This document shows, in pieces, positions 1 to 64,000 of a stretch of 64,000 nt of DNA. The translations under genes and the position numbers were made by a program. The notes beneath the pieces are model-generated. The model searched no databases, was not told the DNA's origin, and was given only the letters and a program-made list of their open reading frames with translations. Positions within the stretch are counted from its first letter, which is position 1; the number at the start of each line of letters is the position of its first letter. The stretch spans positions 160,001-224,000 of the forward strand of contig CAVYTU010000014.1 of NCBI GenBank assembly GCA_963771465.1. Reading direction: 5' to 3'. The stretch is from an uncultured delta proteobacterium. Its GTDB lineage: Bacteria; Desulfobacterota; Binatia; UBA9968.

Positions 1-1202
1 TGACAGAATTCTTAATTTCGGCATCGTTGGTTTGGGGCGCGCGGCAACCTCTATGCTGCCGAGTCTGGTCAACCATCCGCAAGTTAAATTGATTGCCGCC
101 GCCGATTTGCGCGCCGAGGCGCTGGAAAAGTTCCGCGGCGAATTTGACGCCGAGGTCTACCGCGACGCCGAGGAGCTTTTTCGCAATCAGAACATCGACG
201 CCGTCTACATTGCCACACCGCACCAATGCCATGCCGAACATGTCATCATGGCGGCGACCTACGGCAAACACGCCATCGTCGAGAAGCCCATGGCGCTCAC
301 GCTCGCAGACTGCGATAACATGATCGCGGCCGTCGACCGCGCCGGCATCCGGCTTGTGGTCGGCCATACTCACTCCTTCGATCCCCCGATATTAAAAATT
401 CGCGAGATCGTCCGCAACGGCGAATTGGGCGGCTTCAAGATGATGCACACCTGGCGCTTTACCAACTTTCTCTACCGACCGCGCCGCCCCGAAGAGCTGG
501 ACACTAGTCTCGGCGGCGGCATTTTGTTCAATCAGGTGCCGCACCAGATCGACATGATCCGTTGGATCGGCGGCGGTCGAGTGCGTAGCGTGCGCTCGAT
601 GACCGGAGTTTGGGACTCATCGCGCCCAACCGAAGGCGCCCACGCAACTTTCTTGGAATTTGTCGACGGCGCCGCCGCGACCCTCGTTTATAATGCCTAC
701 GATCACTTCGACAGCGATGAATTGACCGGTTGGATCGGCGAGGGCGGCGAGCGCAAGCGACCCGATCGACAAGGCGAAGCGCGCCGCACTGCTAAGGGAA
801 GCAAAGAATTCCGCCGACGAAGCGAACCTCAAAGCCGCCACCGGATACGGTGGGCGCCAACAGCGCCGGGCCGCTGTTGGCGCTGTTGAACGCGAGCGTT
901 ACCATCCTCATTTCGGCGTCACGCTAGTGAGCTGTGAACACGGCGACCTTCGCCCACAGCCCAACGGCGTGTTCATTTACGATGATCATGGCAAGAGAGA
1001 AATTCCGGTGCCCTTGGGTCGAGCCGTGCCGGACAAAGGGAAAGTCGTCGATGAATTGTACGACGCGGTCGTCAACGACCGTCCCGTCCGTCATAACGGC
1101 CGCTGGGGTAAGGCAACGCTAGAAGCTTGCCTGGCGATTCAACAATCGGCCCGCGAGCGAAGAGAAATCATACTATCGCACCAAGTGCCGACCGGGGATT
1201 GA
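1..1202 (+). CDS. Gfo/Idh/MocA oxidoreductase (phthalate cis-dihydrodiol dehydrogenase-like); 5' end at or beyond the window edge; split by a frameshift near 785
   Basis: FGIVGLGRA Rossmann start, IATPH..H, VEKP motif and GGGILFNQVPHQID. After a one-base shift near 785 the frame reads LLREAKNSADE...YHPHFGVTLVSCEHGDLR and joins ORF 927-1202. Confidence 0.8.
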
Positions 1203-1263
1203 GCGACGCGAATGGAATTGCTGCGCCAAGCGCCCGCGATGTTGTGACCATTGTGGATCGACT

Positions 1264-1461
1264 GAAAGCCTCGCTGAATTCTACCGCACCTACGGCCAGA
1301 AACATTTGCAGAAAACGATCACCGCCGACCTGGATGGCGTCCGGCAACTATTGCGAACTCTGGGGAAAGAAGCCGCCGGCGCAAATGCCAGTCAATTCGT
1401 CGATCCGTCGTTGGTGCAGGAATTGGAGAAGGAAGGTTTGTTTCAGAGAAGAACCCGCTGA
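1264..1461 (+). pseudogene. C-terminal remnant of an NMT1/TauA-type ABC substrate-binding protein
   Basis: Manual translation ...DLDGVRQLLRTLGKEAAGANASQFVDPSLVQELEKEGLFQRRTR* resembles SBP C-termini; no start codon or N-terminal part is present. Confidence 0.55.
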
Positions 1462-1489
1462 CAATCAAGCTGGCGCGAGCGCGCCGACG

Positions 1490-1783
1490 TTATTCGCCAC
1501 CCTTTTTATTCTCAGGTTGGCTCGATTGAACTATCGAACCGCATTCGGGACATTGGAAACGGTCCTGGAGATATGCCTCAAAGCGAAGACCGGTATCCTG
1601 GCCAAAATATGGCGCGTGGCAGGTAATGAGTTGTCCGGTGAAGCTTATATCCTCAAGCAGTCCGCACTGTCGGCATTCAAGCAGTTCGCGATCATCCATG
1701 AACAATTCAAGATCTGACCGCCTTTGCCCGCAATGCGACAATGCGCGAGGCAATTTGGCGAATGTTGTACTGTATATGACTCA
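1490..1783 (-). CDS. Small Zn-ribbon protein with two CxxC pairs, probably frameshifted near 1718
   Basis: CRQC...CPEC motifs. An upstream ATG frame (MSHIQYNIRQIASRIVALRAKA) joins SDLELFMDDRELLEC if one G is removed. Confidence 0.5.
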
Positions 1784-1906
1784 TTTCACGTTTGGCTATA
1801 GTGCGTTTGCAGCAGACGTTGCAAGAGATTCGGCTACTCACAACTAGTTTCTACCTTCCACGATATCGAGCAACCGTTTCTTGGACAGCATGCCGTTGAG
1901 CGACAC

Positions 1907-2410
1907 TTACGCATCTACTCGTCCCATTTCCTTTCCGTCGTTGCACTTCCACTCGGCGAAGTGTCCCAATAACTGGTGAACGATCGTAGCGGTCGAAAGC
2001 GTTGGGCCACAAATTTGATAGTCTCCTCCCTGCGCTTTGATCAAAGTATTCAGGGCCGGATTTCGTCCGGATTCCATTCCCGCCGAGATGAAGTTTGATG
2101 GCACCAAGTATAATCCACGCCACACCCGAGCGATGAGTCCCGCTTTGCCAGTCCGCTGAGTAGCTTCCGCTCCTGTATTGCAGATAACTGTAGCGGCTTG
2201 GTAAGTTGACCAGTTCGTACTGTATGCAAGCCCCGCGGCGAAGCCAGAACCATGAAAAAGATCCCAGCTCGTATTGCGAAGACTGTCTTCGGTTTTGCTG
2301 CTGGGGATCAAAGCGCAATAAAATCCTAGGCTGTGATCTTTTTCGCTCGAACTCGAATAGACAGTAAAAAATTCAGTTATGCTAAAATCTCTTCTGATTT
2401 CAGCAAGCAC
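1907..2410 (-). CDS. Hypothetical protein in a lower-GC patch, possibly a gene fragment
   Basis: 167-aa ORF directly downstream of the hsdS remnant; no recognisable motif. Confidence 0.3.
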   Translation of the reverse strand: MLAEIRRDFSITEFFTVYSSSSEKDHSLGFYCALIPSSKTEDSLRNTSWDLFHGSGFAAGLAYSTNWSTYQAATVICNTGAEATQRTGKAGLIARVWRGLYLVPSNFISAGMESGRNPALNTLIKAQGGDYQICGPTLSTATIVHQLLGHFAEWKCNDGKEMGRVDA

Positions 2411-2620
2411 TTTCGTCTGTGATAGACGCTCCAGTTCGACCTTAATAGGACTAATAGTGGAATTTCTCCGCTCATCAGCCTAGGCAAAAGCAAGTCACGC
2501 ACAGCGCGGAGTTTATCGTTTTGGGCGCCTAGGTTGTCTTTCTGTGCAAACAATGGACTCACAAACTCATCAAAAATTGAAATCAACTTCTTCAGGAAAC
2601 GAGAATCTCTAACCGATGTA
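2377..2620 (-). pseudogene. hsdS: C-terminal remnant of a type I restriction-modification specificity subunit
   Basis: FDEFVSPLF..K..L..QN.KLRAVRDLLLPRLMSGEI is the conserved HsdS C-terminal helix; the rest of the gene and hsdM/hsdR are absent. Confidence 0.75.
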
Positions 2621-2769
2621 CTGCCTTTCGATCAAGGCTCGGAACTGACACGTCGCCATTGTACTGCTTAAGATCCATTTCGCTGAGTATTCGAGTGTTG
2701 GCTATTTAGCGCGGATCTTACGCGATGGCACGGCAAGCTGACAAGAGCGAGACTACAAGCACAACAAAC

Positions 2770-2803
2770 AAAAAACGGGGCGCGATGAATCGCGCCCCGT
2801 TTT
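2770..2803 (-). terminator. Intrinsic terminator downstream of etfA (possibly bidirectional)
   Basis: Perfect hairpin AAAACGGGGCGCGAT-ga-ATCGCGCCCCGTTTT with a U-tract on the minus strand. Confidence 0.85.
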
Positions 2804-2837
2804 ACTTTGAGTCTTTTACTACAGTTGAATGCCGAAC

Positions 2838-3806
2838 CTATGCGCCTTTGCGCTTCTTCAATTCTTCGATCAACTGCGGCACGACTTTGAAGAGGTCGCC
2901 GACCACGCCGAAGTCGGAGTATTGAAAGATCGGGGCTTCGGCGTCTTTGTTGATGGTGATGATGTATTTGGAAGTCTTCATGCCGGAGAGATGTTGCACG
3001 GCGCCGGAGATGCCGACGGCGAAATAAATATCCGGTTTTACGGTTTTGCCGGTCTGGCCGACCTGCATGGCGTAGGGCACCCAACCGGCATCGACCGCGG
3101 CGCGACTGGCGCCGACGGCGCCGCTGAGCACATCGGCGAGCTCTTTGAGCATGTTGAATTGCTCTTCGCCCTTGAGGCCGCGGCCGCCGGAGACGACGAT
3201 TTTGGCACCTTCGAGCGATGGCCCTTCGCGTTTGACGACGACGCGCTCTTTCAGGTGCACTTTGCGCAGGCCGTTGTCTGGCGGTGCGGCAACTTCTTCA
3301 AGCGCCAGCGGCTGTTCGTTGAGCTTGGGGTCGAAAGATTTCGGCCGCACGACGAGAAGCTTGGTTCCAGCATGGAGCAGCGTGCTGGTGTTTTGATAAC
3401 TCGCACCGAGCGCAGGAATGGTCGCTTCGACGCTGCCGTCTTTCAATTGGAAATCGCCGACGTCGGTGATCGCGCCGCAGTCGAGCCGCGCGCTCAAATT
3501 GGCGACCAGGTCGCGGCCCGAGTAACTCGACGCAAACAGCATCACCGCCGGTTGGTGTTTCTCAATCAAGCCGGCAACCGTTTCGGCAGCTGGTAAAGTG
3601 AGAAAATCTTTGTACGCCGCATCGGCCGAGCGGTAGATTTTGCTCGCGCCATGGTTGGCAAGCATCTGCGCCGCATCGTCCGGCGCGGGACCGAGCAAAA
3701 TGGCTTCGGCTTTGCCGACTTCCGCCGCCTTGGTGAGCATCTCCAAGCTGGTGGCGGTAATCCGATCGTCGTTAACTTCTGCGTATACCCAGATAGTGTC
3801 CGCCAC
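2838..3806 (-). CDS. etfA: Electron transfer flavoprotein alpha subunit
   Basis: [39 protein letters not shown] motifs. Confidence 0.96.
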
Positions 3807-4586
3807 TTAGATCACCTTGATTTCAGCAAGAAAGTCCGCGATCTGCTTGCCGCCTTCCCCTTCGTCGGTCACTACCTTGCCGGCTTCGCGCTTGGCCGGC
3901 CGGCCGATGGTCAAAACTTTCTCGCGTGCGCCCTTTTCACCGACTTGATCCGGCGCGAAACCGAGATCCGCCGCGGTATAAACTTTGATCTCTTTTTTCT
4001 TCGCGCCCATGATGCCTTTGAGTTGCGGGTAGCGCGGCTCATTGATGCCGCTACTGCACGCCACCAGCGCCGGCAGTGTGGACTCGACGACATCGTAACC
4101 GGTTTCACTTTGTCGCTTGATGGCGACTTTATCGCCGTCGACGGTAATTTCTTTGGCAAACGTCAGTGGCGGGATACCCAACAGCTGGGCGATTTGACCG
4201 TGGACAATGCCGGAATAGCTGTCGCCGCTTTCGGTGGCGCATAACACGATATCGAATGGCTGCTTCTTGATCGCCGCGGCCAATAGCTTCGCGGTAGCCA
4301 GGGTATCGGAACCGGCGACGGCATCGTCGAAAATGTGTACCGCCGAGGTCGCGCCCATGGCCAGCGCGTTACGAATTCCTATAGTCGCGTCGCTGGTGCC
4401 CATCGTGATGAGCGTGAGCGTGCCGCCGTTTTTCTCCACGAGCCGCAGCCCTTCTTCCACGGCGCTCGCCGCCATGGGATCGAGCTCATGGGGCACACCC
4501 TTGCGCACCATGCGTTTGCTGTTGGCGTCGATCTCGATAATGACCGTGCTGGCGGGAATGACTTTGCCGCATACGACAACGTTCAA
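3807..4586 (-). CDS. etfB: Electron transfer flavoprotein beta subunit
   Basis: ALAMGA, SDTLATAK.LA, INEPRYP.LKGIMGAKKK; abuts etfA; TTG start. Confidence 0.95.
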   Translation of the reverse strand: MNVVVCGKVIPASTVIIEIDANSKRMVRKGVPHELDPMAASAVEEGLRLVEKNGGTLTLITMGTSDATIGIRNALAMGATSAVHIFDDAVAGSDTLATAKLLAAAIKKQPFDIVLCATESGDSYSGIVHGQIAQLLGIPPLTFAKEITVDGDKVAIKRQSETGYDVVESTLPALVACSSGINEPRYPQLKGIMGAKKKEIKVYTAADLGFAPDQVGEKGAREKVLTIGRPAKREAGKVVTDEGEGGKQIADFLAEIKVI

Positions 4587-4704
4587 GGTTTCACTCTCCC
4601 GTGCATGAAATTACCTGTTATCAATACGACAAAGGCGCCCTTGGGACAAGGCGCCTCTGGTCGCGAGACTGATTTGATTCGGTTAAATTTTGCTAATCAG
4701 CGGC

Positions 4705-4896
4705 TCAGGAAAGCCACTGCTTCACATCGCCTTCCATAACCACGTCGAGGATTTCCTTGCAGTCGGCGATCGCTTGGTCGACGATTTTCGGATCGTCCTT
4801 CAAATGCGGTATGCCGGCGCCCACCGCTTTCTTCAAGCCCTGAATGAATTCTTTGAACTGCTGATCCAATGCTTCGGTATTCGGTGCTGGTTCCAT
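4705..4896 (-). CDS. Small acidic hypothetical protein (63 aa)
   Basis: AGGAG RBS at 4901-4905 before the ATG at 4896; MEPAPNTEALDQQFKEFIQGLKKAVG...; lies between the PaaA-like gene and etfB on the same strand. Confidence 0.65.
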   Translation of the reverse strand: MEPAPNTEALDQQFKEFIQGLKKAVGAGIPHLKDDPKIVDQAIADCKEILDVVMEGDVKQWLS

Positions 4897-4958
4897 GGCA
4901 CTCCTTGCGCATCGTGGTTTCGCTTCTTGAAATACGGGCGAAACCAAAAACGGATTGG

Positions 4959-5681
4959 TTATGTGTAAAGCCGTCCCTTGTTGGGATCGGGGAGCGTGAG
5001 CCCCATCTTCAAGATCAAGGCATCGATTTCGTCTTTGTACTGTTGGCGCGCTTCTGAATTTGACCGCCGTTTGAGACCCCAATGCATGTAGCGCTCGGAA
5101 CGGTACGACTTGCTATTGCCGAACATGTCGAGTCCCTTAACGTACCAATAATTCACCGCTCTTTGCACTCTTTCCTTGAACTCCCCGCCTTTGGCGGCAA
5201 AATCAGCCGACGCGTTGGTGCCGAAGTCGAGGTGACCTTCTTCTTCACGGATGATGTCAGGGTCTTCGACCACGCGGGCAAGGGGCACATAGGTACAGTC
5301 GAGAAACTCCTCGAGTTGGAACCGGCCGACGCGATCGATCAAGAAACCGAAGACAGCGTAATCTTCCCAAGTTTTAATCTCGCCGCGAAACGCTTCCACG
5401 TAGCGTTCCTGGTTGGGCCGGCTGAGCGTGTAGGAAACATCGACGCCAACATCACCGGCCAAACGGGCCATTTTACGGAAATGATCCATCTCTTCAGCCG
5501 CCGTGCGGGCGACGATTAACTGATCCAACTTGGTGGGCGCCGACGGTAGGATATGCTTTACATAAAGATTCGGGCCGCCGATCTCACAATCCGCCTGGAT
5601 CGCCAACACCCGGCGAATCAAATCTTGGTATTCCGGATCCTGCTTTTCAAAATCTTTAAGTTCGACCTTGTCGGTAAACAT
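4959..5681 (-). CDS. Ferritin-like diiron protein of the PaaA/PaaC/BoxB ring-epoxidase family
   Basis: QADCE, EEMDH and EEEGH diiron ligands; QRAVNYWY..GLDMFG; WGLKRRSN as in PaaA. Confidence 0.8.
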   Translation of the reverse strand: MFTDKVELKDFEKQDPEYQDLIRRVLAIQADCEIGGPNLYVKHILPSAPTKLDQLIVARTAAEEMDHFRKMARLAGDVGVDVSYTLSRPNQERYVEAFRGEIKTWEDYAVFGFLIDRVGRFQLEEFLDCTYVPLARVVEDPDIIREEEGHLDFGTNASADFAAKGGEFKERVQRAVNYWYVKGLDMFGNSKSYRSERYMHWGLKRRSNSEARQQYKDEIDALILKMGLTLPDPNKGRLYT

Positions 5682-5835
5682 CGATGCCCTCCTGTTTGAT
5701 CCCTGATTAAGGCTAATGACTAATGAAAATTCTTAACAAAACCGCCCTGATAAATCAACCTGCGCGACTGCTGTAACCGGCTCGGTTAGCTTTCCGCTTG
5801 TCACTTGCGCGCCAGTCATTTAGCATCCGAGACCT

Positions 5836-7182
5836 ATGGCAAAAGTGGAAAACCTAACCCTGCTCACCGATCTCTACCAACTCACCATGGCACAAGCGTA
5901 CTTCCGCGAGCTGCGCATGGAACCGGCGACTTTCAGCCTGTTCATCCGCTCCTATCCCCCCAATCGCGGATATTTTGTCGCTGCCGGACTCAAGGACGTG
6001 CTCGACTACCTGCAAACCTTATCCTTCGATACCGACGCCCTCGAATACCTGGCGTCCCAAAACCTCTTCAGCGACGACTTCCTGAATTATCTCGGCGATC
6101 TCAAATTCACCGGCGATGTCTGGGCGATCCCGGAAGGCCGGATTTTTTTCGCCGACGAGCCAGTGCTGGAAATCACCGCGCCGATCATCGAAGCGCAATT
6201 GGTGGAGACTTTCGTCATCAATCAAATCCACCTGCAATCGCTGATCGCCACCAAGGCATCGCGCTGCGTCCACAGCGCGGCCGGACGGCCGGTGGTCGAC
6301 TTCGCGCTGCGGCGCACTCACGGCACCGATGCCGGCATGAAAGTCGCGCGCGCGAGCTATCTCGCCGGCTTTGCCGGAACCAGCAATGTCAAAGCCGGCC
6401 AGCAGTACGGCATTCCGCTGGTCGGCACCATGGCGCATTCTTTCGTCATGAGTTTCGAGCGCGAGATCGATGCCTTTCGCGCCTACGTTGCCAGCTTTCC
6501 GGAGCATGCGATCCTGCTCATCGATACCTACGAGACGCTCAGCGGCGCGAAGAATGCGGTTCAAGTCGCCAATGAAATGATCGCGCGCGGGCAAAACCTT
6601 ATCGCCGTGCGCATCGATAGCGGCGATCTTGCCGCGCAAGCGCGCGCCGTGCGCGCGATCTTCGACCAAGCCGATCTGCGAGAAGTAAAAATCATCGGCA
6701 GCGGCGGCTTGGACGAATTCGATTTAGCAGAATTCAGCGCAGCCAACGTGCCGTTCGACAGCTACGGCGTCGGCACCAAGATGGGCATGTCCGCGGACGC
6801 GCCGTGGACGGATATGTCGTACAAGCTGGTCGAATATCATGACCGTCCAGTGCTCAAGCGCAGCACCGGCAAGATTTCCTGGCCGGGGAGAAAACAGCTG
6901 TTTCGCTGGCATGACGGCACCGGACAGTTCGTCCGCGACGTGATCGCTCAGCGCGACGAGAAATTAAGCGGGGAAGCATTATTGAAGGAGGTCATGCAAG
7001 CGGGCAAACTTCGCGGCGACTCGCCATCGTTGATCGAGAGCAGAAAAGTCTTTGCGGAAGACTTCGCCGCACTACCCGTGAACCTAAAATTGATTCGCGA
7101 CCCAGCTCGCTACCCTGTCGAGTTCAGCGCCAAACTAAATGCGCTGCGCGAAGCCGTAATGCGAATGCTTGAGGGAAGTTGA
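5836..7182 (+). CDS. pncB: Nicotinate phosphoribosyltransferase
   Basis: LLTDLYQLTM, DFALRRTH, GTSNV, GTMAHS, LIDTY, VRIDSGD, GVGT. Confidence 0.95.
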   Translation: MAKVENLTLLTDLYQLTMAQAYFRELRMEPATFSLFIRSYPPNRGYFVAAGLKDVLDYLQTLSFDTDALEYLASQNLFSDDFLNYLGDLKFTGDVWAIPEGRIFFADEPVLEITAPIIEAQLVETFVINQIHLQSLIATKASRCVHSAAGRPVVDFALRRTHGTDAGMKVARASYLAGFAGTSNVKAGQQYGIPLVGTMAHSFVMSFEREIDAFRAYVASFPEHAILLIDTYETLSGAKNAVQVANEMIARGQNLIAVRIDSGDLAAQARAVRAIFDQADLREVKIIGSGGLDEFDLAEFSAANVPFDSYGVGTKMGMSADAPWTDMSYKLVEYHDRPVLKRSTGKISWPGRKQLFRWHDGTGQFVRDVIAQRDEKLSGEALLKEVMQAGKLRGDSPSLIESRKVFAEDFAALPVNLKLIRDPARYPVEFSAKLNALREAVMRMLEGS

Positions 7183-7197
7183 ATCGAAACTGCCCGG

Positions 7198-8190
7198 CTA
7201 GAACTTCACCACCGCGGCGCCCCAGGCGAAACCGGCGCCGAAAGCATTCAACAGTACGATATCGCCCGGTTTGATCCGGCCTTGGCGTTTGGCTTCGTCC
7301 AACGCAACCGGAATCGAAGCGGCCGACGTATTGCCGTACTTGTCGACATTGACCATCACGCGATCCATCGACACGCCGAGACGTTCGGCGAGCGCGACGA
7401 TGATGCGTTTGTTAGCCTGATGCGGAATCACCAATGCCACTTGATCGACGCTGACCCCCCCTTCGTCCAGGGCTTGGCGGCTGATCTCTTCCATCGAACG
7501 GACCGCGATCTTGAAAACCTCTTTACCGTTCATGGTGATGGTGTGTTCGTTATTGCGCACGGTTTCCGCTCGCGCCGGTTTGAGCGAACCGCCCGCCGGA
7601 ACATAGAGCTGCTTGACGTAAGAACCGTCGGTGCGAAGCTTCGTGCTTAAAATGCCCGAGCCGTTGTTCGACGCGCCGAGCACCACGGCGCCGGCGCCGT
7701 CGCCGAAGAGAATACAAGTGCCGCGATCCTGCCAATTGAGCATACGGCTCAACGCATCCGAGCCGACCACCAGGGCGTTGTTGACCTTGCCGCTGCGGAC
7801 ATACAAATCAGCCACCGATAACGCGTTGAGAAATCCCGCGCATGCCGCGCCGACATCGAACGAGAAAGCATGGCGCGCACCGAGCAGATCTTCCAACACG
7901 CACGCGGAGCTGGGAAAAGGATAGTCCGCGCTCACCGTTCCCATGATAATCGCTTCGAGATCTTTCGCCTCCATGCCGGCGTCCTTGAGCGCCCGCTTGG
8001 CGGCTTGATACGCCATATCGGCATTGCCTTTGCCCTCTTCCAATACGCGCCGTTCTTTGATGCCGGTGCGCACCGTGATCCATTCATCGCTGGTGTCGAC
8101 CATTTTCTCCAAGTCGCGATTGGTCACGACTTTGGACGGCAGCTCTGAACCCGTGCCGAGAATAACGCTTCGGCGCACGTGACCGCTCAT
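7198..8190 (-). CDS. fabH: 3-oxoacyl-ACP synthase III
   Basis: AACAGF (Cys), [13 protein letters not shown] (His), GNTSAAS (Asn). Confidence 0.96.
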
Positions 8191-9431
8191 TCAGCCCTCC
8201 GGAAAATCACGCAGCCGTTGGTGCCGCCGAAACCGAAGGAGTTGGAGAGCGCAACATTTATGTCAGCCTTGCGTGCTTTATTGGGAACATAATCGAGATC
8301 GCACGCGGGATCGGCATTTTCGTAGTTGATCGTCGGCGGCAACACGCCGTGATACAGCGCCAGCGCCGAGTAAACCCCTTCCACCGCGCCGGCCGCGCCG
8401 AGCAGATGACCGGTCATAGACTTGGTCGAGCTGACCGCCAACTTTGCCGCTTGCTCGCCAAATACCGCTTTGATCGCCGTGGTTTCGTTGGCGTCGTTGT
8501 ACTCAGTCGACGTGCCATGGGCGTTAATGTAATCGACCTCGCTGGGCGCGATACCCGCGTCTTTCAATGCCAATCGCATGCACCGTGCGGCCCCTTCTCC
8601 TTCCGGCGCCGGCGCCGTCATGTGGTACGCGTCGCCATTGGCCGCATAGCCGATCACTTCAGCATAAATTTTCACGCCCCGTTTGAGCGCGTGTTCGCGT
8701 TCTTCAAGGATGAGTATGCCGGAACCTTCGCCGATGACGAAGCCGTCGCGCTCCTTGTCAAAGGGCCGGCTCGCTCGCAACGGCTCATCGTTGCGCGTCG
8801 ACAACGCTTTCATCGCGGCGAAGCCGCCCACGGCGAGAGGCGTGATCGTCGATTCGGCGCCGCCGGCGATCACCGCATCTTGCAAACCGCTGCGAATCAT
8901 ATGAAACGATTCACCGATCGCATGGGTTCCCGAAGCGCACGCCGACGTCGGCGTGAAGTTTACGCCCTTGGCGCCGTAGCGAATCGCGACCTGGCCCGGC
9001 GCCAAATTGGAGATCAACTTTGGAATGAAGAACGGCGATATCTTGCGCGGTCCACCGGCCAGTAAGGCTTCCTTGGTCGTTTCTATGGTATCGATGCCGC
9101 ATAACCCCACGCCGATGATCACGCCCACCGACTCGGCGAATTCGTCTTCGATCTTAAGCCCGCTATCGGCCATCGCCATGGCAGCTGCGCCCATGGCGTA
9201 TTGGATGAAGAGATCCATTTTTTTGATTTCTTTGGGCTCGATAAAATCTTCCGGATTAAAGTCCGGCACCTCGCCGGCGATGCGCGAGGCGAAACTTTCA
9301 GCGGCGAATCGAGTAATGGCGCGGATACCTGAACGGCCGTCCATCAATGCTTGCCAGTTTTTCTCGACGCCGGTACCCAACGGTGAGACCGCACCCAGTC
9401 CCGTGACCACAACTCTGCGTTGCTCATTCAT
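8187..9431 (-). CDS. fabF: 3-oxoacyl-ACP synthase II
   Basis: [44 protein letters not shown]. Confidence 0.96.
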
Positions 9432-9506
9432 ATGCGCGTTTCGTAACCAACTTGTAGTGTATTAGTAATCTAAGATAATTGAGTCGTTGGAGAGGGTCAA
9501 TAGGAT

Positions 9507-10541
9507 TTAGGATAGTTGATACTTTTCATGCACTTGGTGGATGCGGCGGAGCAGCGCTTCAATGCGGCTCGCGGAAATATTCAATCTCTCATCGGCGCTC
9601 GTGACCGAGTTTTGCATGGCGTTTAGCACCGTGGCGACGGAATTTCTCAGCGCCATCAGATCGTAACCGCCTTCGAGCAAGAAAGCGATTCGCGCGCCGG
9701 CAAATTTGTCGGCGAGTCCGAGCAAGCGTTTCGCCATCGCGCCAAAGCCCTTTTCGGTGACGTCCATCCCGCCGAGAGGATCGCGCCGGTGCGGATCGAA
9801 ACCGGCGGAAACGAGTATCCAATCGGGGGCGAAGCGCGCGGCGGCCGGCACGACGACTTCTTGAAAAACTTCGAGATACTCAGCGTCCGCGCACCCCGCG
9901 GGGAGCGGGATATTGATGGTAAACCCTTCGCCGGCGTCGGCGCCGGTTTCAGTGATTGCGCCGCTGCCGGGATAATAAGGATATTGATGCGTCGAGATGA
10001 ATAGCACTGACGGATCGTCATAGAACGCATCCTGCGTGCCGTTGCCGTGGTGCACATCCCAGTCCATGATCATGATTTTTTTGGCGCCGTGGACTCGTTT
10101 TAGATATTCGGCACCGATCGCCATGGTGTTGAACAGACAAAAACCCATCGCCCGATGGCGCAGCGCGTGATGGCCCGGCGGCCGCACCAAGGCAAAGCCG
10201 TTGGCGATTTCCTTGGCGGCAATGGCGTCGATTAAATTGAGAAACCCGCCGACGGCTAAGACGCTAACCGCGAAGGAGTCGCGGCAAGTAATCGTGTCGC
10301 CGTCGAGCGCGTAGCCGTTGTGCGCCGCAGTCGCGGCGATCAATCGGACGTATTCTTTTCCGTGGGTCGCTTCGATGTCGGCACGGTTCGCCGGCTTGGG
10401 GGCGAGCAGTTGGAACTGACCGCGGTCGAGTTCGTCGGCTAGATCGAGCAGCACTTTCACCCGCTCCGGACGCTCCGGATGCGATTCACCGGGCTGGTGT
10501 TTGAGAAATTCTTTGTCGACCACCACAGCGGTTTTGGCCAT
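9507..10541 (-). CDS. Histone deacetylase family (AcuC/acetylpolyamine amidohydrolase-like) Zn hydrolase
   Basis: HPERPER, RPPGHHA, GFCLFN, DWDVHHGNGTQ, SAGFD, LEGGY. Confidence 0.93.
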   Translation of the reverse strand: MAKTAVVVDKEFLKHQPGESHPERPERVKVLLDLADELDRGQFQLLAPKPANRADIEATHGKEYVRLIAATAAHNGYALDGDTITCRDSFAVSVLAVGGFLNLIDAIAAKEIANGFALVRPPGHHALRHRAMGFCLFNTMAIGAEYLKRVHGAKKIMIMDWDVHHGNGTQDAFYDDPSVLFISTHQYPYYPGSGAITETGADAGEGFTINIPLPAGCADAEYLEVFQEVVVPAAARFAPDWILVSAGFDPHRRDPLGGMDVTEKGFGAMAKRLLGLADKFAGARIAFLLEGGYDLMALRNSVATVLNAMQNSVTSADERLNISASRIEALLRRIHQVHEKYQLS

Positions 10542-10626
10542 GCGGAAAACCTAACATCTAAGCGGCGGCCCTGCAAAGCGATCGTGGAAACTTGCCAAGG
10601 CCGGTGAAATCGCCTAATTTGTTTTC

Positions 10627-10899
10627 ATGTTTGGCATCGGCATGCCGGAATTGCTGCTGATCTTGGGACTTGCGCTGATCGTCCTGGGGCCGAAGAAATT
10701 ACCGGAACTCGCTAAAGCTTTAGGCAAAGGCTTGTCGGAGTTTCGCCGCGCCACCGACGAACTCAAAGATGAGTTTCGTAAGATGGAGAATGAGGTCGAG
10801 GACGCTAAAACAAAAGCCATGGTCAGCGACGACCCGCCACTGGAAAAGCCGGCTGAATCGGACAGCGCCAATCCTGAACCTGCCCCAGAAAAAAAGTGA
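10627..10899 (+). CDS. tatB: Twin-arginine translocase TatA/TatB subunit
   Basis: [35 protein letters not shown]; upstream of tatC. Confidence 0.85.
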
Positions 10900-11669
10900 A
10901 TAACGATCAAGGTAGCGGGCAATCGGCCGATGTCCAGATGCCCTTTACCTCCCATCTGGCCGAGCTGCGCAACCGCCTGGTTAAAAGCGTTCTCGCCGTC
11001 GCCGTGGCTTTCTTTGCATGCTATGCGTTCGTCGACACGATCTTTGAGCTCTTGGCGGCGCCGCTGCGCCGGCTCAGTATTCGCGGACTCACGTTAATCG
11101 GCACGGCGGTCACCGAGGCATTTTTTACCAAGATGAAGATTGCTTTCATCGCCGCGGTGATCGTCGCCGCGCCGGTGTTACTTTGGCAGGCCTGGCAATT
11201 CGTCGCGCCAGGACTATACGAACATGAAAAACGCTACAGCCGGAGCTTCGTGTTTTTCGGATCGTTCTTTTTCATTGGCGGCGTAGTCTTCTGCTATGAG
11301 GTCGTTATTCAACACGGACTCCATTTCTTGCTGCAACGTTACCAAGCCATCGACATTCAGCCGATGCTGCAGGTGGGCGATTACCTGTCGCTTGTGTCGC
11401 GCATGACCTTAGCCTTCGGCGTCATGTTCGAGTTGCCGGTGCTGAGTTTCTTTCTCGCGCGAGTCGGCTTGATCGACCACCGCTTTCTCTTGCGTCATTA
11501 CCGTTACGCGATTATCGTCATCGCTCTGCTCGCCGCGGTTTTGACTCCGCCGGATTTCATCTCGCAGATTTTGTTTATGATCCCGCTCAGCTTGCTCTAC
11601 GTGATCAGCATCGCGGTCGCCTACGCGGCACGCTTTAGAATGAATCGGCTGGAAAAGGCAGCGGAATAG
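10896..11669 (+). CDS. tatC: Twin-arginine translocase TatC
   Basis: [33 protein letters not shown]. Confidence 0.96.
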
Positions 11670-11790
11670 TCCGGATCCCGAAGTTAGAGCAACTCTGATG
11701 TCGGTTGCTGGCTCAGCGGCAGAGACCCATGGCCCTTACAACGGAGGATCGCGCGCACGCTCTGAATCAATTTCAACTACGGAACGGAAT

Positions 11791-11828
11791 AAAAAAAAGC
11801 CGGCCCGTTTGTGACCCAACGGCCGGCT
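11791..11828 (-). terminator. Intrinsic terminator downstream of pdaD
   Basis: Minus strand reads AGCCGGCCGTTGGGTCACAAACGGGCCGGC-TTTTTTTT. Confidence 0.8.
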
Positions 11829-11848
11829 CTGATGAGGCAATCGCTAAT

Positions 11849-12409
11849 CTACTTCACTTCGCTGTCTTCATTGATAAACGCGCAGGCGGCAAAAACTGTG
11901 GTCCACAGCCCGTCTTTATTGCCAATGGCCGATTGGGTGATGTTCGAAGTGCGGACGATTTTCTCGGACATTTTGAAAAGCTGCTCGCGCTCGTCCCAGG
12001 CGGTGTCGGGATTGAACTCGATACCGAGAGTCGTCGCCAGCATGCTGGCGGCGAGATCCTCGGCATAGTCGCCGGCCTTTTCGTCGGTCTCGCCAAAGGA
12101 GTGATGCTCCGACAGATAGCCGTATTGGCTCTCATCGGAAGGAATCGCCACACCCACCGATGCCGCCACCAAACGATTGGGCTCATTGGTGCTTTCGCGG
12201 TCGTAGACGCAAAAAACGATCTCGCCGGGTCGCAGCAGCTTGACGCCTTCTTCCTTGGAGAGCCGCTTGCAGTAGGGCGGGTAGATACTCGACACCAACA
12301 CCAGATTACAGTAAGCCAAACCCGCCTGGCGCAACGCCAATTCGAAAGACGCCAACTTTTCCTTGTGGACGCCCACCCCTTTGGTAAAAAAAACTTTCTT
12401 CGGAATCAT
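11849..12409 (-). CDS. pdaD: Pyruvoyl-dependent arginine decarboxylase
   Basis: [20 protein letters not shown] (Ser-Ser self-cleavage site), [16 protein letters not shown]. Confidence 0.9.
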
Positions 12410-12479
12410 GACGCGCTGCTATAACATGAATGAATGATACAGACAAGAATTCGCCGCTAAAAAAATGCTCTGGCCGAAT

Positions 12480-12983
12480 CTATTCGACGATCACCAGCAC
12501 CGCGCCGCCTTCCACCGTCTCGCCGGTTTTGACTTTGATCTCCTTGATCTCACCGGCGATCGGGCTATGCACCTCGTTTTCCATCTTCATCGCTTCGACG
12601 ATCACCAGACCTTGGCCTTTTTCCACTTGGTCGCCCTCGGCGACGAGCACGGCGATTACCTTGCCCGGCATCGGCACGGAAACTCTTTGCCGCCCTTGCA
12701 ACTCCGTCGCCGCCTGGTTGCCGCCCACCCGTATGCGCCGCTCGTCGACCAAATTAACATGATAACTGCGTCCGTCGACCAGTACGCGATATTCATCGTC
12801 GGTGTTGTCCACTTCGATCTCGAAGGAACGGTTGTCGACGATCAGGGAGTAATTGGTGCGGCCGGTCTTTTTGCCGTCGACGATGAACTCATTGCCGTCC
12901 ACCGACACGCGATAGACCGACTTGCCGGTCTCTTCGATCTCGACTTTGTAGCTCTGCTCGCCCAACCTGCCGATGAAAGCCAT
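12480..12983 (-). CDS. Biotin carboxyl carrier protein (biotinyl domain plus N-terminal domain) of an acyl-CoA carboxylase
   Basis: PMPGKV...EAMKMENE biotinylation motif. Confidence 0.92.
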   Translation of the reverse strand: MAFIGRLGEQSYKVEIEETGKSVYRVSVDGNEFIVDGKKTGRTNYSLIVDNRSFEIEVDNTDDEYRVLVDGRSYHVNLVDERRIRVGGNQAATELQGRQRVSVPMPGKVIAVLVAEGDQVEKGQGLVIVEAMKMENEVHSPIAGEIKEIKVKTGETVEGGAVLVIVE

Positions 12984-13001
12984 GTCTAGTCTCGAGCCAA
13001 T

Positions 13002-14534
13002 TTATGTCCGGCGCCAGCCGCCGGCGCCGCCGCGCCGCAGGCCGCTGCGCTTACCCTGCTCGCGCCACTTGGACGGTTCCGCCGCCCCCTTTGCCAACAG
13101 ACCCAACGTTAGCTCATGCTCGCTCAGCAACGCGGCGATCGCCGCCGACGCCAAGGCGATCTCTTTGTGCGGCAACACATCTTCGCTGTTGGAGCCGCGG
13201 TACTCTTCATCGATGAAGCCGGTATTGACGTTGCCGGACATGAAGCGCGGATGACGCAGTATCCATTGGTGAAAGGAGATATTGGTTTTGATGCCGCGCA
13301 CCTGATACTCGCGCAGTGCTCGGCGCATACGCAAGATCGCCTCGATACGGTTTTCGCCCCAAGTGATCAGCTTGGCGATCATCGGATCGTAGTAAATCGG
13401 CACCTCGGCGCCTTCGTAAACGCCGTTGTCATTGCGCAGGCCCAACCCTTCCGGCAAACGCAAGCCCTCAATCTTACCAGGGCAAGGCATGAAATCGCGC
13501 TCCGGGTCCTCGGCGTAAATGCGACACTCGATGGCGTGTCCGGTTTGCGTGATATGACGCTGGCGCCAAGGCAGATAGCCGCCCGCGGCGATCTCGATCT
13601 GCGCTTTGACCAGATCGATACCGACCACGCGTTCGGTGACGGCATGCTCGACCTGCAATCGCGTATTCATTTCGAGGAAATAAAAATTCTGCTCCGAATC
13701 CAGCAAGAATTCCAAAGTTCCGGCGCCGACGTAACCGACCGCGCGCGCGCCCTGGATGGCGATCCGACCGAGACGCCGGCGTGTGCGGTCTTCCAATCCC
13801 GGCGCCGGCGATTCTTCGATCACTTTTTGGTGGCGCCGTTGGATCGAGCACTCGCGGTCATAGAGATGAATCACCCGGCCGTACTTGTCGGCGAGAATCT
13901 GCATTTCAACATGGCGCGGTTTGACGATGAATTTTTCGACGTAGAGCCGCGCGTCGCCGAACGATGATGACGCTTCGGAACCCACAGCGCGATAGGCTGA
14001 AGAAACTTCGCGCCGCGATCGCACCATGCGCAATCCCTTGCCGCCGCCGCCGGCGACCGCCTTGAGCATGCAGGGATAACCGATGGACTCCATGGTATCT
14101 ATGACTTCTTGTTCGGAAGTCAGAATACCGTCGGAGCCCGGTACCACCGGCACGCCGGCCGCTTTCATGATCTGGCGCGCTTTGACTTTATCGCCCATCT
14201 GATCGATGACTTCCGGCGATGGACCGATGAAAACGATGCCTTCGTCTTTACAGCGCTGCGCGAATGCGGCGTTTTCAGCGAGAAAGCCATAGCCGGGATG
14301 AACCGCTTCGGCGCCGCTCTTTTTGCAGACGTCGATAATTCTATCGATGACTAAATAACTTTGCGTCGACGGCCCCGGACCGATCAAATACGCGTAGTCG
14401 CAATATTTGACATGGAGAGATTCGCGGTCCGCCTCGGAATAAACCGCCACGGACTCGATATCGAGCTCGCGGCAGGCGCGCGCGATGCGCACGGCGATCT
14501 CGCCGCGATTGGCGATCAGAATTCGCTTAAACAT
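13002..14534 (-). CDS. accC: Biotin carboxylase subunit of acetyl/propionyl-CoA carboxylase
   Basis: LIANRGEIA, HPGYGFLAEN, GGGGKG, RECSIQRRHQK, EMNTRLQVEH, YDPMIAK. Confidence 0.93.
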   Translation of the reverse strand: MFKRILIANRGEIAVRIARACRELDIESVAVYSEADRESLHVKYCDYAYLIGPGPSTQSYLVIDRIIDVCKKSGAEAVHPGYGFLAENAAFAQRCKDEGIVFIGPSPEVIDQMGDKVKARQIMKAAGVPVVPGSDGILTSEQEVIDTMESIGYPCMLKAVAGGGGKGLRMVRSRREVSSAYRAVGSEASSSFGDARLYVEKFIVKPRHVEMQILADKYGRVIHLYDRECSIQRRHQKVIEESPAPGLEDRTRRRLGRIAIQGARAVGYVGAGTLEFLLDSEQNFYFLEMNTRLQVEHAVTERVVGIDLVKAQIEIAAGGYLPWRQRHITQTGHAIECRIYAEDPERDFMPCPGKIEGLRLPEGLGLRNDNGVYEGAEVPIYYDPMIAKLITWGENRIEAILRMRRALREYQVRGIKTNISFHQWILRHPRFMSGNVNTGFIDEEYRGSNSEDVLPHKEIALASAAIAALLSEHELTLGLLAKGAAEPSKWREQGKRSGLRRGGAGGWRRT

Positions 14535-14542
14535 GCGCGGCA

Positions 14543-14623
14543 AGGCAACAGACAGCAGGCACTAGGCAATAGACAAGCCCTCGGCAAATCCTACTGTTGC
14601 CTGTTGCCTCACGCCTGTTGCCT
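14543..14623. repeat. Palindromic array of 7-bp units (AGGCAAC-type on the left arm, GTTGCCT on the right arm)
   Basis: aggcaac agacagc aggcact aggcaat agacaag ... gttgcct gttgcct cacgcct gttgcct, between pccB and accC. Confidence 0.75.
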
Positions 14624-14626
14624 TCT

Positions 14627-16174
14627 TTAGAGTGGAATATTGCCATGCTTCTTCGGTGGATTTTGATCTTGCTTGTTCTTGAGCATCTCCAAGGCGCGGA
14701 TCAAAGTCGGCCGGGTGTCCTCGGGATAAATCACGGCATCGATATAGCCCGACTCCGCCGCTTTGAACGGATTGGCGAAGGTTTCGCGATAATTGGTGAC
14801 CATCTCGTCGCGCGCCTTGGCCGGATCAGCGGCCTTTTGCAATGCGTCGCGAAAGACAATATTGATCGCGCCTTCCGGTCCCATGACCGCGATCTCAGCG
14901 GTGGGATAAGCCAAATTGATATCGCCGCGCAAATGTTTGCTCGACATGACAATATAGCCGCCACCGTAGGCCTTGCGGGTCACGATGGTCACCTTGGGAA
15001 CCGTCGCTTCCGCATAGGCGTAAAGCAATTTCGCACCGTGGCGAATGATGCCGTGATACTCTTGCTCGGTGCCGGGGAGAAATCCTGGCACATCGACAAA
15101 CGTGACGATCGGGATATTGAAGCAGTCGCAGAATCGAATGAAGCGGGCCGCTTTCACCGAGGCATTGATATCGAGACAACCGGCCAGGCTCGCCGGTTGG
15201 TTGGCGACGATGCCGATGGAGCGGCCGCCGAGACGCGCGAAGCCGACCAAGATGTTAAGGGCAAATTCATGCTGCACTTCGTAGAAGTATCCTTCATCGA
15301 CCACAGCGCCAATGAGTTCTTTCATATCGTAGGGCCGGTGCGGATTATCGGGAATCAAATCTTTCAAACGTTTGTCGCGCCGCAGCGGATCGTCGTTGGT
15401 CGGATGAAACGGCGGATCTTCTTGATTGTTGCTAGGTAGAAAACCGATCAGCTCACGAATCAACAGCAGACAGTCTTTTTCCGTGTTGGCGGTAAAATGC
15501 GACACGCCGCTCTTACCGCTATGAGTTTCCGCGCCGCCAAGCGCTTCCTTAGTCACATCTTCGTGGGTCACGGTCTTGATCACGTCGGGGCCGGTGATGA
15601 ACATGTAGCTGTTGGTCTTGATCATGAAGATAAAGTCGGTGATCGCCGGCGAATAAACCGCTCCGCCGGCGCAGGGCCCCATGATCGCCGTGATTTGCGG
15701 CACGACGCCCGATGCCATCACGTTGCGCTGAAATATATCGCCGTAGCCGGCCAAGCTATCGACGCCCTCTTGAATGCGCGCGCCGCCGGAATCGTTGATA
15801 CCGATCAACGGTGCGCCATTTTTCAGGGCCATGTCCATCACTTTACAGATTTTGTCCGCCACCACGCGGCTTAGGCTGCCGCCGAAGACGGTAAAATCCT
15901 GCGAGTAAACATAGACCAAACGGCCGTCGATGGCGCCGTAGCCGGTCACCACCGCATCGCCGAGAAATTTCTGTTTATCCAGTCCGAAATCCGTGCTGTG
16001 ATGCGTACGCAAGCGGTCGAGCTCGACGAAACTGCCGCTGTCGAGCAGGATGTCGAGGCGCTCGCGGGCGAGTAGTTTTCCTTGTTCGTGCTGCCGCCGG
16101 GCGCGCTCCGGGCCACCGCTGGCTTCCGCTTTTTGATTGAGCTCGCTCAGCTTGTCAAGATTGTCAGTCGTCAT
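14627..16174 (-). CDS. pccB: Propionyl-CoA carboxylase beta (carboxyltransferase) subunit
   Basis: [46 protein letters not shown] terminus. Confidence 0.92.
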
Positions 16175-16369
16175 GAAGAAAAATTCCTTGGAGACGAGAT
16201 CGCAGCCGAGCCGCGAGAAAGTGTCGGCATCATAACAAAAGGCGCTTCCCTGTCAACTGAGTTTGCCATGAACACAACGTTAATTACCTTGAAGTTCACC
16301 AGCGAAATTGTTAGCGTGAACGCTCGTCGAGATCGAAATTGATTTTTTCTTACGAGTGCAGTCTTGGTC

Positions 16370-17554
16370 ATGTTTGAAGCTAAACTAAATCGTCAAAAAA
16401 ATATCGAGCCGCGCGAACCCGACCTCAAGCCGACCCAAGCGATCCTGCTTTACGCCGCCAGCGAAGGCGACGCGAACATGCTCTACGCCGCCGGTTTCTT
16501 CGTGCCCGATCCATTTATTTATTTTCAGCACAAGAAACTCAGCTATGTCGTGATGAGCGATTTGGAAATCGACCGCGCCAAGAAACAGGCTAAAGCCGAT
16601 CGGGTGCTGTCGCTGTCGCTCTATCAGCGCAAACTGCGCAAGCTCGGCAAGACGCCGGCGAGCGCGATCGATATTTTGGATTTGCTATTTCGCGAACGCG
16701 GGATCCGCTCGCTGATCGTGCCGGCGAATTTTTCCGCTTTGCTGTCCGATCAGTTGCGCGCCAAAGGCTACAGCGTACAGATCAAGCGCGATCCATTTTG
16801 GCCGAGGCGCGAGACCAAAAACCCCACGGAAGTAAAACAAATCACCGAATCGTTACGCATCGCTCGCCTAGGACTCGAAGCCGGCATCCGCATGCTCAAG
16901 CGCACGACAACCAAACGCGACGGCTATCTCTATCTCAACGGCTCGCGCTTAACTTCGGAGCTACTCAAAACCGCGGTGAACACGACGATCATGGCGCAAG
17001 GCTGGTTACCAAGCCACACGATTATTTCCTCAGGCAATCAGTGCGTCGATCCGCATCACGAGGGTAGCGGGCCGATCAAAGCTAATAGCTCGATCATCTT
17101 CGATATCTTTCCGCGCTCGCAGCATAACGGCTACTTCGGTGACTTGAGCCGCACGGTCGTGCGCGGCCGTGCTTCGGATAAAATCAAAGCGATTTACGCC
17201 ACCGTGCAAGCGGGACAAAAAATCGGCTACGAGCAAATCCGCGACGGCGTCAACGGCAAAGAAGTTCATCAAAATATTCTCGATATGTTCGCCGCGCGCG
17301 GTTTTCCTACCGGGAAAATCAACGGCCGCATGCAAGGTTTCTTTCACGGCACCGGCCATGGCCTTGGGTTGGACATACACGAGCCGCCGCGCATCGCGCC
17401 CATCGACGCGATCCTGCGCACCGGTCACGTTGTCACGGTGGAACCGGGACTTTATTATCTCGGCGTCGGCGGCGTCCGGCTCGAAGACGTCGTGGTCGTC
17501 ACCGCCAAGGGCAATCGCAATTTAACCAACTGCCCGCAGTTTCTGGAGATTTGA
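16370..17554 (+). CDS. Xaa-Pro aminopeptidase, M24 family
   Basis: DIFP...GYFGDLSRT, HGTGHGLGLDIHE, TVEPGLY, GVRLED. Confidence 0.92.
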   Translation: MFEAKLNRQKNIEPREPDLKPTQAILLYAASEGDANMLYAAGFFVPDPFIYFQHKKLSYVVMSDLEIDRAKKQAKADRVLSLSLYQRKLRKLGKTPASAIDILDLLFRERGIRSLIVPANFSALLSDQLRAKGYSVQIKRDPFWPRRETKNPTEVKQITESLRIARLGLEAGIRMLKRTTTKRDGYLYLNGSRLTSELLKTAVNTTIMAQGWLPSHTIISSGNQCVDPHHEGSGPIKANSSIIFDIFPRSQHNGYFGDLSRTVVRGRASDKIKAIYATVQAGQKIGYEQIRDGVNGKEVHQNILDMFAARGFPTGKINGRMQGFFHGTGHGLGLDIHEPPRIAPIDAILRTGHVVTVEPGLYYLGVGGVRLEDVVVVTAKGNRNLTNCPQFLEI

Positions 17555-17609
17555 TTCACATTTTAACTTGCCTCGATCCTTCCCATCGGGAGAACACGAA
17601 GCTACGTAT

Positions 17610-17785
17610 CGATCGAGGTGTGACTCTGGAGGAACGAAGGCATCAGCGCGAATATTTCAGTTCGTGTTCGGCGCTTGGCACAATGGTCGATCTTTGCACC
17701 AATAGTCTAAGCGGCAACTCGCCCCGCTCGCGGCTTCAAGGCAGAAAGGCTTTGCCTTCGTTCCGGAAGAGTTGCACCTCGATCG
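17610..17785 (+). other. 176-nt intergenic fold-back element (candidate structured RNA or MITE)
   Basis: CGATCGAGGTGTGACTCTGGAGGAACGAAGGCA (17610-17642) pairs with TGCCTTCGTTCCGGAAGAGTTGCACCTCGATCG (17753-17785), with two G-U pairs and a 3x3 GGA/GGA loop. Confidence 0.6.
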
Positions 17786-17815
17786 CGGCCGCACCGTGAA
17801 GAATTTGTTCTAGCG

Positions 17816-18550
17816 ATGGAAACCGACCGGCTTACCGCGCTCATTGCCGACTTAGATCATCCCGACAAACCCACCATTCGCGCCGCTGTCGACCAACTGA
17901 TCGGACTTGCCAGAGAGTCCGTCCAGGTGAGGACTGCTCTTGAGCAAAGACTCGTTGAGCTCGGGCATCGAGACTATTGGCCGGTCGCGTACGTTTTAGG
18001 CCATCTGCCCCAGCCATCCGGCGCGACGATTCGAAACTTACTCGACACCTTGGATCATCGCGAGCCGGATATTCGCTGGGCCATCGTTCTCTTGCTAGTT
18101 CGTATCGCCAAGACTGAGAGCTCCATCATCAATCTGCTGATCGAGCTGTGCGAAAATGGGACGACCAATCAGAAACGCATGGCGATCTACGGCCTGCGCG
18201 ACTTGGTCTTGAATGATGTGGTGAGCCTGCAGGCACTTCTAAGCTCACTGTCGGACCCTGACCCAACGGTAAGAGTCGCGGCGGCGACCAGCTTGAAGAA
18301 TCGAACCGACGACGCTGAGCGCGTGCGCGCTGCATTATTACAAAGCTATTTGCTTGATGTGGATATCAAAGTTCGCAGCGCCGCCGCCGTCACCTTGGCG
18401 AATATCGGATTGCCGTCGGAAGAGTTTTTGCGCGCGTTGAAGGAAGCGAGCGAAAGCGACAACAGCCAATCCAAAAAGGCCGCCACCGTCGCTCTCGCTT
18501 TGCTTGAAAAAAGAGAGCCCGCCTCAATCGCCGGCATGCGCCAACGTTGA
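17816..18550 (+). CDS. HEAT/PBS-lyase repeat protein
   Basis: Repeated L.D.DP.VR.AAA..L units (LDHPDKPTIRAAV, LDHREPDIRWAI, LSDPDPTVRVAAA, LDVDIKVRSAAA). Confidence 0.85.
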   Translation: METDRLTALIADLDHPDKPTIRAAVDQLIGLARESVQVRTALEQRLVELGHRDYWPVAYVLGHLPQPSGATIRNLLDTLDHREPDIRWAIVLLLVRIAKTESSIINLLIELCENGTTNQKRMAIYGLRDLVLNDVVSLQALLSSLSDPDPTVRVAAATSLKNRTDDAERVRAALLQSYLLDVDIKVRSAAAVTLANIGLPSEEFLRALKEASESDNSQSKKAATVALALLEKREPASIAGMRQR

Positions 18551-18557
18551 AGCGGGC
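18507..18557 (-). terminator. Intrinsic terminator of the small minus-strand transcript; overlaps the 3' end of the HEAT gene
   Basis: Minus strand reads GCCCGCTTCAAC...ATTGAGGCGGGC-TCTCTTTTTT. Confidence 0.7.
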
Positions 18558-18625
18558 CCGCTAGGTGGTCTGAGGGGGTTTACCAGGCTCTAGGCCCGAA
18601 CCCCTTCAAGAAGTCCGCCTAGAGC

Positions 18626-18667
18626 CTAAGTCTCAGCCACCTCACAGTCAGTACATTTATCAATCAT
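18626..18667 (-). CDS. 13-aa micro-ORF MIDKCTDCEVAET (CxxC)
   Basis: ATG ATT GAT AAA TGT ACT GAC TGT GAG GTG GCT GAG ACT TAG, starting 4 nt after AAAGGAGGTGGTCC. Confidence 0.55.
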   Translation of the reverse strand: MIDKCTDCEVAET

Positions 18668-18699
18668 GTCTGGACCACCTCCTTTCCCTGCTGAAAATT

Positions 18700-18728
18700 A
18701 GTTTACGAAAGTGAATTCGCGCTGTCAA
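18700..18728 (-). promoter_or_regulatory. Sigma70-type promoter
   Basis: TTGACA (18728-18723), 17-nt spacer, TAAACT (18705-18700). Confidence 0.75.
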
Positions 18729-18849
18729 CGGGAAAATTGCTAAGGCAAAATTTCCGCACAGCAAGTGCTGCTAGGATCGACAGATAAAAAGAAGTTGCTG
18801 AAGAAATAAAAATGCCACGTAGCAAGGTCGCCGACTCTGGCCCGCTACC

Positions 18850-19190
18850 GCGCGCGACGATTGATCTGTACTGATGATTATGTTTGGCACGAATTCATTG
18901 GCGGGAGCGATGGCGATGGGAAACCGAAAAGCGGCGTGCAGTATGAGGAGAAATAACGCCCAATCTTGAACCGTGCTGACTTGCAAACAGGCGGCAACTT
19001 AAACGGCGAACCACTGGGACTCTATCGCGAAGGCGTTAATCGAGTTGTGCGCGGTGCATAAATGGCGATCGGAATCTGCATTTGGCCGTTGACCTGGCGA
19101 TGGTCAACGAGCCGCTCTTCTTGCTGGTGACAGACCGCGTCCATCCCAACGACGCCGGCTGAATCGCATTGCCGAAGGCGTCGCGCGTTA
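18850..19190 (+). pseudogene. Degraded SGNH/GDSL hydrolase remnant
   Basis: Fragments LMIMFGTNSLA (block III-like) and LVTDRVHPNDAG (block V DxxH) followed by NRIAEGVAR*, interrupted by stops and shifts. Confidence 0.5.
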
Positions 19191-19252
19191 AAAACGATCC
19201 TGACACCGCGCTGAGCTCGTGTGAGAATTACAAGCCGGGCGGAACGGCAAAG

Positions 19253-19597
19253 CTAGTTTGCAACCGAGGCCGGGGCGATTTCAACCCGAAGTGAGAATAT
19301 TCTTTTTTCGGCGCGTGGAATCGCGCCCACCCCGACACTCTGGCGCGAGATAAGTTTACCGCTCTCATCGCGCACTTCCATCAAGACGAAATATTCCAAC
19401 ACTTCATTTTCACTGGAATTCTTGAGCGCGCCTTCCACCAGAAGCGCGCAGCGCTTTGGCTGAGCGCTTGGCGCCGCGCCGATGGAAACAAAACGCAGGT
19501 TATGACGGCAGAGCGGACAGGACGCCGCGCTTTTGAGAATCGTCGCCTGGCAGTGCGGACAGCTCCGTGATTCGCCCGCTACCGATACGGCTTTCAT
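19253..19597 (-). CDS. Zn-ribbon protein with a C-terminal beta-sandwich (FxLYD-like) domain
   Basis: CPHC...CPLC, then VEGALKN...EVRDESGKLI...F; ATGA overlap with the bactofilin stop codon. Confidence 0.7.
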   Translation of the reverse strand: MKAVSVAGESRSCPHCQATILKSAASCPLCRHNLRFVSIGAAPSAQPKRCALLVEGALKNSSENEVLEYFVLMEVRDESGKLISRQSVGVGAIPRAEKRIFSLRVEIAPASVAN

Positions 19598-20130
19598 CCC
19601 GCAGCTCCAGCTTTGTCTTTCGGCTGGGCTTGGCCATTGAACTTGGTGGCCTCGGTTGGGCTCCAGCCAAACTCGACATTGCCGCGCATCCGCGATCCCG
19701 CCGCCACGGTCAGCGTCGCGGCCTTGAGATCGCCGATCAGTTGGCCGCCTTCTAGGAGCTTTACCTGCGCACTGGCCACGATGTTGCCATCGACTTCGCC
19801 ACCGATGGTTACGTTGGCAGCGTCAATTTTGGCCGCGACGTGAGCGCCCTTCTCAACGCTAAAGTCGCCTTTGATATGAATGTCGCCTTTGAATTTGCCG
19901 GCGACATGCACGTCGGCGTCACCTTCAATTTTACCCTCGATGGTCACTCCCGGACCGAACACCGAGTTGCGCCGATCCCTCGCTACGTTTTCCTTGGGCG
20001 ACGCGATCGGAGTAACCGGCGTAACCGATGTAACCGGGGTAGAAATTACTGGCGCGGCACTCGATATCGGCTGCGAGGGTTGCGCTTTGTCGTTGCTTCC
20101 CTCTTGCGCGGGCTGGTTCCACAATGCCAT
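19594..20130 (-). CDS. Bactofilin (polymer-forming cytoskeletal protein)
   Basis: GVTIEGKIEG..DVHVAGKFKGDI...NVTIGGEVDGNI...GDLKAATL.V..GS beta-helix; AGGAGG RBS. Confidence 0.9.
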   Translation of the reverse strand: MALWNQPAQEGSNDKAQPSQPISSAAPVISTPVTSVTPVTPIASPKENVARDRRNSVFGPGVTIEGKIEGDADVHVAGKFKGDIHIKGDFSVEKGAHVAAKIDAANVTIGGEVDGNIVASAQVKLLEGGQLIGDLKAATLTVAAGSRMRGNVEFGWSPTEATKFNGQAQPKDKAGAAG

Positions 20131-20205
20131 TGGTAAATTCCTCCTGTCTAAGTTTTGCGGAGTTCTTGACGGTGATAAGCTTCCGAGTCAAATAGAGAAA
20201 AAAGC

Positions 20206-20221
20206 AGCAAGGGCAATGCCA
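20206..20221 (-). promoter_or_regulatory. Sigma54 (-24/-12) promoter candidate for the bactofilin operon
   Basis: TGGCATTGCCCTTGCT has the TGGCACGNNNNTTGCW spacing and lies about 75 nt upstream of the ATG. Confidence 0.6.
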
Positions 20222-20472
20222 GAATCAACTCGGAAGAAATAAATCTTCGTTAAATGCGATCAATTCTTCGCTTGTGCGATATTTGTCAACGAACACAGGC
20301 TCGTGTCCTAACCCAAGCCAATCAATTTCGCTGATTCGAATCGCCAACTACTCCGTTCCGTGTTGGAATCACCTTCACTGTCAGTGAAAAACTGCACCCA
20401 GACCGAAGGTGATTGCAGACAGAGTGCCATTGAAGCGATGCGGCCGATCCAATTCGTGGGCGATCAAGACAA

Positions 20473-21420
20473 CTATTTCTGCCCCATTTCCGCCATCGCT
20501 TCGTTGGCGAAGCGCAGGTCCATGTATTCGGAAGGCTTGCGCTTCGGCTTGATGTTCAGCGCGATCGCTTGCCACTGCGCCATCAACTCCACGCCTTTTT
20601 CCGTCGGCACTGGCACCAGCGCTTCGCGGATCATTTGATAGGCGTCGTGGGCCGCATCGCGGTCTAGGCCGAGACGCTTCATCGCGATTTGCATCGCATC
20701 CTCCGGATTGTCGCGGGTGTGCAGCACCGAGCGCACGATGGCGCGCACCATCCGTCTGACCATCTGCGGATTCTCCTTGATCGTGCGGCTATGCGCCGCC
20801 AGACCCGTGAACGCCGTATCCTTGAAAACATCGGCGAGACTGACGAGCCGTTTCAATCCCGCTTTCATCGCCAGATAGTCCGCCGGCGGTGCCAGCAAAG
20901 CGCCGGAGATGATTCCCTGTTTCATCGCCGCGATCTTCGGTTCGTTGCCCGGCAGACTTATATACTCAACGTCCTTGTCGGGATTGATCTTGTTGAGTTC
21001 TAGCAACGCTTTGGTTCCCGCCGCCGTCGAGCCGCCGAAGGTTACGCCGAGTTTCTTACCCTTGAGATCGGCGATCTTTTGAATGTCCGGGGTCACCACC
21101 AGGGAAAACGTCGGCCGGCCAACTTGCTGCGCCAGAATCATGATGTCGTTGCCTTCCCACACTGCCGGCATTTGCGGTCCGATGGAAAAAATAAAATGGA
21201 TCTGATTGGCGATCAGCGCCTGCACCGCGGTGGCGGCTCCGCGGACGAAGATCAACTCCAAGTCCAGCCCCTCTCGCTTATAGAACCCGCGCTCCGCCGC
21301 CACCATCATGGGAAGGATTTGAATGCTCGGCGAAGGGAACGCGCCGCGCACCGCCTGGCCTTGAGCCCTATCGAAGTTAAGGAAAAGAACAACTAGTGAA
21401 ACAATTGTCATTCGCCACAT
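20473..21420 (-). CDS. NMT1/TauA/SsuA-type ABC substrate-binding protein
   Basis: Signal peptide; GFYKREGLDLELI; IADLKGKKLGVT. Confidence 0.88.
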   Translation of the reverse strand: MWRMTIVSLVVLFLNFDRAQGQAVRGAFPSPSIQILPMMVAAERGFYKREGLDLELIFVRGAATAVQALIANQIHFIFSIGPQMPAVWEGNDIMILAQQVGRPTFSLVVTPDIQKIADLKGKKLGVTFGGSTAAGTKALLELNKINPDKDVEYISLPGNEPKIAAMKQGIISGALLAPPADYLAMKAGLKRLVSLADVFKDTAFTGLAAHSRTIKENPQMVRRMVRAIVRSVLHTRDNPEDAMQIAMKRLGLDRDAAHDAYQMIREALVPVPTEKGVELMAQWQAIALNIKPKRKPSEYMDLRFANEAMAEMGQK

Positions 21421-21621
21421 AAGTTCACTTCTCGCACCTAGGTCTCAATAAAGCGATTACGGACCGGCGTCAAGAATAATCTCGCCGAGCTTGGATAATT
21501 TCTCATCAGCAACTTTGCGCCTTGGCATCTTTGCTCCATATCATCCGATCTTTGGCCTGGAACGAATTGACTTGCGGCTGCCAACCGCGCTAACTGTCAG
21601 GCCATTCTTAGGAGGTGCAAT

Positions 21622-22710
21622 CTGAAGATAACCAATGTCAAAGCATCGCTTCATCGCGTGCCGGTCGAAGTGCCGCTGCTCAAAGAACCCATTGTCACGT
21701 CGGTCCTGTTCGTCGCAGTCGAAACCGATACCGGCATCACCGGCTACGGCCTCACGCGCGGCTCGCAGCGGTTTGCCATGAAGGAATTTATCAACCGCGA
21801 GGCCGGGCCATTCTTAAAAGATAAGAGTCCTCTGGAGACCGAGCGCGTTTGGAACCAGTTGCTCAAACAATTCAACGCGCGCGTCCAGACCGGCATGTGG
21901 AGCTCGGCGGTGAGCGCCATCGACATCGCGCTCTGGGATATCAAGGGCAAACATTACAAAGAGCCGGTCTGGCGTCTGCTCGGCGGCGCGCAGAATCCGG
22001 TGCAAGCCTACGTCACCTTCGGACTTAGGCACTACACCAAAGAGCAGTTGATCGAAGTCGCCAAGCAATTGGTCAAGCAGGGCGAGACGCGCTTGAAGAT
22101 GGTCGTCGCCGTCGATCCGGAGAATCCTCGCATCGACGCCGAACGGGTCAAAGCCGTGCGCAAAGCGGTCGGCGATGAAGTCGAGCTGATGATCGACGCC
22201 AATTACATGTTCTCATTTAATCGCGCGCTCGAATTGTGCAAGCTGCTCGAACCCTATCACATCACCTGGTTCGAAGAGCCGGTTTATCAAAACGACGCTC
22301 TGCTGCTCGCCGACCTGCGCCGCCACACCAGCATTCCCATCGCCGCCGGACAAAACGAAGGCCACCGTTTTCGCCATAGAGAATTAATCGCCAACCATGC
22401 CGTCGACATCGCCCAGCCCAATGTCTGCTCCGTCGGCGGCTATACGGAAGCCGTAAAAGTCGCCGCGCTGGCACAGGCTTTTAATCTACCGATCGCCAAC
22501 GGCGGCGGCTGGCCGCATCACAACATGCATCTGCAAGCCGCGATGGCCAACGGCTGGCGCGTCGAGTTTCATTTTGAAATGTGGGGCGTCGGCGACAAGA
22601 TCTATAAAGAACCGCCCGCGCCGGTCAATGGCTGGGTAACGTTGCCCGACACCCCCGGCTTGGGTCTCGAACCCCGCTTCGATGCGCTCAAAGAGTTTGA
22701 AGAGAAGTGA
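21622..22710 (+). CDS. Mandelate racemase/muconate lactonizing enzyme family protein; probable CTG start
   Basis: SAIDIALWDIKGK, KM, LMIDAN, WFEEP, PGLG; GGAGG RBS at 21611-21615 precedes the in-frame CTG-AAG-ATA-ACC. Confidence 0.9.
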   Translation: MKITNVKASLHRVPVEVPLLKEPIVTSVLFVAVETDTGITGYGLTRGSQRFAMKEFINREAGPFLKDKSPLETERVWNQLLKQFNARVQTGMWSSAVSAIDIALWDIKGKHYKEPVWRLLGGAQNPVQAYVTFGLRHYTKEQLIEVAKQLVKQGETRLKMVVAVDPENPRIDAERVKAVRKAVGDEVELMIDANYMFSFNRALELCKLLEPYHITWFEEPVYQNDALLLADLRRHTSIPIAAGQNEGHRFRHRELIANHAVDIAQPNVCSVGGYTEAVKVAALAQAFNLPIANGGGWPHHNMHLQAAMANGWRVEFHFEMWGVGDKIYKEPPAPVNGWVTLPDTPGLGLEPRFDALKEFEEK

Positions 22711-22746
22711 AGCAGGCAATAGACAAGAGTAGAAAAGTAAAAGCCG

Positions 22747-23737
22747 ATGAGCAAAAAAATCTTTGCACTCGCTCTAAGCGCTATGTTCTTGGCTCTTAGC
22801 ATCCCCACTGCAGGCTCAGCAGCCGACGAAAGTCCCGCGGATAGGATACCTAGCTGCTTCCGCCCTTTCCGCTAACGCGAGCCGCTATGGAGGCATTCCG
22901 GCAAGGTCTGCGCGAGCTTGGCTACGTCGAGGGAAGGAACATTGTCATTGAGTGGCGATACACAGATGGAAAAAATGGATCGCCTGCCCGCGTTCGCGGC
23001 CGAGCTAGTGCGTCTCAAGGTCGACATCATCGTCATCGGGCGGTCCGATACCAACCCGTGCCGCTAAGGAAGCAACCTCCACGATTCCCATTGTTATGAC
23101 CCAGATAGCGATCCTGTTGCCAACGGGTTCGTCGCTAGCCTTGCGCGGCCTGGTGGAAATATCACTGGATTATCAACCCTCGCGCCGGAGCTAAGCGGCA
23201 AGCAACTCGAGCTTTTAAAGGAGATCGTTCCTAAGCTTTCCCGCGTGGCCTTCTTTGGGACTTCAACGTTCCCGGGCAACGCACAAATGTTACAAGAGAT
23301 GGAACTCGCCGCAGGGGCATTAGGAGTAAAGCTTCAATATGTAGACGTACTGGATCCCAAAGATATCGCGACCGCATTCCGAGCCGCGGGCAAGGGGCGG
23401 GCTGATGCAGTCCTTTTTTTGGTGGCCGGCGCTGTCGCTGGTTCGCATCGAACAGAGATATTACAACTCGCTGTAAAGAACCGGCTTCCGGCGATGTACT
23501 TCAGGCAGGAATATGTAGAAGAAGGCGGACTTATGACCTACGGTCGCGAGATACACCGATTTGGACCGGCGCGCCGCTACGTATGTGGACAAGATTCTAA
23601 AAGGCAGGACGCCCGCAGACCTTCCCGTCGAGCAGCCGATGAAGTTCGAGTTCATCATCAATCTGAAAGCCGCCAAGCAGATCGGCCTGACGATTCCGCC
23701 GAATGTTTTGGTGCGGGCGGATAAGGTGATCAGATAA
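22747..23737 (+). pseudogene. ABC transporter substrate-binding protein (ABC_sub_bind type) with several frameshifts
   Basis: Fragments [88 protein letters not shown] lie in different frames. Confidence 0.8.
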
Positions 23738-23923
23738 GGCAACATGCAGAAAAAGTTACTCTGAGTTAGTCCGACGATACGATCGTTGAAGCAGTTCGTG
23801 ATATTCGTCCTTTTCGGCCTCGCCCTAGCATCGCCTTGACGGTTTGGCCTTACCGTATTAGTAACTATCAAGCTCGATTTGACCCGCAATTGTGCTCGCA
23901 ATCGGCGCCCAGGAGGAGAGCGA

Positions 23924-25012
23924 ATGAAAGCCGAACGGCAAACTGAAGTGTTACGCGAAGCGTTCCACGAACGCATGCACGCCAACCACATGTACGGCCT
24001 ATGGGAACTGGCCAGTCAGATGACGGCGCAGCCACAGCCGAAGATGATCGCGCATATGTGGCCGTGGTCGACGTTGGAGCCGATCATCACTCAATCCACC
24101 AGCGCGGTGCCGGTCGGCGACGAGCGGCGCGCATTGCAGTTGTTTAATCCCGGCCTCGGCGGCCGCTGGGCGACGACGAACAATCTGATCGCCGCGGTGC
24201 AAGTGCTCCTGCCCGGCGAAGTCGCCCGCGCGCACCGCCATACGCCGACGGCGATCCGCTTCATCATCGAAGGCACCGGCGCCTACACCGCCGTCGACGG
24301 CGAACGTGTTTACATGGCGCCCGGCGATTTGATTCTTACGCCGAGCTGGTCTTGGCACGATCACGGCAACGAAACTAAACAGCGCGTGGTCTGGATGGAT
24401 GGCTTGGACATCCCGCTGATCGCGTCGCTGGAGGCGATGTTTTTTCAGTTCTATTCTCAGCCGCAAGTAGCGGCGAGCCGCCCGGCCAATACGTCGAAGG
24501 CATTGTTCGGCGAAGGACAACTGAGTCCTACTTGGATCAAAGAAAATTCCAAGACTTCGCCGCTGCTACTTTATTCATGGGAACAAACCTCGGCCGCGCT
24601 CAATGCCTTGCGCAAACACGATGGCAGCCCGTTCGACGGCATCGCGCTGGAATACCGCCACCCGCAAACCGGCGGGTCGGTCATGCCGACGATGGCGTGC
24701 TGCGCGCAGATGCTCCGGCCCAACGAACAAACCAAGGCCCATCGCCACACCGGCAGCGCGGTCTACTACGTCGTCAAAGGCGAAGGCATGACGATCATCG
24801 ACGGTACAAAGTTCACTTGGCGCAAAGGCGACATTATCGCATTGCCGCCCTGGGCGGTGCATGAACACGCCAATAGCTCGGGGCTGGAAGACGCCGTCCT
24901 GTTTTCAATCCAAGACGCGCCGGTGCTGAACGCTCTCGGATTGTTTTATCAAGAAGAATACAGCGAAAACGGCGGACGGCAGAAAGTGACGTCGGCCTTT
25001 GAACCAAAGTAG
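23924..25012 (+). CDS. Gentisate 1,2-dioxygenase-like bicupin
   Basis: ERRAL.L.NPGL, AHRHTPTAIRF, TPSWSWHDH, WMDGLDIPL, second AHRHTGS; AGGAGG RBS. Confidence 0.88.
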   Translation: MKAERQTEVLREAFHERMHANHMYGLWELASQMTAQPQPKMIAHMWPWSTLEPIITQSTSAVPVGDERRALQLFNPGLGGRWATTNNLIAAVQVLLPGEVARAHRHTPTAIRFIIEGTGAYTAVDGERVYMAPGDLILTPSWSWHDHGNETKQRVVWMDGLDIPLIASLEAMFFQFYSQPQVAASRPANTSKALFGEGQLSPTWIKENSKTSPLLLYSWEQTSAALNALRKHDGSPFDGIALEYRHPQTGGSVMPTMACCAQMLRPNEQTKAHRHTGSAVYYVVKGEGMTIIDGTKFTWRKGDIIALPPWAVHEHANSSGLEDAVLFSIQDAPVLNALGLFYQEEYSENGGRQKVTSAFEPK

Positions 25013-25047
25013 TGGTGGCTGTTACCAGCGAAGCGCAGATAATGGCA

Positions 25048-25120
25048 TCACCACGAAGAACACGAAGTTCGAAGTTTAATTATTTAAAACCGTCGTATCC
25101 TTTCGTGATCTTTGCGGGGA
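25048..25120. repeat. Degenerate CACGAAG nonamer-type palindromic intergenic repeat
   Basis: tcaccacgaagaacacgaag ... tttcgtgatctttgcggg, between convergent genes. Confidence 0.55.
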
Positions 25121-25128
25121 ATAGATCA

Positions 25129-26037
25129 TCACAAATTCCGCGCTTGCTTCACTTCTTCCAACTCCTCCAAACTCCGCGGCCAGTCGGCTTTGAGCAATCG
25201 CGATAGTGAGCGATCCGCGAGCAGCTTGCCGCCGGTCTGGCATTTGGCGCAATAGTTGGTCTCGTTTTCCGCATAAACGATGCGCTGCACCGGCGCGCCG
25301 CACACCGGACATGGCTTGCGGTACTTGCCGTGCACCGCCATATCATCGCGAAACGCCGTGACGCGCTCGGGAAAGTTTTTGCCGGCTTCTTTGCGCAGAC
25401 GCTCGATCCAATCGCGCAAACATTCCTCGGTGGCGCGAAAAAGCGTTGCGATTTCAGCATCGCTCAACAGCTTGGACTGTTTCACCGGCGACAATTTCGC
25501 GCGATGCAGAATCTCATCCGAGTAAGCGTTGCCGATGCCGCTAAACACATGGGGATCGGTCAGGATACGCTTGAGGGTGTGGTTCTCCCGCGTCAGCGCG
25601 GCGCGAAAAGCTTTCAAGTCGGCGGCGAATATTTCTAATCCGCGCGGATCGTGCTCCATCAAACTCTCCCGGCCCTTAACCAGATGGAGCGACGCCCGCT
25701 TTTTGGTTCCCATCTCAGTAAGCAGCAACGTCCCGGTCGGAAAATCGAACGCCGCATGACCGTATTTGCGCGGCACGGCGATGCCGCGTTTCTTCCAGTG
25801 AAAACGGCCCGTGATCATCAAGTGGAAAACCAGAAAGAGATCGTCTTCAAGGTCAAAGACGATGCGCTTGCCGATGCGCTGGAAGCCGCGAATTGTTTTC
25901 CTCTCCGCCGAAAGAATCGGCGGCTCGAAAGAACGCAGCAAGAATGGACTGGCGAGCCGAATTTTCTCCAGCGGCTGATTGAGTAAGCGCGCTTCCAGCG
26001 CTTCGATGTAGATCGTGATATCCGGTAGCTCGGGCAT
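25129..26037 (-). CDS. mutM: Formamidopyrimidine-DNA glycosylase (Fpg/Nei family)
   Basis: MPELP N-terminus, GK, H2TH GIGNAYSDEIL, Zn finger CPVCG...YCAKCQ. Confidence 0.9.
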   Translation of the reverse strand: MPELPDITIYIEALEARLLNQPLEKIRLASPFLLRSFEPPILSAERKTIRGFQRIGKRIVFDLEDDLFLVFHLMITGRFHWKKRGIAVPRKYGHAAFDFPTGTLLLTEMGTKKRASLHLVKGRESLMEHDPRGLEIFAADLKAFRAALTRENHTLKRILTDPHVFSGIGNAYSDEILHRAKLSPVKQSKLLSDAEIATLFRATEECLRDWIERLRKEAGKNFPERVTAFRDDMAVHGKYRKPCPVCGAPVQRIVYAENETNYCAKCQTGGKLLADRSLSRLLKADWPRSLEELEEVKQARNL

Positions 26038-26052
26038 GTGGGTGGGAATGGG

Positions 26053-26160
26053 TCGAGGATGGAGGATAGAAGATGGAGGATGGCAATTTCCCGATCCATC
26101 GATCCTCAATCATCCATCCTCGATCCTCGATCTTTTTGCGCCTTGCGTTCTTTGCGGCTA
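26053..26160. repeat. Palindromic heptamer array (GAGGATG/CATCCTC) plus a nonamer half-site
   Basis: gaggatg gaggata gaagatg gaggatg ... gatcctc ... catcctc gatcctc gatc, then tttgcgccttgcgttctttgcgg. Confidence 0.7.
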
Positions 26161-27579
26161 ATTCCGAATCCCCTCTTCCCGCAGCGTCAGAAACTCCTTG
26201 GCCTGCATCGGGAACAACACGCCCAAGAGCAGATCTTCGTCGCACTTCGCCAGCGGCCCCAAGTCTTTAATCGCTTTCTCCCAATCGGCCGGATCGGCCA
26301 TCTCGCCGGAGCGCAACGAATAATCCGGCTCCTTATCTTTCATGATCTTTTTGACCAAATCCTTGTTCACCGTGCCCGGCGGCCGGCCGTATTTTCCCTT
26401 GACGTAATCGCTCGTCTCTTTCGTAACAATCTTGTAGCGCTCGCCGGCGAGAACGTTGAGCACCGCCTGCACGCCGACGATCTGGCTGGTCGGCGTCAGC
26501 AGCGGCGGGTGGCCGAGATCTTTTTCGACGCTGGGCGTTTCTTTTAGCGCGGCGTCCATCAGATCCATCCGCTTGGCTTCCTTCAGTTGCGCCACCATGT
26601 TGGAAATCATGCCGCCGGGAACTTTGTGGATGAACACGTCGGCGCTCACGCCGGTGTAGCCGGTCTCGTATTTTTCATACTTCTCCTTGATCTGCCGCGT
26701 GATCTGCGCCGGCTCTTCGAGAACTTTTAAATCGATCCCGGTGTCGAACGGCGTTCCCGCCAATGACGCTACCATGCTTTCGGTCGCCGGATGGGCCGAG
26801 CCGAAAGATAGCGGCGAAAGCACCGTGTCGATCATATCGACGCCGGCCAAGATCGCCATCAAGTGGCACATGCTCGAGGTGCCGCCCATGTCGTGACAGT
26901 GGAGCAGCACCGGCAGCTTCCCCTTGGCGCGGTCTTTGATTCCTTTGACGATGCGGTACGCGTTGAACGGCGTCATGATCCCGGTGGCGTCTTTGAGCGA
27001 CAACCAGTCGGCGCCGACTTCGATCAACTGCTCGGCATACTCCATCCATTTTTCTAATGTATGAACGGGACTCACCGTGTAGTTGACCTCAACGTGCGCT
27101 TCGCCGCCGAATTCTTTGACCGCCTTGGTCGCGGTTTCGATGTTGCGAAAGTCATTGGTCGCCTCGAAGACGCGAAACACGTTGATGCCGTTGGCCACGG
27201 CGCGCTCGACGAATTTGTAGACGATCTTATCAGTGTAGGGCCGGTACGCGAGAATATGTTGGCCGCGCAAAAGCATCTGCAATTTGGTCTTCGGCATGAC
27301 GGACTTGATCCGTCTGAGACGTTCCCAAGGGTCTTCATTCAAGTAGCGCATGCAGACATCGAAAGTCGCGCCACCCCAAACTTCGACGGCGTAAAAGCCG
27401 CAGTTGTCGATGGATGCGCACAGCGGCAACAGATCGTCGGTCGTCACCCGTGTCGCCAACTTACACTGCTGCCCGTCACGCGGCGTCAGGTCGGTGATCT
27501 GCACGCGCCGGCTGCCCACCGGCTCGGTAAGCAACTTGTTCATATCGGCGGCAAGCTGAGCCAAAATCTCTTCACTCAT
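26158..27579 (-). CDS. Pyruvate carboxylase subunit B / oxaloacetate decarboxylase alpha-like carboxyltransferase without a biotinyl domain
   Basis: RDGQQ, EVWGGATFD, EDPWERLR, QMLLRG, KD, HCH, VPGGMISN, TPTSQIVG; no MKM motif. Confidence 0.88.
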   Translation of the reverse strand: MSEEILAQLAADMNKLLTEPVGSRRVQITDLTPRDGQQCKLATRVTTDDLLPLCASIDNCGFYAVEVWGGATFDVCMRYLNEDPWERLRRIKSVMPKTKLQMLLRGQHILAYRPYTDKIVYKFVERAVANGINVFRVFEATNDFRNIETATKAVKEFGGEAHVEVNYTVSPVHTLEKWMEYAEQLIEVGADWLSLKDATGIMTPFNAYRIVKGIKDRAKGKLPVLLHCHDMGGTSSMCHLMAILAGVDMIDTVLSPLSFGSAHPATESMVASLAGTPFDTGIDLKVLEEPAQITRQIKEKYEKYETGYTGVSADVFIHKVPGGMISNMVAQLKEAKRMDLMDAALKETPSVEKDLGHPPLLTPTSQIVGVQAVLNVLAGERYKIVTKETSDYVKGKYGRPPGTVNKDLVKKIMKDKEPDYSLRSGEMADPADWEKAIKDLGPLAKCDEDLLLGVLFPMQAKEFLTLREEGIRN

Positions 27580-27669
27580 GGAACTTCTCCCTATCCGAAA
27601 TTGTCACGACCGATAATTCGCTTGCACCGTTTATAGGCCATTTCCACCGCGCCAGTAAAGACTCGAAGC

Positions 27670-27742
27670 AGAGTTCACCGCGGCGGCGCAGCGGACGTCG
27701 AGGAGAGCAAGCAATATGCTCTGCACCTCTGCGGTGAATTCT
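27670..27742. repeat. TTCACCGC...GCGGTGAA palindromic intergenic repeat
   Basis: agagttcaccgcgg ... ctgcggtgaattct inverted arms. Confidence 0.6.
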
Positions 27743-27808
27743 ATTTTCCGTTTGGTTCGTGGCTTTCCCGCCTTGCTTTTCCCAGGCGATTCTCCTACAA
27801 ACCGGCTG

Positions 27809-28156
27809 ATGAAGATCGTCAGACTTTACACCGGAGCCGACAACGAATCGCACTTCGAAGACGTCGAAGTTGAGCTACATCCGATCCGCGACATGGCGGC
27901 ATCGGTGCTGCAACCGACGCATGGGATCATGTTCCGTTTTGCCTCGCCGACTCATTTGAGCAACTATCATCCCGCACCCCGACGGCAATATGTGATCACG
28001 CTGTCGGGGCAAGTCGAGATCGAAACCGGCGACGGCACGATTCGCCGCTTCGGCGCAGGCGACGTAATGCTCGCCGAAGACACCACCGGCCGCGGCCACA
28101 TCACCCGAGTCGTCGGCGGCCAACCACGGCACTATCTTTTCATTCCGTTGAAATAG
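27809..28156 (+). CDS. Small cupin-domain protein
   Basis: RLYTGADNESHFED, HPAPRRQYVITLSG, GDV.LAEDTTG.GH. Confidence 0.85.
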   Translation: MKIVRLYTGADNESHFEDVEVELHPIRDMAASVLQPTHGIMFRFASPTHLSNYHPAPRRQYVITLSGQVEIETGDGTIRRFGAGDVMLAEDTTGRGHITRVVGGQPRHYLFIPLK

Positions 28157-28171
28157 GAATCTCCCCTAAGT

Positions 28172-29404
28172 GTGAATGTGGCCGAGCCAAATCCACCGGC
28201 GTCCACGCAACGGGATCGTCTGTCCGTTGTCATCATTCCCTGTGCCAACTTAATACCGTCGATGATGGTGGCGAGCTTGGGCATTGCCTTGCCGGAAATT
28301 CGCCAAAGCTTTGCATTGTCCGAAGTCGCCGCCGGCAGCCTGTTCTCGGTGATGATGATGATCGCCGCGATCACCAGCGCCGTCGCCGGCCGTTTGGCGG
28401 ACAAACTCGGCCGCAAGCGCGTGCTGATCACCGGCTTGAGTTTGCTCGCCGGCGGATTTGGATTCGCGGGCACAAGCAGTCATCCGATTTTATTCTTTAT
28501 GTTTCTCGCCGTGACGGGAATCGGCTACGGCTTCACGACGCCGTCGCTTTACGCCATTATGTCCGACCTGCTGCCGCGCCGGCGCGGCCTCGGCGCCAGT
28601 CTCGTGTCCGTAACCTATGGCATCGGCGGCGCCATCGGCGCCGTGCTTGCGAGCCGCGTTACGTTGGCATTGGGCTGGCGCGCGGCATTCATCACCGTCG
28701 GCGTCATCGCGGCGGTGGACATGCTGCTGCAACTATTCTGGATACGCGACGCGCACCCAAGCCGTGCCATCGTACGCTCCGGCTCGTTTCGCGACGCGTT
28801 ATCATTGTCCATTCTTATTCTCGCGCTCGCCGAATTTCTCGGCGGCTCGGTCTTCTGGGCGTCCGCGGCATGGACGCCAACGTTACTGCGCACGGCGAAA
28901 CGATTGAGCCTCGCTGACGCCGGCTGGATCATGAGCGTGCTCAGCGTCGCCAACATGTTCGGCTCATTTTGCCTGGGACACTTGTCCGATAAATACGGCC
29001 GCAAACGAGTCGTCGCACTTAGCGCCTTTCCCGCGGCGCTCGCCGCGTTCGTGTTTTTCTATTGGCTGCAATCAGCGCTGGCGCTGGCCATTGGCATTGC
29101 GATTTTTGGCGTCATCAAAGCATCCGTGCCAGCGTTAGTCGTCGCCCTCGCTCAAGAAGCCGCGCCGCCGGGCAACGCCGGCAGTGCCGCCGGCGTCATC
29201 ATGTCGCTCCACTATTTTGCCGGAGTCGTCGCTCCGCTGATCGCCGCCCAGATCATCGCCGCCACCGGCGATATCGTCTTGGCGATGATTTTTACAACGT
29301 CGGTGCCACTAATACTTTACGGTTGTCTAATCGGCGCCGTGCGCGAACGTCAGCCATTAGGACGACTCACCACGAAGATCACGACGGACACGAAGACGAT
29401 TTGA
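28172..29404 (+). CDS. MFS transporter
   Basis: GRLADKLGRKR and GHLSDKYGRKR motif A; about 12 hydrophobic segments. Confidence 0.9.
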   Translation: MNVAEPNPPASTQRDRLSVVIIPCANLIPSMMVASLGIALPEIRQSFALSEVAAGSLFSVMMMIAAITSAVAGRLADKLGRKRVLITGLSLLAGGFGFAGTSSHPILFFMFLAVTGIGYGFTTPSLYAIMSDLLPRRRGLGASLVSVTYGIGGAIGAVLASRVTLALGWRAAFITVGVIAAVDMLLQLFWIRDAHPSRAIVRSGSFRDALSLSILILALAEFLGGSVFWASAAWTPTLLRTAKRLSLADAGWIMSVLSVANMFGSFCLGHLSDKYGRKRVVALSAFPAALAAFVFFYWLQSALALAIGIAIFGVIKASVPALVVALAQEAAPPGNAGSAAGVIMSLHYFAGVVAPLIAAQIIAATGDIVLAMIFTTSVPLILYGCLIGAVRERQPLGRLTTKITTDTKTI

Positions 29405-29451
29405 ACAATTATGACTCCGAACTTCGTGATCTTCGTGTCCTTCGTGGTGAA
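29367..29451. repeat. CACGAAG nonamer palindromic repeat overlapping the MFS 3' end
   Basis: tcaccacgaag atcacgacg gacacgaag ... cttcgtgat cttcgtgtc cttcgtggtga. Confidence 0.8.
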
Positions 29452-29470
29452 ACCATTACTTCGCGGCGAA

Positions 29471-29791
29471 TCAACGCATCCAAGAGAATACTAACACTAG
29501 CACCGTCCCAGCCAACATACCCGTAACAGCGCTCTTAGTCTTGTACGCGATGGCGATCGTCAGCGCCAAAGCAACGCCGCGATACGGTGCTGCTTGCGTT
29601 TCGAAGCGCGCGCCGGACATGAACAGCGTGATCGAAATCAGGCCGCACAAAAGCGCATAGGACAAATAACGCAGCAACCGATCCCAAATCTCGGGAAAAC
29701 TTTTACCGACAAGAAACCATTGCGGCAGCGCGCGTAAGACCAGCGCCGAAAGCCCAAGGATGAGAATAAGTTCTATGCGCGAGAGAGCCAC
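29471..29791 (-). CDS. azlD: AzlD-type small membrane subunit
   Basis: LRALP, LRYL...LL..LI; overlaps the azlC end; GTG start. Confidence 0.7.
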   Translation of the reverse strand: MALSRIELILILGLSALVLRALPQWFLVGKSFPEIWDRLLRYLSYALLCGLISITLFMSGARFETQAAPYRGVALALTIAIAYKTKSAVTGMLAGTVLVLVFSWMR

Positions 29792-30498
29792 TTTTCCAAA
29801 CCCCATCCAAGCATCGCAATGATCGCCGCCGTCGCTAACCAGCCCCAACCCGGATTGAACAAAGCGCCGGGTATCGCCGTGATGATGCTCGCCAAACAAA
29901 TCAGCGGCATCGTCCAACCTTTCATCTCCGCCACCAGCAAGCCGGCGAAATATCCCGGTAGAATAAATTTCAATGCCTCGTCGAAGCCCGGCGGAAAATT
30001 TAGCGCGACACCGTAGCCCACCGTCGTGCCGGCAACCCAAACAGTAAAACTCGTCGCGCCGACGCCGACGAAGAAACCGAGATTGCCATAACCGTCGGCG
30101 ACCGAACGGCCGGCGCTCGTCTCACGCTCTTTTTGAAATTGTAGATACGGAACAATGAAGCTGCTGGCGCTGACGACGTGAGACGCGATCAGCAACGGCA
30201 ATCGCTTGACACCGCGAAAAAACGGCGCCAACGCCGTGCTCATCGGCAGAAAACGCAGATTCATCAGCAAGCCGGCGATCAACACCGTCGCTGCTGACTT
30301 GCCTTCGGCGAGCGGAAACAGCACGGCAAACTGCGCCGGTCCGGAATAAACCCACGCCGACATGAGAACAATCTCGCCGAGCGAAAGCCCATGCGCCTGC
30401 GCGGCGATCCCCCAGGCGAGCGAAGACGGCACAAAAGCGATCCAGATCGGAATCGCCGCTTTCATCCCCTGACGAAAACGCGCAGCGAAAGACATCAC
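29773..30498 (-). CDS. azlC: AzlC-family branched-chain amino acid exporter permease
   Basis: MSAWVYSGPAQF, NLRFLPMS, WVAGTTVG. Confidence 0.85.
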   Translation of the reverse strand: MMSFAARFRQGMKAAIPIWIAFVPSSLAWGIAAQAHGLSLGEIVLMSAWVYSGPAQFAVLFPLAEGKSAATVLIAGLLMNLRFLPMSTALAPFFRGVKRLPLLIASHVVSASSFIVPYLQFQKERETSAGRSVADGYGNLGFFVGVGATSFTVWVAGTTVGYGVALNFPPGFDEALKFILPGYFAGLLVAEMKGWTMPLICLASIITAIPGALFNPGWGWLATAAIIAMLGWGLEKWLSRA

Positions 30499-30504
30499 AC
30501 TCGC

Positions 30505-30541
30505 ACCCTCACGCTTGCCTCTCCCGCAAGCGGGCGAGGGT
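30505..30541. repeat. REP-like GC hairpin
   Basis: accctc acgcttgcct ctcccgcaagcgggcgaggg. Confidence 0.5.
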
Positions 30542-30639
30542 AAAGAAGTTCGGCAACTGACAAGTTGAGAGGAGAAACAATTGGAACAAATGTTTTTGAG
30601 TACTATGCGTACTTTGCGGTAAATTCTCCGAATCTGAAT

Positions 30640-32384
30640 CTACGCCGACGACGCCACATGCTGCTGCTTGCGCGCGTAGATCCAGAAGGTCGTCACCAGA
30701 GGCGACATCACCGCGATCATCATGATCGCGATGGCAGCGGCGTCGCCGAGCCCGCCGCCATGCCACTGGCCCCAGATATAGGTCGACAACACCTGGCTCT
30801 TGGGCGAGGACAGAAAAACCGCCATCGTCAGCTCGCGATAGGCCGACAGCGAAGTCCATATCCAAGTGTAAACCAATCCCGGCTTGATCAGCGGCACGAT
30901 GACCTTGGCGAGAATTTTGAACGACGACACGCCGCCCACTTGCGCCGCCTCTTCCAGCTCGCGGTGCACTTGGATCATGCTGTTGTTGAGCACCCGGGTG
31001 CCGAAGCTGATCCAGCAGAGCACGTACACCGCAATGATGACAAAAAGAGTTCCGTAGAGCGGAATCACATTAGAAATCAGCAGCGCGAGATAGGCGATCG
31101 CCAAAGCGAACAGCAGATTGGGCACCGGATGGGGCAAAAACGCCACCGCGTCCAACGCCACGCGCCAGCGCAGCCGCGAGCGCGTCACGATCCACGAGAT
31201 CGCCGAGCAGAAAATGACGATCAACGTCGGCACGACGATCATCAGCAAGAGCGTATTGGCCGCTGCCTGCAAGATGCCGCTGTCGAAAGCCGACGGACGT
31301 GTAGCGTTCGAATGTAATCGCCGACAGCGCTTGCCACGATGGCGCTTGCACGTAAGGCAAAAGCGAAACCCAAAATATCGCCAGCAGAGGCAAGACAAAC
31401 GCCAGCACGAAGTAGAGTCCCAACAACCCCCACGCGCCGAGCCACCATCTGCCGAGCTCCACCGGACGCGACTGATAGGCTTTGCCGGAAATGATTTGAT
31501 ATTTGTGGCTTTGCTTGAGCGCGATGAAGTAAGGGATCATTAGGATCAACGACACGCGCGACCATGATCGTGCCGTAGGCGCCGGTCAAACCGTAGCGCG
31601 GCAAGCCTTCGTTGGGATTGATCATGAAGTAGATCGCCGTGCTGAAGGTAAAAATATTATTCGCCATGCCGATCACGCCTGGCACGTCGAAAGCCGCGAT
31701 CGCCACGGTGAACATCCAGATCACCGCCGAAAACAATGCCGGCCAGATGAGCGGCAGCTCGATCCGAACCAACGTGCGCCACTGGCTCACGCCGTGCACG
31801 CTCGCCGCCTCGACCAACGCCGGATTCATGCTTTTGAGCGCCGCCGAGATCATCACGTACGCCAACGGCGCGAGAGTCAACCCTTGCACGAAACCGATGC
31901 CCGACACGGTGGCGATATTCAGCGGCGCGTTGGTTAAGCCGAACAGCTGCATTAAAAAAATATTGATCATGCCGATGCGCGGATGGAGCAAAAAAACCCA
32001 ACCCATCGCCTTGAGAAAGGTCGGGAACAGGATGCCGATGCTGAGCAGGCTCATGGCCAGCGCCTTGTAGCGCATGTCGGTGCGCTCGACGAGCCAAGCA
32101 AAGATAAATCCCAGCGGCACTGACACCGCGATCGTCACCGCGGAAAAATAAAGCGTCGTCCACATCACCTTGTAGGTGTACGGATCGGCGAGGATCGCCG
32201 AGTAATTCTTAAGAGTGTAATCAGACGACTGGCCCGGCACGCCCGTGCGCAAACTCATCCAGACGATCATGCCCAAGAGGATAAGGATCGCCAGCGCCGC
32301 GCCGCACGCCACAGTCACCAATGATAACTTGGACCAGTTGATCGCTGGGCTACGCCGGTCGGGAAATATGACTTGGGTGGACAT
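30640..32384 (-). CDS. Fe3+/thiamine-type ABC permease (FbpB-like, two BPD_transp_1 domains), split by two frameshifts (~31556 and ~31287)
   Basis: WLVERTD, first EAA loop LVEAASVHG, second ELEEAAQVGG; three consecutive ORF pieces. Confidence 0.85.
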
Positions 32385-32421
32385 TGGGACTCAATTCGTT
32401 CGCGGGAATGCTCTGTTATTT

Positions 32422-32505
32422 CGTCATTCCCGCGCACGCGGGAATCCAGATTGGGTCGAAGCTGCGCGGCACGAAGACTGGATTCCCGTTTACACGGGAA
32501 TGACG
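32422..32505. repeat. REP/BIME-like element (GTCATTCCCG..CGGGAATCCA family)
   Basis: cgtcattcccgcgcacgcgggaatccag ... ctggattcccgtttacacgggaatgacg. Confidence 0.8.
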
Positions 32506-32563
32506 CATTGCTTATGGATCGGATGTTGCGCTATTGCGCATTTCGCCAGACTTGCAGACAAAC

Positions 32564-33607
32564 TCACTTCAGCAAAATCTTAGTTAACTCTTCTTCCAGC
32601 GCAGTGTCTTCCTTTTGAAAAACCTCGTTGAGCTCTTTCGGATCTTGCAACTTGAGCTTGTTGGACTTCACGTATTTCGCCAAGATCGTTCCGTCGACTA
32701 GATGAGAGCTTCGATAGTCTTGTTTTTCCAGCACGCTTTGCGCCTCTCGGGTCGCCATGAACGCGGCAAAGAGTTTGGCCATGTTCGGATGAGCCGAATT
32801 TTTCGGCACCGACAATTGATAGTAAGAAGAGGTCGCCGGCGTCGAGCCCGGCAAGCCGACCAGTGGCGCGCCTTTGGCCTGCCACTTCCACATCGCTTCG
32901 AGAGGGCCACCGGTGCTCGCCATGATCGGAAACTCGCCGCTAACGATACGCTCCTCTTCGCCTTGGCGCAGCCGTCCGCCGGCCAGCGGCGCCAGCTTAC
33001 GCGCGAACGACAACATCTTTTCCCTGCCCCATATCGGCGACACTCGGATCAGCCAGTGAATGTATGCGGGAATCGCCATCTTGCCCGCCCACGTCGGCGA
33101 CAGCGCCGGATCGATCAGGTCTTCGTAATTTTTCGGCGCCTTGTCTTTTGGGATCGCGTTGGAATTGTAAATGATGCCGTGAAACGACGCATAGACCAAC
33201 ACCGACTCTTGCGGAAAAATTTCCATCTCCTTGGTCACCCAGGGAAAAATTCCCGACCAGTTCACTTTTTGCAGCGCCTTTTCGAGATGCATGGTCATGT
33301 AGGTGCCGTCGGAGCCAAGATACAAATCGGTGGACGACTTGGTTCCCGCCTTTTGCTCGGTGATGATGCGCGCCGCCATCTGCGGAAAGCTTGGACCGCC
33401 GCTTAGATTCAACTTACCTTTGAACCCGTAACGTTTAGCGAACAGCGCCTCGAGCTCGGCAAATCCCTTCTTGCCGCCAAAGGTCGAGGTGCTTGCCATC
33501 AACGTCACCTCGCCTTCCTTCTTAGCCTCGGCGACGATCTGCTCGAGCTTCTGCCCAAGCGCAAGCTGCGGCAATAATAACAAAGCGGCAACAATGAGTT
33601 TCAACAC
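32564..33607 (-). CDS. Extracellular solute-binding protein (iron/SBP_bac_6-type)
   Basis: Signal peptide, AKKEGEV, YNSN.I...APK.YEDL.DP, VPKNSAHPN.AKLF; AAGGAG RBS. Confidence 0.85.
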   Translation of the reverse strand: MLKLIVAALLLLPQLALGQKLEQIVAEAKKEGEVTLMASTSTFGGKKGFAELEALFAKRYGFKGKLNLSGGPSFPQMAARIITEQKAGTKSSTDLYLGSDGTYMTMHLEKALQKVNWSGIFPWVTKEMEIFPQESVLVYASFHGIIYNSNAIPKDKAPKNYEDLIDPALSPTWAGKMAIPAYIHWLIRVSPIWGREKMLSFARKLAPLAGGRLRQGEEERIVSGEFPIMASTGGPLEAMWKWQAKGAPLVGLPGSTPATSSYYQLSVPKNSAHPNMAKLFAAFMATREAQSVLEKQDYRSSHLVDGTILAKYVKSNKLKLQDPKELNEVFQKEDTALEEELTKILLK

Positions 33608-33640
33608 CACATTACTCCTTCTAAGTTGTAATGATTCAAG

Positions 33641-33717
33641 TCGAGGATGGAGGATGGCCCGATCAGAACGCAATCTCCGACGCCCATTTTCAATTCTCCA
33701 TTATCCATTCTCAATTC
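33641..33717. repeat. Intergenic heptamer repeats
   Basis: tcgaggatggaggatgg ... ccatttt caattct ccattat ccattct caattc. Confidence 0.6.
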
Positions 33718-34849
33718 AAGAGAGCGCTTCAACCGCATCGCGACTAGAATCGAACGTGATCGAGCCGTTTTCACTCGCATCGCGAATGACGCCGAACGGA
33801 TCTCTGCCTTGAGCTACGGCGTCGATGGAATCGCGGATCATTTTGCGAAGCAATAGAATTCCCTGGTCGGAGGTCGCCAGGTGCTCTTTGGTGCGATCGG
33901 CGATCACGCCCTGGGTTTCCTGCGCGACGCGGTCTTGCTCTCGATTCGGCAGATTCCACCAGCCGTCCTCGACGCGGCTGTAAACTCCCGGCTCGCTTTT
34001 GCGAAATCCCTTCACGCGCAACGGCTCCGGCCGGGTCGGCTTGCCGTCTTTATGTGGGTAGAAGTCGATGTAAAAAGTATTCGTCGTGTAGTCGTCTTTG
34101 GGCACGCGGAAGCGAATCACCTGGCGCGGCTGCTCGTCGATGCGCGCCGCGGAATGACGCACGTGGGACGGAAAGACAAAATGCGAAATGCGCGGCTTCC
34201 CAACGCCTTCGACCCAAGTGGTTTCTTTGATGCCGAACGGCGTGGGCTCCCACTTCATCGTCGGCCGCTTCATCGCCATGTTCGGATAGCCCGCGGCGTG
34301 CAGCGCGATCGAATGCGCGCCGTCGGCGGAATTTTCCGCGCGCTGCAGCCAATTGCAAAATTCTTCACCGCCGCCAAGCACACGGCAGCCATCATCGCGC
34401 ACAAGCAAATCATAAGGTGGCAAAAGCGGCGCCGGCTCGGGCCCAACGTAGGCAAAAACTAATCCGCCGGCATCCTGCGCATAATAAGCCGGATGCTTCA
34501 CCCGAGTTTTGAATGTGCTATCCGCCGGCTCCGCCGGCTGTTCTAAGCAATTTCCCCGCACATCCCAAAGCCAGCCGTGATAGCAACAACGAAGTCCATT
34601 GTCTTCGACTCTGCCAAATTCCAAAGACGAGCCGCGATGCGAACAGTGCAGAGCGACCAGCCCCAACTTTCCCCCGCCGTCGCGAAACAGCACGAAGTCC
34701 TCAGCCAGCAGCGTAATCTTGGTCGGCGCCGCCTTGGCCTTCACCTGCTCCGAAAACGCCACCGGCCACCAGTAGCGCCGCAGCATTTCACCGGCAGGCT
34801 TTCCAGGACCGACGCGGGTCATCAATTCGTTCTCTTGTGCTGTAAGCAT
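33716..34849 (-). CDS. Rieske non-heme iron oxygenase alpha subunit (phthalate 4,5-dioxygenase-like)
   Basis: CSHRG...CCYHG Rieske motif; ENSADGAHSIALH iron site; QDRVAQE; EHLATSD.G. Confidence 0.9.
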   Translation of the reverse strand: MLTAQENELMTRVGPGKPAGEMLRRYWWPVAFSEQVKAKAAPTKITLLAEDFVLFRDGGGKLGLVALHCSHRGSSLEFGRVEDNGLRCCYHGWLWDVRGNCLEQPAEPADSTFKTRVKHPAYYAQDAGGLVFAYVGPEPAPLLPPYDLLVRDDGCRVLGGGEEFCNWLQRAENSADGAHSIALHAAGYPNMAMKRPTMKWEPTPFGIKETTWVEGVGKPRISHFVFPSHVRHSAARIDEQPRQVIRFRVPKDDYTTNTFYIDFYPHKDGKPTRPEPLRVKGFRKSEPGVYSRVEDGWWNLPNREQDRVAQETQGVIADRTKEHLATSDQGILLLRKMIRDSIDAVAQGRDPFGVIRDASENGSITFDSSRDAVEALS

Positions 34850-35951
34850 GTTCTCTTCCTGACTCTGATGCTGACTCATCCTGTTTGAGCATCTTCGTCA
34901 ACTCTTCTTTGAACTCCAAGCCACTATCCTCGCCTTGCAGATAGAAGTTAATCGAGTCTTTGGCTTCCTGCAGCTTGATCTTATTCTGTTTCAAATAATT
35001 CGACATCAGCGTGCCTTCGACTAAATGCGAAGTTCGAAAATCATGTTTCTCCAGGATCGCCTGGGCTTCCTTCGAGGCCATGAAGCCGACAAAGAGTTTC
35101 GATAGATTCGGATGCGCGGAATTCTTCGGCACGGCGAGTTGAAAATAGGACGGCAGCACCGGCATCGAGCCCATCACCGCGACCAGCGGCGCGCCTTTGG
35201 CTTGCCACTGCCACATTTGTTCCGTCGCGCCGCCCATGTTGGCGGCGATGGGAAATTCGCCGCTGACCACGCGCTCTTCTTCGCTGTAGCGCAGCCGGCC
35301 GCCGCTCAGCGCGACCAATCTCTTGGTGAAATTCTTTACTTTCTCTTCGCTCCAGATCATCGACAACTCGACCAACCATGATACATACGGTGGAATCGCC
35401 AGCTTGCCGGCCCAAGTGGGACTCAACTTAGGGTCGACCAAATCTTCGTAGGTTTTCGGCGCCTTCTCTTTCGGGATCAGCTTTGAATTGTAAATCATGC
35501 CGCGCAACGAAGTGAAAATCAGCACGCCCTCGCCCGGAAAAATTTCCATCTCCTTGGTGATCCATGGAAAGACACCTGAATAATTGACCCGCTCCAAAGC
35601 TTTCTCTTTATGCAGCAAGGACAGATGAGACTGCGAACCGTGATAGAGATCGCTGGAAGCCTTGGCGCCGTTTTTCAGCTCGGTAATCACCCGCGCTGCC
35701 ATCGCGTTCATCTCCGGCCCAGCGGAAAAACGAATTTTCATGTTTAGACCGAAGCGTTTGTTAAACGCCGCCTCAAGCAGACTCAAATTCTTCTGCCCGC
35801 CAAAAGTTTGTGCCCCGGCGATGAATGTAATCTCCGGTTCCTTCTTCGCCCCGGCAATCAGCTGTTCCAACGTTTCCGCAGCTAGCGCCAAATGAAGTGG
35901 AAGTAGCACGAATAAAAGCAACCAACAAATAATTCGTCTACAGCTTTGCAT
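34788..35951 (-). CDS. Extracellular solute-binding protein, paralog of 32564-33607; true stop probably near 34876
   Basis: Shares FPW.TKEMEIFP, PTWAGK, WQAKGAPLV and VPKNSAHPN with its neighbour; the tail beyond KMLKQ runs into the next gene, suggesting a lost base. Confidence 0.85.
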   Translation of the reverse strand: MQSCRRIICWLLLFVLLPLHLALAAETLEQLIAGAKKEPEITFIAGAQTFGGQKNLSLLEAAFNKRFGLNMKIRFSAGPEMNAMAARVITELKNGAKASSDLYHGSQSHLSLLHKEKALERVNYSGVFPWITKEMEIFPGEGVLIFTSLRGMIYNSKLIPKEKAPKTYEDLVDPKLSPTWAGKLAIPPYVSWLVELSMIWSEEKVKNFTKRLVALSGGRLRYSEEERVVSGEFPIAANMGGATEQMWQWQAKGAPLVAVMGSMPVLPSYFQLAVPKNSAHPNLSKLFVGFMASKEAQAILEKHDFRTSHLVEGTLMSNYLKQNKIKLQEAKDSINFYLQGEDSGLEFKEELTKMLKQDESASESGREHAYSTRERIDDPRRSWKACR

Positions 35952-36007
35952 CACGCCTTCCGCTCCAAGACACATTCGACCTTGAACCCTAGAACTATTG
36001 ACCGATT

Positions 36008-37156
36008 TTACCTTAGCAGTTCTTCATACGGTCGCAGCCTAATCAGCTCGTTCTTCTTGGCATCGCGAATTACTCCCAGTGGATCGCGCCCTTGTTTGAT
36101 CGCCTCCATGCCGTCTTTGTAAATCCGCCTTAATAAAATTACCCCCTTGTCGGTGGTGACCAAGTGCTCGGTCGTGCGGTCATAGATCGTCCCCTGGCTC
36201 TCCTGCGCCGCGCGATCTTGGTCCTCCCGTGCGATCCAACCGATTTCCTCGCTCCAGCGATACTCGCCCGGTTTGCTCGCCTGCACGCCCTCCGCCGAGC
36301 GGTCCTTCATGAGCTTGGCCGTGAGCTTGCCGTCGATCACGGTGGCGAACTCCACAGTGTAGTGAATCGTGCTGAAATCATCGATCGGCACGCGCCAGCG
36401 CATCACTTCGCAGGAACTGCTCGCGCGGTGCTCGGTCGGATGGCCTTCATCGACGTTGCCGGTCTTGTTCATCGTCGGCATGACGAAGAAATTCACATGC
36501 GCCCACTCCTTGCCGCCAACCTTGCGCGTGTAGGTATTGAGCACGCCGTGCTCGAAGATTTGCGGATTGATTTCGCCGTCTTCCCAGTTAGGCGTTGTCA
36601 GGCCGCGATGCAGCCACTTCAAATGATTTTGGTCCACGGAGTTCTCGATCATCTGGAAATAATTACAATTGACAGTGCGCGCGCGCATGGCCCGCTGGCC
36701 GTCCTGGCGAACCAACACGTCGTAGCGCGGCAACAGCGGCGCCGGCTCCGGCCCCATGTAGACAAACAACACACCGCCGAGTTCCTGAACTTTGTAAGAA
36801 GGCTGGCGTACACGATCTTTGAACGTGCTTCCCGCCGGTTCGCCGGGAGTCTCCATGACTGTGCCGTCAACGCCGTAAAGCCAGCCATGATAACAACAGC
36901 GCAAGCCGCCATTCTCAAGGTGGCCAAACTCAAGCGAAGTACCGCGATGGATACAGCGCAACGCTAATACACCGAACTTATCGTTCTCATCGCGAAACAA
37001 AACGACATCTTCGCCGAGAATCCGCTTGCGCTTCGGCTTACCCTGCAACTCATTGGCAAACGCGATCGGCTGCCAATAACGCCGCAGCAACGCTCCCGCA
37101 GGTTTTCCCTGCCCGACCTGCGTCAACATGTCATTTTCTTCTTTGCTGAGTGCCAT
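36008..37156 (-). CDS. Rieske non-heme iron oxygenase alpha subunit (phthalate 4,5-dioxygenase-like)
   Basis: MALSKEENDMLTQVG, CIHRG...CCYHG, ENSVDQNHLKWLH, QDRAAQESQG. Confidence 0.9.
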   Translation of the reverse strand: MALSKEENDMLTQVGQGKPAGALLRRYWQPIAFANELQGKPKRKRILGEDVVLFRDENDKFGVLALRCIHRGTSLEFGHLENGGLRCCYHGWLYGVDGTVMETPGEPAGSTFKDRVRQPSYKVQELGGVLFVYMGPEPAPLLPRYDVLVRQDGQRAMRARTVNCNYFQMIENSVDQNHLKWLHRGLTTPNWEDGEINPQIFEHGVLNTYTRKVGGKEWAHVNFFVMPTMNKTGNVDEGHPTEHRASSSCEVMRWRVPIDDFSTIHYTVEFATVIDGKLTAKLMKDRSAEGVQASKPGEYRWSEEIGWIAREDQDRAAQESQGTIYDRTTEHLVTTDKGVILLRRIYKDGMEAIKQGRDPLGVIRDAKKNELIRLRPYEELLR

Positions 37157-37294
37157 TGAATTCCCTCTACCTACAATGTAATTCGCTTGATTTGCTTCCA
37201 GAGATAGCCGAGATTCTCTCGTAGTGTCAAGGAACGACTTCGCTAAGAACCTACGTTGAAATTGTCCCTTCGCTGTGCAAATCTTTGAATTCTC

Positions 37295-38680
37295 ATGGCC
37301 GACCAAACCGCGAGCTTGCTGCGCGAACTTCCTTCCATCGATCGCTTGCTTAACCATGCGCGCTGCGCTGTGCTGCTCACCCGTTACAATCGCGATTACG
37401 TCGCACAAAAATGCCGAGAGATTCTCGATCGCGCGCGCGGAGAAATCAGACAAGGGAAGAGTCAAGCGCTCAATGACGACGTCATTCTCGATCAAGTCGA
37501 GGCGCAGATCGAAATGGAAAGCCGGCCCGGCCACATCCGTGTCGTCAACGCCACCGGCACTATTCTGCACACCAATCTCGGCCGCGCTTTACTCTCCCAG
37601 CCGGCCATCGAAGCGATGTTGGCGGTCGCCGGCAATCCGATCAATTTGGAATACGATCTCGCCGCCGGCAAACGCGGCAAGCGCGAAGAAACGCTCGAAC
37701 AACTGTTAGTGCAGCTGACCGGCGCCGAAGCAGCTACGGTCGTGAATAACAACGCGGCAGCTGTGCTGCTGGGGTTGAACTCGCTGGCGCAAGGCAAAGA
37801 AGTGATCGTCTCACGCGGCGAGCTCATCGAGATCGGCGGTGCTTTTCGCATCCCGGAAATTATGGCCAAGAGCGGCGCAGTCCTGCGCGAGGTCGGCGCG
37901 ACTAACAGAACCCATCCGGCGGATTACGAAAATGCCATCAATGAAAATACCGCGCTTTTGTTAAAAGTTCACACCAGCAATTACAAGGTCGTCGGCTTCA
38001 CCGCCGAAGTCGAGCTGGAGCAAATGGTCGCCATCGGCAGGAAGCACAACCTACCGGTGATGGAAGATCTCGGCAGCGGCGCGCTCATCGATCTAAGCAA
38101 ATACGGCCTGCCGAAAGAACCCATCGTCGCCGAGAGAATCCAAGCCGGCGCCGATATAGTCACATTTAGCGGCGATAAAATTCTCGGCGGTCCGCAAGCG
38201 GGCTTGATGGTCGGCAAAAAAGAGCTGATCGGCAAGATGAGCAAAAATCATCTGCAACGCGCATTGCGCTGCGGCAAGCTGACTCTGGCAGCGCTGGAAG
38301 CGACCCTGCGCCGTTACCGCCAGTCGCCGAACATCGTCGAAGAAATTCCGACCCTGCGAGCATTCACGAGACCAGTCGATGAAGTCCGAGCAATGGGCGT
38401 GCAATTGCTACCCAAACTCGAAACCGCCCTCGGCAAAGACTTCCACCTGTCGCTGCAAGACTCGACATCTCAAATCGGCAGCGGCGCGATGCCGACGGAA
38501 GAATTGCCCACGGTTGTCATCACAATCGAAAACTCAAAACTCAGCGCCAACATCATCGCCAAACGATTTCGTCAGGCCAATCCGCCGATCATCGGCCGCA
38601 TCAACGATGACAAATTTCTCCTCGACCTAAGAACAATCTTCGACGTCAACGATCTCATCCCAGTATTCAATTCCGAATAA
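37295..38680 (+). CDS. selA: L-seryl-tRNA(Sec) selenium transferase
   Basis: VVNATGTILHTNLGRA, VNNNAAA, SRGELIEIGG.FRIP, EDLGSG, FSGDK.LGGPQAG. Confidence 0.97.
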   Translation: MADQTASLLRELPSIDRLLNHARCAVLLTRYNRDYVAQKCREILDRARGEIRQGKSQALNDDVILDQVEAQIEMESRPGHIRVVNATGTILHTNLGRALLSQPAIEAMLAVAGNPINLEYDLAAGKRGKREETLEQLLVQLTGAEAATVVNNNAAAVLLGLNSLAQGKEVIVSRGELIEIGGAFRIPEIMAKSGAVLREVGATNRTHPADYENAINENTALLLKVHTSNYKVVGFTAEVELEQMVAIGRKHNLPVMEDLGSGALIDLSKYGLPKEPIVAERIQAGADIVTFSGDKILGGPQAGLMVGKKELIGKMSKNHLQRALRCGKLTLAALEATLRRYRQSPNIVEEIPTLRAFTRPVDEVRAMGVQLLPKLETALGKDFHLSLQDSTSQIGSGAMPTEELPTVVITIENSKLSANIIAKRFRQANPPIIGRINDDKFLLDLRTIFDVNDLIPVFNSE

Positions 38681-38710
38681 TTTTCAATTCTCCATTATCA
38701 ATTTTCAATT
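38680..38710. repeat. Heptamer tandem repeat filling the selA-selB spacer
   Basis: attttca attctcc attatca attttca att. Confidence 0.6.
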
Positions 38711-38716
38711 AACCCC

Positions 38717-40649
38717 ATGCCCTACATCATCGGCACCGCCGGCCATATCGATCACGGCAAAACCAGCTTGATCAAAGCCCTCACCGGCACCGACACCGAC
38801 CGGTTTAAAGGAAGAAAAAGAGCGCGGCATCTCCATCGATCTCGGCTTCGCTCATCTCGATTTGCCAGATGGCACTTCAGCGGGCGTTGTTGACGTGCCC
38901 GGTCACGAGCGTTTTATCAAGAACATGCTCGCTGGCGCCCATGGCATTGATCTCGTCTTGTTCACCGTCGCCGCTGACGACGGCGTCATGCCCCAGACCG
39001 AAGAGCATTTGGACATCGTTCATCTGCTCGGCGTCAAGATGGCGATCTTCGTCATCACCAAAGCCGACTTGGTGCCGCCGGCAAGAATCCCCGATGTCGA
39101 AGAAGAGATCGAGATCATCACTCTCGGCACAACCTTGGAAAACTCGCCGAAGCTCGCGGTCTCTTCGACCACCGGCCAAGGTTTGGAAGAATTGAAGCAA
39201 CTGATCTCAGAGACCCTCAAATCCGCCACCCATTCAGCACCGAGCGGCTATTTCCGTTTGCCGGTGGATCGCGCCTTTGTGCTCCAAGGCCACGGCGTCG
39301 TCGTCACCGGCACCGGACTCAGCGGCGAGATCAAAGTCGGCGAGCAGGTGCGCTGCTTGCCGGGCGACCATCTGTTTCGCGTGCGCAGTTTGCAGGTACA
39401 CGGCCAAGCCGTCGAGCGCGCCGGTTGGGGCCAGCGCGTCGCGATGAATCTGACCGGCCCGGAGCGCGCTTCCATCGAGCGCGGCCAAGTCATCTGCCAC
39501 GAGAAACTGTCACTGACTTCGGATCGCTTCGACGCGTATTTGGAAGTGCGTCCGGCGGCGGCCAAAGGGATCAAGAATCATCAGCGTCTGCGCATCCACA
39601 TGGGCGCGGCGGAGCGCTTGGGGAAAATTGTTTTGCTCGGCGATAAACAAAAAGCCGAGCCGAAACAATCCGTCTATTGCCAGATCACGCTTGCAGAACC
39701 GCTGCTCGTCCTGCGCGGCGATCATTTCGTCGCCCGCGATGAAACCGCGCAACGAACGCTCGGCGGCGGCATGGTGATCCATCCCTGGTCCAAGCGCCAC
39801 AAACGCGGCGACGCCAATTTGCCGGGCCGGCTTAAAGCGCTCCACGTAGGCGAGTTCGCCGAGCTGATGGAAAGTTTTTTGAACGAAAGCTCGGCGTTCG
39901 CATTGCCCATCGACGCCATCTACCAGTTTCTCAATCTGCGCGAGGAAGAGGCCCGGCAAAAAGTCGACGCGCAGAAGTCGCTGCGGGCGATCAACGCCGA
40001 AGGTGAGAAAGTCTACACGACGGAAGCGAAATGGAATCGGCTTAAAGACCAATTGCTAAAAACTCTCAAGGAGTTCCACGCCGGCCACCCGCTCGTTCCC
40101 GGCATGGACATGGAAGAGCTGCGCGGCAAGCTCGTCTATGAACTGTCGCCGAAAATATTCCGCGTCGTCATCGAACTATTCATCAACGAGAAACTCATCG
40201 CCAAGGAAGAAAACCTGCTGCGCCTGGCGAGCCATAAAGTTCAGCTCGGCGGCCAGGAAACGGTTTTGATGGACAAGATCAAAAAACTTCTCGGCGAGCA
40301 GCCGCTGGCGCCGCCGGACTTGAAAGAAATAGAAAAGCAGGCCGGCGTGCCGCGCAACCGGCTCACCGAAGTGATTCGCCTGCTCGAACGGGAAGGCTCA
40401 GTCGTGCGCGTGACCACGGACATGTATTTTCTTGCCAGCAGCATCGAGCAGTTGCGCGCAACGCTGGTGCAATTCTTGAGTGAAAAGGGCGAGATGAACG
40501 CCGCGGCTTTCCGCGATCTCATCGGCTCAAGCCGCAAATACACGATACCGCTATTGGAATACTTCGACCGCGCCGGGCTGACGATCCGTATCGGCGACAT
40601 CCGCAAACTCAAAGGGTCCAACGCGGCGGCAAAAAACTCCACGCGTTGA
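38717..40649 (+). CDS. selB: Selenocysteine-specific elongation factor, with one extra T at ~38805
   Basis: [16 protein letters not shown]..., DVPGHE, TKAD, C-terminal winged helix [13 protein letters not shown]; CGG TTT AAAG GAA restores [17 protein letters not shown] if one T is removed. Confidence 0.95.
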
Positions 40650-40683
40650 ATTCAATCGCGCTTCGATCTAAAGTTGCAGCATT

Positions 40684-41739
40684 ATGATCCTTGGAAAAAA
40701 GAAAGCGGTGCGCTTGACGCAAGAGGTCAAGGCCGCGGGTTGAGCCGCTAAGCTCGGCCCCGCCGACCTCGCGCAAGTTTTGCGCGACCTACCGAAGTTC
40801 AAACATCCCGACATGCTGGTCGGCACCGAAACCGCCGACGACGCCGGCGTGTTTCGACTGCGGCCCGACCTGGCCATCGTCAACACGGTGGATTTTTTCA
40901 CACCCATCGTCGACGATCCCTATCTGTTCGGCCAGATTTCCGCCGCCAATTCGCTGAGCGATGTTTACGCCATGGGCGGCGAGCCCAAGACCTGCATGAA
41001 CATCGTCTGTTTTCCCAAGGGCAAAATGGACTTCTCCATTCTCGGTGAGATCCTCAAAGGCGGCGCCGACAAGGTTATAGAAAGCGGCGCAGTGATCATC
41101 GGCGGCCACAGTATCATCGACGAAGAAATAAAATATGGCATGTCCGTTACCGGCGTCATTCATCCGGACAAAATCTTTCGCAACGTCGGCGTCCAGGAAG
41201 GCGATGTGTTAATTTTGACCAAACCGCTTGGCACCGGCATCGTCACGACCGCGCTCAAACGGGGCAAAGCGTCTGAAGAGAGCGTCAGCCAAGCTGTGGC
41301 TTCCATGACCGCGCTCAATGCCGCCGCCTCTCTCGTCGCGCGCAAACATCCGGTTCACGCGGTTTCCGATGTCACCGGATTTGGCATCCTCGGCCACGCT
41401 CAGGAAATGGCCAGCGGCAGCGGCATTACGCTGATCATTGAATCCGCCAAACTGCCGCTTTTGAAAAGCGCGGTGCGTCTGGCCGAAAAGGGTTACATCA
41501 CGGGCGGCTGCAAACGCAATAAAGATTATCTCGATGATAAGATGGCGATCGAAAAATCCATTCGCGAAGGTCTCGTCGAAGTTGCCCTCGACCCGCAAAC
41601 CTCCGGCGGCCTGCTCATCGCCGTCGCCAAACGCCACGCCGCCAAAGTCGTCGAAGAGCTCCACGCCGCCGGCGTCGCAGCGGCCTGCGAAGTCGGCTAC
41701 GCGATTTCACAGCAGAAGCCGTGGGTGCGTTTGGTTTGA
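40684..41739 (+). CDS. selD: Selenide, water dikinase (selenoprotein; UGA at 40741-40743 = Sec20)
   Basis: MILGKKKAVRLTQEVKAAG-U-AAKLGP is in frame with DDAGV, DFFTPIVDDP, NSLSDVYAMGG, DVTGFG, DPQTSGGLL. Confidence 0.95.
40744..40787 (+). promoter_or_regulatory. Candidate bacterial SECIS element of selD
   Basis: Hairpin TCGCGCAA-GTT-TTGCGCGA (40769-40787) with a G-starting loop 33 nt after the UGA, preceded by a TCGGC-CCC-GCCGA hairpin. Confidence 0.55.
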
Positions 41740-41916
41740 CGTAGTACGCCGCGTTGGCGCACGGCGAATTGCATCTTCTGCCGGGTTTTTTGCGGCTGCC
41801 AGCAGGTTCGATGGGAGGAAGCTAACCCGCCTCGTTTTCCAAAGTCAGAATGTGTCGCCTGCTGCCCGATGTCCAGCGGGAAAACCTGCTCCCGTCTGCT
41901 AGACTGCGATCAAGTC

Positions 41917-44023
41917 ATGAGCATACCGAGTTTACTGCGCCGCCTCAGTCATCTTTACGGGATTCAATCCGCTTATCGTGACGGCCTCGGCCAACTTCGC
42001 CAAGCGCCCAGCGAAACGATCCTGCGCGCGCTGCAAGCGCTCGGCGCGCCGATGGAGCGGCTCGATGATATCGACAGCGCCTACCGGCAACGCCGCCAAG
42101 CGCTTTGGCAGCGTGTGATCGAGCCGGTGGTTGTAAATTGGCAGAACCAGCCATTACAATTCAAGGTTCGGGTTCCTTGCCAACTTGCCGAAGCTCCATC
42201 GTCTTATCACATCGTTTTGGAAGACGGCGCCGTGCTCGACGGCGAGCTGGGCGACGATTCCACGTTTGCGAGAGTGAGTCGCGACGTTGAGTCGACGCGC
42301 TACGTAACCCGCCGCTTGCTCGGTCAGCTACAGATACCGCTCGGTTATCATCGACTTTTCTTCCGCATCGGCGATCTTGAAGCGGAATCCTATCTTTTTT
42401 GCCCGCCGCTGCATGCCTACACGCCGGCTTACGGCCAATCCAAGCGTTGGGGTCTTTTCTGTCCGCTCTACGCACTTCATTCCGAGCGGAGCTGGGGCGC
42501 CGGCGACTTCTCTGATCTGGCACAGTTGAGCGAATTCACCGCGCAACACGGCGGCCACGCGGTGGCAACCTTGCCGATGTTAGCGAGCTTTTTGGATGAG
42601 CCGTTCAATCCCAGCCCGTATGCGCCGGTGAGCCGGCTGTTTTGGAATGAGTTTTTTCTCAACATCGAGCAAATACCCGAACTAGAAGAATGTACTGCAG
42701 GCAAAATCGATCCTCTCGGCGAACTTTGCCGCCCAACTGCAAGAACTCAGCGCCGCGCCCCTAGTTCGATACCGCGAGGTCATGGCGCTCAAGCGCCAAG
42801 TTCTCGAGGCGCTGTCACAAAACCTGCTAAGCAGTTCGTCGGAACGCAGAATCAGATTCGAGAACTACGTCGCGACCCATCCGGTCGCTCAGGATTACGC
42901 CGCGTTTCGAGCCAGGACCGAGCGCGAACGAAAAAGCTGGCTGCTATGGCCGGTGGCACCGCGCGATGGCAAGTTGCGGGTGGATGACTATGACGCGAAC
43001 ACCCAACGTTATCATCTCTACGTTCAATGGCTCTGCGACGAGCAGATTGCCGCGGTCCACCAACGATCGCACGCCAGCGGCGCGTCGCTTTATCTCGACT
43101 TCCCGCTCGGCGTCAATCGCGATGGCTACGATGTCTGGCGCCAACGCGAGCTATTTGCCTTCGATATGAGCGGCGGCGCGCCGCCCGATGGACTGTTCGT
43201 CAAAGGCCAGAACTGGGGCTTTCCGCCGCTTCATCCGGAAGCGCTTCGCAAGCAAGGCTATCGTTATTACATCGAATCGTTGCGCCACCACATGCGCTTG
43301 GCCGGTATGTTGCGCATCGATCATGTGATGGGTCTGCACCGCGCCTTCTGCGTGCCGCAGGGCTTTGGCGCCGGCGACGGCGTTTACGTGCACTACCGCG
43401 CCGCCGAGTTCTACGCAATCTTGAATCTGGAATCCCAGCGCCATCAGGTGGAGATCGTCGGTGAAAACCTCGGCACCGTTCCCGACTATGTCAATCGAGC
43501 GATGACGCGCCATCACATCCGCGGCATGCATGTCGGCCAGTTCGGTGTGAACCCAGACGCCGATCACGCCCTCGATGAAGTTCCCGCCAACGTCATCGCC
43601 AGCCTCAACACGCACGACACCGCCACGTTCATGGGATTCTGGCAAGCCGGGGACATCACCGATCGAGTGAAATTGGGCCTCATCGAAGAAGCCCAAGCAA
43701 AAAATGAATTGGACTACCGCAGCGCCCAGCGCGCCGCACTTGAATCGTTCCTGCGCGCCCGCGCGCTGCTGAACGGCGATGCATCGGCAACCGCGATCCT
43801 CGGGGGTTGGCTCGCCTATCTGGCCGGACAAGACGAAGATTTCTTGCTGATCAACCTCGAAGATCTTTGGCTCGAGCCGACGCCGCAAAATGTTCCCGGC
43901 ACCTGGCATGAGCGGCCCAATTGGCAGCGCAAAGCGCGTTTCTCCATTGAGGCGATTCGCCGAGACAACGCACTCGGTGACATTTTGACGACCATTGGCG
44001 ACATACGGCGCCGGATGGTTTAG
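41917..44023 (+). CDS. malQ: 4-alpha-glucanotransferase (amylomaltase, GH77), frameshift near 42700
   Basis: WG.GDFSDL, SPYAPVSRLF, YLDFPLGV, GAPPD..GQNWG, LRIDHVMG, GENLG, THD, NVPGT. Confidence 0.93.
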
Positions 44024-44032
44024 AATATTTCA

Positions 44033-45943
44033 ATGTCGCAGCCTCAATCCTTCAGCCTACTGACAGCCCACGACAGCTACCTGTTCAACGAAGGCAGCCA
44101 CTTCCGTCTGTACGATAAACTGGGCGCCCACGTCATCACCGACAACGGCGTGTCGGGAACTTATTTCGCCGTCTGGGCGCCGGATGCCGAGGCGGTTTCA
44201 GTGATCGGCGAGTTCAATGGTTGGAACAAAGCCAGTCATTGTTTAGCACCCAAAGCGCATACCGGTATTTGGGAAGGTTTTTTTCCCGACGTTGGCAAGG
44301 GCGCGCTGTACAAGTATCACATCGCGTCGCGCTTTCAGGCCTACCGCGTCGACAAGGCCGATCCGTTTTCTCTATTCAACGAAATCCCGCCGAAGACCGC
44401 GTCCATCGTCTGGGACTTGGATTTCGCGTGGAATGATCGCCAATGGATGGCCGCGCGCCACCAAATCAATCGCCTCGACAAGCCCATGTCGATCTACGAA
44501 ATGCATTTGGGCTCGTGGCGCAGAAATTTCGCCGACGCCGGCCGCTCGCTATCCTATCGCGAGCTGGCGCCTGAACTCGCCGACTATCTCGATCGCCTCG
44601 GCTTCACTCATGTCGAATTCATGCCGGTGATGGATCATCCCTTTTTCGGCTCGTGGGGTTATCAAATAACCGGCTACTTCGCGCCGTCAGGAAATTTTGG
44701 CACGCCGCAGGATTTCATGTACTTGATCGACGTGCTGCATCAGCGCGGCATCGGCGTCATCCTTGACTGGGTGCCGTCCCATTTCCCCAGCGACGAGCAT
44801 GGACTAGGCTTCTTCGACGGCACTCATCTATACGAGCACGCCGACCCGCGCCAAGGTTACCACCCGGAGTGGAAGAGCTTTATTTTTAATTTTGGCCGCA
44901 AGGAAGTGCAGAGTTTTCTGATCAGCAATGCGCTGTTCTGGCTCGACAAGTATCATATCGATGGATTCCGCGTCGACGCCGTGGCGTCGATGCTCTACCT
45001 TGACTACGCCCGCAAAGACGGCGACTGGATACCGAACGCGTATGGCGGCCGGGAAAGTATCGCCGCCATCGATTTTCTGCGCCGGCTGAACGGCGCCGTC
45101 TACGAACACTATCCCGACGTGCAAACCATCGCGGAAGAATCGACCGACTGGCCGATGGTGTCGCGGCCCAACCACGTCGGCGGCTTGGGCTTCGGTCTCA
45201 AGTGGGACATGGGCTGGATGCACGACACGTTGGAATATATGCGCAAGGACGCCATCCACCGGCGATATCATCAAAATAGTTTGACCTTTCGCATGATTTA
45301 CGCCTTTCATGAAAACTTCGTCTTGCCGCTGTCGCACGACGAAGTCGTTTACGGCAAAGGCTCGCTGCTCGGCAAAATGTCCGGCGATGGATGGCAGCAG
45401 TTCGCCAATCTGCGCGCGCTTTACGGCTACATGTACGCCCAGCCGGCGAAGAAACTGTTGTTCATGGGCGGCGAGTTTGCCCAGCGCAGCGAGTGGGTTC
45501 ACGATGGCAGTCTCGATTGGGATTTACTCGAATCCCCGTCCCATGCCGGCGTACAGCGTTGGCTCAGCGACTTGAACTGGTTTTACCGCGCCGAGCCGGC
45601 GCTCCACGAACTCGACTGCGAACCGGCCGGTTTTGAGTGGATCGATTGCAGCGATGCCGAGGGCAGCGTGTTGAGCTTGATCCGCAAAGGCAAATCGACG
45701 CCGACCGTGGTGCTAGCGGTCTGTAACTTCACGCCGGTGCCGCGCGCCGGTTATCGCATCGGCGCGCCACGCCGCGGCTTTTGGCGCGAAGCCCTCAACA
45801 GCGATGCCACGAGCTATGGCGGCAGCGGCGTCGGTAATCTCGGCGGCATCGAAGCCGAAGCAACGCCGCTGCACGGCCGCCCCTGTTCGTTGACCTTAAC
45901 ATTACCGCCGCTGTCAGTGGTGTTTTTTACCAACCAAGCATAG
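44033..45943 (+). CDS. glgB: 1,4-alpha-glucan branching enzyme
   Basis: [48 protein letters not shown]. Confidence 0.97.
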
Positions 45944-46009
45944 TGCAAAAGAACTCCTTGATCGAAGCCTTTACTTAAAATTGAAGCCAGGCAAAATTCA
46001 CAGCGCGCT

Positions 46010-47449
46010 ATGAAGATCGCCATGATTGCCTCCGAAGCCAGCCCGTTCGCCAAGACCGGCGGCTTAGCCGATGTCCTCGGCGCGCTGTCGGTCGCGCTGG
46101 AACGCTTGGGCCACGAAGTTTTGCTGATTATTCCGGCGTATCGCTCGGTGCTACAAGGCGAGTTCGCCGGTCGGGAAACGACATTGAAGTTTGCCGTGCC
46201 GGTTTCCCATCGCCAAGAGCCAGCGGCGGTTTTACAATCCACCGCCGGCAAAGCGGTCACGGTCTATTTCGTGCGAGCCGATCGCTACTTTGACCGGGAA
46301 TTTCTTTACGGCACACCGGCCGGAGATTATCCCGACAATGCCGAGCGGTTCGTCTTCTTTAGTCGTGCCGCGCTGGAAATTCTTCGGACTTTTCCCGTGG
46401 ACATCGTCCACGCCCACGATTGGCAAGCCGCCCTCACGGTCGTCTTCCTCAAGACTCAACCGGCGCGTTACCCGGAAACCGCGGCAGCGAAAACCGTCTT
46501 CACGATTCACAATCTCGCCTTCCAAGGCCGCTTCTGGCAGGGCGACTGGCATCTGTTGAATCTCGATTATGGTTTTTTCACGCCGCAGTTTTTAGAGTTC
46601 TACGCCAACATCAATTTTCTCAAAGGCGCATTGCTCTTCGCCGATCGGCTCACCACCGTAAGCCCGTCCTACGCTAAAGAGATCATGACGCCGGCGCAAA
46701 GCTTTGGCTTGGAAGGCGTCCTGCGCCAGCGCGCCGGCGATTTGGTGGGGATTTTGAACGGCGTCGATTACAGCCAGTGGAATCCCTGGACCGATCCCTT
46801 CATCTCACACCACTATGGCGAGCATAGCCTAATCAACAAGCGCGGCTGCAAAGAGTCACTGCGGGGCAATCTTGACTTGCCCGAGCAGCCCGGCATGCCG
46901 ATCATCGCGATGATTTCGCGGCTCACGGGGCAAAAGGGTTTCGACCTGGTGGAGAGCATTTTCGATCGTCTGATGGAGCGCCCTGTGCAATTTGTCTTGC
47001 TCGGCAGCGGCGAGCGTCGATTCGAAGAGTTTTTCCGCGCCGCGGCGGCACGTTACTCGGGTCGGGTCGCGGTACGCATCGGTTTTGACGAACCGCTGGC
47101 GCACCAGATTGAAGCCGGCGCCGATTTATTCTTGATGCCGTCACTCTACGAGCCGTGCGGCTTGAATCAAATGTACAGTCTCAAATACGGCACGATTCCC
47201 ATCGTTCATGGGGTTGGCGGCCTAAGGGACACCATTCAAGATTATGATTCCGCGCGCGACACCGGCACGGGTTTTGTCTTTGACGATTATGAACCCCAAG
47301 CGCTGCTCGATGCTATCGATCGAGGGTTAACCGCTTACAACGACAAAAACGCTTGGACCGGATTGCGGCGCCGTGCCATGGCGATGGATTTTTCTTGGGA
47401 GCGCTCCGCGCATGCCTACAGCAACTTGTACCAGCAACTTTTGCATTAA
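46010..47449 (+). CDS. glgA: Glycogen synthase
   Basis: KTGGLADV, HAHDWQ, TIHN, GILNG, PSLYEPCGL. Confidence 0.97.
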   Translation: MKIAMIASEASPFAKTGGLADVLGALSVALERLGHEVLLIIPAYRSVLQGEFAGRETTLKFAVPVSHRQEPAAVLQSTAGKAVTVYFVRADRYFDREFLYGTPAGDYPDNAERFVFFSRAALEILRTFPVDIVHAHDWQAALTVVFLKTQPARYPETAAAKTVFTIHNLAFQGRFWQGDWHLLNLDYGFFTPQFLEFYANINFLKGALLFADRLTTVSPSYAKEIMTPAQSFGLEGVLRQRAGDLVGILNGVDYSQWNPWTDPFISHHYGEHSLINKRGCKESLRGNLDLPEQPGMPIIAMISRLTGQKGFDLVESIFDRLMERPVQFVLLGSGERRFEEFFRAAAARYSGRVAVRIGFDEPLAHQIEAGADLFLMPSLYEPCGLNQMYSLKYGTIPIVHGVGGLRDTIQDYDSARDTGTGFVFDDYEPQALLDAIDRGLTAYNDKNAWTGLRRRAMAMDFSWERSAHAYSNLYQQLLH

Positions 47450-47473
47450 CCGGAGGAGCAAAAAAAGAGGCTC

Positions 47474-48724
47474 ATGATGTACATCCTAGGTGTCGTGATG
47501 GCCGGCGGACGCGGCGAGCGGCTTTATCCGTTGACCCAACATCGGGCCAAGCCCGCCGTGCCCTTTGCCGCTCGCTATCGTATCATCGATTTTGTCCTGT
47601 CGAATTTCATCAACTCCGGCATCTTGTCGATCTACGTCGTCACTCAGTTCAAAGCGCAGTCGCTGCTGGAGCACTTGGATCGCGGCTGGCGCACGACCGA
47701 TTTTCTCGGCGAACGTTTCGTCATTCCGGTGCCCGCGCAGATGCGCTCCGGCGACGATTGGTATCAAGGCACCGCCGATTCGATTTATCAGAATCTATAT
47801 TTACTCGAACGCCACAGTCCCAAACTCGTCGCGGTGTTCGGCGCCGACCACATCTACCGGATGAACGTGCGCCAGATGATCGACGACCACCAAAATCAAG
47901 CGGCCGACGCCACGGTGGCCGCGCTGCCGGTCAAGATCGAAGAAGCGCCGCAGTTCGGCGTGATCGAGATCGACGACAACTGGCGGATTATCGGCTTCGA
48001 CGAGAAACCCAAGGAGCCAAAATCAATTCCCGGTGAACCGAGCTTAGCGCTGGTGTCCATGGGCAACTATCTTTTCAACAATGAAGTGCTCATCGAAACG
48101 CTCAATCGCGATGCCGCCAATCCAGCGAGTAAGCATGATTTTGGCCGCGACATTCTCCCGGCAATGGTCAAAAGCGGTCGAGTCTTCGCCTACGATTTTC
48201 GCAAGAACCGCGTGCCCAGTCCATCCAAGGGCGAAGAGCCGAGCTACTGGCGCGACCTCGGCACCATCGAAGCGTACTTTGACGCCAACATGGATCTCTG
48301 CTCCATCGATCCGTCGTTTAATTTATACAATCGGAGTTGGCCGCTACGTACGGTCGGCTACGCCGATCCACCGGCCAAATTCGTCTTTGACTGGTCCGAC
48401 CGTCAAGGCATGGCAGTCAACTCGATCGTGGCCGAAGGCACGATCATCAGCGGTAGTCATGTGCACAATTGCGTCGTCGGTAGAAACGTGCGCATTCATA
48501 GCTTCAGTCGGGTCGAGAACTCTGTGATCATGGATTGGGTCGAGATCGGCCGCAATTGCCGCATCCGCAACGCGATCATCGACAAAGCCAACGTGATTCC
48601 CTCCGGCACCGAGATCGGTTACGACACGGCGAAAGACCGCGAACGCTACTTCGTCTCGCCGTCTGGCATCGTCGTGCTTGGGCGCGGCCCGCGCAAAACT
48701 ACGTGGATCATGGAGAGCCCATAG
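47474..48724 (+). CDS. glgC: Glucose-1-phosphate adenylyltransferase
   Basis: AGG.GERL.PLT..RAKPAVPF, WYQGTAD, DHIY, EKP, SMGNY, HDFG, YWRD.GT. Confidence 0.97.
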   Translation: MMYILGVVMAGGRGERLYPLTQHRAKPAVPFAARYRIIDFVLSNFINSGILSIYVVTQFKAQSLLEHLDRGWRTTDFLGERFVIPVPAQMRSGDDWYQGTADSIYQNLYLLERHSPKLVAVFGADHIYRMNVRQMIDDHQNQAADATVAALPVKIEEAPQFGVIEIDDNWRIIGFDEKPKEPKSIPGEPSLALVSMGNYLFNNEVLIETLNRDAANPASKHDFGRDILPAMVKSGRVFAYDFRKNRVPSPSKGEEPSYWRDLGTIEAYFDANMDLCSIDPSFNLYNRSWPLRTVGYADPPAKFVFDWSDRQGMAVNSIVAEGTIISGSHVHNCVVGRNVRIHSFSRVENSVIMDWVEIGRNCRIRNAIIDKANVIPSGTEIGYDTAKDRERYFVSPSGIVVLGRGPRKTTWIMESP

Positions 48725-48779
48725 CAGCGCGGGAATAGTTCGCCGACCGCGCACCTCAAATCACCGAACCATCGTTGTC

Positions 48780-51191
48780 ATGGAACGCTACCTCTGCATA
48801 CACGGCCACTTTTACCAACCGCCGCGAGAAAATCCTTGGCTCGAAGCCATTGAGTTGCAAGACTCGGCCTATCCGTATCACGACTGGAACGAGCGCATCA
48901 CCCACGAATGCTACGCGCCCAATGCCGTGGCGCGCATCTTGGATGGCGAGAACCGAATCATCAAGCTGATCAATAACTATTCAAAGATCAGTTTTAATTT
49001 CGGCCCAACCTTATTGTCGTGGCTCGAGGCCAAAGCGCCGGTGGTTTACCAGGCGATTCTCGACGCCGACCGAGAGAGTCAAGAAAAATTTTCCGGCCAC
49101 GGCTCCGCGCTGGCGCAGGTTTACAATCACGTCATCATGCCGCTGGCCTCGCGGCGCGACCGGGTGACACAGATTCGCTGGGGCATCCGCGACTTTGAGC
49201 AGCGCTTTAAGCGCCCACCGGAGGGCATGTGGCTGGCCGAAACTGCGGTGGATTTGGAAACCCTCGAACTGCTTGCGAGCGACGGCATACGTTTCACCAT
49301 CCTGGCGCCACATCAGGCCGCGCGCTTTGGCAAGATCGGCGAAAATAATTGGACGGAAATCGACGGCGCAACCATCGATCCAAGCCGCGCCTATCGCCAA
49401 ACTCTACCGTCGGGTAAAACCATCGCGCTATTTTTTTACGACGGACCGATCGCCCGCGCCGTCGCCTTTGAAGGCTTGCTCACCCACGGCGAACAGTTCA
49501 TCGGCAAATTGCTCGGCGGCTTTGCCGCCGAGCGTACCTGGCCGCAACTCATGCACATCGCCACCGACGGCGAGAGCTACGGCCATCACCATCGCTTCGG
49601 CGACATGGCGCTCGCCTACGCCCTCGAACAGATCGAAGCCAAGCAACTCGCGCGGCTGACCAACTACGGCGAGTTTTTGGCGAAGCATCCGCCGACCCAC
49701 GAAGTCGAGATCGTCGAGAAAAGTTCCTGGAGCTGCGCCCACGGCATCGACCGCTGGTGGAGCGACTGCGGCTGCAACTCCGGCGGCCATCCAGGTTGGA
49801 ATCAAGCCTGGCGTACGCCGCTGCGGGATGCCCTGGATCGTCTGCGCGATGAAGTCGCGCCGCCCTGGGAAAAAGTCGCCGGCGCGCTCTTCAAGAATCC
49901 TTGGGCGGCGCGCGATGCTTATATCGACGTGATCCTGGATCGATCGGCGGAAAACCTCGAGAAGTTTTTTGCCCGCCAGGCGACCCACCCGCTGACCGCC
50001 AGCGAGCAAGCCACCGGGCTCAAGCTTCTCGAACTGCAACGCCAAGCGCTGCTCATGTACACCAGCTGTGGTTGGTTCTTCGACGATTTATCCGGCATCG
50101 AAACCGTGCAAGTGATTCAGTTCGCCGCCCGCGCTGTACAGCTCGCCGAAGAACTCTTCGGCGATTCTTTTGAAGAGCAATTTGTCGAACGACTGGCGCG
50201 CGCCGAGAGCAACCTCGCCGAACACGGCAATGGCCGGAATATTTATGAGACGATGGTCCGTCCGGCGCGGGTGGACTGGGAGCGCGTCGGCGCGCACTAC
50301 GCGGTGAGTTCGCTATTCGCCGGCTATCCCGCGCAAGCGAAAGTTTATTGCTATCGGGCCGAGCAAAAGGCGTTTCAAGCCTTCACGGCCGGCAAAGCCA
50401 AGCTGGCGGTCGGCCGAATCAATCTCGTCTCGGAAATTACCACGGAGTCGAACGAGCTGGTTTTTGGCGCGCTTCACATGGGCGATCATAACGTCAATGG
50501 CGGCGTGCGGCCGTTTCTCGGCGAGGAAGTCGAGGCCTATCTCGCGGGCGAGCTCGCCGAGCCTTTTTCTCGCGCCGACTTCCCGGAAGTCATTCGCCTC
50601 ATGGACCGCCGTTTCGGCGTCTCGAACTACTCTTTACGCTCGCTTTTTCGCGACGAGCAGCGTCAATTGTTAGAATGGATACTGGCCTCCGCGGTAAGCG
50701 AAACGGAAATTCTTTATCGGCAAATCTATGAACAGCGCGCGCCGCTGCTACGCTTTCTCAAGAGTATTCGCATTCCGTTGCCAAAAGAATTTCAGAACGC
50801 CGCCGAATTCATCGTCAACAAAGATCTGCGCCGCGCCCTTGAAGGAGAACAAGTCAATCAAGAGCGGGTGAGAGATCTGGTCCAAGCCGTCAAGCTGGAA
50901 GGAACGGCACTGGACATAACCACGTTGGAATTTGCCTTTCGAAAAAATCTCGAACGGCTCGCCCGACAACTCGGCGCCACTCCGGACGTGGTGGCGCTGG
51001 AAAAATTGCACGACGCCGTGAGTCTGATCCCCGACTTGCCGTTTTCGGTTAATTTATGGATGGTTCAAAACCTCTACTATCAGCTGTCCAAGACTTTCTA
51101 CCCGACACTGCGCGCCCAACGTCAATCCGACCAAGCCATGATCACGTGCATAAAGGAGTTGGGCAAAATCCTCGGCGTAAAGTGCGATTGA
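48780..51191 (+). CDS. GH57-family glycoside hydrolase with a DUF3536-type C-terminal domain
   Basis: IHGHFYQPPRENPW, SFNFGPTL, WLAETAVD, ATDGESYGHH, SWSCAHG..RW, MYTSCGWFFD. Confidence 0.9.
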   Translation: MERYLCIHGHFYQPPRENPWLEAIELQDSAYPYHDWNERITHECYAPNAVARILDGENRIIKLINNYSKISFNFGPTLLSWLEAKAPVVYQAILDADRESQEKFSGHGSALAQVYNHVIMPLASRRDRVTQIRWGIRDFEQRFKRPPEGMWLAETAVDLETLELLASDGIRFTILAPHQAARFGKIGENNWTEIDGATIDPSRAYRQTLPSGKTIALFFYDGPIARAVAFEGLLTHGEQFIGKLLGGFAAERTWPQLMHIATDGESYGHHHRFGDMALAYALEQIEAKQLARLTNYGEFLAKHPPTHEVEIVEKSSWSCAHGIDRWWSDCGCNSGGHPGWNQAWRTPLRDALDRLRDEVAPPWEKVAGALFKNPWAARDAYIDVILDRSAENLEKFFARQATHPLTASEQATGLKLLELQRQALLMYTSCGWFFDDLSGIETVQVIQFAARAVQLAEELFGDSFEEQFVERLARAESNLAEHGNGRNIYETMVRPARVDWERVGAHYAVSSLFAGYPAQAKVYCYRAEQKAFQAFTAGKAKLAVGRINLVSEITTESNELVFGALHMGDHNVNGGVRPFLGEEVEAYLAGELAEPFSRADFPEVIRLMDRRFGVSNYSLRSLFRDEQRQLLEWILASAVSETEILYRQIYEQRAPLLRFLKSIRIPLPKEFQNAAEFIVNKDLRRALEGEQVNQERVRDLVQAVKLEGTALDITTLEFAFRKNLERLARQLGATPDVVALEKLHDAVSLIPDLPFSVNLWMVQNLYYQLSKTFYPTLRAQRQSDQAMITCIKELGKILGVKCD

Positions 51192-51193
51192 GA

Positions 51194-51440
51194 ACTTACG
51201 CCCGGAATCCCAGCTGAAGTGAATATGTGCGCCGAGGGAGACGCGATCCTTCCGTAGTGAAGACAATGGACCTCTGCCTCTGAGAGGCAAGCGACGTCGC
51301 TGCCAAGCGTGCGATCCTTGGTAGCCATTGAAACGGCTTGCCAACCGAGCAAATTGACTTTGCGGCCCCAGCGTCTGGTGTCTTCACTACTGCAGGATCG
51401 CGCTCGCTACTTCACTTTCAACGACGCAATCCGGGCAAGT
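51194..51440. other. ~247-nt fold-back element between convergent genes (MITE-like or structured RNA)
   Basis: Nested inverted arms GCCCGGA/TCCGGGC, TGAAGTGAA/TTCACTTTCA, CGCGATCCT/AGGATCGCG and GTAGTGAAGACA/TGTCTTCACTAC. Confidence 0.65.
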
Positions 51441-51481
51441 CAAATAGCTGCGGTGTATTCGAAAAATAGGCGATTCAAAAT

Positions 51482-53146
51482 CTACTCCGCCCAAGCGCGC
51501 GGGTGAAGCACTTTGTAATCGCTGACGACATCGATAACGACGGGGCGATTGGCGGCGAAGGCTTGTTCTAACGCGGCGCGTAGATCGCTGGCTTTCTCGA
51601 CGCGGATGCCGAGGCAGCCCATGCCTTCGGCGACTTTCGCGAAGTTGGTTTCCTTGAACATCCACATGCTGTGCGCCCGCCCTCGCTGGGTGCCGCCGTA
51701 GGCGGCGTTGAATAGGCGCTGTTCTTGCCCCAGCGAATGATTGTTATTGACCAGTACGACCGTGTTGATGCCAAAGCGCGCGGCGGTTTCTAATTCGGAG
51801 ATGTGATAGTAAAAACCGCCGTCGCCGGTGAAACAAAGCACCGGCCGGTCGGGCAGCGCGCACTTAACGCCGAGCGACGCCGGGAACGCCCAACCCAGCG
51901 AGCCGGCACAGCGAATATAGCTTTGCGTCGCATGCTTGAGCTCGACCATCGTGCCGGTCCAATACGCCGCTTGACCGGTGTCGCCGACGAGCACGGCATC
52001 GGCTGGAAGAAAATCGGAAATCTCCCGGCAAATGCGCTCGGGACGGATCGGTGTTTGATCCGAGTTCCACGCCGCCTTCACTTCTTCGCGCCACTCGCTC
52101 TTCAAGCGCTGCACGGCTTCGATCCAGTTCGAGCGCGCCACCGGCTCTTTGATGAGTTCGTTCATGCGCCCCAGCGTCGCTTGTGCGTCGCCGACCAGGC
52201 CGACGAGCGCGGGATAGCTGCGACCGATCTCTTCCGGATCGATATCGAGTTGAATGACTGGCGTGCCGGGTTTGGGAATACGCCAATTGTGCGTCACCTG
52301 GCTGCCGGTGTGGCTGCCGATGAAAAAGACCAGGTCCGCTTGCGCGACGGCACGATTGGCGCACCATCGCGAGTAGGTGCCGCACACGCCGGCGCTGAGA
52401 GGATGGTTTTCGGCAATCGCCGCTTTGCCATGGAGCGAAGTTACCACCGGCAACGACAATTTTTCAGCCAGCGTCACAACTTCGGCTTCTGCTTGGGAGC
52501 GAATTACGCCGCCGCCGGCGATAATGACCGGCCGCTCGGCTTGGAGCAATGTTTGGATTGCGGCGTTGATATCCGCTAGATCGGCTTGGGGTCGAAACGC
52601 GGGATAGCGGGAAAACTGCGTTTCGAAAATCAGATCAAGATCGCTTTCTTCTTCGAGCACGTTGCCGTGGCGCCCGCGCATGCGCACATGCACCGGACCC
52701 GGCGCGCCGGTAGTGGCAGCGCGAAAGGCCTGGCGCAATAGGTTAGGCAACAGGCGCACATGATCGACTTCGACGCTCATCTTGGTCACCGGTTCGAACA
52801 CGGAAAAATCCTCGACCTCCTGGTAAACATGGCGGTAACGTGACGCGGTATCGGCGCCGCCGGTGATTGCGATGATCGGCGAGCCGGACATGCGCCCGTC
52901 GCGCAGACCGGCGGCGAGATTCATGGAGCCGACGTTTTGCGCCAGGCAAATGCCCGGCCGGTGCGACGCACGCGCGTAGCCGTCAGCCATGTACGCGGCG
53001 GCTTTCTCGTCATGGCAGGTGACGCGCGTGATCTCGCTATCTTCCATTTCCGCCATCGCCGGGATCATGATGGTCGGGACAAAAAACAAATGGGTGACGC
53101 TGTACGCCTTCATCGCCTCGGCAAAATATTTATCGCCAGTCATCAT
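51482..53146 (-). CDS. Thiamine-diphosphate-binding enzyme (acetolactate synthase large subunit-like)
   Basis: DEKAAAYMADGYAR, GPVH, GDGGF...N TPP motif. Confidence 0.9.
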   Translation of the reverse strand: MMTGDKYFAEAMKAYSVTHLFFVPTIMIPAMAEMEDSEITRVTCHDEKAAAYMADGYARASHRPGICLAQNVGSMNLAAGLRDGRMSGSPIIAITGGADTASRYRHVYQEVEDFSVFEPVTKMSVEVDHVRLLPNLLRQAFRAATTGAPGPVHVRMRGRHGNVLEEESDLDLIFETQFSRYPAFRPQADLADINAAIQTLLQAERPVIIAGGGVIRSQAEAEVVTLAEKLSLPVVTSLHGKAAIAENHPLSAGVCGTYSRWCANRAVAQADLVFFIGSHTGSQVTHNWRIPKPGTPVIQLDIDPEEIGRSYPALVGLVGDAQATLGRMNELIKEPVARSNWIEAVQRLKSEWREEVKAAWNSDQTPIRPERICREISDFLPADAVLVGDTGQAAYWTGTMVELKHATQSYIRCAGSLGWAFPASLGVKCALPDRPVLCFTGDGGFYYHISELETAARFGINTVVLVNNNHSLGQEQRLFNAAYGGTQRGRAHSMWMFKETNFAKVAEGMGCLGIRVEKASDLRAALEQAFAANRPVVIDVVSDYKVLHPRAWAE

Positions 53147-53200
53147 CGCCGCTCTCCTGCTGCCAACTATATTCGAAATCCATCGACTGTTTCAAAATTT

Positions 53201-53480
53201 CTACTTCCTCAATCCCAACTCGCGCTGCGCCTCGAGCAGCGGCGCGATGTCGGCAACTTCTGCAAGCGCAATTGGCCGCGCCATTTCATCGACTTGCGGA
53301 GACCTTCCAGCACCACGCGCATGCCGTCTTCGGGAATACTGCCGTCGGCGCTGAACGCGCTGACAGCGGAATCGTAGCCGGCTTCGGCGAACTCCGGTTT
53401 GGATTTGGCCCAATTGACGAGCACCTGAATAGTTCCATCGCGATTCTTTAGAATATAGCCATTAGCTTTTAAACCCATCA
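53201..53480 (-). pseudogene. C-terminal remnant of an NMT1-type SBP
   Basis: ...AGYDSAVSAFSADGSIPEDGMR... and RPIALAEVADIAPL.EAQRELGLRK align by eye to the C-terminus of 55007-55975; the N-terminal part is missing. Confidence 0.7.
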
Positions 53481-53604
53481 AAACCTCCGCTTCGAGTAAC
53501 TTGACAGTCACGACAGCAGAAGATAATTCAGCCAATGAACGTAACTAAGCTCTTACACTCGGACGGCGACCGAATGCAAAGTCCGGATTAGGTATTGTGA
53601 ATTG

Positions 53605-55023
53605 ATGGCTTACAACGATCTACAAGAGTATTTGACCCGATTGGAGTCCGCCGGCAAGCTCCACTGGATCGAGCAGCGTGTCGATCCGGCTTGGGAAGTG
53701 ACCGCGATCACACGGCAAGTGTTCGACCGCTACGGCTGGAACGCGCGCCCGGCGTTAGGGTTTCGCCAGGTCGGCGTCAGCGAGTTTCCCCTGGTGATTG
53801 GCGTGATCGGCGGCTCGCCGGAAATCTACGCGCTGGCGCTGTCGACGACGGTGGATCGCATTGCCGAAGTGTGGGAACGCGGGCAGCGTCATCCCATCGA
53901 TCCGGTCACCGCGCCCAGCGGACTGTGCAAGGAAATAATCCTGCGCGGCTCGGAAATCGACCTCGGCAGTTTACCTCAAGTAGTGTGGACACCAGGCCAA
54001 GATCCCGGGCCTTATATCACCGCGCCCGTAATTATCACCAAGGATGCCGAAACCGGCCGGCGCAATGTCGGCACGTACCGGCTTCAGTTAAAGGGCGCCA
54101 ACCGGCTCGGCTTATACGTCGGCGCCGCGCAGCACGCGGCGAAACACATTCGCCAATATGAAGCGATGAAAAAGGACATGCCGGTAGCAATCGCCATCGG
54201 CGTCGATCCAACCATTGTGCTCAGTTCGATCAGCAAATTCCCCTATGGCACCGATGAGCTCGCCGTCGCCGGCGGCCTGCGCGGCGAAGCCGTGCCGTTG
54301 GTCCGTTGCGAGACCGTCGATCTCGAAGTGCCGGCCAACGCCGAGATTGTCCTGGAAGGAATTATCCGCGCCGGTTATCGCGAGCAAGAAGGACCGTTCG
54401 GAGAATTTTCGGGTTACATGAGTTCCGGCGGTCAACAACCCGTCGTCGAGCTCACCTGCATCACCCGGCGGCGCATGCCCGTCTATCATAGTTTCTTGAG
54501 TCAAATGCCGCCGAGCGAGTCGAGCTGCATTCGCAGCATCAGCCGGTCCGCTGCCGTTTATCATCATCTCCGCGAGGTGCTCGGCCTACCGGTGCGCGCG
54601 GTTCATTTCACCGAAAGCGGCGGCGCCAGTTGCGTGCTGGTGATCTCGATCAAGAAGGAATATCCGGAGCAAGTCAAAGAAGTCGCCTGGGGCGCCTGGT
54701 CGCTAATGAACAAAGAAGGCAAATTCACCGTCGTCGTCGACGACGACGTCGACGTGCACAATCCCTTTCAAGTCGAATGGGCGATGAGTTTTCACGCCCA
54801 ACCCGCGCGCGATACGTTCATGGTGGACGGCGTCGTACCGTCCGGCGTCGATCCGTCGACGGCGGCCGCGGACATTCCTCAACATGACCCGCGCCGGCGC
54901 ACCGGCAGCAAGATTCTGATCGACGCCACGCGCAAACATACCTATCCACCGCGCGCGCGCGTGCCCGCGGAATTCATCGACAGAGCCAAAGCCAAGTGGC
55001 CCGAGTATGGCTTCACGAAATAG
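53605..55023 (+). CDS. UbiD-family prFMN-dependent (de)carboxylase
   Basis: RNVGTYR, VAIAIG.DP, VPANAEIVLEG, EGPFGEFSGY, VVVDDDVD, IDAT. Confidence 0.92.
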   Translation: MAYNDLQEYLTRLESAGKLHWIEQRVDPAWEVTAITRQVFDRYGWNARPALGFRQVGVSEFPLVIGVIGGSPEIYALALSTTVDRIAEVWERGQRHPIDPVTAPSGLCKEIILRGSEIDLGSLPQVVWTPGQDPGPYITAPVIITKDAETGRRNVGTYRLQLKGANRLGLYVGAAQHAAKHIRQYEAMKKDMPVAIAIGVDPTIVLSSISKFPYGTDELAVAGGLRGEAVPLVRCETVDLEVPANAEIVLEGIIRAGYREQEGPFGEFSGYMSSGGQQPVVELTCITRRRMPVYHSFLSQMPPSESSCIRSISRSAAVYHHLREVLGLPVRAVHFTESGGASCVLVISIKKEYPEQVKEVAWGAWSLMNKEGKFTVVVDDDVDVHNPFQVEWAMSFHAQPARDTFMVDGVVPSGVDPSTAAADIPQHDPRRRTGSKILIDATRKHTYPPRARVPAEFIDRAKAKWPEYGFTK

Positions 55024-55975
55024 CCCCATAGCCATCTTAGTTTTTACCGCGCTAGGATTCGCCAGCATCGCCAACGCCGCTGACAAAGTGCGGGTGTCGG
55101 TGACAAATTACAACATGAGCTATCTCGCCGCCGGCGTGGCGGCGAAAAAGGGCATTTTCAAAGAGGAAGGTCTGGACGTCGAGATCATCCGCATGAACGC
55201 CAACGTGGCGATGTCAGCGCTGATCGCCGGCGAGTGCGACTACACCATGATCTTCGCCTCGGTCATTCGCGCCGCCATGCGCGGCATACCGCTCAAAGTC
55301 ATCGCCGTGCTCATCGACAGCCCGCCCTACGCATTCATCGCGCGGCCCGAGCTAACGAATTTAAAAGCGCTCAAAGGCAAAACCGTGGGTATCGGCGTGT
55401 TCGGCAGTTCCAACGACGTGGTCGCGCGCTTGATGCTGGAACGTTCCGGTATCGAGCCCGACAAAGAAACCAAACTGATCGCGTTCGGTTCCGATGCCGC
55501 GCGCTTCGCCGCACTCAAAGAAGGCTTGGTCGACGCCGCGATCATCGCTCCGCCGGCTGATTCTCAAGCGCGCAAGCTCGGCCTCACCGTGCTGGCCCGG
55601 GCCAACGATTTTTTTAAATTTCCGCACATCGGTCTCGGCACCAGCAGTAAAAAACTCAAAGAAAAACCGCAGGAAGTCGTCCAAGTGATCAAAGCGTTCA
55701 TTCGAGCCAATCGCTTCGTGCGCGACAACCGCCAGGAAGCGATTAACATCCTGGCCGACTGGGGCAAATCGCAGCGCGAAGATGCGGCGGCAGCGTACGA
55801 TTCCACCTGGCAGCTGTTCAGTCCCGACGGCACCATGCCCGACGATGGCATGAAGCTGGTAATCGACGATGCCAAAAACGCCATCAAACTGACTCGGCCG
55901 GTAGCGATCGCTGAAGTCGCCGACGCCAGCGCGCTGCGCGACGCCCAGCGCATGCTCGGCATCAAAGCGAAGTAG
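55007..55975 (+). CDS. NMT1/TauA-type ABC substrate-binding protein
   Basis: Signal peptide; GIFKEEGLDVEII; LKGKTVGI. Confidence 0.88.
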   Translation: MASRNSPIAILVFTALGFASIANAADKVRVSVTNYNMSYLAAGVAAKKGIFKEEGLDVEIIRMNANVAMSALIAGECDYTMIFASVIRAAMRGIPLKVIAVLIDSPPYAFIARPELTNLKALKGKTVGIGVFGSSNDVVARLMLERSGIEPDKETKLIAFGSDAARFAALKEGLVDAAIIAPPADSQARKLGLTVLARANDFFKFPHIGLGTSSKKLKEKPQEVVQVIKAFIRANRFVRDNRQEAINILADWGKSQREDAAAAYDSTWQLFSPDGTMPDDGMKLVIDDAKNAIKLTRPVAIAEVADASALRDAQRMLGIKAK

Positions 55976-55989
55976 AGTGAAAAAGACTA

Positions 55990-56071
55990 TTCACCACGAA
56001 GGACACGAAGAGCACGAAGGTCGGACAAATTATTTCCGAAACCTTCGTGTGCTTCGTGCCTTCGTGGTGAA
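55990..56071. repeat. CACGAAG nonamer palindromic repeat
   Basis: ttcaccacgaag gacacgaag agcacgaag ... cttcgtgtg cttcgtgc cttcgtggtgaa. Confidence 0.85.
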
Positions 56072-56105
56072 AACTATCTTCGCATAAAACTAGGAGAACT
56101 CACTC

Positions 56106-57215
56106 ATGGTTAACTTCATGGACTTTTACTACACCGGACCCGACACGCTGGCGGGCCGCTACATGCGAAAGTTTTGGCATCCGGTGTACCGCGCCCAAGA
56201 CTTAAAACCGGGCTGGGCCAAGCCGATCAAGATCATGGGCGAGCAGTTCACCCTCTATCGCGGCGACGGTGGCAAACCGCACGTCGTCGACTTTCGTTGC
56301 CCGCACCGCCAAGCGCAACTGTCTATCGGCTGGATCGAGGACGACTCGATTCGCTGCCGCTTTCACGGTTGGAAGTTCGATCAAACCGGCCAGTGCGTCG
56401 AACAGCCCGCGGAAAAAGAATCTTTCGCCGAGAAAATGCGCATCCGCAGCTGCCCGACGGAAGAATACCTCGGCCTAATCTTCGTCTACTTCGGTGAAGG
56501 CGCGCCGCCGCCGCTACCGCGTTATCCCGATTTCGAGAAAGATAATCTATGGGCGGAAACCTATGTGCGCCCGTGCAATTACGTCAACAATTTAGAAAAC
56601 GATCCGATCCATATTCCGTTCACTCATCGCGAATCGGAATTCTACATGAATCGGCCGCCGGAAATTCCCGACATCAGCGTCGAGGAGAGCGAGTGGGGCG
56701 TGATTTTACAATCGCGCTTTCCCAGCGGCAGGCTCTACATCACACAGCATGGTTTGCCGAATATTCTTTGCTTCAGAGAGCGCGACCGCGATCACTTGGC
56801 GTGGCGCGTGCCCGTCGACGACGACAATCACTGTAGCTTTCAGCTCGACGTGACCCATATTACCGAAGGCGACGAAGGCGAAGCATATAAAAACCGCCAC
56901 AAAGCCCGCGACGGCAAGCTCGGGCGCTCGCCCAAAGAAATCGGCGAAGCCGTTTTGCGCGGCGATCTGCGCATTCAGGATATCGACGGGCCGGAGCGAT
57001 CCAACATCGTCTGGATTCAAGACTACGCCACCCAAGTCGGCCAAGGGCCGCTCGATCTCAGAAAGAAGGAAATGCTCGGCCGCTCCGACCGGGCGCTGAT
57101 CCTGATCAGAAAAATCTGGGAGCGCGAGTTGCAAAGTCTCGAGGCCGGCAATCCGCTCAAGCAATGGCAACGCACGGAACGGCTGGCAGCGCTGCATTCA
57201 AGTGCGAACGATTGA
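56106..57215 (+). CDS. Rieske non-heme iron oxygenase alpha subunit
   Basis: GPDTLAGRYMR.FWHP, CPHR...CRFHG, ENDPIHIPFTH, QDYATQVGQG. Confidence 0.9.
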   Translation: MVNFMDFYYTGPDTLAGRYMRKFWHPVYRAQDLKPGWAKPIKIMGEQFTLYRGDGGKPHVVDFRCPHRQAQLSIGWIEDDSIRCRFHGWKFDQTGQCVEQPAEKESFAEKMRIRSCPTEEYLGLIFVYFGEGAPPPLPRYPDFEKDNLWAETYVRPCNYVNNLENDPIHIPFTHRESEFYMNRPPEIPDISVEESEWGVILQSRFPSGRLYITQHGLPNILCFRERDRDHLAWRVPVDDDNHCSFQLDVTHITEGDEGEAYKNRHKARDGKLGRSPKEIGEAVLRGDLRIQDIDGPERSNIVWIQDYATQVGQGPLDLRKKEMLGRSDRALILIRKIWERELQSLEAGNPLKQWQRTERLAALHSSAND

Positions 57216-57259
57216 ACGCGTGGTCACAAAACATACTCAACAAATCATGGCTCCGTATC

Positions 57260-57346
57260 CGTCTTTCCCGCGCACGCGGGAATCCAGATCCCTCTCCGCC
57301 TGGATTCCGGGTCGAGCTAGCTCTCGCCAGCTCGCCCGGAATGACG
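57260..57346. repeat. REP/BIME-like element, same family as 32422-32505
   Basis: cgtctttcccgcgcacgcgggaatccag ... ctggattccggg ... cccggaatgacg. Confidence 0.8.
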
Positions 57347-57392
57347 ATTGAGGCAAATTAAACTCACTCGAGATCATTCGACAAAAAGGCAA

Positions 57393-58358
57393 ATGAAAAG
57401 TCTTTTTCAAATCGTCGTTGTAGTTCTATTGACCGGCGTGGCACTTCAGGTCAACTCCACCGTCCATGCCAAAACCATTACAGTTGCCTATCCATCGCCA
57501 TCCTGGAACACTTCACTTCCTGTCAGCACAGCGCGGGATTTCGGCATCTTCGCCGCCGAAGGTTTGGATGTTCGGCCGGTTTACGTGCGCGGCGGACCAG
57601 TGGTCATGGCGGCATTGCTCAGCGGCGAAGCCGATTACGCGATCATGGCCGGCGTCACCGCGGTGACCAGTATCGCGCGTGGGGCCGAAGTCGTTATCGT
57701 CGGCGGCCACACCGCTTACATCGACCAGGTGCTCGTCGGCGCAAAAAACGTAACTAAGCTTGCCGATTTGAAAGGCAAAGTGGTCGGCGTCACCGGCGCC
57801 GGCGGAGTCACCGAATTCGCCACCGTCGAAGCGCTGGCGCGCAAAGGTCTCGTGCGCGACCGGGATTATTCCGTGCTCTACGCCGGCAACAGCCCGGCGC
57901 GCGTCAATGCGTTGGAATCCGGCGTCATTCACGCCGGCGCCTTTTCCGCCAACGAAAAAGTCGTCATGGACGAACGCGGCTTTCCCCTGCTCCTGGAAAC
58001 CGGCAAAGCGCTGCCGGAATTTCCCTTCATGGTCGTGGTCACGTATCGGCAGAAGCTGAAGAGTAATCCCACCGAAGTCGTGGCGTTCTTGCGCGCGTTG
58101 CGTAATGCCATGAACGTGATCCAGACCAGCAAAGACAAAGTCATCGCCGCGGCGGCAAAAAAAGATCCCAACGCAAACGTCAACGTCTTGCGCAAATCTT
58201 TGGACTATACGCTCGATAGCTTCTCCATCGCTCTGGCAAAGAAAAACATTCAAGCGTTGGTCAGCGCGGCGAAGCTCAACGTGAACTTAGACGCTCCAGG
58301 TGTCGGTGAAAAGTTTTTCGTCGACGACTTTCTCACGCGAACGCTAAGCGTGAAATAA
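57393..58358 (+). CDS. NMT1/TauA-type ABC substrate-binding protein
   Basis: Signal peptide; GIFAAEGLDV; LADLKGKVVGVT. Confidence 0.88.
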   Translation: MKSLFQIVVVVLLTGVALQVNSTVHAKTITVAYPSPSWNTSLPVSTARDFGIFAAEGLDVRPVYVRGGPVVMAALLSGEADYAIMAGVTAVTSIARGAEVVIVGGHTAYIDQVLVGAKNVTKLADLKGKVVGVTGAGGVTEFATVEALARKGLVRDRDYSVLYAGNSPARVNALESGVIHAGAFSANEKVVMDERGFPLLLETGKALPEFPFMVVVTYRQKLKSNPTEVVAFLRALRNAMNVIQTSKDKVIAAAAKKDPNANVNVLRKSLDYTLDSFSIALAKKNIQALVSAAKLNVNLDAPGVGEKFFVDDFLTRTLSVK

Positions 58359-58384
58359 TAAAGGTCTTTGGCAAATCAGAGAAA

Positions 58385-58471
58385 AAAATCTCCCCTATCC
58401 CCTCTTTGTTAAAGAGGGGTAAATTGCTCGGCGCATGGATGGGCGAAAAAGGGGGGATCAAGGGAGATTTT
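58385..58471. repeat. REP-like palindrome (CCCCTCTTT..AAAGAGGGG family)
   Basis: aaaatctccc ... cccctcttt gtt aaagagggg ... gggagatttt. Confidence 0.7.
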
Positions 58472-58520
58472 CTTCGGCGAAGAGAAGCGAGTTTCAACTA
58501 ATCGATAAGGCTGGTACACG

Positions 58521-59465
58521 ATGAACAAACCTGATCTCAGCTTGATGATGACGCACTACGACCGAACCCATCCACTGTTCTCGGGCGCAGTGACCATCGA
58601 CGGCGCCCCGCTCAACGTCTGCCCGCCGCCGATGCAAGGCGATGCCTGCTACAAACCAGTTTACGAACAGTTCGACATCGCCGAAATGTCGCTTTCCTGG
58701 TACGTCATGGCGCGACTGCGCGGCGAGCCGTTGATTGCGCTGCCGATTTTTCCGCTGCGCATGTTCATTCAGCCGTACTTATTCTGCCGCGAGCCGTCGG
58801 CCATCAATCGGCTGGAAGATTTGCAAGGCAAACGGATCGGCATCCAGCAATACCGCATCACGGTCGGTCTGTGGGCGCGCGGCCTGCTCAAAGAACACCA
58901 CGGCGTCGATTATGCGCTCAATGAATGGATCACCAGCGAACCGGAAGGCGCGGGATTTCAAATTCCCGCCGACATCAATTTGCAACTCAGGGATGAAACT
59001 CTCGAAACTCTTCTGCTCGACGGTGCCCTCGACGCCCTGATCTTGCCCAACGTATCCAAGCTCTTTCGCGCCGGCGATCCGCGCATCCGGCGAGTCTTTG
59101 CCGATTGCCGCGGCGCCATCGATGACTATTTTCAAGCCACCGGTATTTTCCCGATCACTCACACGATGGTCGTACACCAGCAGCTGCTCGCCCAATATCC
59201 CTGGCTCTGCCACCAGCTCGTCGATGCATTTAATGAAGCGGATCGCCAATGCCGGATCGCTTACGAGTATCCCAAACGTTTTTCCTTTCCCACTGCCGTG
59301 CTCTTTTTGGAAGAGGAAGCAAAACGTTTCGGCGAAACTCCCTGGGTGCATGGACTCGAACCGAACCGAAAGATTTTGGAAAAGTTCCTCGCGTACGCCA
59401 AGGATCAAGGCTACATTCCGTTTCAACCGGCGCTGGACGACATCTTCGCGCCGCTGCGTGATTAA
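58521..59465 (+). CDS. 4,5-dihydroxyphthalate decarboxylase-like protein (SBP fold, no signal peptide)
   Basis: YDRT.PL..G.V..DG, FDIAEMSLS.Y, ALPIFP.R.F, DL.GKRIG, TGIFPI.H. Confidence 0.8.
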   Translation: MNKPDLSLMMTHYDRTHPLFSGAVTIDGAPLNVCPPPMQGDACYKPVYEQFDIAEMSLSWYVMARLRGEPLIALPIFPLRMFIQPYLFCREPSAINRLEDLQGKRIGIQQYRITVGLWARGLLKEHHGVDYALNEWITSEPEGAGFQIPADINLQLRDETLETLLLDGALDALILPNVSKLFRAGDPRIRRVFADCRGAIDDYFQATGIFPITHTMVVHQQLLAQYPWLCHQLVDAFNEADRQCRIAYEYPKRFSFPTAVLFLEEEAKRFGETPWVHGLEPNRKILEKFLAYAKDQGYIPFQPALDDIFAPLRD

Positions 59466-59500
59466 CATTCACTCCGCTGGGAAATATTGGAGGTTAGCAA

Positions 59501-59923
59501 ATGAAATTGACGTTAGACAAAGCCAACGTGATCGCTGACAAAACTCTCGCCAAGGCGCGTGATGCCAAGTATCGCCCGATGTGCGTCGCCGTACTGGACG
59601 ACGGCGGCCATCTAAAAGTGCTCAAGCGCGAAGACGCCGCCAGCATCCTGCGCCCGGACATCGCCATAGGCAAAGCTTGGGGCGCGGTCGGCATGGGCGA
59701 ATCGAGCCGTTCGCTGAGCGAGCGGCTCAAAGAACGGCCGGCGTTTCTCGGCGCATTGTCGACCATGTCGCAAGGCAAAGTCGTGCCGGTGGCCGGCGGT
59801 GTGCTGATCATGGACGGCGCTGACATTATCGGCGCCGTCGGCGTCAGCGGCGGCACCGCTGACGAAGACGAAGCCTGCGCCATCGAAGGCATCAAGGCCG
59901 CCGGCTTCGTCGCGAAATCTTGA
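59501..59923 (+). CDS. GlcG/HbpS-family heme-binding protein
   Basis: VAVLDDGGHL, IA.GKAW, GGV.I....IIGAVGVSGG...EDE.CA. Confidence 0.9.
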   Translation: MKLTLDKANVIADKTLAKARDAKYRPMCVAVLDDGGHLKVLKREDAASILRPDIAIGKAWGAVGMGESSRSLSERLKERPAFLGALSTMSQGKVVPVAGGVLIMDGADIIGAVGVSGGTADEDEACAIEGIKAAGFVAKS

Positions 59924-59970
59924 GTGGCACTTGTAAGCGTTGCGATTGGCAGCTGTGAAAATGACAGGGT

Positions 59971-60022
59971 TCGAGGATGGAGGATCGGCAGGTCGAGGAT
60001 AGCGGTCGAAGATGTAAGATCG
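59971..60022. repeat. GAGGAT-type heptamer repeat remnants
   Basis: tcgaggatggaggatcg ... tcgaggatag ... tcgaagatgtaagatcg. Confidence 0.5.
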
Positions 60023-60039
60023 AAAGAATCCGAGATAAT

Positions 60040-61569
60040 TCAGCGGGCACCCGCCGCCATCGCATCGGCGCGAGCAGAGGATTCGTCGACGGCGTGTTGC
60101 AGCAGCAGCTCCAACGAAGGTTTGGGTTCAACGACCACCAGCACTTGGTAAGAGAAAAGCGAGGGAAGCAGCCGCAGACATGCGCCGTTTACGGCCAGCA
60201 GAAAGCGACTGAACCGATTATCTCCCAACGCCACAGGGAAGGGAGCGGGAATGCCTCGCGACTGGATAACCTGAAAGCCGCGCTGTTCGAGCAGCCGGCG
60301 CAATGAGGATAATGTGAACAGCCGTTTATGCGTGACGTCGAGAATGCCGCGTTTGCCATAATTGAATTGGCCAAGTAACAGCATCAGACGAATAATTAAA
60401 AAACCCACGTTGGGTGTGCTGATGATCACTTTCGTATCCGTGCAGTATTTCATGCTGTCACGCAGCTGGTCGAGGAACGCCTCCGGCGCAGTCAAGTGCT
60501 CAATGACATCCAAAAGCAGGACACGGCGATATTCCGCGATGTCCACGTCGGGAATACCGGCGTTGAGATCATACTTGATGAAGTTGTCTAAGCTAACGTT
60601 GGCTCCAAGTGGAAACATATCGACACCGGTGACGTGGCAACCGCTCTGCCGCCGCAACAATGCCCCCATGTAGCCTCCCGCGCAGCCGAGGTCTAAAACC
60701 TTCGCTCCCGCCGGGACCAGCTCGAGAGTTGCCGTGTGTGGGCTGTCGTAACCTATTTTGAGCGCGTAATGAGCGTTGGTGTCGTGCCCTGCTCCGCAAT
60801 CAAATTTGCTGTCGTAAAAAATACTCAATTCATGCGCCCGCGATTTGAGTGTCGTCGTCATGACATCCCAAGCGTATTTGATGCCGTTGACGTGGCAAAT
60901 TTCATCGCCGTAATAGGTGGGGATCGGCAGTTCGCGAATGCGCAGCCCGGCGTTGAGCAGCTGGATGATGATTTCCGTGTCGAAATGAAAATCGTTGGTG
61001 TTTCGGTCGAAGGGCACTTTCTCCAGGGCGGCAACCGAGTAGATGCGATAACCGGAGTGAAACTCGCTCAGTTGGGTACGCAGCAAACGGTTTTGAAACC
61101 AAGAAAGAATCCTGTTGCCGATAAACTTGTAGAGCGGCATACCGCCCTTGAGCGCCTCTCCCTGACTAAGCAGGCGCGACCCGAATACCGCATCCGCTTC
61201 ACCCCGGCTCAAAGGCATTAGCAACCCAGGCAGCGCTTCGGGCGCGTACTGACCGTCGCCGTGAAGCAGCGCGACGAAGTCGAACTCATTCTTGATCGCG
61301 TAGTGATAGCCGATCTTCTGATTGCCGCCGTAACCCTGGTTTTTCGGATTGAAAAGCACATGAAGTGGAAAAGGCAGAGAACCTGCCGCTTTGATTTTCT
61401 GGCCGATTTCGAAAGTGCGATCCGCCGAAGAATCATCGATGGCGAGAATCTCAACTTCGTATTCCTCGGACAAGCTCGCTGGAATACGCGCGAGAACCCG
61501 TTCGATGGTGCGTTCAGCGTTATACGCGACGATAAATATCAGGACGCGATATTTTTTCTGCCTGGCCAT
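60040..61569 (-). CDS. GT2 glycosyltransferase fused to a class I SAM-dependent methyltransferase
   Basis: AYNAE, IDDSS.D, NQGYGGNQK, HGDGQY, F.FDTE; C-terminal VLDLGCAGG, DVIEHL, STPN. Confidence 0.9.
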   Translation of the reverse strand: MARQKKYRVLIFIVAYNAERTIERVLARIPASLSEEYEVEILAIDDSSADRTFEIGQKIKAAGSLPFPLHVLFNPKNQGYGGNQKIGYHYAIKNEFDFVALLHGDGQYAPEALPGLLMPLSRGEADAVFGSRLLSQGEALKGGMPLYKFIGNRILSWFQNRLLRTQLSEFHSGYRIYSVAALEKVPFDRNTNDFHFDTEIIIQLLNAGLRIRELPIPTYYGDEICHVNGIKYAWDVMTTTLKSRAHELSIFYDSKFDCGAGHDTNAHYALKIGYDSPHTATLELVPAGAKVLDLGCAGGYMGALLRRQSGCHVTGVDMFPLGANVSLDNFIKYDLNAGIPDVDIAEYRRVLLLDVIEHLTAPEAFLDQLRDSMKYCTDTKVIISTPNVGFLIIRLMLLLGQFNYGKRGILDVTHKRLFTLSSLRRLLEQRGFQVIQSRGIPAPFPVALGDNRFSRFLLAVNGACLRLLPSLFSYQVLVVVEPKPSLELLLQHAVDESSARADAMAAGAR

Positions 61570-61904
61570 TGCGAATAACCTAGATCAACGCAGTCGCCGC
61601 GCGGGCTGGAGATAGACCCCGCCGTAGAAATCCCACAAACCATCGGCGGATTACCCGCCGGTGGTGCAATCCCAATCTAAATTGTTTCAGCAGCAGCAAC
61701 ATATTGAACATTCACGCCGAATTTTACAACAGCGCTAGAAGAGCAGCCGTCCCTGCGCCAATCCGGCTTCCGCAGCTGAACAGATGTTTTGTCCTAGAAA
61801 AAAAGACAGCTAGTAGTGATCAGAATAGCGTCACTCTTAATGGCTCTTGCCTGACTGAATGGACCGTGACGAATGCTTCGCCTGTGAGCAGGTAGTTCAA
61901 CGAC

Positions 61905-61932
61905 TTGACATTCCCCTGGTCAGTGACATGAT
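61905..61932 (+). promoter_or_regulatory. Possible sigma70 promoter for the repeat-protein gene
   Basis: TTGACA, 16-nt spacer, TGa-CATGAT (extended -10-like). Confidence 0.35.
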
Positions 61933-62099
61933 TTCTGCAGGAGAAATCAGACAATGCACGCGAGATCTCCTCCCACCGCAGACCGCAGCATTAATCTTAG
62001 CATACGCAAACTTGCTCCTCAGCCTGAGCCTCATCTAACTTCCGAGTTTGTAAGGTTTTTGCGTCTTTCTTCTACTCAAACGAAAGAAAGGAGAGACCG

Positions 62100-63021
62100 A
62101 TGGAAGAGAAAAGTAGCATATTTGAATCGGTAAAAAACGGCGTCGTCGGAACGATTAGAGGAACGGGTGATGTGGCGAAAGCGGTGGTGGATACGGTGAG
62201 CGGAACCCTATCTCATACGATTAAGGGAACCGGCGCGGTGGGGACGGCGTTGATCGAAACAGTTTCGGACGTGGGACGCGCAGCGATTCGTGGAGTATCC
62301 GATGTCGGCGGCGACGTAGGGTCGGCGGCGAAGAGCGCCGTGTTAGGGACGCTGCGGGGGACGAAAGAAACCAGCGTGGAAGCGGCAGATGCGATAAAGG
62401 CCGCAACCAGCAGCGTGATCAAAGAAACATCGGCAGTGGCCGGTGATCTTGGAAACGCGGCAAAAGGCGCCATGCAAGGAGCGATTACAGGCGCAAAAGA
62501 AGTCGGTCTGAATGCGACAGAGGCAACCGCTGCGGCAGCAACTGGCATCCTCAAATCAACCAGCGAAGTTATTTCCGGCACCGGCAAGGCTGGGGGGTCA
62601 CTGTTTGCGGCCTCTTCCGGCGTGATTCGCTCTGCCATTCAAGCGGTCGTCGACGTTGGCGGTGACGTCGGTTCCGGTGCCAAGGGAGCCGTCCTCGGAG
62701 TCTTGCAGGGAACCAAAGCCAGCGGCAAAGAGGCATTGCAGGCGATAAGCCGAGACCAGCAGCCATCTCGTTAAAGGTACGTCGGACGTTGCCGGTGATA
62801 TCGCGAAAGCCGCCAAGGGCGCGGTGCAGGGCGCCATCGAGGGGGCGAAAGAGATCAGTTTGGATACTACGGAAGCGGCATCAGCGGCGGCCACGGGCGC
62901 GCTGAATGCGGCTGAAAAGATCAGTTCAAAAGCCGCGCAACAAGTGCGTAAGGCGGTAACCGGCACCATCGCCGGTGTGAAAGTCGTACTGAAGGAACCT
63001 TTCAAATCGAAGAAATCCTAA
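62100..63021 (+). CDS. Ala/Gly-rich protein of 22-aa amphipathic repeats, frameshift near 62750
   Basis: AGGAG RBS; 22-aa period; ATA AGC C GAG ACC joins ORFs 62100-62774 and 62824-63021 when one C is removed. Confidence 0.75.
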
Positions 63022-63172
63022 ACCGGTTAAGCGGTTGAGGTGGCGCATGAACGTCCTGCCTGTAGTGGGCTCATTTTGACAGTTGCGATCGGTCGCGTGG
63101 TGAGAATTTAAATTCTTCTTCGCGGCCGATAGCCTGACAAAATGACCCACTACTAAAATCCGTAACTGTTTC

Positions 63173-64000
63173 CTAATGCGGCGCAGGCCTTGATTCAGAC
63201 TGGGGAAGCCTGACGATTGTTGTTGAATCTTCCTCGATCAAGGATCTTAGATTGGTCCCCTCCAGGGCTTTTCGCACAGCGTGATCACGCTGCAGCAGGA
63301 TTTGGTTGGCGCGACCGGCTTGATCGATCGCTGGCGCGGCGGCATCGTCCGCGATAGCCACGATATCCAGAACCTCTTTGATACCCACAGTTTCCGGTGG
63401 CCGCGCCAACGCGACACCTTCAGGCTCAGCGGATCTGAGCAAAATTCCCGCTCTGACATATTCGTCAAACAGATTGTCCAGGCTCGGCACGCCGAGATAA
63501 GCGGCAAGCTCGGTGGGTTGCCAGGGCGGCGCTTGAGAAAGATGGCGTTGGGTAATCTCGACGAGCGCCGAAAGGGCCAACCATTCCTGGAATCGATGCC
63601 CCTTGGCGCCGGGCAGTGCATCGCGGATGAAGGCGGAAGGGTGTTGATGAAAATAGGCGACTTCAGCGCCGACCAGGAAAATTAGCCAGCCGACATAAAC
63701 CCAAATAAGAAAGACAATGATGATCGCGAAGCTCGAGTAAATGGCGGCGTAGCGGGCAGAGTTGGCAACGAAGGCGGCGAATGCCGTACCGACGAGCTGC
63801 CACAGAATACCCGCGGCGGCTCCGCCGATCAGCGCCGAACTAAGCCGCACGCGGGTGTAGGGAATCAATTTGTAGAGAAACGCGAACGTGGCGCAAAACA
63901 GGACAAAAGGCATGACGCTGGTCGTCAGTGTAAAAATGTAACTCACGAAGCCGATTTGAACGAGGCGCTCCACCAACCAATAACTTTGCGCCGAGGCGAT
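63173..64000 (-). CDS. YihY/BrkB-family membrane protein with a C-terminal Rrf2-like winged helix; 5' part outside the window
   Basis: LYKLIP, ALIGG, YAAIYSSFA, LIWVY..WLI.L.GAE; LARPP..I.I.EVL. Confidence 0.88.
   Translation of the reverse strand: MASAQSYWLVERLVQIGFVSYIFTLTTSVMPFVLFCATFAFLYKLIPYTRVRLSSALIGGAAAGILWQLVGTAFAAFVANSARYAAIYSSFAIIIVFLIWVYVGWLIFLVGAEVAYFHQHPSAFIRDALPGAKGHRFQEWLALSALVEITQRHLSQAPPWQPTELAAYLGVPSLDNLFDEYVRAGILLRSAEPEGVALARPPETVGIKEVLDIVAIADDAAAPAIDQAGRANQILLQRDHAVRKALEGTNLRSLIEEDSTTIVRLPQSESRPAPH

What the first reader, a model, noticed from the sequence alone, without database searches (positions are those of the whole stretch)
18507..18728. Stand-alone mini-transcript: 14-nt complement of the 16S 3' end, 13-aa CxxC peptide and a switchable anti-SD
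Seen on the minus strand, in order: TTGACA-17-TAAACT promoter; AAAGGAGGTGGTCC (18685-18672); ORF MIDKCTDCEVAET* (18667-18626); a 12-bp hairpin beginning at the stop codon; CTCAGACCACCT (18574-18563); and an intrinsic terminator. Established: the bacterial 16S rRNA 3' end is typically GGAUCACCUCCUUU, so this SD could pair over 14 nt (one G-U), far longer than a normal RBS. No gene follows on this strand, so it is not an ordinary attenuator leader. The peptide is acidic and hydrophilic, unlike type I toxins. Inference: a dedicated RNA/micropeptide unit, such as a 30S-trapping RNA or a Cys/metal/redox-responsive micro-ORF. I do not recognise it as a named family.
Basis: partly seen in the sequence, partly recalled or inferred. 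Interest (0 to 1): 0.85.

Follow-up and report, generated by a model that had tools for sequence, protein, structure and literature searches.

The report
Widespread tiny translated RNA with maximal ribosome-binding site
This is a real, separately transcribed RNA of about 187 bases, found in many bacterial phyla, that carries the strongest possible ribosome-binding site and a 13-codon reading frame; related RNAs have a database name but no known function.

Summary
The unit is conserved in 37 of 41 related genomes, and in 21 of 21 high-quality ones.

It is a below-threshold, full-length match to Rfam Ms_IGR-5, a validated but uncharacterised actinobacterial sRNA (35.3 bits against a cut-off of 45; E about 1e-6). 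The same design occurs in genomes labelled Actinomycetota, Acidobacteriota, Binatia, Rokubacteria, Nitrospiria, Ignavibacteriales and Leptospira.

Four things are conserved:
- a 15-nt complement of the genome's own 16S 3' tail, a few bases from the 5' end;
- an 11-19 codon frame with a variable N-terminus;
- an in-frame GAG-GUG, followed by exactly three codons and a stop (114 of 118 loci; 64 of 75 unbiased hits);
- covarying helices.

Neither cysteine is conserved. The downstream "anti-SD" pairs with the GAGGUG inside the frame, not with the ribosome-binding site. No downstream or conserved neighbouring gene exists.

My best reading is a ribosome-engaging RNA whose translation opens a masked internal SD. 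Identity is likely; mechanism is inferred and function is unknown.

The parts
18723..18728 (-). -35 hexamer TTGACA
   Evidence: Conserved as TTGACA in the relatives aligned.
18700..18705 (-). -10 hexamer TAAACT, with a 17-nt spacer
   Evidence: Conserved as TAAACT, TAAGAT or TAGGAT.
18692..18692 (-). Predicted 5' end (the A of AGCAGG), 8 nt after the -10 hexamer
   Evidence: Inference from three observations. The Rfam match starts here. AGCAG is conserved. Metatranscriptome contigs from three studies end at 18685, 18682 and 18678, which is a weak hint.
18672..18686 (-). SD1: a 15-nt complement (one G-U) of the genome's own 16S 3' tail
   Evidence: Invariant in all 36 rows of A2.
18626..18667 (-). 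Mini-ORF of 13 codons plus UAG
   Evidence: All three indel blocks in this stretch of A2 are 3 columns long.
18638..18646 (-). UGU-GAG-GUG: an internal SD-like hexamer (SD2) with the preceding codon. The stop codon begins 9 nt after GUG.
18632..18642 (-). P1 5' strand, lying inside the ORF
18563..18574 (-). P1 3' strand (CTCAG-A-CCACCT). It resembles the 16S tail and pairs with SD2.
18617..18627 (-). P2 5' arm, starting in the stop codon
   Evidence: (helix 2: 92% of cells paired, 4 pairs changed on both sides).
18585..18595 (-). P2 3' arm
18599..18604 (-). Segment B (GGGGUU) in the P2 loop. It is the 5' strand of pseudoknot P3, or alternatively pairs with segment A.
   Evidence: (helix 3: 4 pairs changed on both sides).
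18575..18580 (-). Segment C (AACCCC), the 3' strand of P3
18608..18616 (-). Segment A, the alternative partner of B. It extends P2.
18515..18559 (-). Terminator hairpin
   Evidence: Hairpins followed by T-rich tracts are present at the same place in relatives. The scan did not flag it.
18506..18514 (-). U/C-rich tail, the predicted 3' end
17816..18550 (+). Context only: a convergent HEAT-repeat gene whose 3' end overlaps the terminator
   Evidence: (HEAT_2, E = 5.8e-18). A related ORF lies downstream in 37 of 40 window-type loci.

Best explanation
The unit is an independently transcribed RNA of about 187 nt, running from 18692 to about 18506 on the minus strand. It is a distant homolog of the uncharacterised sRNA family Ms_IGR-5, and it appears built to be bound and briefly translated by ribosomes.

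Proposed mechanism:
1. A near-consensus sigma-70-type promoter makes an RNA whose 5' end is almost immediately the maximal Shine-Dalgarno sequence (SD1). SD1 can form 15 pairs with the free 16S 3' tail.
2. A start codon 5 nt downstream opens a 13-codon frame.
3. The last five codons are GAG-GUG plus three more. In the free RNA they are locked in helix P1 with a downstream strand that resembles the 16S tail. P1 encloses hairpin P2, which begins in the stop codon, and a loop-to-linker pairing, P3.
4. A translating ribosome must melt P1 and the base of P2.
5. When the stop codon reaches the A site, the exposed GAGGUG sits 8 nt before the P-site codon. That is an initiation-like spacing, so the ribosome's own anti-SD can re-engage.

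I infer that the RNA captures and holds ribosomes, acting as a 30S/70S-titrating or translation-status-sensing device. On this reading it is the act of translation that matters, not the peptide.

Shown here: the anatomy, its conservation, the maintenance of the frame, the helices, and the lack of a linked gene.
Inferred: ribosome retention and any physiological output.

My odds: homologous to Ms_IGR-5 about 0.85. Translated and translation-coupled about 0.65. A ribosome-holding or ribosome-sensing function about 0.35. The overall confidence given (0.45) is for the statement as a whole.
For: Identity.
- The Rfam match to RF02471 covers model positions 1-184 of 184, at 18509-18692 (-). It scores 35.3 bits with E of 9e-7 to 2.4e-6.
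- It shares the sequence blocks GGAAGGAGGUGGUCC, GUGAGGUG and AAU.CC..CAG..CACC.

Conservation.
- 37 of 41 relatives, and 21 of 21 high-quality genomes.
- 3 of the 4 other same-class genomes sampled (one each from four other families), but only 1 of 146 genomes from the rest of the phylum sampled.
- 44 of 151 Actinomycetota with RF02471.
- With my model R2: 24 of 151 genomes in the phylum of a Terriglobales-labelled MAG, and 55 of 151 in the phylum of an Ignavibacteriales-labelled MAG.

Frame maintenance.
- Of 118 untruncated pattern hits, 114 have a stop exactly 3 codons after GUG.
- 113 have an in-frame AUG, GUG or UUG start 2-8 nt after GGUC.
- ORF lengths are 11-19 aa.
- The 4 misses are chance hits inside long ORFs.
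- In 75 model-derived loci that were not constrained by that pattern, 64 pass a strict test. By eye, 8 of the other 11 pass with a one-base SD1 variant.
- All three indel blocks in the ORF part of A2 are 3 columns long.
- A relative's metatranscriptome contig carries a 3-base insertion in the ORF.

RNA-level rather than peptide-level constraint.
- The residue before Glu-Val is C, R, S, A, T, P, K, M, V or E.
- The last three residues vary and covary with the P1 3' strand.

Helices.
- On the MAFFT alignment A2, 90.1% of cells are paired, against 30-52% when the partners are slid. Nine pairs change on both sides, against 5.1 +/- 1.2 in shuffles (0 of 500 shuffles reach it).
- Alignment-free test of P1 over 34 distinct variable 7-mers: self duplex -16.9 against swapped -15.0 kcal/mol, and 0 of 2000 shuffles reach the observed value.
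- On the model-fitted alignment A4: 85% paired, and 17 of 22 pairs change on both sides.

Stand-alone status.
- The downstream gene is convergent.
- None of the 12 largest neighbour clusters is shared between actinobacterial-type and window-type loci.

Expression.
- Contigs from 4 soil RNA runs of 4 studies cover the element. Three of them end at 18678-18685.
- Passages read in papers: Ms_IGR-5 has ribosome footprints in M. abscessus and M. smegmatis (PMC4974804). It is RNA-seq-validated in S. lividans (PMC8079986). It is an sRNA transcription unit in S. avermitilis (PMC8780764). It is NAD-capped and "yet uncharacterized" in M. smegmatis (bioRxiv 10.1101/2021.12.14.472595).
Against: - The score is below Rfam's gathering cut-off, and the organism is not an actinobacterium.
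- RNAalifold on A2 did not recover P1 or P2. It gave only 14 pairs at -7.7 kcal/mol: a non-covarying pairing of SD1 with the stop-codon region, plus 3 P3 pairs.
- P1 is nearly invariant inside the window's clade, with only 1 pair changed on both sides.
- In the alignment-free P1 test, self was best in only 5 of 34 types.
- P3 is only weakly supported outside the window's class (32 of 2000 shuffles).
- Segment B can also pair with segment A, so the pseudoknot is not settled.
- A4 was fitted to the structure, so its counts lean towards that structure.
- No data here show ribosome binding, stalling or any phenotype.
- The RNA contigs are strandless. They may include DNA or the convergent gene's transcript.
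- A conserved frame is also what a functional peptide would give.
- Searches in large genome samples scored only about 16-21 candidates per genome, so the reported fractions are lower bounds.
Confidence: 0.45

Rival explanations
1. It is a functional micropeptide gene. The 11-19-aa product, which ends ...E-V-x-x-x, would be the effector. The very strong SD would simply ensure high output from a tiny mRNA.
For: The frame, start and stop are maintained in 113-114 of 118 loci and in 64 of 75. Indels are in frame. Synonymous TGT/TGC and ACT/ACC changes occur. An acidic residue near the N-terminus is frequent. Ribosome footprints are reported for Ms_IGR-5 (PMC4974804 passage).
Against: Only Glu-Val is invariant, and its codons are the SD-like hexamer. 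The residue before it takes at least 10 identities, including W/R-type swaps that keep the nucleotides GG. The three C-terminal residues vary freely and track the pairing partner. The N-terminus varies in both length and sequence. No processing, export or modifying gene is linked. The peptide strings were not seen in the 20 papers listed of 148.
Confidence: 0.15
2. It is a trans-acting base-pairing sRNA, possibly dual-function. Translation of the mini-ORF would free the 16S-tail-like P1 3' strand, or another segment, to pair with SD regions of target mRNAs.
For: It is a stand-alone transcript with a terminator. Its anti-SD-like strand is masked in cis. The family is annotated as an sRNA and was validated by RNA-seq and Northern blot in several species.
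Against: Apart from CACC, the masked strand is not conserved in sequence. It covaries with the ORF, which is the pattern of a structural strand rather than of a seed. The one long, invariant, unpaired stretch is SD1, and its complement is the rRNA tail. No target search was made.
Confidence: 0.15
3. It is a nascent-peptide- or ligand-dependent stalling sensor. The P1-P2-P3 fold, or the peptide inside the exit tunnel, would bind a small molecule and hold the ribosome at the stop codon.
For: There is a compact three-helix fold with a possible pseudoknot right at the stop codon. The spacing from GAGGUG to the stop is fixed. UAG is strongly preferred: 103 of 114 stops.
Against: No Rfam riboswitch reaches even the permissive threshold. 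No regulated gene lies downstream, so a sensor would have no evident output. The peptide is too variable for a specific tunnel sensor.
Confidence: 0.1
4. It is a cis-acting element: an attenuator, a 3'-UTR-derived fragment of the upstream gene, or an antisense regulator of the convergent gene through read-through.
For: In actinobacterial-type loci it lies just downstream of a class IV aminotransferase gene on the same strand (61 of 84 loci). The terminator overlaps the convergent gene's 3' end in the window.
Against: The window's clade has its own conserved -35 and -10 hexamers. The neighbours differ completely between clades. The nearest upstream same-strand gene in the window ends more than 500 nt away. 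S. avermitilis data classify it as a separate sRNA unit.
Confidence: 0.05

Closest known systems
Rfam RF02471 Ms_IGR-5 (Actinobacteria sRNA; 'IGR-5' of Mycobacterium smegmatis)
   Same: The alignment covers the whole model (1-184 of 184). The order of parts is the same: a short 5' leader, the extended SD, a short frame ending ...GUGAGGUG plus 3 codons and a stop, a hairpin starting at the stop, an AAU.CC..CAG..CACC strand, and a terminal hairpin. It is stand-alone and single-copy as a rule.
   Different: It scores 35.3 bits, below the 45-bit cut-off. The host is not an actinobacterium. The nearest named records are labelled Binatia or 'Deltaproteobacteria' MAGs. Its neighbours differ. It has a U-tract terminator. 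Rfam's consensus structure does not include the long-range helix P1 described here. The function of Ms_IGR-5 is itself unknown.
Rfam RF01867 CC2171 (Caulobacter / alphaproteobacterial sRNA)
   Same: The consensus begins with a perfect complement of the 16S tail...GAAAGGAGGUGAUCC. Loci fetched with that model have a GUG or AUG start a few bases later. They have an 18-25-codon frame, often with GGGAGGUG near its end. A CACCUCC-like strand lies downstream, followed by a terminator. Its function is unknown, and it has been validated by Northern blot in Methylorubrum (bioRxiv 10.1101/2022.01.24.477521, passages).
   Different: The window scores only 16.3 bits against a cut-off of 75 (E = 0.16-0.98). 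Model R1 matched none of the 18 CC2171-type loci given to it. Model R2 matched 0 of 151 genomes of that phylum. The ORF is longer and the spacing to the stop is different. Homology is not shown; only the design is alike.
Translated leader peptides and attenuators (for example tnaC and amino-acid operon leaders). This comparison is recalled, not tested.
   Same: It has a short frame whose translation remodels downstream RNA structure next to a terminator.
   Different: There is no downstream gene to regulate. There are no runs of a regulatory codon. The peptide is variable.
Internal SD-like sequences acting on elongating or terminating ribosomes (the prfB frameshift site). This comparison is recalled, not tested.
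   Same: An SD-like hexamer sits inside a frame at a fixed short distance from a stop codon.
   Different: The spacing here is initiation-like, 8 nt to the P-site codon. There is no slippery site or extended second frame. No frameshift is proposed.
Molecular-mimic sponge RNAs for the expression machinery (6S RNA, and Ms1 for RNA polymerase). This is an analogy. Only the Ms1 abstract was seen, in the listing.
   Same: It is an abundant, structured, stand-alone RNA whose conserved single-stranded part is complementary to, or mimics, a site on the core machinery.
   Different: The target would be the 16S tail of the ribosome, and the RNA is itself translated. No binding data exist.

Membership tests
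Rfam RF02471 Ms_IGR-5 | Covariance-model score at or above the curated gathering cut-off of 45 bits | tested here: not met
   The score is 35.3 bits, with E of 9e-7 to 2.4e-6 locally and 5.5e-6 genome-wide.
Rfam RF02471 Ms_IGR-5 | Full-length, collinear match to the model, including its conserved sequence blocks | tested here: met
   Model positions 1-184 of 184 align with no truncation. The SD block, the GUGAGGUG block and the AAU.CC..CAG..C block all align.
Rfam RF02471 Ms_IGR-5 | Continuity of intermediates between the actinobacterial members and the window | tested here: met
   Model R1 was built only from the window's clade. It recovers actinobacterial-labelled loci at 22-41 bits, and 65 of the 67 representative loci overall. 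The same ORF rule holds in 18 of 20 RF02471-derived actinobacterial hits.
Rfam RF02471 Ms_IGR-5 | Actinobacterial host (from the family description) | tested here: not met
   The closest named records to the window-type element are labelled Binatia, 'Deltaproteobacteria' or Syntrophobacter MAGs.
Rfam RF01867 CC2171 | Score at or above 75 bits | tested here: not met
   The score is 16.3 bits. R1 and R2 do not cross-detect CC2171 loci.
Transcription-attenuation leader peptide | A regulated gene downstream on the same strand | tested here: not met
   The downstream gene is a convergent HEAT-repeat gene. It is convergent in 37 of 40 window-type loci, and a different convergent gene is found in 46 of 84 actinobacterial-type loci.
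Type I toxin-antitoxin | A hydrophobic membrane-active peptide of about 20-60 aa together with an antisense RNA | tested here: not met
   The peptide is 13 aa, acidic and hydrophilic. No antisense-RNA test was made.
Riboswitch (any Rfam class) | A match to a curated aptamer model | tested here: not met
   No family reaches its gathering score in the 64-kb window. No riboswitch family appears at E <= 10 in 18300-19000.
RiPP or cofactor precursor peptide | A conserved core peptide and adjacent maturation genes | tested here: not met
   Only Glu-Val is invariant. No neighbour cluster is shared across clades.
Dual-function (coding) sRNA | A translated small ORF plus base-pairing regulation of other RNAs | tested here: inconclusive
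   ORF maintenance was shown, and footprints are reported for relatives. Base-pairing targets were not searched for and cannot be shown with these tools.

The most novel reading that the evidence does not exclude
Ms_IGR-5-type RNAs, this Binatia-type RNA and, by convergent or very distant descent, the CC2171 RNAs form one widespread class of ribosome-engaging RNA. Each carries the maximal SD at its 5' end. Each has a mini-frame whose only invariant codons are a second SD. Each masks that second SD with an internal mimic of the 16S tail. The cell would use this RNA to capture, park or count ribosomes with a free anti-SD. That could tune the balance between SD-led and leaderless translation, or report translational capacity. 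On this reading the peptide is a by-product.
Probability: 0.3. Interest if true: 0.85.

Novelty: new variant of a known kind. Interest (0 to 1): 0.62.

Why it matters
Ms_IGR-5 and CC2171 have been in Rfam for years as lineage-specific sRNAs with no known function.

The anatomy worked out here gives them a shared, testable logic:
- a maximal Shine-Dalgarno sequence at the 5' end;
- a maintained mini-frame;
- an invariant in-frame GAGGUG three codons before the stop;
- masking of that GAGGUG by a strand that looks like the 16S tail.

It also extends the Ms_IGR-5 type to at least six differently labelled phyla.

If these RNAs do hold or sense ribosomes, they would be a translation-side counterpart of 6S and Ms1 RNA. 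They would also be a natural probe of how very long SD-anti-SD helices behave.

The family occurs in tractable laboratory bacteria (Mycolicibacterium smegmatis, Streptomyces and, for CC2171, Caulobacter), so the hypothesis can be tested directly.

The phrases I searched for a bacterial ribosome sponge found no bacterial ribosome-sponge RNA in the 5 papers listed of the 7 that held a term. The library is incomplete and supplements were closed.

Tried and rejected
Rfam at curated thresholds over the whole window gave nothing.

RF02471 over 151 genomes of the window's own phylum matched only 2 of 151. That model is too actinobacterium-specific to be informative, so I superseded it with R2.

An unanchored 9-mer complement test for P1 was uninformative. 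Self scored 6.72 against 6.52 for others, and 0 of 67 representatives were significant. I replaced it with the duplex-energy test.

RNAalifold on A2 failed to recover P1 and P2. I report this as evidence against the structure. The likely cause is the gapped MAFFT columns of two families.

The terminator scan did not flag the terminator.

The CxxC/redox idea is rejected. The SD1-to-anti-SD switch is rejected as a family feature, because in actinobacterial sequences that strand fits SD2 far better than SD1 (by eye). Readings as a type I toxin, a RiPP, an attenuator or a riboswitch are rejected; see the membership rows.

A possible helix between the GGUCC end of SD1 and a GGAC in the ORF was seen by eye in actinobacterial and acidobacterial sequences. 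It was not tested. A pairing of SD1 with the U/C tail appears in the MFE fold and was also not tested.

R2 in the phylum of a Halioglobus-labelled MAG matched 0 of 151 genomes. No positive control exists there, so this shows nothing about absence.

RNA contigs leave parts of the flanks uncovered. Because these are contigs, that is not evidence of a discrete transcript.

Literature.
- In one search, only 20 of 148 papers were listed. All 20 matched only the fifth string, in unrelated texts. The rest were not seen.
- The original description of Ms_IGR-5 (Li et al. 2013) and the Caulobacter paper were not read.
- Supplementary tables are closed. Those of the Ribo-seq and sRNA papers may hold frame-level or expression data that bear on translation.

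Genomes flagged unpublished:
- G005 supplies one row (L010) of A1 and A2, and one of the 37 matches.
- G193 (L040, L153) is one of the 67 representatives, and one of the 24 matches.
- G346, G363, G393 and G465 are 4 of the 44 matches.
Full report
1. THE OBSERVATION

On the minus strand I read, in order:
- TTGACA at 18728-18723, a 17-nt spacer, then TAAACT at 18705-18700;
- the purine block GAAAGGAGGTGGTCC at 18686-18672;
- ATG at 18667 opening MIDKCTDCEVAET, with TAG at 18628-18626;
- a hairpin whose 5' arm starts in the stop codon (arms 18627-18617 and 18595-18585);
- CTCAGACCACCT at 18574-18563;
- a long G+C hairpin at 18559-18515, followed by a U/C tract.

The promoter scan flags the hexamer pair with 10 of 12 matches. 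It found 3 sites in the region, against 0.9 +/- 1.0 in shuffles. Its terminator rule did not flag the hairpin.

The genome's own 16S gene ends ...GGATCACCTCCTTTCT. The block can therefore pair over 15 contiguous positions with one G-U. GGAGGTGRTCC occurs 6 times in the 6.9-Mb genome. Among those 6, only this locus and the rDNA itself carry the extended form.

The 187-nt RNA (18692-18506) folds at -97.5 kcal/mol, with z = -6.6 and 0 of 200 shuffles as stable.

No same-strand gene follows. A convergent ORF at 17816-18550 is a HEAT-repeat protein (HEAT_2, E = 5.8e-18) and overlaps the terminator.

2. IS IT REAL?

A BLAST of the 236-nt unit against 41 related genomes matched 37. It matched 21 of 21 genomes that are at least 90% complete and at most 5% contaminated, across three families of the order. 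The SD-ORF stretch is the best-kept part.

The alignments show the -35 and -10 hexamers, the 5' AGCAG, the SD block and the ORF end conserved, with the terminator position kept.

RNA evidence is weak but consistent. Eighteen of 24 listed runs that hold part of the stretch are recorded as RNA. When I laid contigs of four soil metatranscriptomes from four studies, pieces covered 18383-18682, 18434-18685, 18449-18678 and 18380-18629. Three upper ends therefore lie within 14 nt of the predicted 5' end. Contigs carry no strand. They may also contain DNA or the convergent gene's transcript.

3. WHAT IS IT RELATED TO?

Rfam at curated thresholds finds nothing in the window.

With permissive thresholds, the best hit covers exactly this unit: RF02471 Ms_IGR-5, 35.3 bits against a cut-off of 45, E about 1e-6, model positions 1-184 of 184. 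The alignment shows the same blocks in the same order.

The second hit, far weaker, is RF01867 CC2171 at 16.3 bits against a cut-off of 75. Its consensus also opens with a perfect complement of the 16S tail.

From passages I read:
- Ms_IGR-5 is RNA-seq-validated in S. lividans (PMC8079986).
- It is a separate sRNA unit in S. avermitilis (PMC8780764).
- It carries ribosome footprints in M. abscessus and M. smegmatis (PMC4974804).
- It was detected again under cold stress (PMC10454040).
- It is NAD-capped and "validated but yet uncharacterized" (bioRxiv 10.1101/2021.12.14.472595).

4. DISTRIBUTION

I scanned one genome per species for a pattern: 12 nt of the SD, a gap of 15-45 nt, then TGYGAGGTG.

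By record title they come from many Mycobacterium and other Actinomycetota, Terriglobales, Solibacteraceae, Bryobacterales, Rokubacteria, Binatia, 'Deltaproteobacteria' MAGs, Nitrospiria, Ignavibacteriales, Zixibacteria and Leptospira weilii.

Model searches gave:
- RF02471 in 44 of 151 Actinomycetota, 20 of them over the cut-off.
- My model R2 in 5 of 151 genomes of the window's own phylum. These comprise the window's own genome, 3 of the 4 other same-class genomes sampled (one each from four other families), and 1 of 146 genomes elsewhere in the phylum.
- R2 in 24 of 151 genomes of the phylum of a Terriglobales-labelled MAG.
- R2 in 55 of 151 genomes of the phylum of an Ignavibacteriales-labelled MAG.
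- R2 in 0 of 151 genomes of the phylum of a Halioglobus-labelled MAG.

These runs used strict filters and scored only about 16-21 candidates per genome. The fractions are therefore lower bounds on samples.

5. THE READING FRAME

The pattern fixes neither the start, nor the stop, nor the frame. Even so, of 118 untruncated hits:
- 114 have a stop exactly three codons after GUG, with no earlier stop;
- 113 have an in-frame ATG (41), GTG (13) or TTG (59) start 2-8 nt after GGTC;
- the lengths are 11-19 aa, with 12 aa in 84 of them;
- the stops are TAG 103, TGA 6 and TAA 5.

The four misses lie inside long ORFs and are chance hits. One locus (L074) has only an ATT start.

To remove the bias of that pattern, I fetched 75 model-derived hits. 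Sixty-four pass a strict test for SD1, GAGGTG and a stop three codons later: 28 of 28, 15 of 23, 18 of 20 and 3 of 4 by group. By eye, 8 of the 11 failures have the same frame with a one-base variant of SD1, and 3 do not fit.

In this unbiased set the residue before Glu-Val is:
- C in 27 loci,
- R in 18,
- S in 9,
- A or T or P in 2 each,
- K, M, V or E in 1 each.

Inside the window's clade the first Cys is also replaced by S, T or Y.

All three indel blocks in the ORF part of A2 are 3 columns long. A relative's RNA contig has a 3-base insertion there.

My conclusion is that the frame is kept but the peptide is not. The invariant "Glu-Val" is the hexamer GAGGUG.

6. STRUCTURE

Four helices or pairings are involved:
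- P1 pairs the GGUG of that hexamer, plus the next 5-6 nt, with the downstream ...CAG(N)CCACC strand.
- P2 starts in the stop codon.
- P3 pairs a G-rich segment of the P2 loop (B) with the linker before the P1 3' strand (C).
- B can alternatively pair with an upstream loop segment (A).

On the MAFFT alignment A2 (36 rows, not fitted to any structure), P1+P2+P3 give 90.1% paired cells. Sliding the partners gives 30-52%. Nine pairs change on both sides, against 5.1 +/- 1.2 in shuffles (0 of 500 shuffles reach it). Most of the double changes are in P2 and P3. The A:B alternative scores similarly.

Across phyla, RNAduplex finds the P1 partner with many compensated variants. Over 34 distinct variable 7-mers, self pairing averages -16.9 kcal/mol against -15.0 for swapped partners, and 0 of 2000 shuffles reach the observed value. 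Self is the best in only 5 of 34 types, however.

The model-fitted alignment A4 (57 rows) gives 85% paired cells, and 17 of 22 pairs change on both sides. That alignment leans towards the model.

P3 tested the same way gives 32 of 2000 shuffles. It is strong in the window's class and weak elsewhere.

Against all this, RNAalifold on A2 returned only 14 pairs and did not recover P1 or P2.

In actinobacterial sequences, though, that strand fits the in-frame hexamer region far better than SD1 (by eye).

7. CONTEXT

I clustered ORFs within about 2 kb of 144 loci.
- Actinobacterial-type loci usually follow a class IV aminotransferase gene (61 of 84). They face a THAP4-like heme-binding beta-barrel gene (46 of 84).
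- Window-type loci face the HEAT-repeat gene (37 of 40).
- None of the 12 largest clusters is shared between the two types.

These ORF sets include spurious frames, as is usual in G+C-rich DNA.

8. MECHANISM

This section is inference.

SD1 is the only long, invariant stretch that is likely to be unpaired. Its complement is the ribosome's 16S tail. The frame is kept, and relatives show ribosome footprints, so ribosomes very probably initiate here.

To reach the stop codon they must open P1 and the base of P2. At that point GAGGUG lies 8 nt before the P-site codon, which is a spacing typical of initiation. The anti-SD could therefore re-pair and hold the terminating ribosome or its 30S subunit.

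I therefore favour a ribosome-holding or translation-sensing RNA in which the peptide is incidental. I put the mechanism at about 0.35, and homology to Ms_IGR-5 at about 0.85.

The rivals are a micropeptide, a trans-acting sRNA, a stalling sensor and a cis element. They are weighed in their own sections of this report.

9. COMPARISON AND NOVELTY

The unit works like, and is very probably related to, Ms_IGR-5. It fails that family's curated score and lies outside its stated host range.

It shares a design with CC2171, but no detectable homology.

As far as my searches show, three things are not in print:
- the multi-phylum spread;
- the maintained mini-frame with an invariant in-frame SD three codons before the stop;
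- the masking helix.

The library is incomplete, the founding papers were not read, and supplements were closed.

VERDICT

The element is real and conserved. It is a new variant of a known but functionally unexplained kind, and it merits experimental follow-up.

Noticed in passing
L157-L175 (loci): CC2171-type loci begin with a perfect 16S-tail complement (GAAAGGAGGTGATCC). They encode 18-25-aa frames, for example ones ending ...GTAWEVRL. A CACCUCC-like strand lies downstream, and one locus carries a near-copy of the 16S tail. This is the same design as the window's RNA, but my models R1 and R2 do not detect them.
   Followed up: partly
L074, L182, L188, L195, L196: In the Ignavibacteriales-type lineage, several copies have no AUG, GUG or UUG start. 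They have only an in-frame AUU at the expected distance from the SD.
   Followed up: no
window 18658 (metatranscriptome run X1, record 3): A relative's RNA-library contig carries a 3-base insertion inside the mini-ORF, plus three substitutions. It extends upstream past the promoter to 18787.
   Followed up: no
window 18672-18686 with 18506-18516: In the MFE fold, the purine-rich SD1 pairs with the pyrimidine-rich terminator tail, closing the two ends of the RNA. Whether relatives keep this pairing was not tested.
   Followed up: no
5' leaders in alignment A3: The 5-7 nt before the SD are conserved across phyla as AGCAGG, CACAGG, ACACAG or CGCAGG. This suggests a conserved start nucleotide or leader.
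   Followed up: no
L085: A contig labelled 'uncultured Gammaproteobacteria' carries a typical mycobacterial-type copy, with peptide LVDLWTCEVAAS and the mycobacterial P1/P3 sequences. The contig may be mis-binned.
   Followed up: no
L088: Leptospira weilii has a divergent copy: a 16-aa frame ending ...TCEVAEQ, scoring 22 bits with R1. It is the only spirochaete seen.
   Followed up: no
window 19253-20130 (-): Upstream on the same strand lie a bactofilin gene (E = 8.6e-22) and a small zinc-ribbon-like ORF. They are separated from the RNA's promoter by about 500 nt with no convincing ORF.
   Followed up: no
G009, G366, G706, G755, G239: A few genomes show two matches, whereas one copy is the rule. 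Some of these may be split contigs.
   Followed up: no
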